Shown here: one piece after another, positions 1-64,000 of the stretch | Layout: the number at the start of each line of letters is the position of its first letter | How positions within the stretch are numbered: position 1 is the stretch's first letter | Assembly (NCBI GenBank): GCA_951406725.2 | Contig: OX597821.1 | Coordinates: 105,896,001 to 105,960,000, forward strand | Length of the DNA: 64,000 bases | Origin: Octopus vulgaris | Lineage: Eukaryota | Direction of reading: 5' to 3' | Position numbers and translations under genes: made by a program | Notes under the pieces: generated by a model | The model's database searches: none | What the model was told of the DNA's origin: nothing | Seen by the model: only the letters and a program-made list of their open reading frames with translations

Positions 1-5
1 ACGCT

Positions 6-445
6 CTCTGGCTTGTATTCATATCATTGTTCCGCTCTCTCGAGGTTTGCTTTACCGCACAACAGCCACTGGATATATCCACACTCGTGTCCGATGACTC
101 CACGCTGTCGGGCACAAGGGAGCTTGCTTCGTTGGTTGGCTGGTTTGCTGCTTGCTTGCTTACACTTACGTAATCAATGCGCACCCCGTTTGCCCGAGCC
201 TCCTCCAACGTCTTCACTTCGGAGCACTGAGCAGAGATCGCATCGCCTTAGTGCGTCGACATGCGCACGCGCTCGTGCTAGATAACGGTGACGACGACAA
301 ACAGCATCACCTTAGCCGTCGACCATCGCCGCTGTCGCCTACATAACACACGGACACACACTCCCTCTGGCTTGTATTCATATCATTGTTCAGCTCTCTC
401 AAGGTTCGTTTTACTGCACAACAGCCACTGGATATATTCACTCTC
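6..445. repeat. GC-rich direct repeat, about 81-bp copies 359 bp apart; cut by the window start
   Basis: 6-86 (ctctggcttgtattcatatcattgtt...cagccactggatatat) recurs with a few substitutions at 365-445. The spacer is CpG-rich compared with the window. Confidence 0.8.
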
Positions 446-1237
446 ATCCAAGAACGAAGCCAAAAAGCACATGCAGCAGTGTTGATATTAAATTCCACCA
501 GCCTGAAGAAATCAGTCAGAGAAGAATCCTATATTGAAGGGCAAATTCACGATGGTGCTCCAGCATTTGCGAGTCCGCGTGGCTGAAACGAATTGAAGAA
601 TAAAAAAATAAAGGGAATAAATACTTATTTTTAGCTATTCATAGATATGTGCATTATGGCTGCAGAAATAATTTCGAATCTATGTAACTTAAAGAGAGTA
701 AATGGGGAAACGGGTCACCATATATTGTATGAAGCCTAAAACAGATTTAACAATTTATAAGAATGGAAAAGAACACAAAAACATTGATAGAGAACAATGC
801 AAGCAAGAATAAGAGATATGGATGTAGGGGATAATATTGGTAGTTGGAGAGAGAAATGCGAAGGATAAATAATGAGGGAATACAGAATGGTTTAGAGATT
901 CGTCTTCAGGAGAAGACGGGGAATAATACGGAAGAAGGGGTCGATCAGTGAAACAGGTTGAAGAGAAATAGGAATGAAAAGCAGGTGCAGATAAAGGAAT
1001 GAATACAAATACGAAGTTAAGAGCGAGCAGTCTGGATTCAGGAAAGGAGTGAAGAAGAAAGCATATATTTTTAATAGCGTCTTGCTACGTTTGTTTACGT
1101 CTGTGAGTTTGTCTATATGTTTCTTTGACAGATGGTGTATGCATATATGCTTGTCTGTGTCCGAGTGTTTTTTATCTGCGTATTTCTGCGACTGTATATA
1201 TGTATGTATCTATGTATTTATCTATGTTCCTGTATAA

Positions 1238-1281
<44 letters not shown>

Positions 1282-1283
<2 letters not shown>

Positions 1284-1497
1284 CGGGAAGCTTTATGAAG
1301 ATAAAGAAAAGACGAAGGCAGGTGGAATACAAACAAATAATTCTATTAGTATGGCGCTCAGGAATATAAATAAAACAAATCTTTTACGTTTCGAGCCTAC
1401 GCTCTTCAACAGAAAGATACACAGAAAAGAAACACGGAGAGAAATAAGGAGAGAAAATAAATGCGTGCAGAAGCTAGCGAATCAACATGGCGATCTG

Positions 1498-1500
<3 letters not shown>
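1282..1500 (-). mobile_element. (TA)n-flanked Penelope-like terminal-repeat fragment with variant hammerhead
   Basis: Bounded by (TA)n on both sides, homologous to 1985-2148 in the opposite orientation, and carries a hammerhead-like fold. Confidence 0.55.
1379..1418 (-). ncRNA. minimal type I hammerhead-like motif with non-canonical core
   Basis: Minus strand reads ATCTTT-CTGTTGAA-GAGC gtag GCTC-GAAA-CG-TA-AAAGAT: 6-bp stem I, 4-bp stem II and a palindromic ACGT stem III. The core deviates from CUGANGA. Confidence 0.5.
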
Positions 1501-1545
<45 letters not shown>

Positions 1546-1867
1546 CGGTATTAGGGCGTGTATATGTCTTGAAAAAATTACAAAAATCGATTCCAGGTGA
1601 GAATGCGATCGATAAAGCCGTGGGAAAGTGCATTTGTACGCGCAAGTACATCAGCTGTTGCGATCGATACTACGCGTACGCAAGAACATTGCTCGTGCAC
1701 TTTGCGCATATTGGAATATATAAAAAAAGTTCTAGCTTTATTTCTCCTTTTGCTGGTGTCTCAAATTTAGATTAAATCAGTGTTTCCCAAAGGGGAAGCC
1801 TGTGGGACGGTCGGACAACATTTTTTGTGAAAATTTGGTTTAAAGGATTCACAATTCAGCACCGTCC

Positions 1868-1902
<35 letters not shown>

Positions 1903-1909
1903 CACAAAA

Positions 1910-1984
<75 letters not shown>

Positions 1985-1987
<3 letters not shown>

Positions 1988-2148
1988 TCTCTTTATTTTC
2001 TCTCATTGTCTCTTTCTGTGTTCCTTTCTTTGGAAGAGCGTAGGCTCGAAACGGTAAAGACTTTTATCACTTCTAAAGCCTTAAGCTAATACATCTATTT
2101 GTTGTCTACATCACCTGACTTCCTCTTCTGTTTTTGTGAATTCCCCGT
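1985..2148 (+). mobile_element. second, more diverged copy of the 1282-1500 family, inverted
   Basis: Shares gaagagcgtaggctcgaaacg and flanking similarity; bounded by microsatellites. Confidence 0.6.
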
Positions 2149-2163
2149 ATGTATGTATGTATG

Positions 2164-2208
<45 letters not shown>

Positions 2209-2875
2209 ATATATATATATATATATGAAAGTATGAATATATCTATTTGTATAGTAATTTACGTGAACTCGAAAAGAAAGTAGTTGCATTAGAGAAATTA
2301 ACGATGGAAAAATGAGATACAGTGGATAATGGAGAAAATGACACTAAACAAAATGATGTCTGGGGAGATGGGTGGATAGGGGCGGTTAAAATGTAAATCA
2401 ACACAATAATGAAATTTTGAAAAAGGGACTGAAAAGATAGGAAAGACAAAACTAGTGTGATTTTACTATATTGTCTGTGATCTTGCGGAATTTCTTTCAA
2501 TTACTTGCAATCACATGTTTGTTGACCATCACAGCGACGAATGATAATTTCTCTTGTCAATATTATAACGAGAAATATGTTTATAGATCTCGAGAGACGT
2601 ACGTCGTCAGGTTTGATTGAAGTTTAGCAAAATCTCCAGAAATTGGAAATAAATAACTAAATAGATTTTAAGAGACAAATAGGTATGACTAAAGACTTCA
2701 GTACATTATAAATGCTGGAAACAACAAAGAACTTTGAACTATGAATCATTTACATTCATTAGTAACAAGTATAATTACAGAGGTACTTTTACAAAATACA
2801 TACACATTTGTAAACAATTACACAAAAACGAGTCATGAGCACCCTTGTATACACATATGTGTGTGTCCATGTGTT

Positions 2876-2887
2876 ATATATATATAT

Positions 2888-2938
<51 letters not shown>

Positions 2939-2972
2939 CATATACACATATATATGCATATATATACACATA

Positions 2973-3026
<54 letters not shown>

Positions 3027-3174
3027 ATATATATATATAAATATTCATATATGCATATATATATGTATATGTATATATACATAGATATATGTATACATCT
3101 ATGTATATATATATATATATATGTATATATATGTATATATATAAGTACATACATATATATGTATATATATATGT

Positions 3175-3227
<53 letters not shown>

Positions 3228-3238
3228 TATATAAATAT

Positions 3239-3326
<88 letters not shown>

Positions 3327-3368
3327 GATATAGATATAAATATGTATATATATATATATATATATATT
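2876..3368. repeat. compound (TA)n/(GA)n microsatellite; representative of dozens of similar arrays
   Basis: Directly visible dinucleotide runs. Confidence 0.95.
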
Positions 3369-3780
3369 GCCCTGTCTTGCGATCAGATATCCTATCCTTC
3401 GGGTATCTCTTTTGTGTTTGAACATACACTGTATTCTTCTCTGAATAATATATAGTCTATTGACTAATGTTTCCTTTCTCGCTAGACCACTGGTAACTAG
3501 TGCCCCCGCCAACTAACCTCATGAACATAGGCCTCTTTCTGAAGCAAATTCAAAGCAACTATATTTAACAAATAAATCTTATCCTGAAAAAATTCATGAA
3601 TTTTTGTTTATAAATAAATCGCTACCCCACCCCCATTATCACCCCACTTTTCTTCAAGGCCCTCTTGGAACTTTTCACTGTCCTCAGGGGATCGATACTG
3701 CCCAATTTGGGAACCACTAGTCTTACCCATGCTAGTATGCAGAAAGAAAAACAGACGTAAAACAATTAAAAAAACTTATT

Positions 3781-3937
3781 TTTTTACTTGTTTCAGTCAT
3801 TTGACTGCGGCTATGCTGGGGCACCGCCTTTAGTCGAACAAATTTACTCCAGAACTGGCAATTATTCTGTTGGTCTTTTTGCCGAACCACTTAGTTATGG
3901 AGTTAGAAGGATGTAAACACACCAGTATTGGTTGTCA
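3781..3937 (-). mobile_element. SINE family A, 3' part
   Basis: tgtttcagtcatttgactgcggctatgctggggcaccgcc matches the family A tail. Confidence 0.8.
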
Positions 3938-3949
3938 TACACACACACA

Positions 3950-4010
<61 letters not shown>

Positions 4011-4011
4011 C

Positions 4012-4260
4012 ACAACTACTTAATAAGGAAAACTTAACAAGAAATTGTCAGGTAGATATGTAAAAACCTCATAAGAGAAAAAATTTCGAAAATAATTATT
4101 TCTTATTGAACATATTAATTTATATATAGAGGGCATATACATACATAGAGGCATATATATACATGCCAAATGCTAAGAGGGACAATTAGTCATTTCTACC
4201 AAAAATATTACTAATCCCACCGAATGCAATTTTTCAAAGTAAGACATTTAAAATAAGACA
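4012..4260 (-). repeat. inverted, slightly diverged partial copy of the 480-bp unit
   Basis: Reverse complement aligns to about 4693-4950 with a few substitutions and indels. Confidence 0.9.
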
Positions 4261-4648
4261 TTAGTAATATTTTTGGTAGAAATGACTAATTGTCCCTCTT
4301 AGCGTTTGGCATGTATGTATTATGCCTTCTAGCATGTATGTATAATGCCCTCTATATATAAATTAATATGTTCAATAAGAAATAATTATTTTCGAAATTT
4401 TTTCTCTTATGAGGTTTTTACGCTATCTACCTGACAATTTCTTGTTAAGTTTTCCTTATTAAGTAGTTGTCCTTAATTGCTAAATTTTTATTCCGAAAAA
4501 ACTTTTCCTCTCCCGAAATGCAATTCGTAAAAGTTTGCCATTTGACCGGATGTAATATATGTAAACTCACCCATGTGCTTCGTTGATGTTGAACAGTTAG
4601 CTGATCGACTTAAGCGGGGCAGGGTCGTTGTTTATTTATAATGCATTC

Positions 4649-4696
4649 AGGCCTGCTGATGAGTACGTAAGTATGAAATCACTGTGATACAGGTCT
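4649..4696 (+). ncRNA. type I hammerhead ribozyme, copy 1
   Basis: AGGCCTG-CTGATGA-GTAC gtaa GTAT-GAAA-TCAC t GTGA-TA-CAGGTCT. Canonical core, 7-bp stem I (one G-U), stem II with a GUAA (GNRA) loop, near-palindromic stem III. Predicted cut after A4689. Confidence 0.88.
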
Positions 4697-5128
4697 ATAT
4701 TTTTTAAATGTCTTACTTTGAAAAATTGCATTCGGTGGGATTAGTAATATTTTTGGTAGAAATGACTAATTGTCCCTCTTAGCGTTTGGCATGTATGTAT
4801 TATGCCTTCTAGCATGTATGTATAATGCCCTCTATATATAAATTAATATGTTCAATAAGAAATAATTATTTTCGAAATTTTTTCTCTTATGAGGTTTTTA
4901 CGCTATCTACCTGACAATTTCTTGTTAAGTTTTCCTTATTAAGTAGTTGTCCTTAATTGCTAAATTTTTATTCCGAAAAAACTTTTCCTCTCCCGAAATG
5001 CAATTCGTAAAAGTTTGCCATTTGACCGGATGTAATATATGTAAACTCACCCATGTGCTTCGTTGATGTTGAACAGTTAGCTGATCGACTTAAGCGGGGC
5101 AGGGTCGTTGTTTATTTATAATGCATTC

Positions 5129-5176
5129 AGGCCTGCTGATGAGTACGTAAGTATGAAATCACTGTGATACAGGTCT
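5129..5176 (+). ncRNA. type I hammerhead ribozyme, copy 2
   Basis: Identical to 4649-4696, offset by 480 bp. Predicted cut after A5169. Confidence 0.88.
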
Positions 5177-5312
5177 ATATTTTTTAAATGTCTTACTTTG
5201 AAAAATTGCATTCGGTGGGATTAGTAATATTTTTGGTAGAAATGACTAATTGTCCCTCTTAGCGTTTGGCATGTATGTATTATGCCTTCTAGCATGTATG
5301 TATAATGCCCTC

Positions 5313-5362
<50 letters not shown>

Positions 5363-5553
5363 TGAGAACGTGTGTCTGTCTGTCAAATTTTACACATGCC
5401 TTACTTAGGGTTCATATAGTGTCATGGGCAAAAAAAATGTTTAACTTCTTGCCTAGAGCGAGCCCACAGCAATATCATATCTTCTCCACTATTTCAGTAT
5501 TACGTGTTAAAAGTGAAACAAAAACATCTCTCTATTGTATGCATATGGATGTA

Positions 5554-5644
<91 letters not shown>

Positions 5645-5661
5645 ATATCTATATCTATCTA

Positions 5662-5712
<51 letters not shown>

Positions 5713-6451
5713 CAAAATATAAAGTTATATCTTGAGATCGTTAGTGACAACAACGCTCAAAATATATAACAGACTGGAATAGTAGTGCTCAAATGAGCTG
5801 TATACACTTTTTACCCCGAGGGGAGGCAATGCGAGCAGGAACTACGAAAGCACTACAAAATCCACAGAAAGATCATACACATACATATATTCATATATTC
5901 ATTTATATCTACAGAACAGACATAAAGCCCGACGTTTAGAAATATATAGTAATATATAAATATATAAACATCGTATAAAAATATATTGTACGCATAAGAT
6001 CGACTCGACGCTCCATAAGAAATTTAGAAATAAAAATTGCAATAAAAGTTAGAGGTAATAATAACAATTGAATTAAATATAGTAAGTAGTAATTAAATAT
6101 ATTTTATTTTATTAAAATGGTAATTAAATCGTAATATAACAATTAAAAGAAAAAATAGCAATTAGTATAAAATGTATCAAGGACTTGAACTTGAATATGT
6201 GACTTTGCATGAATGGGAGAAATTAAAAGATGAAAAATTTAATTTTGTGCAGAAGTGAATTAGTCCAGTTACTATAGCTGCTAGATTGAATTATATGCTT
6301 ATAAAGTAGCATTCAGTATCTATGAGAATTTGGAGGAGTACGTAATGTCTGGTCTTTCGCATGTAGCAGGTATGTAATTGTGCATTTGTTTCCGTGTACT
6401 ATGTGTTGAGACAGACAAGGAAGAAGCGGGCTGCCCCTCCCTAAGGGAGAG

Positions 6452-6757
6452 ATGGCCAGAAGAAGTATGTACGAAAGTGTGTCAGATTTATCGACTTCTG
6501 AAGAAGAACTTGAAAGGGCGATAAAGAAAATGGACAAGCAATTCGGCAACACATACGCAGGAGCGACAAGAACGGAGGAAACAGAAATAGACTTGGTCAA
6601 GTTGCCAAGATACCAGGCATTTATTAAAAAGGTCGGCGGTGAAGTGGAGTATAAAGTGTTTAGAGTTGAAATAGATGACGAGATAATAACAGAAATGGAA
6701 AAGAGATTTGCGATGAAAATAGAGCACAATGTGTATTACATTCAGGATAAAGTATAA
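6452..6757 (+). CDS. orphan 101-aa ORF, possibly a degenerate GIY-YIG-like/transposon-derived fragment
   Basis: Not low-complexity, and the antisense frame 6313-6729 is also open. TYAGAT and EMEKRF...HN only loosely resemble GIY-YIG motifs. Confidence 0.3.
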   Translation: MARRSMYESVSDLSTSEEELERAIKKMDKQFGNTYAGATRTEETEIDLVKLPRYQAFIKKVGGEVEYKVFRVEIDDEIITEMEKRFAMKIEHNVYYIQDKV

Positions 6758-6928
6758 AGGACAGGTAAGTGATGCTAGCGGATGGGGCCGTTAGCATCAC
6801 TTTCATTTATCATTTTCATATTTCATTTTCCATATTTATGTAATTGTGATGTTTTATGTCCCCAATGTTTGTATTGTCCCCTTCTGTGTAGCCCTTTATG
6901 GGTAATAAAGAAACGAGGTGTTGTGTGT

Positions 6929-7014
6929 AAAGAACATCCTGACGAGGGGAGTGTCAATTTTAAATATATATGTTTCATATTAATTGGCACATCTCCGAAA
7001 CTTTTATGTATTTT
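6929..7014 (+). ncRNA. decayed type I hammerhead with long stem II
   Basis: CTGACGA at 6939-6945 and GAAA at 6997-7000. Stem II is about 14 bp (GGGGA-GTGTCAATT / AATTGGCAC-A-TCTCC). Stems I (acat/atgt) and III are imperfect. Confidence 0.5.
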
Positions 7015-7168
7015 TGTAAATTTGTATATTTATCTTCTATGTATTTTTCTCTGGAATTTTAATTCGTCTTTTTAATATGTCGTTGTATGTTTTATTACCC
7101 CAAATTTTTAATTTAACAAATTTATACCAAACTACCACTAACCCCGGGAACGCCGGGTCATAATGCTA

Positions 7169-7209
<41 letters not shown>

Positions 7210-7214
7210 GCATA

Positions 7215-7372
7215 TACGACAAGCTTCCTTCAGTTTCTGACTACCAAATCCACTCCCAAGGGTTTGGTCGGCCTGAGTCTATAGTAGAAGACGTGATATG
7301 CAGTGGGACGGAACCCGGAACAATACTTAGTTGGTGTGCAAGCTGCTTACCATACATCAATCCTGCGCCTAT
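7215..7372 (-). mobile_element. SINE family A, 5' part
   Basis: Reverse complement starts ataggcgcagga and matches the family head and core. Confidence 0.75.
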
Positions 7373-7647
7373 GTATGTAAATACAATTTGACAAATGCTT
7401 GTCATTGAAAGTAATCTGTTAATCTATTTAGTATCAAATGAATAAAACCAATACTGAACAAACAACAACACTAATCTCTCCACCTATTGATCTGCTTAAA
7501 GTTATTTTCATAATGTTGTATGATTATGTTAAGGTAAAGCCAGCAGGCTGGCAGGATTGTTGCAACATCAGGGGAAATGCTTTGAAATATTTCTTCGATT
7601 TAAGGTGGGGATCTGACTGAGTCATGATCATGCTGAGCAGAGTACTC

Positions 7648-7815
7648 TAGGTGTAGAAGAGGCTGTGAAGTAAGAAGCTTGCTTCCCAACCGCATGGTTC
7701 CAGGTTGGGTCCCACTGTGTGGCACCTTGGGCAAGTGTCTTGTACAGTAGCCTCACGCTGACCAATGCCTTGTGAGTGGATTTGGTAGACGGAAATTGAA
7801 AGAAGCCGATCGAGT
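7648..7815 (+). mobile_element. SINE family A, 5' part
   Basis: tRNA-like head plus gtggcaccttgggcaagtgtc core. Confidence 0.8.
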
Positions 7816-8051
7816 ATGTATATATATATATAGTAGATCCCAAAACAGAAGAACAGCAAATCTAAAAATACACTACGCGAGGATACAGCGCATGCAAAGT
7901 ATTACCAGACCGTTAGGGAAGGGTAGAACGGTGGTTTACAGTTTCGAGCAGCACTTTTCTTCAGAAACAGAGAGAAGTCCTATGAAATGGAAAATGGTGG
8001 GAAAAAATCGCCAACGATTCACATGTGGTTACATTTTGAAAAAAAAAATGT

Positions 8052-8219
8052 ATAGGCATAGGAGTGGTTGTGTGCAAAATAGCTTGCTTACCAACCACAT
8101 GGTTCCGGGTTCAGTTCCAATGCGTGGCACCTTGGGCAAGTGTCTTCTACTATAGCCTCGAGCCGACCAAAGCCATGTCAGTGGATTTGGTAGACAGAGA
8201 CTTAAAGAAGCCCGTTGTA
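8052..8219 (+). mobile_element. SINE family A, 5' part
   Basis: ataggcataggagtgg...ccgggttcagttcc...ccttgggcaagtgtcttc, ending in a microsatellite. Confidence 0.85.
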
Positions 8220-8220
8220 C

Positions 8221-8277
<57 letters not shown>

Positions 8278-8313
8278 CGTGTGTATGTGTGCGTGTGTAT
8301 GTGTATGTATGTG

Positions 8314-8355
<42 letters not shown>

Positions 8356-9339
8356 AATATATATATATATATACATATATATGCATTTATATATACATAC
8401 ATATATATGCATATATATGCATTTATATATACATACATATATATATATACATATATACATATGTATATATATATATGTATATATATGCATATATATATAT
8501 ACATATGTACATACTTGTACCAATATTTATGTACACACACAAAAATGTATGTGCATTTGAGCGTGTATGCCCAACTTTCGAACACACGGACACTCACACT
8601 AACACACACACATGCTCAATTCCTTATATGTATTTACGCATGCATTTTGTGCACACTTCAAATGTTACTGTGCACGCTACTTACAAGGACGGTTGATGGC
8701 TTCGAAAATGACAAAGTTCTCTTTTCTAAGTGTATATGTAAATGTACATTGGAATCCATCCAACTGATAAATCTGTTCCCTTAATATAGAATATATTAAA
8801 TTTCTGATTTTGTTTTTTGGATTTTTTTCATTCTGATTTGTTTTGACAAGTTAGTAATAAAATCGGTTCGCTGAAAATGACTGGATTCAATGCATTCTTG
8901 AAATTTCATTTCATGGCCCAACGCTCAAGAGGAAATATCTATCCTTTTTTTAAAATATGCAACACAATACGATTCAATGAAAAATAAACGGTAGAAATGC
9001 AGTGATGTATTTTGTATTACTAATCTATGAAGTTTTAATGTAATGGAACCCAACGTAGCATTAAAGTATAGCTGAGAAACAAACTTCACAAATGCAAACA
9101 AATGGAGGTTCTCTATTTATATATTTATATATATGTGTGTGTGTGTATGTATGCGGGTATGTGTGCAATACACACACACACACGCGCGCGCGTGCACACA
9201 CACATATATTGTTATAAATACATGATTGAAATGCAAGCATCCATGTTCAAGTGGTACTGTGAACTTTAGAGTACATTATACATATATATACAAATGTTTC
9301 TATGTATACACACACAGAGACACACACACATACACACAC

Positions 9340-9406
<67 letters not shown>

Positions 9407-9528
9407 CACTCAAACATACACGCATACATATATATATTTATGTTTATATATATATATATAGATAGATACATATATACATTCATTTATATTTATATATATA
9501 GACATATATATATATGCATATACATACA

Positions 9529-9581
<53 letters not shown>

Positions 9582-10243
9582 TATACACACACACATTTGT
9601 GTGTGTGTTCTTATGTAATGAAATAGTCATGAACCTTAGTGAAAGTGAAAATGTTTCTTTCCCAAGTCCAATGATTTGCAAATAACTCTTTTTCTTTAAT
9701 ACGTGAAGCTGCATCTATGTGTAAGGGTGTGGTTCATGTTTGCTTATACTCGTCACTACTCCCATTCACTTTTCACCCTTCAAAGTAAATCTACGGAACG
9801 AAGATCAAAGTAACTGAAACTCCCGGCAAAATGTACAATGGTTTAACGCATCTAAAGCTTAAAATTTACAGGTGTCACATAAAAGCGCCTAATGTTGATT
9901 TAGTTGTAGTTGTTGATCGTTTGTGTTTCTATTCTCGTGTCCTAGAACGATAAGGATTGTGGCCGATTTTTAGCTCATATGAGTGACCAAGTTCTGAACC
10001 TTCTCCTGAACTCGACGCCCATCCAGTTGCTGGTTTGAAATACAGCAATTTTGCGGGGAGAGGAGAATTTGAAGTAAGAACGTAAATAGCCATATTGTGT
10101 GTTTAAATTTCTTCCCCTCAGTTTTCAGGATTTACACCGTAGAGTGGCAAAGCACAGCATGTACTGACATTTGAACACGTTTGTTACTATATTACCGTTT
10201 GGTAGCACGGACGTTTGTCAGTGAACAGGTCGCGCTAACAAAG

Positions 10244-10410
10244 TGCTGGTGTGTTTACGTCTCCTAACTTAGCGGTTCGGTTTACAAGACCGATAGAATA
10301 AGTACTAAGTCTACAAAAACTACATCCTAGGGTCGATTTGTTCGACTAACGGCGGCGCTCCAGCATAGCCGCTGTTAAATGACTGGAAAAGTAAAAGAGT
10401 AAAATAATAA
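10244..10410 (+). mobile_element. SINE family A, 3' part
   Basis: tgctggtgtgtttacgtc...ggcggcgctccagcat...aaatgactgg followed by an A-rich tail. Confidence 0.8.
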
Positions 10411-11704
10411 AGTTTCTACCATCTTGTAAGCTGGAGCGCAACGCGCGCTTCTTATTGAAACGTTTATCAACAAAGGTAAATATATGAACTCGTATTTCTC
10501 TTTCTGCATTCTCTGCTGAATCTAGCACTAAACCCTGAAGTAACTATAATACATGTAGTAGACTTTCCCCCAGACATATGTTATTACATCCTGATATCTT
10601 TAAAAGTAATGAACTACTATATAAAATAGTAGAAACTATAATCGAGCAGATATTAAGGACAGAATAGACCAGGAACTAACAGTTCTTGAAAGTGATTAAG
10701 GATAGGAGGAGACCTTTGTTGTTTGACTTTAAAGGTTTAGTTTTAACCCTAAAATATAAGAAGATCCTGACTTATAAGTGGTTGAGTATTCCACAGAGAG
10801 ATGTGCATATGAGGTCATTCTTAGCGGGACACATCAAATGTGAAAGACTAACTTTTGATCTTATGGGTACAACAAATCCAACGTATTCAATATCATTTTA
10901 GATTCTCAAATTTCTCTCAGGATATATGCATGAACACCAGGTTATAATATCTGAAATTTACACCAGAAACCACGCTGTAGGATCGAAACTAGCATCTTCA
11001 GATTGTGATGTGACCTTAACCATTCAGCCCCATAGCACCAACTGCAGGTGTAGATACTTCCAGATATAACCACATCTCTCAGTCTTTCCTTTTCTCTCTA
11101 CATATACAGACGCATGTCCGTGTGTGCATATACGTAATTTCGTATGCATATACATGTATACATGCACGTGTAAACATGTTTGTACATATGTACAAAGTGA
11201 GTGGCCTATCATCAGGAACAGAGAGATGAGTGCATATAACCTCGGCTAGAAACCCTTTGCCTCTTACGCCATTTGCATTCTGATTTTCTTTAAATCCTAA
11301 ATATAACCTATTCTGCATGTGATCTTATATGAAGCAGACGATTTGGATGGATGTGTAAATTGGCGTCTAGTTTATCAAAGTGATTGTCAAATCCTACGCG
11401 ATTTCTCTGCAGCTGTTATAGTTATAGGTTGAGAGGATACAAGCAAAACATTTCCTTACCAACGGTTTAATCTGCGAGGTGTATTGTTAAAGTAATTGAA
11501 ACAAAAATCAATATTGGTTTTGAATATGTGTACGCAGCAACACAAACACAGATATGCAGACGTGCACGAATTTATATCTGTGTGTATGTATGTGAGTACG
11601 TGCGTGTGTGCGCATACGTAGATGTTTTTTTATGTTTGTGTAATAAGCATAAACGTATGCTTATACATGCATACATACATACATACACAAACACACACAC
11701 AAAA

Positions 11705-11757
<53 letters not shown>

Positions 11758-12025
11758 AATATATATAAGTTCAGCAAAATTTAGATTCAAATGAATATGC
11801 TGCTTGCTTTGAGTATATATATATATATATGTATATTATAAAACAATTATTCTTAGCACAAAACCATACACGCATACATACATACGTACACACATATATG
11901 TGTATATGTATATATGTTTCTGTCTCCTTAACTCCCTCTCTCCATCACACAGATTCACTCTTTCTCTCTCTCTCTCTCTCTCTCCCTCTCTCTTTCTCTC
12001 TGTTTGTGTGTTTGCGTGTGAAAGA

Positions 12026-12071
<46 letters not shown>

Positions 12072-12885
12072 GCGTGTGTGCGCGTATGCACCTGAGTACA
12101 CTCACATACACCACACGTACACGTAAACATTCTCTCTCTTGCACACGCACACACACACATACACTCACACAGACACACACTTGCCCCACCAGCATTCTCT
12201 TCTATAACTTATTAAATCACTTTAAATGTATTAAGATCCAGCCGTCAACTTATTAAAAGTCAATGCGAAAACTTCGAAACAAGTTTTAATCAGTGTGCGA
12301 TTATCTACTTATACTCTCGTTATGAAATTAATATCCTCGAATCAAAGACGTAATTCAAAGGAATATCCGTCACTAGTCAGTTTCTGGAAGGAAGTTAATC
12401 ATTTCAAAAGCTACATAGAATTATTTTTCCTATGTGGTATATATTCGATCGTATGCTTAGTGTATTGACAAACTATAGTTTTACATATTGAATTAGATTT
12501 TACGATACGATGTATTAATAGCGATCTGATGTTAGCTCTGATGGGAACTCTGGATCTGATGTTAGTTCATATGGAAATACTAATGATGGTAATCAATCAA
12601 TGTCTTGAAGTATACTAAGTACTTTTTCTGTATGCCTGTTGGTCTGTATGTTACATTATTCATTGAGAGAGACAAGCAGACAGAGAGATTAAGAGATCGA
12701 TAAAAGGGAGATATGGAAGTTAGTGTGAGGAGGAATGAGATAAGAATTCAGACACAGTGAGAGATTATTATTAAATAGCAAGTTCGCATGTATATAATAG
12801 TTACAAAGCTGAGGAAATTCTAGTCGCTGACATGATGTCAATCGGGACAGTTATACTGAGAAATATTAGTCGAGAAATTTCATCT

Positions 12886-12894
12886 AATAATAAC

Positions 12895-12944
<50 letters not shown>

Positions 12945-12997
12945 TAATAATAATAATAATAACAATAATAATAATAATGATAATAATAATAACAATG

Positions 12998-13054
<57 letters not shown>

Positions 13055-13061
13055 TAATATG

Positions 13062-13137
<76 letters not shown>

Positions 13138-13143
13138 TGAATG

Positions 13144-13218
<75 letters not shown>

Positions 13219-13300
13219 TTAATAATAATAATAATGATAATAATAATTAAAATAATAATAATATTAATAATAATAATAATGATGATAATAATAATAATAT
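12886..13300. repeat. long (TAA)n microsatellite
   Basis: Visible trinucleotide array with TGA/CAA variants. Confidence 0.97.
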
Positions 13301-13822
13301 AGTACCAGGCATTCGCTCTCATAGTTGCTCATCTTAACAAATTGAAAGCGTTGTCATATACATTACTTTGTCTTAGTATAAAAGATGAGTTACAGCAAAT
13401 ATTCTGCTCAATACCACAGATTTGCGTATCGCTTGTTTGACCGTAACCAGTTGAGTATGTCCTTTGGTGGCTGGCAATATGTGCTTCTCTGATCACGAAC
13501 AGAAGTAGATATGCTAAGGGGAAATTGGGGGGGGGGATTATTTACCCCGGAAGCATGGGTGCTTCGTTCAAGCTACTTAAACAGCTGTAATCCAGGGACA
13601 TTTTGAGCAGAAATGGCTACTCGATCTGACGAAAATTCTAACTGGGCTCCTCCTGGAAGGTCATGTGCTGTCTATCTTGATATGAGATCACCATGTTGCG
13701 CATACACCTTGTGATGCATGAGCCTAGTGTACCCTTATCAGACGAGTAGTCGTGATGGGTGTACTGGGCTTCGTATATTTTACCCCAGTGTCACTTTGAT
13801 GGTATGCACTGCTCTCTCACTC
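13301..13822. mobile_element. non-coding, about 550-bp interspersed element in (TAA)n, copy 1
   Basis: Colinear with 56063-56610; both copies are bounded by (TAA)n and end in ctctctcactc. Confidence 0.85.
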
Positions 13823-13909
13823 AATAGTATTAATAATAATAGTAATAATAATAATAATAATAATAATAGCTACAACAACATCAACAATAATAGTAATAGT
13901 GCTAATGAT

Positions 13910-14896
13910 AAAGGAAGGACTGATCTTTGCTGCACAAGCCTAATGCCTAACTACAAACAATTATACAAACAAAATAATAAAAAGAGACACTATCAACAAA
14001 TGCAGAATGTGCAGCCTGCACAATGAGACTGTTGACCACATCATCTCGGGCTGCCCAATTGTTGCCATGTCTGAATATATATATACATACCTGAAAAAGT
14101 AAGCAGTTATATCTACCGTACAATATGTCAATATTAGAATATTACAGCTGACATTAGGTGGTATAAGCATGTGTTGTTGTTTGTTCCTTCTCGAGCCATG
14201 CCTGGCTCATAAGGGCCGGTTTCCCGGTTGCTTGTCGTATAGGTTCTCCACCCGGACGGGACACCGGTCCGTCGCAGGTGAGCTGCAAGATGCAGGAGGA
14301 AAGAGTGAGAGAAAGTTGTGGCGAATGAGTCAGCAGAAGTTCGCCATTACCTTCTGCCAGAGCCGCGTGGAGCTTAGGTGTTTTCGCTGATAAACACACA
14401 CATCACCCGGTCTGAGATTCGAACCCGCGATCCTTCGACCGCGAGTCCGCTGCTCTAACCACTAGGGCCATGTACCTCCACATAAGCAAGTGCCAAACAA
14501 GCTACAAGAATAGACCAGGCCACAATCATCTAGAATATGCCAGTTCAAGCCGACAAAGATATATATGCTAATCACCCTGACATAAAAATCAAGGAAAACA
14601 CAACTGCATACTAATAACCACAGCAGTCCCTTCTGATCAAATATTGCCAAAAAAAAAAAAAAAAAAAGGTGGAAGAATTAGCAAAGCACAAAACCCTTGA
14701 AATTGACGTATTCAAGATATGGGTAATGAATATAAAAACAATACTAATAGTAATTGGGTCATTGGGCATGATAAAAAGTAAACATATGAACAAAAATGTA
14801 GGAGCTATACCTGGATCCTCAAATCTACGCACTGTCCCCAAACTAGCCCTGCTGGGAACAGCCCACCTCATACGCAAGACACTGTCAATCCAATAA
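13910..14896 (+). mobile_element. degenerate R4/Dong-like non-LTR retrotransposon, 3' fragment (CCHC plus restriction-like endonuclease)
   Basis: Pieces translate as KCRMCSLHNETVDHIISGCP, ANHPDI and IVIGSLGMI...ALLGTAHLIRKTL. Frameshifted and interrupted by a SINE. Confidence 0.85.
14170..14481 (-). mobile_element. tRNA-derived SINE (family C) with V-domain-like segment and 7-bp TSD
   Basis: Minus-strand A box (ctagtggttagagc) and B box (ggttcgaatc); cctgcgacggaccggtgtcccgtcc segment; (CAA)n tail. ATAAGCA is duplicated at 14163-14169 and 14482-14488. Confidence 0.88.
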
Positions 14897-15287
14897 TACA
14901 GCCTAAACAAAGAAATATATGCTTGGATACTGTTGTTTATTTTGCTGTTGATCAAATTTCAACTTTACGCTTTCTATATATATTCTGTGAAGCTGTTCGA
15001 ATATATTTTACATATTCTCTTCCTTTGGAATGTATTTTATTGTGCATTTTGTATCTTCTTTTTATTTCCGGGTAGCTTCAAATATCTGTATTCCTTTTTT
15101 TCCATCTCCCTGAAATAAAATGTAATAATACATTTTCTCGCAAAATAAAAAAGCTATATTGTTTTATTTTATTAATCTCGGTTTGCTGAAAATCGAAGTT
15201 TTGGAAATATTACGAGTATTTATTTTAGATAAACACTGTACCACATCGAGTAAACTGCTTTGTTTTTCTCTCTCTTTTTTTTAATCT

Positions 15288-15668
15288 ATTATTTGTTTCA
15301 GTCATTTGACTGCAGCCATGCTGGAGCACCGACATTAGTCGAGCAAATCAACTCCAGGACTTATCCTTTGTAAGCCTAGTACTTATTCTATCGGTCTCTT
15401 TTGCTGAACCGCTTGGTTACGGGGACGTAAACACACCAGCATCGCATGTCAAGCAATGTTACAGGGACAAACACAGACACACAAACACACACACACATGT
15501 ATACGACGGGCTTCTTTCAGTTTCCGTCTACAAAATCCACTCACAAGGCTTTGGTCGGCCCGAAACTATAGAAGAAGACATTTGGGCAAGGTGCCACGCA
15601 GTGGGACTGAACCCGGAACCATGTGCTTGGTAAGCAAGCTACTTATTACAAGCCACTCCTGCGCCTAT
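15288..15668 (-). mobile_element. SINE family A, full length
   Basis: Head, core, internal (TG)n and tail all present. Confidence 0.9.
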
Positions 15669-15711
15669 GAGTTTAAAATTAATGCGAATTTTATCTCTTA
15701 AAAGAAGAAAA

Positions 15712-15885
15712 GATGATAATGAAGATGATGCTGGAGATGATGAGGTCAATAACGACAGCGAAGTTAATAATGATGAAGATGATGATGACAAAGATATGGA
15801 TGAAAGTGATAGTGATGATAATGATGATCACGTTGACGACGATAATGATTTGGAGGAAGTGGAGATGGTGGAGGAAGAGGATATC
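15712..15885. repeat. degenerate (GAT)n low-complexity tract
   Basis: GAT/GAC/AAT triplets. Confidence 0.8.
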
Positions 15886-17682
15886 AAATGAATTATAGAG
15901 AAATAGTGGAGTAGATGGTTATCCGTGTTACTCGATATAATTTCGGTAAATTTGTCAGCGATTCATTTACATTAAAAGATACATAACTCAGCACAAACTA
16001 GATTGATGTTACAAGATTCCATTTTCCGAATAAATTTCTTTTCTAAGATTTATTGATATTCATATTTCTCTTATTACTTTCCTCCCGTGCCAATATTAAT
16101 ATTTTGTATGTTTTTTTTGTCTTCGGCGTGTACATCAATGATAAAAATCTCTCATTGTTACCAGCTTCCATTTCTATTCGTCCCCAGTTACAGCACCGGA
16201 TGTTCTATATTCTTTTACTAACAGTGTTCGATGTAATTTTGGATTTATCTGGCTGGAGTACATAATCACTTGTTGAATCCATGTGGAATGACTTCAATTT
16301 CAGATCCAGAAAAAGTGATTTATTTTCAACGTTCAAGCACCTCTAGAAATAACTTAACGCTAACATAGCACTGAATATTTTCCATGTGTTAGGTTCCATC
16401 TCTTTGGAATCTCTTTGGATTTTCTAAAATAAACAAACATTACACCTACTTTTGAATCCATAATGGACATTCTATTATATCGGAATTTACAGCCGAAATT
16501 TTACTATTGTTTTCATTTTCCTAGTTTCTTTGAGAACAATTTTTAATGTGTTTACATACGTAGTTGCTAAGTTAAGAATATTACATCGTTTATGTATCAG
16601 GAATGCGATTCTTAACAAAGTTAACAGCAGCTATATTTTATCGGTTTCTTCAAACATAAATAGTCATCACTCTGGAAATTTCGATGAAAGAAGTCATAAA
16701 ACAGAATTATTAATCTTCTTTTGTTTAGAAAGCTGAACATAAAACGAATGCCAATTGCCAATCGAATTTCTGCTGAAAATTATTTAAAATCTTTCTACAA
16801 GTTCCGCGATAAATTAACGAATATCGGTTATTGATCGTACAGGGAAAACAAGTCAGTGCATTTCAAAAGATTATCTAAAGAAAATAATTTACAAAGAATA
16901 CTTGAAAGAGCTTTTGAATATCTGAAAATCTGAAAGGAATTATATTTCTACATTATCTAATAAATATTCTTTGGATTACTTCGTAAACTTTTTACTTGTT
17001 AACATATACTGTGGTATAACTGGGAGCATCTTGTGTGTTATATTTAAGTACGATTTTAAATGTTGTTGTTTTTTTTCTGTGTGAAAATTTGGCTTTCAGC
17101 CAAATAGCCAGTTGCACTCAAATTCTGGTCATCTCGTTTTATTATTTGAAAATACTACTATGTAATCACTAAGAGAGAACATTCGAAATAAAATGATTCG
17201 AGAACGGAGAAGAGCAAACGGTGTGATCGCAGATTACGAAAAGCACCAGTTCCGCTGGGTTTGATGTGTCGCTAGTTTCACACACAACACATGAACCCCT
17301 GAAGTTACTGAGTGGTATCCAAGGCCACTTGGAAGTCCTCCACGATGATGGAAAGTCAATTTGGTCAATAAATTTGGGTCAAGATGAAATCAAGAGAAAA
17401 TTAGAAACACAATTTGTCAATCGGTGTGTAACATTATCTGGTGACATAAACGATACTGTGATATTGTGACTTTTATGCTTAAAAACGAAGTTTTTAAGTG
17501 AGATTGCTCTGCTAGTGCTAGAAATTCAGCGAACGATTACATAGATATTCTCATCTATGTAAAGGGAAACAGCAACGGACACAAAAGCAACACCAGCAAT
17601 GTACTGTCGTGAGTTGATACCTGACATTCTTTCTCCAAGTGAATGGTTAATACATTTAGAAAGGGAAGACATATAATAATAG

Positions 17683-18455
17683 ACATAGCAATTAAACAGA
17701 AAGCAATTTATACATATTGAGTGCTTTTAGTTTCAGACGAATATATTTTGCTTCGCTTTTCTTTGAGACGCATGCAAGCGTTTTCCAGTTTCATATTCGA
17801 AGTTTCAGATTTTCCCGTTTCCTGTTGTACAGGAAATGCGTTTTGAACGTTATACTATCATTCATGATATTTTTCCCCATAGCCTCGTCGGTGAATGCAT
17901 TTTTCACTTCAACGTCAATAATATTTTTTTTCATGGAGAACTTCCCGTCTGATATCTTTAGTGTACGCATGTCTGTTTGTATACTTGTTTACCTGTATAC
18001 ACCTGTAAATGTTTTTTTTACTATTATATAGTTTCTTGGAATATGATTATTGAAGCTGAAATATAATTAAAAATATGTTAAAATGAAGAACATTTAGAAA
18101 TAAATGAGGCTTCTCTTTGTGTCTATGAGTAAAAATTAGGTGCTATATTCCTCGATTCATTCCATCTAGCTGGAAATTGAATCAGAAGGAACACGCAACT
18201 CACTATGCGACGTAATCATTCCATAATTAACAGATAAATCAGAGCTTTAGATATACAAGAAACTGTTTTTCCTTTTCTTCGTAAAGGTTACGGCACATAT
18301 CTATGCTATGCTTAAGATGAAGTTACAGAAATGTAGACGCAATAGATTCATATGGCATAAAACAAATTACTGTACTCGAAAACGAACTTTGACCTTGATT
18401 TCAAATCCTGGCACAAGGCCAGCGATTTTGTATGATGGAGATAAGTTGATTACAT
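17683..18455. repeat. local duplication, copy 1 (paralogs at about 21715-21975 and 22748-23510)
   Basis: Shared blocks include gaaagcaatttata.atattgagtgcttttagttt, tacgcatgtc.gtttg, gtatacacctgta and tacggcacatatctatg. Confidence 0.85.
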
Positions 18456-18581
18456 CACAAATATCGAATCATCTTAACATGTTAATATGTCAAAATTATT
18501 GTTGTAGACTACTCTAAACAATATTTTGGGAAATAGCAAGAGGTGGTTACACTTCATGTCAGATTCAATATATTTGTTCTT

Positions 18582-19070
18582 AAGGCGGTGAGCTGGCAGA
18601 AACGTTAGCACGCTGGGTGAAATGCTCAGCAGTATTTCGTCTGTCACTACGTTCTTAGTTCAAATTCCGCCGAAGTAGACTTTGCCTTTCATCCTTTCGG
18701 GGTCGATTACATAAGTACCAGTTTCGCACTGGAGTCGATGTAATCGACTTAATCCGTTCGTCTGTCCTTGTTTGTCCTCTCTGTATTTAGCCCGTTGTAT
18801 GTAGTAAAGAATAGGTATTTCGTCTGCCGTTACGTTCTGAGTTCAAATTCCGCCGAGGTCGACTTTGCTTTTCATCCTTTCGGAGTCTATAAATTAAGTA
18901 CCAGTTACGCACTGGAGTCGATGTAATCGACTTAATCCGTTTGTCTGTCCTTGTTTGTCCTCTCTGTGTTCAGCCCCTTGTGGGTAGTAAAGAAATAGGT
19001 ATTTCGTGTGTCGTTCAAATTCCGCCGAGGTCGACTTTGCCTTTTATCCTTGCGGGGTCGATAAATTAAG
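18582..19070 (+). mobile_element. SINE family B, head-to-tail multimer
   Basis: Head aaggcggtgagctggcaga; units restart at 18814 and 18998 with ggtatttcgt. Confidence 0.88.
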
Positions 19071-21140
19071 ACTGGCCCCCGCCCCTTAAACTTTCGGGCC
19101 GTGTACCTCGAGAAGAAAATAATATTTTCGTACTTGAGAAAAACGAGGACTGCCTTGGTTTTTCGACGCGTGTATAGCAATTTTTTCTGTCTTTAAACAT
19201 TGTAGAAGGGAACTATATAATTATCCCACGGTCATGTCTACCTGTTAGATATAACATATTCATTATGCATGTATGAAATTTCTGTCGATTTTGAATATCT
19301 GTTATGTATTGTAGAATTCTCCATAAGATATTCTAGGAATATCTTAAGGAGAATCACGTATGCATTCTAAGTATTCTACGAACTTAAATTGATTGAAGAG
19401 CTTATTATGTTCCATATTTCACATCATTTGCTAACATAGGTTACTGCTCCCGTTCCTGAAAACATGTAGAAACCCAGCTAATATTGCAGTGAACGGAGAG
19501 CACAATACATTACTTCTAACCACTGATTCATCGATATTTTACTACAGAACTGAAAACAATGTAGATCTCAATCCTCACTGCTGTAAAATATAAGATGGAA
19601 ACGAAGAATTATGTGTTGCAGATTATTTTTCTTATATTTAAATACTTTTATAGATCTTTGTTAGACTCTCTTATTATTAGGCTACAATGTTCTACTCAAT
19701 ATGTTCGCGTGTTTTTCCCCTTTTCTTCGATGCAGTCCAAAGATGTTTAAGTAAATTTCTTATCAAAATATTTAAACTATCATCACAAGTTTTATCTAAA
19801 TATTATTTAGGACTTAAAAGTATATTATGAAATGGGTATCGCTTTTATGGGCGTTATGTAATTTTAGAACGATTGTTCACCCCATGATGAGAGAAGAATC
19901 ATAGCAGTGCTCACTAGCATGACAATGTAAATGTAGAAAATTCAAATTAATGGGATGATATGCTAAAAATATTAGCCAATTTTTCTAGTGCCATGATGCA
20001 GTCTTTATACGGGAAGGACATAGTTCTATACTCAGGGGGAAAAATGTAAATCATAGACATATATAGCATTTCTTACGCCTTAAAACTATGTATTATGTGC
20101 ATATGAGCGTTTCCTTTTTTTTTTTTTTGCACAGTTGTTTAGATATGAGTGGTGAAAAGGTCGTAGGGTTTGAGTTACAAATGAAATGAATATAGGGTTA
20201 GTTTCTGACCACCGAATCTTCCTCAGATGTTATAATAATTCTGGTTGTCCTACCGTTACTTAGCCCGTCCGTAAGGCTTCCACGTAATTATTTGAAGGGG
20301 ATGGAGAAATGGGGGAAAAGTAGGATGGTAGAAGTGGAGGGAAGGAAGTGATAAAGGTGGGATGCAGATGGCTGCGGGTAGATGTGGAGGGAAAGTTGGT
20401 GGTGATTGAAATTTGTTAATTTTTTTTAACTAACCTTTTTCCTCCGATACTTAGCTCATCCGTATCGCTTTCACGTGATTAGCTGAAAGGAAAGGTGAAG
20501 AGCGAAAGAAAAAGGAGAGAGAAAATGAAGGTCAGGTGAATAATGAGAGAGAAAAAGAGTGTTGTGTTTTAAGCCTATAAAATTGTGCATAAATATAGAA
20601 AATGTATATTTAAAGTGCATCAAATAATCATCATATTCCAATTTACTTCACTTTTCAATTACTTCCATGTGAGCGGCTAACTTTTGATACAGAGACAGCA
20701 CAAGGAGCGTTTTCAGGTTTTTTGGATAAAGTTTTCAGAAATAACTGTACAAGTTTATCATTAATTCCGAGAAATATTCACGGGTCCCGATAGTACAACA
20801 ATAACCTAACTGCTGACACAATAAAACTCACTGATATTACAGCTGATATTTCCATATATTGGTCCATATTCTCCACAACTATATGCTAGTCACTTAGAAC
20901 CTGGGCAACTGGAGCCAAATTCACATTGGTCCCATCATACGAGACACCTAATGTCAACTACAATTAAGGCATGCTGATCGTGTGTTAATGGCAATAAACT
21001 TTACAAGCTGATCAACATCTACCACCAAAATTTACAATTGCACGCGACAACGGACTCATGTCCAGTATTAGATGAAGTTAGTATATAATAGTGTCCTGAA
21101 AAGCTTTGGAATAAAACAATGTAAAGGTCATTCATAACTC

Positions 21141-21348
21141 TATTTTATTCTTTTATTTGTTTCAGTCATTTGACTGCGGCCATACTGAAGCAACACCTTT
21201 AGTCGAGCAAATCGACCCCAGGACTTATTCTTTCTAAGCCCAGTACTTATTCTATCGGTCTCTTTTGCCGAACCGCTAGGTGACGGCGACATAAACACAC
21301 AAGCATCGGTTGTCAAGCAATGCTCGGGGGACAAACACAGACACACAA

Positions 21349-21411
<63 letters not shown>

Positions 21412-21602
21412 CATATATATATATATATACATATATACGAGGGTCTTCTTTCAGAAACCGTCTACCAAATCCACTCACTAGGCTTTGGTCGGCCCGAGGC
21501 TATAGCAGAGAACACATGCCCAACATGCCCCGCAGTGCGACTGAACCCGGAACAATGTGGTTGGTAAGAAAGCTACTTACCACACAGCCACACCTGCGCC
21601 TA
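21141..21602 (-). mobile_element. SINE family A, full length with expanded internal microsatellite
   Basis: Colinear with 15288-15668. Confidence 0.9.
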
Positions 21603-21714
21603 TAAGATCATAAGTTTTAGTGCAAAAGATAACTGTGGATCTGACAAATTCTATATGCGCTATATTAACATCAAATCCTGGTTAAAACTAAATCGATATC
21701 TTTGTGGATTTATG

Positions 21715-21975
21715 TGACGTCATATATTCCTTAATCTCGTCGGTAAATGCGTTTTTGACTTCAACGACAACATCAAAATTTTTATGGAGAATGCTTTTAG
21801 CATACGCATGTCCGTTTGGATTCCTTTTTACCTGTATACACCTGTAGCTTATTACTGATATATATTTTCTTTGAATATGGTTATTGAAGCCGAAACACAA
21901 TTTAAACTTTCTTTAAAATATTTAGAAAATAAATGAGTTTCTCTTGGCGTCTATAAGTCAAAGTAGATGTTTTCA
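21715..21975. repeat. local duplication, partial copy 2
   Basis: Aligns to about 17870-18145. Confidence 0.75.
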
Positions 21976-22747
21976 TTTGTTTTTTTTTTTTTTGTTTCTT
22001 TTTAATCCCGAAAGAAATTTAATTTCATATAAGACAAAAAGAAAACGAAAAGAAAAACATATCACATATTGTAGAAGCTGCCATATGCTACCTGTTTTAT
22101 GAAATAATCCAGCTGAATTAAAATTTCGATACTTTGATAGCGTCAAACAACTGGTAACGTACAGAGATAAGTACTCTAAAGAATAGTTTGCTGCGAGAAT
22201 ATTTACCAAAACACGGTTATAATAATAATTCCTTCCTTTTATGGAATTATTCATTAGCATGAGTGTTACCAAGCGAACGAAAGAAGCAATTTGACGATGT
22301 TGTTCAAAACAGCACGATAATTGAATTTGTTTTGATGTTTACATTGAGAAATTGTTTTACACTGAGAAATAGTGAACACGGTTTAGAATGCAATTTGTAT
22401 TAGTTTTCGAAATTCATGCACAGAAGATTGTATGCATGGAAAAGTTGATAAATTCTAAATAATCTGGAGCTTAGGCATCTAAATATATATTTCATATTAT
22501 CGTATATTCATCTGCAATTCCACATTCTTTTGCAGAACATTTTGAATCGTTAAGTTTCATATTCCTTTAGTCTATTCATTTAGTAACTTGTAAAAAATAC
22601 ATTAAAAAAATTAAACCCATCTACAGTAATATGTTCGGAAATAACAGAGAGCCTAATATAAAGTGCTGAAGCCTTTTAATGTTACACGAGAATGGAATAT
22701 ACTAAACAAGATGTTAGATTGAATCTGAGCGGCGGAGAAACTTGTCA

Positions 22748-23510
22748 CATTTAGCAATTATACGGAAAGCAATTTATATATATTGAGTGCTTTTAGTTTG
22801 AGACAAAAATATTTTGTATTTAATGCGCTTTGGTTTCACAGTCAACGCATGGTAGTGTCTTCCAATTTCAGGATCGAAATTTCAAATTTTCTCGTTGCCT
22901 TTACTATAGGAAATATGTTTTGAATGTTATGCTTTCGTTCACTTTTTATTCCTTAGTCTTTTCAGTGAATGCGTTTTTCAATACAAAGTCAATATTCAAA
23001 TTTTTATGGAGGACTTCCCGTATGATGTTTTTGGCGTACGCATGTCTGTTTGTGTTCTTGTTTACCCGTATACACCTGTAGGTTTTTCTGTTCATTATTT
23101 TAGTTTCATGGAAATGTTTCTTGAAGCCGAAGCAATTAGACATATATTGAGAATGTAAGAGTATTTAGAAAGCATATCCTAGCGTCTGTAAATAAAAGTA
23201 TGATGTTATATTCCTCGACTCATTCTCTCTAGCTAGAAATAGGATTTCAAGGGAGGCGCAACAAACGATGCTGTGAATGAATAAACTGCAATAATTTCAT
23301 AATTAACTGATAAAGAAGAGCTATAGATATACAACAAACAGTTTTTCCTATTCTTCGTAAAGTCTACGGCACATATCTATGGTATTGCAGACGCAATAGA
23401 TTCACATGAAATAAAAAAAAATACTGAACTCGATAATGTCCCTTTACATTGACTTCAAATCTTGGCACAAGGCCAGCAACTTTGTAGGAAGGAAGGAATT
23501 TGATTACATC
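22748..23510. repeat. local duplication, copy 3
   Basis: Aligns to 17683-18455 end to end. Confidence 0.85.
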
Positions 23511-24663
23511 CACTCTAAAACTCAACTGCTTCTTATTTTATCGATCCGGAAAGGTTGAATGGCAAATTCGACCTCGGCGGAATTTGACCTCAGAACGTTT
23601 AGACGAACGCATTCATACTTTACAGCTTGGAAAGAAAAGAATGTTGGCATACAAGGTTTTTTCAACCATGTTCAAACGTTTATATTTATATTCTAACCTT
23701 TATATTTATATTCTAATCAAAATAACTTGAAGCGTTTTCATGTGGTGGGGTACACAGTTGCATATGAAATGCCAAATTTCATCACAATGCGAATTTTCAC
23801 ACGCGTCCGCAGTAAAAAAAATTAAATGTTGAATTACTTATTTCTGTGTATCCTTCGAAGTTGGTTTGTACTCTTAGGATTCTATGCAATCGCTGTCTGA
23901 TTTCTTAATCAAGTCGTTTGTAGAAAACATTCCAAATGAAACGTGTCAATTTTCTAAGCCAAACAAAATCTGAAAATATTTTGTTTCTAGCGTCATGTTG
24001 TTCATAATACTATGTAATGTTATGTAGCGAAAATTTCACGGATCTATTTGTAAGTTAGTCCGTGCACATTTGCGTCTATGCGTGTTTCTGTGTATATATT
24101 TTTGGTTGAATGTGCTGGTGTTAAATAGTTATTAAATAGAGATATTTCTGAATAGGTGCTTAAGTTAAACACAGTCCATATAAACATACACATTAATTTC
24201 TATAGCAACGGATGCTGTGAAGGAAATAAAACATCACAGACGAAGTGTGTGAGAAAGCATGGCTTCAATTGTATGGAAAAGAAACTACACGAATTTTCGT
24301 TTCAACTGAATATTTGAAAAGAAGAAAATTTAAAGGAAGTAGATTTACTTACGAACAAATGTTTTTGATGTATATAGTTTGAAGCTTGAATATGAGTTAT
24401 TTTCAATAACTTGCCAAAATGTTATTCGCTTTTCGGAATTTAACAAACCAGACGCTTAGGAATAGATGTAAAAAACATACATTATAGTGAAATAATTCAA
24501 ACGTGTTTGTTTTCCTCAAATAAAAGAATACACACTGAGACATTGGCAAGAAATATGTATGTAGGTATGTAGGTATCTACACAAACATATTCACAGAGAT
24601 TCAAACGCATTTATATAATATTACACACACACACACGCATACACACATACACACACACAAACA

Positions 24664-24723
<60 letters not shown>

Positions 24724-24726
24724 CAG

Positions 24727-24787
<61 letters not shown>

Positions 24788-25536
24788 GACAGAGGTGTGT
24801 GCATATGTATATGTATGTATATATATATAGTGGCATATATGTACTTATGTACATATATATCCACACACGCACACACATGAGCATTACAAAGGTTAAACCT
24901 CAAATATATAAAATATGATAAACAAATTTTTCTTATCGATCTAAATGCATAATTTAAAAAAAAATTCATAAAAGTCTTCCATATATGCCTCTATGTCACA
25001 AGTGCCAATTTTTCCTGCGTGAGAAACAGTGCATACTGCGACACTTCACATTTCCAAACCATCGATGTAAGTACTTGAGTTTTGTTTCAAATAAGCATTC
25101 TTATCCCATCGAAGCTCTCTGGAGAATTCTTTTTCGTAATGGTTATTCCATTGTTGTCATGGAAAAACAAAGTATACAAGTATGGATTTAGATGATGTAA
25201 AAGGATTCGAAGCGGTTATCACCGTGAATTTAATATAAGGGTCTTTACCTCTATGCTCCATATTCTTTCATATGTAGTCAATACATACATCCGAAAATAG
25301 TAACACGTATAACACAAATCGAATTGTGGTTACCCACTGTTATCTAGTACTACAGGTATAGGAATGAGACTTTTTTACATTGTTTAATGTAAGGACTGAA
25401 TTTTATAAACTGTCTGTAGAAAAGCAGAATATAACATTGAACTTTCCTCTCCTAACATCCACCATACATTGCAGTGGTCAGACCATTAATCACCGTGGGA
25501 TTAGATTTAATTTAAATATATATATATGGACGTGCA

Positions 25537-25763
25537 AGGCGGTGAGCTGGCAGAATCCTTAGCACGCCGGGCGAAATGCGTAGCTGTATTTCGTCTGCCG
25601 TTATGTTCTGAGTTCAAATTCCACTGAGGTCGACTTTGTCTTTCATCCTTTCGGGGTCGATAAATAACGTACCAGTTTCGCACTGGGTCGATGTAATCGA
25701 ATTAATCCCTTTGTCTGTCCTTGTTTGTTCCCCTCTGTGTTTAGCCTGTTATGGGCAATCAAG
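25537..25763 (+). mobile_element. SINE family B monomer with 23-bp TSD, followed by an older family B copy (to about 25950)
   Basis: aaatatatatatatggac(g/a)tgca occurs at 25514-25536 and 25764-25786. Confidence 0.88.
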
Positions 25764-27267
25764 AAATATATATATATGGACATGCATGCTTAGTGGTATT
25801 TCGTCTGTCAATTACATTCTCAGTTAAAATCCCGCCGATGTTCATTTTGCCTTTCATCCTTTCAACATCTTCCGGGTGAGCACTGGGGTCGATGAAATCG
25901 ACTTAGTCCACTTTCTAAAATTGCTAGCCTTCTGTCAAAATTTGAAATCAATATATTTGGAGGTGCTGCCGTTTATAATCGTCACGTTTAGAAACTGGCT
26001 GATGTAATCCTGTCACGATATTGCATTCAACAAATAAGAGTATCGTTGTTGTTATTCATTTAAATGAACTACGATCAAATAGATTTCTGCGATTTCCTAC
26101 CGGTAACTCACTACTAGAGATCCCGAATGTAATATGAATTGAAATATCCATGAATAAACATCTTCGCTCCAGTTTCTTGTCCTGGGATAGAGAACACGAG
26201 GAAATAACGGCCATCTATATTTACGGGCTAAATGTCTGAATAACATGCGCAGTATTATGTAAGTTACAAGATTTAATTCTGCGCTATGTGTAATACGATG
26301 GCAAAAATCTTTGTTCATCTAAGCTTTAGCGAACAGGAACCAGATCTGAGACAAAGCGTTGTTAGAAATACCAGATGCATAGAATGTGTTCGTTACTCTA
26401 GAACCACTTGCTAATAGTGGAGGATGTTCGATGCATCATATATTAGTTTCGATTCGGATATTGTATGAGCTGATAATCGAATGAGGTGAGGGCTGATATC
26501 TACGAGCATGAGTTAGATATTGGAGAGGGTAGAGCAAATGTCCCGAAATTAGTTAGTGAAAAGAGGAAAGGAGAAAACTGTATGAATTTCAAACACTAAG
26601 ATTTGTATAGCGAAGGCCTACACAGAAACGAAAAGAATATTAAAAGCAAAAAAAGAACAACACTGCAAAGAATACGAAACAGCAAAATTGACAAGGCAAT
26701 AAAAATAAAATAACATAAACACAATAACATAAAACCAAAAACTAGAACAACTCCACAACTGCAGTAATGTAGGACACGATGTCACCATCCGAATATAAAA
26801 CTCTTATGTATGTCTTAATTGTTAATTATCAGAAGCCTTCTTCATAATAAGGCACCGACGTATCTCACTTTATATTAACTCCAATATCACCGAACTACAT
26901 CCATCACGATTAAACCAAATACTTTGTCTCAGTAATTTGTTTAACGAGATTTCGGACCTACATCTCATGGCTAGGATATTGCCTGCCTCACACTGTCGTC
27001 ATGTCAATGACGGTGGCCACTCCGACATCGATAGTATGACATTTTAGCTGTGATCTGTCGTGTGTCATACATGTCACCATCCACTCAAAGCTGCTGTCTT
27101 TGTAACTATCTTTCAGACATATATTGGTATGCTGCTATTGTTATTGTTATTACATAATCATCATGAACATCATCACAACTATCGTCGTCGTCGTCATCGC
27201 CGCTTTGAGTATTTTATTCATACGTGAAAAGCATTTCTGTCAGCTTTTCTACATTATTTTCAAATGT

Positions 27268-27590
27268 GAAGGCGCGTGGCTTAGTGGTTAGGGCATTCGG
27301 TTCGCGATGGTAAGGTCGTGAGCTCAATTCTTGACGACGCGTTGTGTCCTTAAGCAAGTCACTTTATTTCACGTTGTTCCAGTCTACTCAGCTGGCAAAA
27401 ATGAGGTGTACCTCTATTTCAAAGAGACAGCCTTGTCACACTCTGCATCACGCCAAATCTCCCTGAGAACTGCGTTAGGGGTACACGTGTCTGTAGATTG
27501 CTCAGTCACTTGCACGTTAATTTCACGAGCAAGCTGTTCCGTTGATAGTATCAGCTGTGACTCTCGTCGTCGTAACAGACGGAGTGCTCC
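27268..27590 (+). mobile_element. tRNA-derived SINE with CORE-like block
   Basis: A box tggcttagtggttagg, degenerate B box, and ttgtgtccttaagcaagtcacttt. Confidence 0.8.
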
Positions 27591-28178
27591 TATACCTATT
27601 TTCAAATGTTCCTGAAGGAAATTACTTTCATTTAGTGTTTCATTCTATCCAAAGAACAGTACTAGACACTTTTATCATATCTATCAATCTTACAATCTAA
27701 GAGAAATTTTTGGCTTTCCTTTGGAATGTAGTTGTTATGTCACTTCTGGTTACGTATACTCTCCTAAAAGAAAGTAACTTCTGAAAATCAAAACGAGCAA
27801 AATTAAATGTATTAATATATCTAATATAGCTAAGTATATTCATTAAATATATCAATTGACACGCAGAGATATGCCAGGAAAATTTTCCGAAAAAGGAGAA
27901 GGTAAACAAACAACAGATTTAGAAACACCAAAGCCACGAATATATATGGAAGTCGTTCGCCGGAGAAGAAAACAAACAACATTTGTTTACGGTTGAAAAT
28001 GTCATGATACCCAAATTCCCAAATATGTTATATATGGTACAGAGGAATTTAAATCTTTGCCGTGTCTGTCCAGATGTGAATCTCCGGATACGCACTCTCA
28101 AAAAGTCACGCATGGCGAGGGAAGTGACGTACATGTGATGTGCCAAGGCACGACGCATTGTTTTCGTTTCACTCCGGC

Positions 28179-28233
<55 letters not shown>

Positions 28234-29594
28234 TGAAATCTTTCTTCACAGGTGCTGTGCATGTATCATTAAAAATATAATCGTTAAAAACGGGTACGGG
28301 GCAAAATCCCTACCCCAGATTTTACATGACACAACAGGCCTTTTGCAGCCTTAGCTTTTATTTAGGAAAGAAGAATATTTCATGGTGTCACCTTCAGATA
28401 TATTGGTTGTGATGTAGACATATGGCTAGAAGACACTTTGTAGTAAAATCGGGAACGTGTTCATTATGGAAGTAGCTTTTCGTGATATATGGACATTCGA
28501 TATTACTGTTTATACATTTCCTCGTCATATCTCCAATTTCTCAAAGCAATACGAGTATCGTCTCGTGTGAAATCTGAATTAAAGGTCTTCCAACTCACTA
28601 ACCAAACCAGAAAAACAACCCGGTGCACATTCGACTGCCTATAAAACCTAGAGGAACAAAAAGCAGATACCACAAGAATTTCACAGGTCCATGATTCTAA
28701 AATGTACCACGCAGACTTCTAAATTTTCAGAAAGGAAATGTTTGTCTCCATAGTTATGTGTTAATATTTGTAGAACCACTTCTCATAGTGTAAAAAAAAA
28801 TGGAGACTATAACAAATTTAACTAGCAGCAGAAAATAAGATATCATAAATCCCCATATATACCCGCCAAAACAGCAGCATAATATCATAAATATATGAAG
28901 GGAAAATGACCTGAAATGATAATTATCCGAAGGACTTGACCCCGAAAAATGTAAAATAATCCGAAAGAAGCTATGAAAAAAAGCAATACATATTTTTTGA
29001 CGTCTAATTTCAGAAACTTAAAAGTAAATTAAGATATTTACATTTCTAAAGTATGCTAAATAGTTTAGACAAATTTCCAAGGATTTTACTGTATTTATAC
29101 ATACGTATACAACTATTCGTATATATGTACGATCCTATACACACACATAAACACGTAGTCAGGCACTCACACATAAACACACAAATATAGATACACATGT
29201 AATATTATTTTATATTATATTATATCAAATTATATTTAATATATTATATTTCTTTTATTGGCTTTATTTCAAATTCTAAAAAAATGTACTTTTGTAAACT
29301 TCGTAAAAATGCGTTAAATTTGGCATTTACACAAATGTTTGCAACGTCTGAAATCAATATTAAAAACTTTAAATAAAAATGCTACGTTTTCTTTAACACT
29401 CCAAAGATACTTCTCTAAATAATGTTTATATGTCTTAAGTGGGGCATTGAAAATTGGAATACTTTTATCTATCCATATATCTGGTGTTCATATGTGCATA
29501 AATATCCTGGATCTCTAAAGTATGTAATAAACACACAAGAAAACCCCTCCCACACACAATTCTATGTATGTATGTATGTATGTATGTATGTATG

Positions 29595-29666
<72 letters not shown>

Positions 29667-29699
29667 ACCTTGGGCAATAATGTCATGCAAAAAATACAA

Positions 29700-30466
29700 G
29701 TGATTCTCTTCTTTTGCTTTCTTTTTCTGGTTCATAGGATTATGCTCAAGGGGGATCCGTCACTCACATGTACCATCCTTGTTAGATTCACCCATCTTTT
29801 TTTTAATCATTCACTAGACAAAACTCCCCTCTCTACTCTCATCTTCCTCTTCAAGTGATACTCGAAGTTGATGAGAGATTGACCAGAGAGAAAGGTGTTT
29901 GTCTCTAGACCTTTCAGACGCGTCCACCATACACATTCTTTCGCCATAGTCATAAGTACGATGAAAATGGCTCTTCTTTTCCGTTTCAAGGAAGGAGGCG
30001 TGGTAATATTCACGATATACTCGGTTGATCAACCGACTCGTCCCGCACGCAATAGCAGTCGTTCGACATAGGCCCATAGGTCGGAAATGTTTGGACGCTG
30101 CACAAGTACGTGCAGGACCGTTTCGTCACTCTGTCCGCATCTCGGGCAGGTCGGTCCCTTGTTTCTCGAGCCATGCCTATAGAGCTTATCCCTAACGGGT
30201 AGCGCTTCTCGGTAGCACCGCCAGGCCAGGGATCTCTGGAAGTTGTTCGTAGGTCCTAGCTCGAAAGTTGTCCTGAACAGGCAGGTCAGGTATTCTTCGT
30301 TGACGCCCAGGTTTGCCCCGAGCTCGTCATCGTATCTCCCCTCCACTAATCCGCTATAGAATGCTTTGACTGTATTGAAGTCGCTCAAGGTCAACCCGGG
30401 ACGGCATAGTTGCTTGAGAGCTACGCGACACTCGCAGTGCCATTCGCCCTTCCTCGGCCTCTTTTT
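29700..30466 (-). mobile_element. L1/Tx1-like LINE 3' fragment (zinc-binding region C-terminal to RT)
   Basis: LAWRCYREALPVRDKL...CPRCGQSDETVLHVL...LWAYV, then MAKECVWWTR in a shifted frame. Confidence 0.8.
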
Positions 30467-30505
30467 GATAGATATATAGATAGATAGATGGATAGATAGC
30501 CACAT

Positions 30506-30550
<45 letters not shown>

Positions 30551-30580
30551 TATAGATAACTAAAGAGATACACAGATTAG

Positions 30581-30646
<66 letters not shown>

Positions 30647-30650
<4 letters not shown>

Positions 30651-31348
30651 CCGCGCGATTAAACGAACATACGAACACATAAAATATTTTCTTCCGCCTG
30701 ACGGATTTTTCAGCAGTGACCAGTGCGTAGCGCTTTTTACCAACTTGCGGCCGCGCACATATAGAACAGTTCACACACACATGTTTCTAAGTAGATTTTG
30801 ACTCGCCCCATATAATACACCTAATATTCTTTAACTAGTCAGAACCTTAGTCTCGGTCACAAAGAACATCTACGCACCCCGTGCTCTCACCCACCGGAAT
30901 GACCGCTGCCTGACCTGTTAAAATCTTCAACGCACCCACCACCCGATTTCAACATACAAGATAAACAGTTTGGCCATGGGCTCTTAGGAGCCTCGTTCGA
31001 TTTGTTTTGCTGCGCCTCTGTTCTGTTTTTGTTTTTGCCAACGGAATTCCTATTTCTTCCTGAAGAGAAAGACACAATACGGTCTCCTTATTCAATCGGA
31101 ATTTGGTAAATTGTGGCTTTCGAAACACGTGTAGAATGCAATAAAACAATTTCTGTTCAATCTTCGCTCAACTCCATTTCTTCAATTCACTACTAATATT
31201 AAAATTCAATTATCCGCACCAACGCACGGTTGCAACACCATATGGTTGTACCTCCAACCGTGCTGTCTTCTGCTGTGATTTTTGCTACCAAGGTATCGGT
31301 TAAACTTTTGATTAATCTGCAACAAGATTATTCATCTTTCTATTTCAC

Positions 31349-31351
<3 letters not shown>
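30647..31351 (+). mobile_element. (TA)n-flanked Penelope-like terminal region
   Basis: Contains an intact-core hammerhead; the 3' 200 bp is homologous to 50131-50335. Confidence 0.65.
31057..31136 (+). ncRNA. type I hammerhead ribozyme with extended stem II
   Basis: TTC-CTGAAGA-GAAAGACACAAT..31 nt..ATTGTGGCTTTC-GAAA-CACGTG-TA-GAA. Stem II pairs 11 of 12, stem III is palindromic, the triplet is GUA, and stem I is only 3 bp. Confidence 0.75.
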
Positions 31352-31411
<60 letters not shown>

Positions 31412-32827
31412 TCATATTTATATATATATATACACTCATATATATATATATATATATATATACATGCATCTGTACACATGTATACATTTTCATATAGATA
31501 TATGCATACATTTAGTTACTTATGTGCGTATAAAAATGTGGATACCTTCCAAATATAGATGCACATATGTTTCTGTGTGTTTATGAATACGTATATAATA
31601 GAGTAATAATATAAAATAATATCATATTTATAAAATCCCAGCCTTGTTCTTATATCTCACAAAAGATATACAATTACCTTATACACATTTAAAAATGCAA
31701 TTATATGGTGACAACAATACCATGGAAACGTTTACTTTTTTCAATTTGTAAACTATCGATTGTTAAAATGGTGGAAAAAAAGCAATAAAAGAAAAAAGGC
31801 GTTTTTTTGCGACATAAAACAAGGACGTAATATTGACCTTCACGACTCGGACAATGAAACCGGGGTCATTGTCCTACTTACGACAAAATGAAAATAGGGG
31901 TAAATCTATTCTAATAAAATGTAGGTAAACATTACAACACAATATATGTGGATGCCTTTGAGTGAATATCCTGGTTGTTCGTGCAAATCAATATATCCTT
32001 CGATATGTATCCAACTGATATATTCTATTCTCTGAGGTTTAATTTGTTTGCCTGTTTTATTTCGATTTATACAGAATGTTCATACAAGTTTGAGTAGATA
32101 TCCTGTCTAAATGCGAATGTTGATATATTCTACATTTTCTAATTCATTTAAGAACATATTCACGATTATGAAATTTCAGAATCCACTCTATGATTTATCC
32201 TGAATGCTGTGATACCTTTTCATAATGAAACCGTAATGTCTAGTTACAAATGCATTCTGTGGTTTAGTTTAACCAACCAAAGACAAAGCGAATAAATACA
32301 ATAATTTCAAGAGTTTAGATTCGTATTGCAATATATTAAAGGTAAACAGAGATCTTTTCTATATATGTTATAACTCCACGTCGTATGGTTTTATTAAATG
32401 CTATTTATCTGTATAGTATAAAAAATGTTTTACTTTAAAATGATCACGAGGAACACATTTAACTCTTGCAGTCATATGGACCTGGTATTTTAATAATCAA
32501 ACAATAATAAAATAGATATAATAACAATGTCAAAATGAATGACATATAAATCTGCAGAACTTTATTGCCTTCAAGTTTCATATCAAATACATGCATTGTT
32601 AAGGTGATTTAAAAGAAATAAGAACGGGGAGAAAACAAATTGTAACAATGTTGTATACATTCATAAATAAATGTATATATATATATATATCATGTTGAGG
32701 CACTGTTCGTTCCTCTTGTGTATTTGTTTTCTCTCTCTCTCTCTCTCTCTCTCTCTGATGAAGCTCCATGTACTAGATCGGATGTGCTATAAAGGTATTT
32801 TCTATATTTAATATTTTATATTTTATT

Positions 32828-32950
32828 TAGTTTCAGCTCACAAGCTGTGGCCATGCTGGGTCACCGCCATTAACTTGGCCATGGTGCCAAGCAGTGGTAC
32901 TGAACTTGGAGCCATCTGGTTGGGAAGCAAGCTTCTTACCACACAGACAT
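32828..32950 (-). mobile_element. short chimera: SINE A head joined to a CR1-like LINE 3' tail
   Basis: Minus strand reads ...cttggcaccatggccaagt | taatggcggtgacccagcatggccacagcttgtgagctgaaacta. Confidence 0.65.
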
Positions 32951-33438
32951 GAATATTATTCTCATAATTTTCCTTGCTGACACCGAAATGATATGGACAA
33001 CAGAAGTGGCTGTACGCAATGTTCAAGCTTTGTATTAAAAAATATTTTTACGATGGTACTCAATTTGTTTGTTGATCAAAACTTTTCTTCATTTTCTGTT
33101 CATTACATATATATATATATATATATATATAAGAGATACCTACATGCTTGAAGTAGCAGTCAAAATGTGACTCAACAACCACATCAAGTATTCAGTAAAG
33201 TACAGATGAAAAGACAAATAGACAAATAAAATCAGTAAAAATTGTATAATTCCAGACCCTGGGGTTCTGGCTCTGTTTCAAGCATGGTGGTATCTCTTAG
33301 ATAATCTTATGTGTAATTTGAATAATTATTATATGCCATAAGGGTTTTTTCTTCCTATATTGATCGCTATTTTAAATAATGATCTTATACTTATGTATAT
33401 AGAAGCTGATATATATATGTGTGTGTGTGTTTGTGTGT

Positions 33439-33480
<42 letters not shown>

Positions 33481-34018
33481 ATGTGTGTGTATGTGTAGTT
33501 GTAAAGATAGAGAGCAGGAGGATATTTGGGGGTACTCGTGTACATCGGTATGTTTATATTATACATCTTAGCTTTAGAAAGTTGATAGGTTATGAAAGTA
33601 CAATTCGGAAATCAATGTAAACACGAGTCAGTTTCGACTATTCAACTTTAGCTTTAATATGCCTAAAAGATAGGCATCATATTAATATCATTTAATTTAT
33701 TAATGGTTTCCTAATTAGGCACATTATTTGATGCATAATTTTGAATGCGTGCATCTCACCTAATTATCTCTGAGATTTAAAGATACATGGAATATTCAAA
33801 AGCTAGTTCCCTTTTATGTGTAGGAGTGAGTTTAAATATTTAAGAACCATCTTCGCATCCTTGGCGCATCGGTGCTTCACCTCCAGCAAATCAGTGTGTC
33901 ATCAATTATTTACTCTTCTTAAATAAACAAATTTTTGATACTAAATAATACTTGAAACAGTGAACGTCAATGTGAACGGTCCTTGTATACCTCAGTCAAT
34001 AATCTGTATTCGGAAATG

Positions 34019-34092
<74 letters not shown>

Positions 34093-35682
34093 TTTATACA
34101 TACATATATATTGGTTTTGTGAAGTATAATATCCTTCCACTCTATATTGAACTAATACCAAATTGCTTTGCATTACTTGTTCCATTTCACACATTTCAAA
34201 TTCGGCCCATGTGATGTATATCAGGGATCGGTAAAATAAATACCTGTCGAGTACTGCGCTCGATGGTATCGAGTTATCTTTCTCCTCCAAAAACTGGCTT
34301 TGTGCCTTACTTGGAATCCATTGTAGCGTTTCATATATCTGCAGAAGGCAATACGCTTTCTTCAGCAAAATGAAAATTAAATTCCAATAAGACCAACATT
34401 AATGAACGAACAATCTCCCAAATCAGATTCAAATTTGGCAAAAGGGACGTGGCAATATCGAATCCAGTGCTTAACTGGTAATTATTTTTTCGATTCCAGA
34501 AAGAGAAATTTGGTGGAATTTGAACTTAGTGTCTAATGATGAAGTGCCTGTAAGGAATTTTTCCGGCGTGCTAAGAATTCTACCAGCCGACAGCCTCAAT
34601 ATCAACAACATCACCATTTCAAGTATTAATTTGGACCTTTTGTGTGCTTCATTTTTAAAATGCAATATATAAAACTGTAAAATGAAGTTTCGATCATTAT
34701 CGCTCATTCTTGAAAAAAAAATTCCAACGTTTGGCATTAATATACAAACGGTTCATTATTCCACATCGGATATACTCCTAACGCAATTATGTGGTCAACA
34801 CAATGTTTCACAATGTATTAATGACGAAAAACCAAAATCACCCTAATCGAATCTGGTATTAGGTTGATATGTTATTTATTGCCCGAGGAATAACGAAAAG
34901 CAAATTTGATAACTCTGAGGTCCTATTCTGAGCACAACTAACCCGAGTGCATACTGCACACTAACTTTACAAACATTCTGAAGGCTGCACAAATTTTTAG
35001 CATCAAGGCATATTGTATTATCAGTATTTAGAAACCATTTAATTAGATTAGGTGTAAAAATTGAGAAACATTTTTAGTTATTTCTCAAGAAACTAAAGTT
35101 AAGGTAATTTGTAAAGTTTTCCATTCATAAAACACTATAAATAATGGGAACAGAAATATATCAACGGTTAAAAGCACAAATATCAACAATAAACTAAGAT
35201 TAATGAACATTTGGGGAACTTTGACCCTGTTCAGTTAGATATATTTAGATAACAATCTCGATAATGGTAAACAGAGGAAGACAATAAATTTCTTCTAGAC
35301 CCAGCGGGTTTGTAACAACTTTTTTAAAAAAGGAAGAAGTAACACGAATAAAATCATAAGCATCGGAAGAAAATCTGAATAATATATTTCAACACAACTC
35401 TCTAAATTTTTGTAAATTTGAATGAAGTGAATTTTAAATATGGCGTCAATGATTGTTACTAAACAAAAGGTTTAGGCTACTTTTAATGAAAGTGTGAAAG
35501 ACTTCTTTGTGAGTAAAATAGGTTTTTATAGCTTCTACAACTGAGCATCAAACAGTTGCTTCCAGAAACATGACAGGTTCCTAATTTCAAGGTCGAATTT
35601 CAAATTCTGTTATATCGTTACAGTATTATCTTTTGTTACAAATATATGTAAATACAAGTGCGAATTACAAGATATATAGATT

Positions 35683-35691
35683 GAGAGATAG

Positions 35692-35722
<31 letters not shown>

Positions 35723-35760
35723 GATAGATGGATAGATAGATAGATAGATAGCTAGCTAGC

Positions 35761-35807
<47 letters not shown>

Positions 35808-35843
35808 AGAGAGAGAGAAAAAGATAGATAGATAGATAGACAA

Positions 35844-35897
<54 letters not shown>

Positions 35898-35929
35898 TGT
35901 TTGATTGATTGATTGATTGATTGATTGAA

Positions 35930-35960
<31 letters not shown>

Positions 35961-36105
35961 TTGATTGATCGATTCATCGATCGATCGATTGATTGATTGA
36001 TTGATTGATCGATTGATAGATAGACAGGCAGACGAACGGATGGTCAGACTGACAGGCGGTCAGACGGACTGGGGGATGGATGGATCAATGGGTGAACGGA
36101 TGGAT
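35683..36105. repeat. compound tetranucleotide array (GATA, GATT, GATC, GACA/GACG, GATG)
   Basis: Directly visible. Confidence 0.92.
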
Positions 36106-36839
36106 GTTTAAGAGTGGCCATGTAATTTCGTTATATATTTTTTGCACAACCTTCACAAAAAATCAGGATAAATTCTCATTTTGTTACGGTGATATGTAAA
36201 TAGTCAATACGCATTCTTAGATTTTCCACATTCACATGGCTTATATTTCTAAAATATTTATATCATATAACGCATCAAAGTGTGCTAGTTCTGAGAACGT
36301 ATTTCAAATTATATAGGAAAATATCACTCTGAATGTTAGAGCTAAATCTCTGAATATTTCTGCGTATTCCCTCGCATATATTGTTATATGATATTTTTGC
36401 TTCATTCGATCAAACATTATGGCATTTCATCACTTTACAGAATGACACATCGGAATACACAACTATATTTTTCAGGAGTATTCAGCAATTACAATTGTTT
36501 GTTAATGTTCGTATCCAGTCAAAATATCTGAATTTGAGGACCAGGTAATTGCCTTTTCCATCCATTTCCGTGTAAAACATTTAATCTATATGTTTTAGGG
36601 GTTCCATTTAGTGAACCCGTCTCTATTTGCAATTAGAACTTTTGCTGATGTCGGACATATTGTGCGATTTCATACTTAAAGATTTCTGTTTCACTTCGAA
36701 AATTGGTCTTTATTAGAACGAAGGTTTAGTGATAGCTGAAATGACTGCTCTCTCTTTGCTCACATATGTGATAGCCACCTCATATGTATGATAAGCACCC
36801 GGGAATTTTCAGACGATCATCGAAAAATTCAATAATTCG

Positions 36840-36905
36840 AATGATGGTGTGAAGCTTCTGCGCCATTAAGCAATCTTGTTTTACTCCATTTATCAAAACT
36901 ATCTT
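36840..36905 (-). pseudogene. RTE-like reverse transcriptase remnant
   Basis: VLINGVKQDCLMAQKL resembles the RTE RT motif NGVKQGCVLAPTL. Confidence 0.4.
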
Positions 36906-38469
36906 GTACATTTCAAAGCGTGTGTCTGTATCCATCCATTCCTCTGCCTGTCTATGTATATATACATGTATGTATGTATGTATGTATGTATGTATGTATG
37001 TATGTATGTATGTATGTATGTTTGCATATATGTATTTTACTATCAATCCATTTATAGATACATGCGTGTATGTGAGTGTGTGTGTTTGTGCGTGTAGTAG
37101 ATGTGCATTCATACATATATGTAATATGTACATACATATATATATGGAGATATGTGGTTATATATACATGCACATATTGACATTTTTATACATTTATGTA
37201 TTTGTTCCTTTCGCTGGTCTTCACTCTCCCACGCGGTTTTATATACACAAACAAACACACATATATACATATACTTATATATGAACATACACTTATGTAT
37301 ATGGACATACGTATCATTTCCATATATATGTGTGCGTGTGTGTATGTTTATGCAAGTGTGTAAGCGTGGATGTTCGCTGGTGTATATATCTGGGCGTCAA
37401 TTATAAACTTAGTTGCTGTTCCCGGCAATGAAGTGTGTCACAGAATTTCCTATGATCAGTAGTCGAAACACATAAATCTCAATGGACCAGTTAAAATTGT
37501 TGAAAGTGTGAACTACGATAAGATAGCTCTCATCACTTTAGTAGGTAAAGAAGTATAAACAAAACGACAATAACGGTATCCTTCAATTACCACTTTTAAA
37601 AATCATCTTTGTCAAAGGAGATTTTTACGACCGATAATTCCAGCATAAAAGTAAATTTTAGACATTATCAATCTTAAAAATCTCATTGTAAAAAGTAGAC
37701 TTTGCTACTGAAGACGAAATTCCAAAGGTAATCACATGTGTATATAACAAAATATATAGTATAAAACTTGATATAGCAATGCTTGTTTCGCCGATTAATG
37801 TTTAAGGTATAAGACGTATGAAATAACCGATTGCAAAATAGTATGTAGCTGGCTGGACATTTTCAAAGAAGCAAAATCTTGGGGTAGATTATTTTAAATC
37901 AGTATGCGGCCATGTTTGAGACAAGACCGCACTTTCGAATTACAAATCATATGACTTTCACGAGCTTCGAACGACTTCTACGCAATGCTCTTTCAAGGAC
38001 ATCGGTCGACCTAAAGGAACGATAAAAAAACATATAACATGGTGACCAAAAATGAGATCACACAAATCAGAAGCGTTCCACTTAAACAAGCGAAAATTCC
38101 ATGCTTTTCGTATCGACAGGGTCAGTTCTGACATTTATTTAATGCAATATATATGTGTAAGCTAGCAAGTGTAAGTACTATATCAGTAAATATATCCAAC
38201 AAAAATCCCTCCACACACACACACACACACACACACGAACCTCTATTATTTTAATTATATTTTTTATCCTTCTCTTGTTATGCTTTACTACAAAATGTCC
38301 TTGCGACGAAATATCCGCACAGTGCATTGTCTTACGACGAATAGTCCTACGGCGAATTGATCTACATCTAGCCCTGTATCACTCAATTCTTATTCCCACC
38401 ATTGGAGCTTACTTTTACTTCCTTTGATTTTACTATATCCCCTTTTATTTTACAATCTAAATATGTGCT

Positions 38470-38580
38470 AGTTATCAACCCTTCGAGTTATCAACCCTTC
38501 GAGTTATCAACCCTTCGAGTTATCAACCCTTCGAGTTATCAACCCTTCGAGTTATCAACCCTTCGAGTTATCAACCCTTC
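38470..38580. repeat. perfect 16-bp minisatellite (AGTTATCAACCCTTCG), about 6.9 copies
   Basis: Identical units with no spacers. Confidence 0.97.
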
Positions 38581-39229
38581 TCCATCAGTCATTCTCTGAC
38601 TAGCAACTCTGAGACATATCCTCAGACATATCCAACTCTGAACATAACGCGAAATATGTTGTCCTAGTAAAATACGGGTCAAGGAGGTTGTATGGCATTA
38701 ATTAATTCATCACCATCAACTGGAACGTAGATGACAACTCCCAGGAGATATAATTATAAATATTTGTAGACTATATTCTGCATAAAATCTTTAAAATAAT
38801 ATTAGTTATAAATAACTATTTCATCACTCCTGTATCTTGATACCCCACTATCTTCCTTTGATACACTCTAAATCAGAGCAAGCTTAGCATGTTACATATT
38901 TTTTATTCTCTAAATCCATTCTACTACAAATATAATAAAAGAAACAATGTATTATTATGGTTTCTAGTACTGATATAAATTTTGCTAAAAATGATTTATC
39001 CTTTATGTAGGAAATGTATACGGTCACCCGGATCAGAGGAGAGCGGTTCGTTTTAAATTGATGTAATCGATTAAATGGAGCCGCTTGAAACAGCCGTAAT
39101 GCACTGATACATGGACATCCTTGTTACTTATTTGCTTTTTATTCACCTGACTTAGCACTGCGCGGATGAACCGAACGGGCTTCGTGCTTCAATTTAAGAA
39201 CATATTTCAACTGAATCTTAATTATATTT

Positions 39230-39311
<82 letters not shown>

Positions 39312-39315
39312 CATG

Positions 39316-39367
<52 letters not shown>

Positions 39368-39404
39368 CATACATATACATATATCTGTTCAGTTATCCGG
39401 CCAT

Positions 39405-39446
<42 letters not shown>

Positions 39447-39705
39447 TACACACGTATATATACGCACAAACAAAAATGCGAGAAGAAAATATATATTGCA
39501 TCTTTTAGGTATTCTTCCATGTCCGTTTTTACAGATTAGGTTAAACTATTATCGCGTGCACTATATCTATGCAAATATTCTTCGCTCTGTGTTACTGACA
39601 TGTAAGTACGTGATTGCATAAAGTTATACAAATATACATAACTGTACTCACCATCTCACCGTCTGACACACACCCATACGTTTGTGTGCGTCTTTGTGTA
39701 TATGC

Positions 39706-39738
<33 letters not shown>

Positions 39739-39743
39739 CACAC

Positions 39744-39841
<98 letters not shown>

Positions 39842-39991
39842 CATACATATATATGGGGCGAGGATGATGGAGGTATGCTGGATTGTTTGTATGGCTGTTA
39901 TTGTATGTGTGGAATAGTTCTATAACACATCCATTTGGCTTATATGTATGTATAGAAAATACATATAGATACATATACGTATACACACACG

Positions 39992-40071
<80 letters not shown>

Positions 40072-41989
40072 TACATAGATATTCACGCATACTCACTCAC
40101 ACGTATTCATAGATAAGCACTTGCATACATAATCTAGTATTACATCATTAATTCTCTTAACTGGTGCTGATGAAACATACATCAAAGCCATTGAGAAACC
40201 TTACGATATAAAGAGCACAAACCGTCTTCATCACCGTATTAATATCGGTTAATGAAATGGACTTGAATTTCAATGCTCCAAGGTCCAAAATTCTCTAATA
40301 TCATTCATCTAAATCATTTCAACCTTATACTGTGGGTCACATGAAATTGCAATTATTTGTGTTAATGCCAGAATTTTAATGAGTAGCGATCCGGCCATTC
40401 ATACGCTTGTTCCTATAATGGCTATAGTGTCTTGTAGCTGTGTTGATGTTGTTTTGCTTGCGGGCAATGTCGTTCACAAATGTCCATTTCTAGATTCCTC
40501 GTTAACGAAGAACGGGATGCGATTGACAAAAGGGTACATGAGAATATGTTCCCAAAGAGGAAAATCGGTTATCAATAATCTGAGAAAGACGCTTAAGTAG
40601 AATTATTTTTTATTTTAATATATATATTTTGGGGATTTCTCTGCATTTGACTTCATATAATATATTTCTTCATAAACGTAATCACATTCCCAAACCGCAC
40701 ACAATTTCACTGCTATGCACAAATTATACTTCAGATATAAGTTATTTCACCAGATCGGATTTTCAATTATATCAAAAAATATTAATCGTAAATTCATTAT
40801 TCTTTTTTTCAAAATAGAGGATGCATATGGGCAAATTCTTATCTTATCCAGATCAGATTATTAGCTACATATTTTACTCGCTTGTCAATCCACTACCGAT
40901 GGGAGTATCAGAAACTATACGAATTCAGCATACAGCATACAAGCAATTCAATAACGAACTCTTTGAATTCATGCAACAGGCTCTTTTGAGATAGTTTGTC
41001 AGGTCTTGAATATATATTAAGAAAACTCACATTAGCCAATAATGTACTATAATATTTCTTAACGAGTGAACATGTCTATAATACTTGAAAGCCGCAGCAC
41101 ATTTGTTATGCAATTCAGATAACACTAAGTTCAAAATTCATTCTTATTTCTCCCAATTCTCCGACAAAAATTGTCATTCTCGAATTTTTACCGAAAAGTG
41201 GTTCAGAGAAACTTATTTTTAGTTTTCCTTGAAACTTTCTCCGCTGCTAATTCATTGTTTCTCAATTTTATCGGTAAGTTTTGCTCTTCTGCTCCATCTG
41301 ACACAAACATTTTATGTAACAATTTATCGTATACAACATTTAGTACATAAAACATTAACTGTTTTACTCACACACTCGCGCTTCACACACATGTATATAC
41401 ATAGAAATATTGTCAGATAGGGAGAAAGAACGACGGAAGAAAGGAAAGAAAGAACGAAGGAAAGAAAGAAAGAAATATGAGAAATAATACAGTCAATGAT
41501 AGTGAGTATCAGAGAGAATGGTTGGAAATATATATTGACGGACAGTTATATGTCTCTGTCAGATATTAATGTTTTCTGTATATTAAATTATATTTATGTT
41601 TTCCTCCGTTTCAATTGTTTTCTAGCTATAGTAATAAATACAAATCATCATTTTCTATCTGTCTTTGTGACTTGGTAAGGTGGAATGATGAATAATTGGT
41701 TATGCTGAGAGTTTCCCATATCAAAACTGAGTCACCATTTCTGGTTTTCAATGAATCTTTTTATTTACTTAAATATACACAGAAATTAAGTGCTGAGAGT
41801 ATAAAGATGTATGCAAGAAGTGTCTATGTATTGAATATATGACTAGACGTGTGTATGTGTACTACCTAGAATAAAATAGCCATACATTCGCTTTGGCGAC
41901 AAGCGGTATGTTTCTGTGTTCATTGATTTTTTAACCCGAGTTCGAACAGCGAATCCTGCTTTCTCAGGAACTTCCCAAAACTCTGCAAC

Positions 41990-42095
41990 GATTGTCCGGC
42001 ACTTTCACATTTATAACCATATATGGTCCCACACTTATGACTATATTTTGACGGGAAACCTTTCTTAAAATTTAACCAGTGGAGCTAATAATTAC
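41990..42095 (-). pseudogene. possible Ty3/Gypsy integrase GPY/F remnant
   Basis: LHWLNFKKGFPSKYSHK, then a frameshift, then VGPYMVINV; no LTRs seen. Confidence 0.35.
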
Positions 42096-42664
42096 GATTG
42101 GCTTAAAATTAAACTGAAATCATCTGATGTGTCAGGTCCATTCTTCGTTGTTGCTACACGTCCAAGCGTGATTAGGAAAGGCTTTTTAGCGATACGTTTC
42201 TATCTCTGAATATAACTATGAGTTGTTAAACATATATACCCAGAAAATTTATTTATACAATCACGAAGATTGAATTCAGGTACGGCAAAGAAATTTAGTT
42301 CGAAATTCTTTCCGGTCGGTAACATATCTCATAATGTTTTCCCGCTCCTCTCATCGAAACACTTCAACGGCAACTGTCAACTTTAATTTAACTAGAATTA
42401 ATGCTAACGTATTCAAAGAGATGAAATTTAATAATAACTTTACTACTTCTCTCCTACCCTGTGACATAAATTACGTCCTAATGTTTCAAATATCCGTATT
42501 AGAATATACCGAGGCATGTCATTATCAGGTTAGCGCAATCAGCTTGATTTCACTAAGCTTTGATGCATAAAATAAAAGTAGAAATAGCTTTCTTTCAAAC
42601 CTGTCTTCGTTTTCTGCATATATGAAATATGTATATCACTTCAATCTATATATACACACACAGT

Positions 42665-42717
<53 letters not shown>

Positions 42718-42781
42718 TCTCTCACACCCTCATGCAATATCTATATGCATATCTATAGATCTTCACGTTTACGTTTAACTG

Positions 42782-42819
<38 letters not shown>

Positions 42820-42877
42820 CATGTGTGTGTGTGCGGAGGGGTGAACAAATGTATATAAACATACCTATAAAGCAATG

Positions 42878-42974
<97 letters not shown>

Positions 42975-43686
42975 TTTTAAAGCTACAGCACAATTTGGGG
43001 AGAAAGATTCTTTCCATCATATCCGCTATTATTTATCATGAGGTTGCTATGGGTGTTTCAATTAGAGAGAGTGAAGTTAGTGCTTCCCATTGAAAAGGTT
43101 CAATTAATAAACATTTTATGTGTGTGTGCGTGGCGAGCAGCTGGGTGGTTCGGTGCGTCGGCAAGATAGTTCTTACCAATATTCATTGTTATAGGTAGAC
43201 AACCGTCTCGTGCACAAGAACAAAGATAAAGTGCAAACAATATTGATGTTAGATTTATGAGAATGAAATTGTTCACATCTTTGGACATTCATTCCCATAT
43301 GTACACCGCAAAAGATACAGAGATTCATACACAGAGACATACAATGTGTGTGTGTGTCTGTACGCACTTGTAGGCCTTCCTGTGTATGTTTGTGTGTGGG
43401 TGTATGTGTGTGTGTTTGTGTGTAATATTCTGCAGCTGCACTTGTATATCGTGTGCGTGTGTCTCTGTGTTTATATGATTTGATAGAATTAGTTACTTCC
43501 GAAGATGTATAAATTTCATGGACTCAGCGTCAGACAATGCTATACAGGGATGTGGCTGCCCCTACACATGTAAAAGAGTGTTTTATGTGTGTAGTTACAA
43601 TCACTCACTCACACACATACGCGCAAACGCAAACACGCATACACACACAAGCACACACAAACATATACATGTACATATATATATAC

Positions 43687-43790
<104 letters not shown>

Positions 43791-43921
43791 CTGCTAGCAC
43801 ATTCATACGTAAATAGGGCTATTATGTATGCATAAAAATATAGATATATACATACACACAATTCATATACGCGTATATATATTATTATATATGTATATGT
43901 ATGTATGTATATACATATGCA

Positions 43922-43970
<49 letters not shown>

Positions 43971-45552
43971 GCATAAAATAGACTTATATATATATGTATA
44001 TATATGTATGTCCATGTATACACCTATATGTGTATATGTACATGTGTACACTTACATAATGATACGTATAAGTAATTTTATTTCTATGTATATTGCTGTA
44101 ATTTATATGCACTTTTTCGATACGAATTTACGTATATAACAATGTATGTATGAATATTTAAGCGTATATATGATTTTATGTGCAACGCAAGAATAGACAC
44201 AGCTAGACATAACTATATACCGAATCATCAGTAACTAATGTACCGAACCTATTTTTATCATATAATTCATGACTTCAAGAACAGATTTGTAGATAGTGAA
44301 AGTAGAAAAAATGGCTTTTATGTCAATTATGGTTTGCTTAATATAATGACGAAGCGAAACTCTGAAATCGAATATAAAGGAACATACCTCTTCTTTTAGA
44401 TTTCTTGATGTGTACAGTTTTCTTTTCATTGATGTTAAAGAAATCATACAGATTGATAATTAATATATGTCTAGTGTTTGAGGCTATTCGTAAACTTATT
44501 TATTCTGAGAACTTTTGTGTCAAACAGATATGATCTTGGTTTATAAGTTTTGCAAAGAAGAGGCTATGATCATTCTAAGAAAAGCTGTGAAAATAATTTC
44601 CTCAATAATATCTTCGAATCAGATATGATTTAATGTATATGTAATATATAATTCTGCAGATACCCATACGCAGACATAGACATATATATGCATATACATA
44701 TTTAAACATGTACATATATATTTATGCATGTGTATATGATATGTGTGTATTCACATACGTGCACACGCTCTTTAGTATAGAAACAAGCATATATGTATAC
44801 ATACATTTACTTGTATATGTACATGAATACATGTACACAGATTTATAATTATGTACGCGTGTGTTTGTTTACTCTGTGTTTTTGTGTTTTCTGCAGTATG
44901 AATGACATGGGAGAATAAATGAAAATCAAAAGATAATGTGAGCTGAATAGATGTTTTACATAATCTCCTACTTTGTAGAAGTATTTTGCGAAGAACTAGC
45001 AATAGTTAGATGTTGTACCATACAAACATGTTCGTTCTGCACCTAAAACTAAACGTAAAATGTTAAACTAATGTTTCATTCGGTAGAAAATTTGCTTTTA
45101 TTTATCCGGACTCTTAATTTGGTGTTCATTTAAGTTGAGACAAATAATTATACCGAAACGCGTTTAAATGTCGATACATGGAGTAAAAAAAATATTTCCA
45201 TTGCCATATCTTTGCAAATGTTTAGTGATAGTGTTCGGTGCTATTTCTTTATGGCAGATCACGCGGTGTATCACCGCTTACGTTAATATAGGTTCATTTC
45301 AAAACTCGAAATACATACGCACACAATAAAAATACGTTTAGATACTGCTTGTAGACATATGAGGCTTTAGACGAGGTCTTATATCAATGATTCTCGTGAA
45401 TATTATAGTGTTTTTGATGCATATTTTCTTAACTTCTCCCTTTGCCAGTCTTATGAAATGTTGGCTGTGCACGAATCATGTTATGTGTATGCGCGCGTGG
45501 TTGTGCGAGTGTATGTATAAATATTTAAATACATACATACACGGAATATGAA

Positions 45553-45690
45553 GCTCGTTTACCAACCACATGGTTCCGGGTTCAGTTCCACTGCGTGGCA
45601 ACTTGGACGGGTGTCTTCTTCTATAGTATAGAGTCTCCAAAAGCTTGCGCGTGGATTTGGTAGACGTGAAAAGAAAGACGGCCGTCGTAT
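45553..45690 (+). mobile_element. SINE family A, 5' part
   Basis: accaaccacatggttccgggttcagttccactgcgtggca...gtggatttggtagacg. Confidence 0.8.
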
Positions 45691-45961
45691 ATATCTGTAT
45701 GTATGTGTCTGTGTCTCTGGTTGTATTCAAAAAATACTTTTCTCCCTGGATTGTGTGTTCGTTTCTCTTTTTGCCTCTGTGGTTTTTTTTTTTTGATCTT
45801 TTATATAAATGAAGATATTTCATCCATGAGACTGAGTTTTTTTTCTACAAGAGGGGAAGTTAAATTGTGGAAGAGTAATTTTAACGAGTTGTATTTATTT
45901 ATCACTCAACAAGAAACATTTGCACCGCCGGCTGCTCCTCAACCAGTTGTTGAGTGTCCCA

Positions 45962-46004
45962 TACATGAGGAATCGATACTAGATGTGTCGAAACAATTGT
46001 CGTG
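45962..46004 (+). ncRNA. decayed hammerhead remnant
   Basis: ATGAGGA (C3 lost), GATAC tagat GTGTC stem, GAAA-CAATTG-TC. Confidence 0.35.
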
Positions 46005-46114
46005 ATTAATAATTAATTCTCGTTTATTTCCATCTTAAAGTGACCGTGTGTGTACATATATATATATGTGTGTGTACATATATATATATATATATATAAT
46101 ATATGTGTGTGTAT

Positions 46115-46180
<66 letters not shown>

Positions 46181-46344
46181 GCGATGGGCTCTTTCAATTT
46201 TCCACTAAAAATCCACTTCCAAGGATTTGGTCGGCCCGAGGCTATAGTACAAGACACTTGTACATATACAGACACTCGCGCGTACTCGTATATGTGTTTA
46301 CTTATGTATAAATGCTTCTGTATAAATATGTATATATATATAGG

Positions 46345-47859
46345 TAAAATATGCCCCATTCATAAAGGAGGTAGCAGAGCGGAAGCCAAGAACTACAGAC
46401 CTATCTCTCTGACCTCACACATCAGCAAGGTCATGGAACGAATAGTCAGAAGGAAGCTGATCACCTTCCTTGAAGAGAATGACTTGCTGCCCGACACCCA
46501 ACATGGTTTCCGACCAGGGAGAAGCTGTTTAACTCAGCTCCTACAACACTATGACTGGGTGCTGAAACGGCTGCTCAACCACTCAAATATAGAAGTGATA
46601 TATCTCGACTTTGCAAAGGCCTTTGATAAAGTCGATCATGGAATGATATGTCACAAACTGCGTGATCTCAACATAGTTGGAAAACTGGGAGAATGGCTTC
46701 ATGACTTTCTGAAGGATAGAAGTCAGGTGGTAGTAGCCAATGGGGCCACCTCCATTAACACACAAATAGTGAGCGGTGTTCCGCAGGGCACTTTTCTGGG
46801 ACCACTACTGTTCATAATGGCCCTCTCAGACATGCCCTCAGCCACGCAGAGAGCCACGATCACAAGTTATGCAGATGATACAAAAGTTTCACAGGCAATA
46901 CAGAACCCTGAGGACACTAAACACCTGCAATGTGAGCTGGACGAAATATACAAGTGGGCTGAAAAGAATAGCATGCAGTTCAATGCTGGAAAGTTTCAAG
47001 CTTTATACTATCAGCATGCAAAACTGAATGCAATACCCAATGAATACACTGGACCCGGAGGGATTGCAATCCCAGAGGCACAATCAGTGCGTGACCTGGG
47101 TATTCACATGAGTGATGACGCAACCTTTCATGTACATGTTGCTAAACTGACAATGAAATGTAGACGGCTGGCTGGATGGATTCTTAGAACCTTTAGAACA
47201 AGAGAACAAGGAACCATGATGGTCCTCTGGAAGACACTTGTCCTAAGCCACTTTGACTATTGCTCTCAGTTATGGTCACCATCCAGTGTCAAGTTGATCA
47301 CAGAACTTGAGGCGATCCAACGAAGCTACACGAAGAAGATAGCCTCTATGCAGAATGTAAGCTACTGGGAAAGACTCAAGAGATTAAAATTATATTCCCT
47401 GGAGCGTAGGCGGGAAAGATATGCCATAATATACATCTGGAAGATCCTGGAGGGAAGTGTCCTGAACTTTGGCATCGAGAGTTACGCAAATGCCAGATCT
47501 GGGCGCCACTGCGTGGTGCCTAGGACTCCAAACCTGCCATCAAGATGTAGGACAAGATTCTGTGATAGCCTGGGCTTCCGAGGCCCACAGCTCTTCAATA
47601 TCCTCCCGAAGAACCTGAGAGACCTGCATGGGGTGGATACAGATGTCTTTAAAATGAAGCTGGATCTCTTCCTGTCAGGTGTCCCAGATGAACCAACTTC
47701 ACGGCAGGAGGGGCAGATGAGGGCAGCTGCATCGAACTCTCTCATGCACCAAATAGCAGTTGCTAGAAAGCCCCATGAAGTGAAACCAAGTAGCAACACC
47801 AAATGGCGGTGCCCCAGCATGGCCACAGCTCATAAGCTGAAACTAGAATCAATCAATCA

Positions 47860-47862
<3 letters not shown>
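46345..47862 (+). mobile_element. 5'-truncated CR1-group LINE; uninterrupted RT frame of about 500 aa
   Basis: NYRPISLTS, QHGFRPGRSC, YLDFAKAFDKVDH, SGVPQG..LGPLLF, YADD, DYCSQLWSP and LYSLERRR; ends in (AATC)4. The ORF-track start at 46103 is microsatellite/SINE read-in. Confidence 0.95.
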
Positions 47863-47911
<49 letters not shown>

Positions 47912-48252
47912 TCCTTATACATTCTAAAACCGAGTGACCGATTTTGACGTATAAGGGATCAACAGATTCAGTACTCTATCGGCTATAAGCTAAACTGAAG
48001 TTTCATTCACATACTTGCATTTCAAAAATTTTACATCATAATCTTCTCCATAAATCAACTATCGTAAACATTTTATACGACGACTACGATTGCGTCACAT
48101 TTTCTATGTGTGAGTACCTTAAAAGACATCAATCAGCATGACACACATTTTCACTCACTCACACTGTCTTTCTCTTTGTATCTGTCTCTCTTTCTCTTTC
48201 TATCTCTCTCTGTCTCTTTGTCTTTCTCTGTCTCACACATACGCGTACGCAT

Positions 48253-48296
<44 letters not shown>

Positions 48297-49371
48297 CCAT
48301 TTCATAAGCACGTACATACATCTTTCACTTTCTCATCTCCTTCATTTTCTGCTCTCTATATCCTTTTCACTTTCTCTTATTTCAATTTCTCTTCCCTTCA
48401 AAGCATCAAATTATTGTTTTACGAAATGAGCGAAAGACACACACATTGAGAAAAAGACAAAGAGGCAACAGAAATAAACAGAGACAGAAAAAACAAGTTT
48501 CTATAAAAGATGAAAGACGGTGATAGCAGGTGACAAAGAAATACTGATGTTTCACACCTTATGTATGTTCTAAAAGTGAGAGACAGAGAGAGTGTGTGTC
48601 TGTGTGTGTGTGTCTGATTGTGTGTGTACGTGTGTGTGATTGTGTGTGTATGTGTGTGTGCGTGCGTGCGTATTTGTGCGCGCTCGTATGTTCCTTACGC
48701 ATTCTAAATTTGGGTTACCCATTTTAACGTATGGGGCATCAAAATATTCAGTAATATTTGGATTACAAATAAACTATATTTTCATTTACAAATATTGTAC
48801 GTTATCTCAACAACCAGCTATAGTAATTTCGAAGGCACAGCTCTACAATGAATTGCTTTCATTAGAAAGCGAAAATAGTTTCACATTTTCAATTTCAACC
48901 AAAATTACAAAGTGTTGCATTATGAGAGTGACGATTTTTCAGTAATGAAAATAATGGTTGGCCGAATTAGTCATATCTGTGCTAAAATAAAGAAAGCTGC
49001 TTATCATCTATAATGTGATAAGGTTATAATATTGTTTCACTTTTATTCTTTCACTTTTAATTCTAATGTGATAACATGAAAATCCTCTTATTGCTATCAT
49101 ATTTGAAATAAATGAATAATTCACATCCTAATATGAACAATATTAGTCTTCGGCAACTTTCCGGCTTTACGGCCACCACTGTACAAAGTTTTATTAGTGT
49201 ATGTGCTGACTGACATAACGAACGGCTGGAGGTGAAATACCCGACAAAATACAATGGGGTGGCATGTCCAAGGTTTGTAAAAATACACATTTACCGTTCA
49301 ATTACCAGTTGCATGGTTGCAAGGTATTTCAATTAAATATTTACCGTTAAACCAACATTTAATACATGTGC

Positions 49372-49461
<90 letters not shown>

Positions 49462-49761
49462 TGTATGTAAAATGCAAAATGGCTGATTGTAAGGAAAGAC
49501 ACACAATTAAGAAAGGAAGAAAGCAAAGGACCAGTGATGAAGTGACAGAAATCTGACGAAAGAACTCTGGCACAAATACGATTAATTAAAAAAATAAAAT
49601 AAGGGTGAAGCAAATTAAGACCAATTATATAGGGCGTGTGTTTTATTGGCAAAACTACCAACATGACCATCTCCAAATACAACAATATCTGTTTCGATAT
49701 ATGATTTCACATGAAGAATCTTGCAAAACGAATATATAAACACACATATATATATATATAT

Positions 49762-50040
49762 AACATTGTCCCTTTTTTTCCGTCCTTGTTTCGCTGCTTT
49801 CTTCCAAGGAATCTCATTCTCTTAGCTTAGTTTTTCCTCGGGGCTGACCAGATTGGAGCAATCCCGAATAACCAGCCGAAATTGCAAAGATAATCTGGAA
49901 CTCGACTGAGGAAAGGAAACTCCGAATGAGCCGTACTTACTTGCTTTCGATGTATCGGTCTATCTGGATTCTGAATGTTTTGTTGTCCCTTTTTTGTATC
50001 ACCTGACTGGATGTTTTGTGTTCTTGTCCCATTTTGATTT
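49762..50040 (+). mobile_element. (TA)n-flanked structured module of unknown family
   Basis: Sharp microsatellite boundaries and several complementary segments between 49833 and 49914. Confidence 0.35.
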
Positions 50041-50061
50041 TATATATATATATATATATAT

Positions 50062-50184
50062 ATATTATTATGGAATGGAAGAAATGGAGTTGAACGAAGA
50101 TTGTACAGAATTCCTGTAAAATAAAATAAAAGGAATTCTGTACAATCTTCGTTCAACTCCATTTCTTCCATTCCATAATAATAT
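50062..50184. repeat. perfect inverted repeat with 54-bp arms and a 15-nt loop
   Basis: 50062-50115 is the exact reverse complement of 50131-50184. Confidence 0.95.
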
Positions 50185-50335
50185 TAAACTTCAATTATCC
50201 GCACCAACGCACGGTTGCAACACCAAATGGTCTTATCTCCAACCGTGCATTTTCTGCTGTGATTTTTGCTACCCAGGTATCGGTTATACTTTTGAATAAT
50301 CTGTAACAAGAAAATTCATCTTTCTATTTCAACAA

Positions 50336-50367
<32 letters not shown>

Positions 50368-51662
50368 ATGTGTGTGTGTCTGTGTGTGTGTTTGTGTGTG
50401 TGTATGTATGTGTGTGTATATGTATATATATGTGTATGTATATAAAACAAAACATGTTTAAATTAACTAAAATATATTTCACCTCATATATCAGGAAACT
50501 CTTTGCGTGTAGGGACATATATATTTCTATACGTATAATTTTCCACGTTTTCTTATGTGAGCATTGGAATTATAAACTTAGCAAATCTTTGCACTTTTGA
50601 TCTCCTTATAATGTTGAACGTAATGTCATTATTATTGTTCCTTGGTGTTTTGTTGAGTATACTGTACTTTTGCGTTAATCAGATTTTTACTGGTGGTGAT
50701 ATACATTGGCAACGGAATGGAATAAGTGTGTACAGTATTGATTTTACTTATTTGTTTTGTACATAGAGACAAATACAGTTCTGAGCTGAATTATTGTAAG
50801 ATAATATCTTAGCACAGCGCATTTATTTTGACGTTTCTTTGTCAACGTGTCCGGTGTAAAAGTTAGTGGAGATTTAATAAAAATGTCGAAACAAATATAG
50901 CTTGAAGACACGTCTGAAAGGATAATCTTAGCATGAGGTGAAAGTTGAAATTTCTGATTTTATTCGCTGTTATGGCACGGCGCTAATTGCTGATTCATAA
51001 ATTTCTATTCCAAATATTACTCTACAAAGAATAAAAACATCTTTACGTTATATAGATCATTATAAACGTAGCATCATTAATTCTATCCCTTAAACAAGGA
51101 AAGTGATAATTGACGACGTAGTTTTATTTAAACAAAAAGACTATTTACCCAGCTTTCAATTCACAAAGGCTGTGTCAATTAAACATACATATTTGTGACA
51201 ATTATACAAATACCTTGCCACAAAGTTATTATGTGAAACCGAATGCGTTAGAAACTTTCGTCATTATAAATAATATATGCAATTTAAAATTTTAGGTATT
51301 ATACATTTAAAATTATACATCTCAGTGAATACAATTGAAAACGTAAATTGAGAAGTATCAGGCAGTTTCAATTATTGTCAAAGAACAAATAACTGTAAAA
51401 AAATATCTCATCAGCTTCATTTTTATGAGAAAATTTGATGACTACTGTCATCCAGCTAAAACTCTATTTATAAGTGACTTGCGAAACGGGATAATTAATG
51501 TGAGACAGGGTATAACCGTAAACCAGCAAGCACGTATTATGGGCTGAGAAGCAAATATGGAATTTTATTTATCAATTTCACAGCTAATTGTAATATGTTA
51601 GGAAATAAGCGTGTAATACGTATGATGTGCAAATTATAATTACATACTGCTACTACTACTAA

Positions 51663-51742
<80 letters not shown>

Positions 51743-51755
51743 TTAATAATAATAA

Positions 51756-53226
51756 GGATCAGGAGAGAATGTTATCGCAGAGTAAGAGCAATACTCAAGA
51801 CAGGGCTGAATGTGAGAAACAGTATCGAAGCAATCAATGCTTTAGCCATACCAGTCGTAACGTACAGTTTCAATATCGTTAACTGGTCTATTACTGAAAT
51901 ATGTAATCTTGACAGAAAAATACGAAAACTTTTGACAATGTATAGAATGCACCACCCTAAGGCAGATACAGACCGACTTTATCTGCCAAGAAAAGAGGGA
52001 GGCCGTGGAATTTTACAACTGGCAATAACAATGAAGATTGCTACAATTGGCCTAGACACCTACCTGAAAAACTCTGAGGACTGGATGTTAAAACCTGTCT
52101 CAAAACATGAAAACAAGAAAGCATCATACTCAGTAACAAAACAGGCGAAGGAATATCTAAGTGAATTCCGAATACAACAAATTTCGGAATTAGAAATAAA
52201 AGAAACAAACACAGAAAAAGCTAAGCGCATGAAAGCCCGAGCTAAAACTGCGACCTTAGATATTCTGAATGATAAATGGCAAGAAAAACCTCTCTATGGC
52301 AAATACCCAAAGGGAGTGAATAATGCAGTTGTTGACAAAGCCCTGACCCATCAATGGCTGATGGCCTCCGGCTTAAAATCTGAAACAGAAGAGTTTATCA
52401 TAGCAGCTCAAGATCAATGCCTACCAACAAGAAACTACCAGGCCAACATATTAAAGAACGGCAGTAGCCCAACATGTTGTGTATGTCAACAATAAAATGA
52501 AACCATTGATCATATTGTCTCCAAGTGTAGTCTTCTAGCGCCTACAGAGTATCTCATCAGGCATGATAGAGCTGCACAATATATTCACTGGGTAGTTTGC
52601 AAAACACCTGGATTTACCCCATGAATAAAACTGGTGGGAACACAAACAACCTCCAGTGCTTGAAAATGACCACATCTCACTCCTCTGGAACTTCACCATT
52701 CAAACTGACAGAAAGATAGATGCAAATAGGCCAGACATCATATTGAAAGACTTCAGACAAAGAACATGCCTCCTCATTGATATGACTGTCCCAATCGATA
52801 TAAACGTATCCGTCAAGACCTACCAAAAACTGAGCAAATATAAAGATCTTGAAATAGAAGTCAGTAAAATGTGGAAGCTGAAGACTAAAACAATACCTGT
52901 TGTCGGTGCCCTGGGAATAATAGCGAAAGGGGCTGATTGCTACCTAACTCAGATACCAGGAAACCCAAAATTGGCAGAAATTCAAAAGATAGTGTTCATG
53001 GGAACTGCTCATATCCTACGCAAAATACATTCTATGTAATCTGAAGGTTTAAAACAAACATAATTTTTTTTTTTTTAGACATTCACTAGTACAACATCCC
53101 AAACACCCCAAAAATATGGCACGCTAGGCATAACAACAACATGAACTTCCAACCTGTTGTCTCTTGAGGTCTCTGGGTGAGACTTGGAGTCAACTTGTAC
53201 AAATATAAAGCAAAAATCAAACATAG
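51756..53226 (+). mobile_element. 5'-truncated R4/Dong-like retrotransposon inserted in (TAA)n
   Basis: RLYLPRKEGGRG, CCVCQQ*NETIDHIVSKC...RHD, and RPDII..LIDMTVP..KLSKYKDL. One premature stop at 52493-52495 plus a frameshift; (TAA)n on both sides. Confidence 0.93.
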
Positions 53227-53293
<67 letters not shown>

Positions 53294-53747
53294 TACATAC
53301 GTATATATGTATATACACATACAAACAGACAGATACAGACAGATAGGTATACATATATATATATATATATATATTGATAGATGAGTAGATAGATAGAGTG
53401 AGAGAGTAATAGGGAGAGGATGATTGATAGATAGATAAATATGGATAAATAGAAAGATAGATATAGTCCTATGAACGTTGAGGAAATTTAGTTTAAATGC
53501 GCTTAGACGTATTCATAAGAGACTGAAATTGTATGTAGAACATCATTTCTTGAAGCACATATATCTATTTTTCAGTTTGTGTCTGTGTATATGTGGTTTC
53601 TCAAATGGCGTTACTGGCGCACTCAGCAGCAGCGACAGCTTGCATGCACTAGGTGCCATTGGACCGGGTACTTGTCAGTCTCTTCTTGCGACTAAATCGG
53701 CACCAAAAATAAGTACATTTCCTATTCGCTTTCCTTCAAATAATGGT

Positions 53748-53957
53748 TTCAGATTTTTCCATTATGGCAGCAATTTTGGGAGAGTGGATGAATCGCATGC
53801 ATCGACCCCTTAGTTTCACTAGTACTTGATTTATTGAACCCGAAAGGATGAAAAGCAAAGTGGACATTGCGGAATTTGAACTCAGAACATAAAGACAGTC
53901 GAAATGCGGCTTAGCATTTCGCCCGGCCTGCTATCCATTCGGCCAGATTGCCGACTT
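53748..53957 (-). mobile_element. SINE family B, diverged
   Basis: cccgaaaggatgaaaagcaaagt...ggaatttgaactcagaac...gcatttcgcccggc. Confidence 0.8.
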
Positions 53958-54214
53958 ACTTTCTCTCAAGTAGTAATCCACTGTATGGAGCGTGTATGAT
54001 TTCTTTTGAAATCCATTTAGAAAGGACACATTAATATAAGTGTATGTGTGTATAGACATATACACAGAGAGATAGGTACGTATACAGATCGAGAAATATA
54101 GATATAAATAAGTATATATTTAGTGTGAGTTAAATAGGATTTTAGTAAAAAAACTTGAAGTATCATAGGCAAAGCTCGTCCAATGTTATCACCTATATAT
54201 ATATATATATATAC

Positions 54215-55088
54215 AACTTAAAATAACTTAGAAAGGTTTTGGCCAGTATTGGCCCAGGCCATGTCTAACTTAATAGCACTACCTGGCGAAGTCTTTCAAT
54301 TCAGGATTTGGGCAGCAAGGCCCATTCGAGCAGAGAGTTATTGTTTGCGGAGACATATCCGAGTGTGGGTGGTTTGTCCGGGACTGTTTGAAGGAAGTTG
54401 TCCAAAGACTTCTTGAATTTTGTGTGGTCAGTTTCGTTTTTGATGTGTTCTGGTGTAATGCTGAAGAGAGCGGGTCCAATTGAGGTGAAATAGTTGTGCC
54501 GTATTGTCGTTATATGATGCGATTTAGATTTTTGCTGTGGACGGGTGGCACGTGGTCCAAGCCTTGGATGTATTTTGAAGGTGATGCCAACATCATTTGG
54601 ACAGTGCTGATGGAATATTTTCCACATCATACAGATAATGTAGCGTTCACGGCGTCGTTGGAGTGAATACAGTTTCAGCTTCTCTAGTCTACCCCAGTAG
54701 TCAAGGTCTGACATGCCATCTATCTTCTTTGTTATTGACCTTTGGGGAACTTCAATTCTCATAATATTTTGTTTTGTGTAGGGAGACCACAGTGGACAGC
54801 AGTATTCAAGGTGGGGTCGGGCAAAAGTGGAGAAGAGAAGGATAATAGTGTGGGAATCTCTCGACTGGAAGGTTCTGAGAAACCAGGAACACATTCCGCG
54901 GGCCATGTCAACTTTGCTGCTTATATGTGTAGCCCAGCTTATGTTGTTGTCCACTGTTACTCCCAAGTATCTGATGTTGTTGGACGCCATGAGAATTTCT
55001 CCAGAAGGAAGGGAGTATGGGAGTTTCAGAGCGTCCTCCCTTCCAAAGAGGATCAGTTCGAATAGTTTCAGAGCGTCCTCCCTTCCAA
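54215..55088 (-). mobile_element. second CR1-group LINE, 3' fragment, different subfamily
   Basis: [34 protein letters not shown] and FKKSLDNFL; stop at 54301-54303. Confidence 0.92.
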
Positions 55089-55090
55089 GT

Positions 55091-55156
<66 letters not shown>

Positions 55157-55241
55157 ATATATATATAAATATATATGCACATATATATATATATGTATAT
55201 ATACGTATATATATGTATATATATGTATATATACATGTTTG

Positions 55242-55272
<31 letters not shown>

Positions 55273-55914
55273 ATATGTGTATATACAAACACACTGAAGC
55301 ACACTCGCACACATATACACGCACAAACAAGCACCCACACGCACACATACATACGCACGCACGCACACACACACACACGCACACGCACACACACATATAT
55401 ATAAATGCATTTCTGTGTATTTTGTACAGCCGTTGAAAGCTCATGTAATTTTATTTTAAAAGGACACGCGGAATGCGATCTAAATTAATCACAGTATACA
55501 ATATCAATAATAGTGCAACCGATATTTTAGATAACTTTATTTTAATGATAAAAAATAGAACCGTAAATTTATATTAAATTACAACTTTCAAGAAATCGCT
55601 GCTTGCTATTTTTGCATCTTGAACTTTTCATTTTCGTTATCGCATATATGTTTTGACATTTCCGTTTTCTTCTAAATTTTCATCGGTGTTATGAACGGAT
55701 AATTTCTATTCATGCCAAAATGTTGACAAAACACTGACCTTATACTGTAGTTTTTACACGTTGTATAAATACAGTGATCTTTTCTCAAAACTGCGTATAC
55801 ACAAATAACGCAATCAGTTTGAATTCAGCGTGAAATAACGTAGAAATTTTGAGAATGAATAGTTGTAAATTAGTAACATACACAGGAATATTATATATAG
55901 ATTACAAATGCTAG

Positions 55915-56060
<146 letters not shown>

Positions 56061-56062
56061 AA

Positions 56063-56610
56063 TGCCCTGATGCAGTACCAGGCAGTGGCTCTCATGGCTT
56101 CTTATCTTAACTGATTGGAAGTGTTATCATGTACATTGTTTTGTCTTGGTAAAAAAGATGGGCTACAGCAAATATTCTGCTCAATACCACAGATTTGCTT
56201 GTCAGTTGTTTGACCTTAACCAGTTGAGCATGTCCCTTAGTGACTGACGATATGTGCATCTCTGATCACGAGCAGAAGTAGTGGGGGAGCATCATAGCCA
56301 TGTGTTGAGAGGGATTCTTTGAATAGTTCACCTCTGGTAACATGGGTAGTTCTTTCAACATCATTAAACAACCCTTATTCAGGGACATTTTGAGCGGGAT
56401 GGGCTACTCAACCTGAAGAAATTTCTAACTGGGCCCCACTTGCAAGGTCATGTGCTGTTTATCTTGATATAAGGTCACCATGTCGCGCACATATGATTGT
56501 GATGCATGTGCCTGGTGTACCCTTATCAGATGGGTAGTCATGATGGGTATATTGGGCTTCGTATATTTTACCCCAGTGTAACTTTGATGGCATGAACTGC
56601 TCTCTCACTC
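56063..56610. mobile_element. non-coding, about 550-bp interspersed element in (TAA)n, copy 2
   Basis: Colinear with 13301-13822. Confidence 0.85.
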
Positions 56611-57809
56611 AATAATAATAATAGAAAAGGCAAACAATTAGGCAAAACTTGACAAGACGTTTGATTTAATTTGTTTTGTGACAGTTGATTTTACTATTGT
56701 ATCCGAGGTATATCTGAATGACTTCTCACTTTTAAGTAAATCTAGACCAGCACTACCACTCTATGAACTTTTTTGTGGCTTAGAATCTTTCTATTAATTA
56801 TGCATCAATTGCCTGGAATATAATGGAAGAGAGCCAGGTTTCAGACATTATCTTTGGCGTTGTGAATAACGGCAGGTTTTAGGGTCGGACCATAGATAAA
56901 TATAGGTACGAACACAGAACTGAAGATTATGAGTTTTTTCTTTTGTAACTACATTTCTTTTTCTGATGTCCTAATGCGGAAGCCGACAGACACTGGACAT
57001 GAAAGAGATGGATGTACATATTATAAAAAATCTCACAATAAATGACTGCATACTAAATGTTAGAAATCACGTTCTTCACAGAAAAGCACGAAGCAACGAA
57101 CAATATAATTTCTTTAAGGACGATGCGCTTTTCAGTGCTAAGTCATTAGTTTTATAGCTTAAATCTTCTCCAGTTACATTAGTCCCAGCAAGTACGAAAT
57201 TTTCTTCTGCTTAACTATGCTTATACAACAGGAGACCGCTGCAACTCGTTATACTGTATTAGTGAAAATATAGTTGGAGAGAAGAATACAAGCTTAAAAC
57301 ACTTTAATTTTTATGTATAATTCCATAAATTTCAGAACAGAAATACTAATAAAAACCTGGAAAGTAAACGACCTAAATACACCAAGTGCCTCGCTCGTAA
57401 AAATACAAAATGACTTGATACCTAGTAGGGTTTACCACTGCACAAATATTTATATCTAGCATTGTATATATTATTGTTTGTGGAATTTTACCGAATAACC
57501 TTGGCGATTTTACAAACAATGCATTAAATAATTGTAACAATGTTATGTTTTAAACGAGATTGCTAAAATCTTTGAAGTTTGTGCTAAGAGACTTAGGAAT
57601 GCTATTGTTTCGATTTACATCTAAAGGTATGAGATGAACATAGGAAAATTACACAGACGATTACATGTTTGTGTGTAGCTTTGGCTTTCGCTAAATAAGA
57701 ATCAAATAAAAGCAAGTCGCTCTGAATATTTTATGTTTATCTGTTGCTTGTTTCAGTTATTACACTGCAACCAAGATGGGACACTACATTCAGATCAACT
57801 GCGCGCTAT

Positions 57810-58220
57810 ATTTTTTACTCTTTTACTTCTTTCAGTCATTTGACTGTGGCCAGGCTGGAGCACCGCCTTTATTCGAGTAAATCGACCTCAGGACTTATTC
57901 GTTGTAAGCCTAGTTTTTATTCTATCGTTCTCTTTTGCCGAACCGCTAAGTTACGGGGACGTAAACACAACAGCATCGGTTGTCAAGCGATGTGGGGCTG
58001 GACAAACACAACCACACACATACATATATACATATATCTATACACACACAAATATACCCACACATACATATATACGACGGGCTTCTTTCAGTTTCCGTCT
58101 ACCAAATCCGATCACAAGGCCTTGGTCGACACTTGCCGAATGTGCCACGCACTGGGACTGAACCCGGAAACATGTGGTTCGTAAGAAAGCTACTTATTAC
58201 ACAGCCACACCTACGCCTAT
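57810..58220 (-). mobile_element. SINE family A, near full length (partial extra copy at about 58228-58300)
   Basis: Colinear with 15288-15668, with a small internal deletion. Confidence 0.88.
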
Positions 58221-58858
58221 ACTTTTCACGAACCGCTCAGTTACGGGGACGTAAAAGCACCAACACTTGTTATCAAGCGGTGTACGGAACAAACAACACA
58301 GAGTCTCTCTCCTAGTTTCTCACAAAAAAAAACACACACAAACACACACACACACATACATACAGACACGCACGCACATAGATATTTACTTATATGCGAT
58401 AAGTTTCTTTGGTCTTTCGGTTTCCGTCTACCGATTTGTTCGATAGTGTGTTAGTAAAGAAATAGGTTTGAGCGTCACTGTTTGTTGACCTTGTCAAGAG
58501 ACCTGTATTTTGGCCCTGGCAAAAGCAGTACTTGTTGGGTTATTGTAAACATGTCCCAGGGATTTTACATTTCAATTTTTATCATCATCATTGTCATCAT
58601 TATTATTGTTATCATTGTTATTGTTGTTGGTGGTGATGATGATGGTGATGGTAGTAAGAGTAGCTGTGGTAATAGTACTTTAAACCCCAAAATAAGGTAA
58701 TTTTAACTGACCTATCTTTTGACATATTTAGTATTTTCCTGCTATCATCATAATGAGCACCATTAGTTTTGTTTTTGTTAGTGGTAGTGGTCCTGGCAAT
58801 AGAAATAGTACCCCTAATTATTAGTATTTTTTTTTTATTTAGCTTGGGTTGGAATTAA

Positions 58859-59134
58859 TTAATAAAGTTCTTTTTCTCTTATTTTTCTTTCGGTTACACT
58901 TGGACTGTAATTTGTAGAATGGAAATAGTATATTTTCCAACCCCATGTTGCTAGATGGTTACTGAAAGGTATATGACGGATATCTGCCTCTCTAATTTGC
59001 TGTCGGTGCACCCGTGGACGTTCTGATAGTGCATTTCCAGTCTGACCTATATATAGTTCTTCACAATTTGAGTATTTGATGCAGCAAACTAAATTTCTGC
59101 TTTTGCAGTTCGTTTTGATCAAACCAAACACCAA
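58859..59134 (-). pseudogene. Penelope-like element GIY-YIG endonuclease fragment
   Basis: NCKSRNLVCCIKYSNCEELYIGQTGNALSERPRVHRQQI...NH...RKIREK: YIG-x-T and R-x-x-H with the Cys pattern typical of Penelope-like elements. Confidence 0.85.
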
Positions 59135-59434
59135 TCAACTTCAGTAATTTACTAAAATCACACACTGATTGGTCAGAATACAGTTTGCAAAAAAATGACA
59201 TTCTGGAGCCTAGGCAAATGTATTTCAGGCACAGTTTAGTCATTTCACCACTCATGAAAATTGGTAAACATAACTGCTCCCACTACTACATGAACCTGAA
59301 GATTTGTACGAAAATGCTAGTTCAATCAAAATGAAATTCTATCATTTCATTATATTACATTATCTTATATTATCATCAGGTTGCAAATAAGACGTGAAAA
59401 GTTGAAATTCTTCTATGCACAATCATACTCACCC

Positions 59435-59460
<26 letters not shown>

Positions 59461-59466
<6 letters not shown>

Positions 59467-60670
59467 ATTAGAGACAAAACCACTATTTTGCAAAACAAAC
59501 AAGGAAAGACTTAATCAATACATAAAATTTTAATAAATAGTCAAAAAAACCGCCACTACAATTGTTTCTTGTCTTGATCGACAATCTTCAGGTGGACTTC
59601 CAATCTAAAATATCAATATTTTAAAATATAAAAATAATAATTTTAAAATAATTAAAGTATTAATGAAAAATATAAATATATAATCCATATATAACCTATA
59701 TATAATCCATATATAATCAATATATAAACAATATATAAACTAAAATAAACCTATCAACAATTAAATATAAAATATAAAATATAAAATATAAAATATAAAA
59801 CAAAACAAAAAAATAATAATAATATAATAATAAACTATATATACACCCATACACATATAACTAATTATATATAACCATATCTAACTACATACACTAAATC
59901 ACACACCTATATATATATCCCTATACATACACATAAAAACGTCTAGGCAACTATAAATAAATAAAATGGCAAAACGAACACCACTCAAAAATTATGAATG
60001 AAACAATGTAATAAAACAACAAACATCGAAAATAGACAAATTACCACGAATTCCCTAAAAAAAACATGATAAACCAAAACTCTTAAAAACATATAACGAT
60101 AAAATCTCCCTTTGCTAATCTCTATAACAAACCTATATAGCAATCCCCCTAACCTAAACCTTCACACACAAATACACACACGTAAACCACAGACCCACGA
60201 CTTATACAAATACCCACCTCACTCACACATACCTATACTAACTTATAAACCTCAATATACACCAAAAACCCACTCCCTCCCCACACAGACAAATTAACAC
60301 ATACATCCCCAAACCTATATAACTAACCCATATACACATTCACACACAAACACACACACACGCAAAACACACACACACAACAGATACATATACTCCCTCA
60401 CATATACGCATATACATACTCACTAAACTCGATATATACAACAATATTTACACACCCACACTCATACAGATAAATAAATTATACAACTAAAAACTCACAC
60501 ACAATCTCATATACATAAACACTCCAATGAAAAACAACATTAAATACATCGTAATTAACCAGAATATCAAAAATAACAATATGACATAAGGAGAAATAAA
60601 ATACATACTTACAAGTCAGTTTCAAATTATGAAGTGAAATTAAATTCTAAGCCGTTAAAAAAATCAAACC
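59461..60670 (-). mobile_element. (TA)n-flanked Penelope-like terminal region with a G-poor tract
   Basis: Contains a hammerhead on the same strand as the nearby GIY-YIG fragment. Confidence 0.55.
59553..59595 (-). ncRNA. minimal type I hammerhead ribozyme
   Basis: Minus strand reads CCAC-CTGAAGA-TTGTC gatcaa GACAA-GAAA-CAATTG-TA-GTGG. Canonical core, GUA triplet, palindromic stem III. Confidence 0.82.
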
Positions 60671-60757
60671 ATATATATATATGTGTGTGTGTACAAATGA
60701 TATTAATTCATATAGAGTACCTATCTGTTGAATTTGCTACCACGGATCAGTACATTG

Positions 60758-60817
<60 letters not shown>

Positions 60818-61087
60818 TATCTCCCTAACACTTTCTCCTTCTCTTTATATATGTGTGTGTTTGTGTGGTGAAATCATGCGGCATAGAGGTCAGGGTTCTG
60901 CACCTACGATCGCTAGACCGTGTGTTCGCGTCGCACATTTCTTTCTTCAGCAAAGCATTTAGTTTCCTGTTATTCCAGTCGAGTCTGTCCAAAACATGCA
61001 AAATTGTTACTAACTGGCTTTCTCGTCAGAGTGAGTGTTGGCTTGCGCATTGCCAACTGTTGATGCATTATTCAAATGGTAAAACTA

Positions 61088-61123
61088 TGCAAGGCGCTTT
61101 GTGACCGACGATTTATAGTCTGG

Positions 61124-61154
<31 letters not shown>

Positions 61155-61420
61155 ATATATATGTGCGTGTGTGTGTGTATGTGCGTGCGTGTGTGTGTGT
61201 ATATGTTTGTGTGCCTGTGTTTGTTCGCCAACATCACTTCACAGCCGATGCTGGTGTATTTTCGTCCTCGTAACTTAGCGCGTCGGAGAAACAAACCGAT
61301 AGAATAAGTACTAGATTTAGAAAGAATATATCCTGGGGTCGATTCGCTGGATTAAAAGCGGTGCACCAGCATGGTCGCAGTCAAATGGCTGAAAAAGTAA
61401 AAGAGTAAAAGAGAGTAAAG
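61088..61420 (+). mobile_element. SINE family A, 3' part
   Basis: gatgctggtgt...gatagaataagtacta...gcggtgcaccagcatggtcgcagtcaaatggctgaaa. Confidence 0.8.
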
Positions 61421-61429
61421 TGTATATAA

Positions 61430-61482
<53 letters not shown>

Positions 61483-61880
61483 AATGCATACGCACACATA
61501 AATGTGTCTGTCTGCGTGCCACTGCGTATGATTCTGTGCGCAGTTTCCTCTTCGTATATCTTTGTGAGAGCATTTATTTGAGTATGTGATTGTTTATGAT
61601 AGTTTTTATATCCGTCTCGCACGGAAGCTGGTGTCTTCTGTGATGAATGAGAGATAATTATAAATGGTAATTAAACCGTGCCATGTTTGTGTTTCTCTAA
61701 AATGATATGGCAAAAGTAATTAATCTCTACCTACGACGACTCTAAATTAGACGCATGACATAGTAGAGGAAGTGTGGAAAATCTACTTATATATGTATAC
61801 ATAATTATGTATGGATGTATATATTTCTGTATACATACATGCGTGTCTGTATATGTGTTGATAAATATATATACATACAT

Positions 61881-61991
<111 letters not shown>

Positions 61992-61995
61992 CATA

Positions 61996-62037
<42 letters not shown>

Positions 62038-62384
62038 CGTATGTATGTCATTAATGATTTTACAGCCTAATTGTCATTCAACGCACTACCACATTGTCAG
62101 TATTTAAATTGTGAAGATGAAGGAAATGAACGACTCTCTGATCAAATGATCATATACCTCGTGCTTACAAGTGCATACACACACATACACGTATATAAAT
62201 TTACATTCATATACATCTCTCATATTTATGTCGATGTATATAAAAAATGATCTTAATGTGTTATTCCGATGTTGTAAGTTATACAAAACATGTCTTAAGT
62301 ATATCTTTTTGATGCTATAATCTTCGCCTTTGCTGTAAATAACACCATACTCACTCAGAGATTTTAAAAATGATCTCCAAGCAT

Positions 62385-62585
62385 GATTAGTTACTGCCAA
62401 ACTATATCTCAAAGGCCCGCTTCCGTTGCCTCGATACATGCTTCTGGCCTGGTTTACTGCGCTCTCTACCAGCTCCTTATATTTGAGAAACTTCCTCTCA
62501 TGATCTTCCTCCATAGGTTGCAACGGTCTAACTGTCCGGATGTTTTGTTCTCGCCTGTTACATTCTCGTTCCAGTTTTTGTGGAC
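62385..62585 (-). pseudogene. remnant of a restriction-like endonuclease from an RLE-type (HERO/NeSL/R2-like) retrotransposon
   Basis: MEEDHERKFLKYKELVE resembles the EEAHERKxxKYxxLV motif. Confidence 0.5.
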
Positions 62586-62610
62586 ATTTACATATATATA
62601 TATATATATA

Positions 62611-62947
62611 TGGCTCAGTGGTTAGAGCGTCGAGCTTACGATCGTGAGGTTGTGAGCTCGAATCCCGGACTGGGCTGCGTGTTGTGTTCTTGAGCAAGAC
62701 ACTTTATTTCATGTTGCTCCAATTCACTCAGCTGTAGAAATGAGTTGCGACGTCACAGGTGCCAAGCTGTATCGGCCTTTGCCTTTCCCTTGGACAACAT
62801 CGGTGACGTGGAGAGGGAAGGTCGGTATGCATGGGCGACTGCTGGTCTTCCATGAAAAAAAACAATCTTGCCCAGGCTTGTGCCTCAGAGGGTAACTCTC
62901 TATGTGCAAACCTATGGTCAGTGTCTGACCGAAGGGGGTCACCACCA
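62611..62947 (+). mobile_element. tRNA-derived SINE with CORE-like block and a different tail from 27268
   Basis: tggctcagtggttagagcg (A box), gagctcgaatccc (B-box-like) and ttgtgttcttgagcaagacacttt. Confidence 0.85.
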
Positions 62948-64000
62948 TATAGATATATGTAAATGTCCAGAATCACGCCGGTTGCGGAGGAGGAGAGAAA
63001 ATAGTAATTTAGTGAAGGAGAAGTAGTGAGAGTAATAGTCCTGGCTGAGAGCGAGGGAGGGAAAGTAATAGCAACGTGAGAAAAGAAGGGGTAAAAAAAA
63101 ATCAACCTTTCAATACTGGGCGAATATATACGTGTATGTGTGTGCGTGTACATGGGAAAAGTGTGAATGTTTGTATGTGGGATTATGATTACGAGGCACA
63201 TTATTTTGTACATTATTTAATTATTAAATACTACAATTAGCCGCCATTATTGACGGAACGTGGTCAGCTAGTATGCTAGTATTTCACACGCATTGTATAT
63301 TTAACTAGCAATTCTGCCTGAGAATCGATAAGATTAATGCAACTTATTTTATGATTTGGATATTTGAGGTTAGATCTGTCAGACCTTGAATTAAAATAAA
63401 CAATATAAGTCACCTACCATCTATTTAGAATATGGATTCATGACACACGACAGAAGCAACTGGCATTGTATGGTTTTTCCTTACCTATGTTTAATAAATT
63501 CATTGAATGATTTTGAAATATTATGAAACGTAGAATGTAACACAGAAATGTCGATAAGAAACTTGCTTTGTAATCACGCAGTTTTCAGTTTGGGCAAGTG
63601 TCTTCTAATATGCTCTTTGGTCGACTAATGACTTGTGAATACATTTCATACGCGGAAAATATGTGCAAACTGTGTGCGTGTATATGTAGGTGTATGAGTG
63701 TATGTGTATTTGGTTATGTCTGTGATTGCATTTGGTCGTTGACATCAAAATTCACATAAGGCATAAGTTTTTGGGTCGATGACTTCGAGTATACCACTAA
63801 AAGCCAGTGACCCTACTTAGTGACATCCATCTTGATTAAATTTCTGTACGTATGCCTATCAGCTTCCCTCGCAATGAACACCGTAAGAACTAAAACCTAA
63901 AGAGCGAACCACTTCGATTCGAAGCACTTACATCATAAAATTTATCAGCCATCAAGAGTGAACTCTACACGTCACAAACCACATGTAGGTGACTCTTTAT

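Follow-up and report, generated by a model that had tools for sequence, protein, structure and literature searches.

A tandem 480-bp element inside a (TA)n tract

The window, meaning here the whole 64,000-nucleotide stretch of Octopus vulgaris DNA that was analyzed (contig OX597821.1, positions 105,896,001 to 105,960,000), carries at 4010-5323 an element set inside a (TA)n tract, the left and right parts of which (3953..4009 and 5324..5358) form the target site. Most of the element is a direct arm on the plus strand (4260..5323) made up of 2.217 identical units: 4260-4843 matches 4740-5323 exactly, and the period is 480 bp. The unit has a GC content of 33%, and its longest open stretch in any frame is 54 codons. 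The perfect, ORF-free 480-bp repeat of about 2.2 units described in the sequence-only reading is borne out by these values; the start of the element as a whole has to be moved from 4261 to 4010, since an inverted arm and a junction insert had been missed, as had the flanking (TA)n runs.

The inverted arm (4010..4253, minus strand) is 5'-truncated, about 96% identical to the unit, and corresponds to positions ~13-272 of the monomer, where monomer numbering refers throughout to the predicted 480-nt monomer or circle at 4690..5169 (+). It contains no hammerhead. The two arms meet head-to-head at a 6-nt templated insert (4254..4259, +) that repeats 4240-4245. As described below, copies of this family have two fixed outer ends, which we call A and B. 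At this locus the outer end of the inverted arm, at 4010, is a B end with an 8-nt deletion, and the direct arm terminates in an A end (5313..5323, +; monomer 154). The corresponding internal sites are a putative first reverse transcriptase (RT) start at A (4833..4843, +; monomer 144-154), whose motif is also found at the A end of a Hydra-like element, and a putative second start at B (4959..4967, +; monomer 270-278). Any target-site duplication would be masked by the (TA)n on either side. The T5-T6 runs in the sequence argue against transcription of the unit by Pol III.

Just upstream of the A site is a 23-bp internal duplication (4309-4354, 4789-4834, and 5269-5314) that is absent from sister families. 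One unit elsewhere in the family has an extra copy of this 23-bp repeat.

Each full unit contains a type I hammerhead

Two type I hammerheads (types after the part of PMC4209133 that was available) can be read from the sequence on the plus strand, at 4649..4696 and, 480 nt further on, at 5129..5176. In the first, stem I is formed by AGGCCUG (4649-4655) and CAGGUCU (4690-4696), the core by CUGAUGA (4656-4662) and GAAA (4675-4678), and stem II by GUAC-GUAA-GUAU (4663-4674), with 4 bp, of which the first is G.U where G-C is usual. The stem III arm, UCAC-U-GUGA (4679-4687), is followed by U4688-A4689, giving the cleavage triplet AUA. Cleavage is predicted from the motif after A4689 and A5169, the same positions as were proposed previously. 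With its 5-bp palindromic arm the ribozyme is distinct from the helix-III-less "minimal" form, and cleavage may be less efficient owing to the G.U pair with which stem II begins.

An Rfam scan of positions 1-12000 and of 4400-5290 returned no hammerhead even at an E-value of 10, only microsatellite-driven miRNA and weak snoRNA matches, so the evidence for a hammerhead here is the motif together with the covariation seen among relatives. The earlier claim of one hammerhead per full unit is therefore sustained by the motif in both units and by stem covariation, though not by the profile search.

The relatives come from a search for hammerheads with the same stem III, this family being left out of the pattern, which gave 931 matches (control, 0). 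Among 20 of these that were sampled, 14 align to the unit at 61-89% identity and six have the hammerhead type alone in common. Across 44 distinct hammerheads from the fetched loci, the first pair of stem I is A-U in 27 and G-C in 11, and the second is C-G in 30 and U-A in 10; the second pair of stem II is C-G in 19 and U-A in 19. The core and stem III of these 44 are uninformative, as both were fixed by the search pattern.

In predictions for the monomer, the catalytic fold (-9.4 kcal/mol) is less stable than a fold without stem III (-12.4 kcal/mol). Since stem III is predicted at +0.8 kcal/mol as a hairpin alone and at -10.1 kcal/mol as an intermolecular duplex, the predicted mode of cleavage is as a dimer. 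For nine Xenopus retrozyme dimers, the available part of Li et al. (10.64898/2026.07.22.740005) reports cleavage in vitro for one and none for eight.

The 480-nt monomer as a whole is predicted to fold at -129.5 kcal/mol (z = -6.8, with none of 100 shuffles as stable; z = -5.9 when folded as a circle), with a predicted multibranch domain around the A and B start sites (4728..5003, +) whose closing stems are kept in sister families. Sister units of 459-503 bp likewise have predicted fold z-scores of -2.8 to -6.1 (25 shuffles each). In a consensus fold of the whole unit from five sequences, 22 of 123 pairs show double changes; the covariation term is unfavorable (+1.24), and the whole-unit structure is for this reason suggestive only.

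Copies of the unit are dispersed and free of coding sequence

We searched the 2.8-Gb assembly (227 contigs) for further copies. A 36-nt stretch of the hammerhead has 333 exact matches, compared with none for its reversed control, and a 241-bp piece of the unit gave 46 matches among the 40 scored of 808 candidates, nearly all of them 100% identical. We examined 51 distinct insertions, including that in the window: 37 from the 100 listed of the 333 exact hammerhead matches and 14 found with the 241-bp piece. As an exact match to the hammerhead was how 37 of the 51 loci were chosen, low variation of the hammerhead within the family is no evidence of its conservation.

The copies consist of 1-32 units arranged head-to-tail. 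They show no internal region between LTRs and no LTR-type architecture, and in none of the 51 is an ORF of a Penelope-like element (PLE) continuous with the unit, as judged by an ORF scan and by tblastn over 85 sequences (flanks of ~3.5 kb for most insertions and 1.5 kb for seven; L064-L067 by tblastn alone). The ORFs that do lie near copies are LINE-type RTs, a mariner-type transposase, low-complexity frames, and one Hydra piece, in L040, which is a separate insertion beyond a (TA)n run.

These data bear on whether the unit might be the pseudo-LTR (pLTR) of a coding PLE, the copies being its 5'-truncated, ORF-less insertions. Standard pLTR anatomy does include a hammerhead, inverted arms, and a one-ended tail, and the survey covers 51 loci, with 100 of the 333 exact matches listed. 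Against this, units abut head-to-tail with no ORF between them, up to 32 in a row; arms longer than one unit run into another unit and never into coding sequence; and sister families at 63-88% identity behave alike. We consider this explanation very improbable. That every other copy would be the pLTR of a coding element does not hold for the 51 family insertions, and the genome-wide copies support the view, already put forward from the window, of a recent, ORF-free, retrozyme-like element mobilized in trans by a Penelope-type RT.

A sister family at ~75% identity adjoins one copy (40 scored of 2054 candidates). Two copies of family 2 that lie 7.6 kb apart on C6 were considered as a pLTR-ORF-pLTR arrangement and rejected: there is no ORF between them, and they represent a local duplication. 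More distant ORF-free hammerhead elements (L137-L140, L142, and L143) have the same stem III palindrome and microsatellite ends and are not alignable to the unit. In one family member (L011:2032-2523), a single unit has a 13-nt insertion within stem II of the hammerhead.

Most two-armed insertions pair one A end with one B end, in (TA)n tracts

A run of (TA)5 is found at both ends of 46 of the 51 insertions and at one end or more of 49, compared with 99 of 1229 background windows. The outer ends of the copies fall at two fixed places in the monomer, A at ~144-160 and B at ~270-278, with a spacing of ~120 nt. The majority of insertions (38 of 51) are two-armed and head-to-head, and 34 of these 38 have one A and one B end; no copy has A/A or B/B. 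Were the sites used independently, 34 mixed pairs out of 34 would have a probability of ~6e-11. The A + B class comprises 29 copies assigned by script (in three of these the B arm is only 10-20 nt long) and five assigned by eye: the window copy, the C24 copy, the C8 array, and two that end 15-30 nt short of A. The other two-armed copies consist of three with one off-site end and one without assigned ends. Among the 13 one-armed copies, nine have an A end and four a B end.

The inner ends, in contrast to the outer ones, are scattered over the entire monomer. BLAST boundaries had at first suggested that 5' ends cluster at the cleavage site; exact mapping refutes this, placing none of 84 inner ends at monomer 1-11. 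At 34 junctions between arms we find overlaps of 1-6 nt in 14, blunt joins in four, and inserts in 16. We also considered whether the inverted arm arose when the first cDNA folded back and was copied, and reject this since several copies have arms of which neither includes the other; the arms of L006 do not overlap at all, and L034, L040, L045, L046, and L059 provide further cases. The degenerate copy L067 was left out of the variant, inner-end, and arm-haplotype counts, as were the first 60 columns of a misaligned segment of L050 from the arm-haplotype comparison and the inverted arm of L050 from the within-family column count.

An assembly artefact could be invoked for the tandem or the inverted arm at the window locus, given that the units are 100% identical and that small deletions such as those in the inverted arm are typical of error-prone hairpin regions. 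The same anatomy is repeated at dozens of loci with differing flanks, however, under a rule of fixed A and B ends that no assembler would generate, and the rare haplotype of the window copy recurs in both arms of another copy (L060) on a different contig. An artefact is therefore extremely unlikely.

The two arms of an insertion usually carry the same haplotype

Across 32 two-armed loci, the arms have 39 minor alleles in common, where 2000 permutations gave a mean of 5.2 and a maximum of 21, and they differ at 36 columns, where the permutation mean was 106.6 and the minimum 74. At least one minor allele is present in both arms at 17 of the 32 loci. The least concordant arms are those of the window copy and of the C8 array; at the window locus the arms have one minor allele in common and are three substitutions and several small deletions apart. 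Such arm-shared haplotypes imply that both primings took place on one RNA molecule or on RNA from one source locus.

The template must also have extended past the predicted cut. As many as 63 of 82 arms cross the cleavage site, which implies a circle or an uncut multimer, and we conclude that the template was probably one of these and never a lone linear monomer. Copying of a circular template, as proposed previously, thus fits the data in this respect, and an uncut multimer would account for the crossing arms equally well. Arrays provide a further indication: in five of 12 multi-unit arrays, there are variants fixed in all units and yet absent from the other sampled arms, a pattern that successive rounds of copying on a single monomer would produce and that favors the circle.

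Array length and identity are less informative. The longest array (L025-L027; G000:C1:64.640-64.655 Mb) has 32 units over 15.6 kb, bears an inverted arm, and ends normally at A and B; some of its variants recur in separate units (C85A in three, a 3-nt deletion in two). These recurrent variants indicate that it also grew locally or was mis-assembled, so array length is no proof of a circle. Perfect identity between units, which had been taken as a sign of circular copying, is by itself insufficient for the same reason, the recurrences pointing to local expansion as well.

A different account of these arrays is that the hammerhead is largely an idle passenger: the element would move by way of uncut read-through transcripts from arrays already in place, there would be no free circle, and long arrays would grow by unequal exchange. 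The repeated variants of the 32-unit array and the lack of inner ends at the cut site are both in keeping with this, and the anole PLE inserts mostly from uncut RNA, its hammerhead mutants still being inserted (PMC11167929). It fits less well with the stems flanking the core, which are maintained by compensatory change over many subfamilies, or with the five of 12 arrays that have private variants in every unit; in addition, one- and two-unit copies would need to give rise to longer daughters. On balance we find this account doubtful, if by no means far-fetched.

A Hydra-clade element is the best candidate partner

An RT fragment adjoining one copy of the retrozyme led us to a Hydra-like PLE family that is young and abundant in the genome (125 scored of 16,412 candidates). 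It has an intact 722-codon ORF with a DKT motif, a CxCX5C linker, and a C-terminal endonuclease-like region, and a hammerhead upstream. Pfam gave nothing significant for this ORF, whose atlas neighbors have HTH_animal and GIY-YIG families; the element matches the definition of Hydra in the available part of 10.1101/2021.04.23.441226, the clade assignment resting on the motifs and the atlas neighbors. Copies L123/L124 (G000:C4:75253745-75255910) and L125 have intact frames of 718-722 codons, a tandem period of ~5.2 kb, and a 73-nt tail, and the position of a frameshift is common to many Hydra-like copies.

The ends of this family resemble those of the 480-bp element in kind. Out of 36 termini with a hammerhead, 15 end 23-28 nt past the cut, 10 end at 96-101, and 11 continue into the ORF, which gives two fixed sites with a spacing of 73 nt, set in (TA)n. 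Seven of 11 stretches have one of each site as opposing ends, one is A/A with an atypical end, and three are complex or one-ended. The A-end motif of the 480-bp family is also the A-end motif of the Hydra-like element, at the exact end point in both, and does not occur elsewhere in the 846,085 bases fetched. Beyond ~30 nt at the A end we detect no homology of the unit to the young Hydra-like element, and none was found to two older Hydra-like families. In free alignments of the two elements, 189 of 500 shuffles did as well for the whole unit, and 16 of 500 for the region between A and B, which is marginal.

The enzyme could instead be borrowed from another (TA)n-targeting PLE clade, such as Naiad or Neptune, with the A motif convergent or due to chance in AT-rich sequence. 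The match to Hydra is a short one that does not reach significance in a free alignment, and Naiads prefer (TA)n and are recorded from octopuses. Against this, both elements have the motif precisely where they end, and it occurs nowhere else among the fetched bases; it is Hydra, too, that is young and abundant here and has a hammerhead, a feature that Naiads lack (10.1101/2021.04.23.441226). We regard borrowing from another clade as rather unlikely. On these sequence comparisons Hydra is the best candidate partner, not a proven one.

A proposed mechanism of insertion

We propose, with good though not complete confidence, that the element in the window is a recent copy of an ORF-free hammerhead tandem element, a non-LTR retrozyme, that is likely transcribed, is predicted to cut itself into circularizing 480-nt units, and is likely inserted in trans by a PLE RT/endonuclease, most likely of the Hydra clade. 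Published work on PLEs offers the framework. The PLE protein studied in PMC11167929, for which a dimer is predicted, nicks both strands of AT-rich DNA, extends them, and starts reverse transcription at two sites inside the RNA, the spacing of which equals the genomic tail; hammerhead cleavage is dispensable in vitro. The tail is usually at one end only, according to the part of 10.1101/2021.04.23.441226 available, and head-to-head arms are described in Arkhipova et al. (PMC3846280, seen in part). In light of these descriptions by Frangieh, Craig, Arkhipova, and their coauthors, the A and B ends are best interpreted as a pair of RT starts, with a tail of ~120 nt and one start per nick.

Cleavage of the transcript would likely proceed best as a dimer via the palindromic stem III, and by analogy with known retrozymes a host ligase of the RtcB type would close the 480-nt circle. 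The enzyme would then nick both strands of a (TA)n tract, and each free 3' end would prime cDNA synthesis within the RNA, from A in one case and from B in the other. Both cDNAs would halt at variable points and be joined head-to-head through microhomology of 1-6 nt or a short templated insert; one-armed copies may be events in which the second priming failed.

A more specific version, which we offer tentatively and think will probably need revision, is that a Hydra-type RT acting as a dimer primes two times on a single 480-nt circle, with A and B primed from separate nicks, and that the polymerases circle it while displacing each other's cDNA, leaving on either side of the head-to-head joint multi-unit arms with a common haplotype. 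If true, twin rolling-circle reverse transcription would be seen directly in a genome, and it would be known which enzyme moves animal retrozymes and from which RNA start sites.

Relation to known retrozymes and Penelope-like elements

By every sequence-level feature, the element meets the description of metazoan non-LTR retrozymes, a class already described. In the available parts of PMC7229834 and 10.64898/2026.07.22.740005, these have tandem units measuring some hundreds of base pairs with one type I hammerhead each and no ORF, GC below 50%, a strongly self-paired predicted circle, and dispersed copies, with PLEs in the same genome. The 480-nt unit is above the 150-450 bp given in the former source and within the 51-972 bp given by Li et al. 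in the latter, so that it is no longer unusually long, as first supposed. Class features in the same texts include self-cleavage in vitro, linear and circular monomer RNA, and, when present, a target-site duplication of >4 bp; the present family is known from sequence alone. It also departs from the class as portrayed there in its strict (TA)n targeting, its head-to-head arms, its two fixed ends, and the absence of detectable homology to the pLTR of a coding PLE past ~30 nt. Plant LTR retrozymes differ in having a type III hammerhead in LTRs where the octopus family has type I topology and tandem units.

Among PLEs, a close parallel in mechanism is PAc, the Poseidon PLE of Anolis (Frangieh et al. 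2024, PMC11167929), which also has two internal RT starts downstream from the hammerhead that define a one-sided tail, an AT-rich target, and extension of both strands (in the octopus family, as read from insertions). PAc is autonomous, however, and its canonical tail is 30-40 bp as opposed to ~120 nt, while the octopus family uses each site once per two-armed insertion and targets (TA)n. Hydra-clade PLEs are alike in (TA)n insertion, hammerhead, and inverted or tandem anatomy, but encode an RT and an endonuclease, whereas the 480-bp element is noncoding and unalignable to them outside the A site. MRC1 and other nonautonomous Chlamys PLEs, in contrast, are green algal, belong to a (CA)n-biased clade, mostly lack hammerheads, and resemble their autonomous partners at the 3' end (for these and Hydra, the available part of Craig et al. 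2021, 10.1101/2021.04.23.441226).

In the main-text literature covered, partly in excerpt, we found neither the 480-bp family nor any cephalopod retrozyme described, and no retrozyme with paired start sites; such a family may be listed in the supplements of PMC7229834 or of the 2026 preprint. PLE enzymes as movers and the circle as template are proposed, not shown, in the portions seen of the papers that define animal retrozymes (PMC7229834; 10.64898/2026.07.22.740005). The octopus family is young enough for its insertions to still record the reaction, in start sites, target, arm pairing, and template identity, and, together with the intact Hydra ORF of 722 codons that this genome contains, it offers a defined RNA, a candidate enzyme, and a target for testing both mover and template. 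One start site per nick would be a general PLE rule that can be counted in any genome.

Other features of the window

A second, unrelated hammerhead-like motif lies at 6930-7170 (+), with its core at 6939, a long interrupted stem II, and almost no stem III. About 170 nt after it there is a hairpin of high GC content together with a (TA)n run, and the whole resembles one end of a further Penelope-like insertion; tblastn of the 6930-7170 region against the Hydra protein gave no match. Upstream, at 6390-6755 (+), is a 110-codon open stretch that is possibly a remnant of the same element. A further CUGA-N-GA...GAAA motif with a paired stem II occurs at 31060 (+). At 18632-19070 there are 2.4 tandem copies of a 183-bp SINE-like repeat, which appears similar to octopus SINEs. 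Finally, 46100-47944 and 51626-53036 appear, from the look of their translations, to be remnants of LINE-type RTs.
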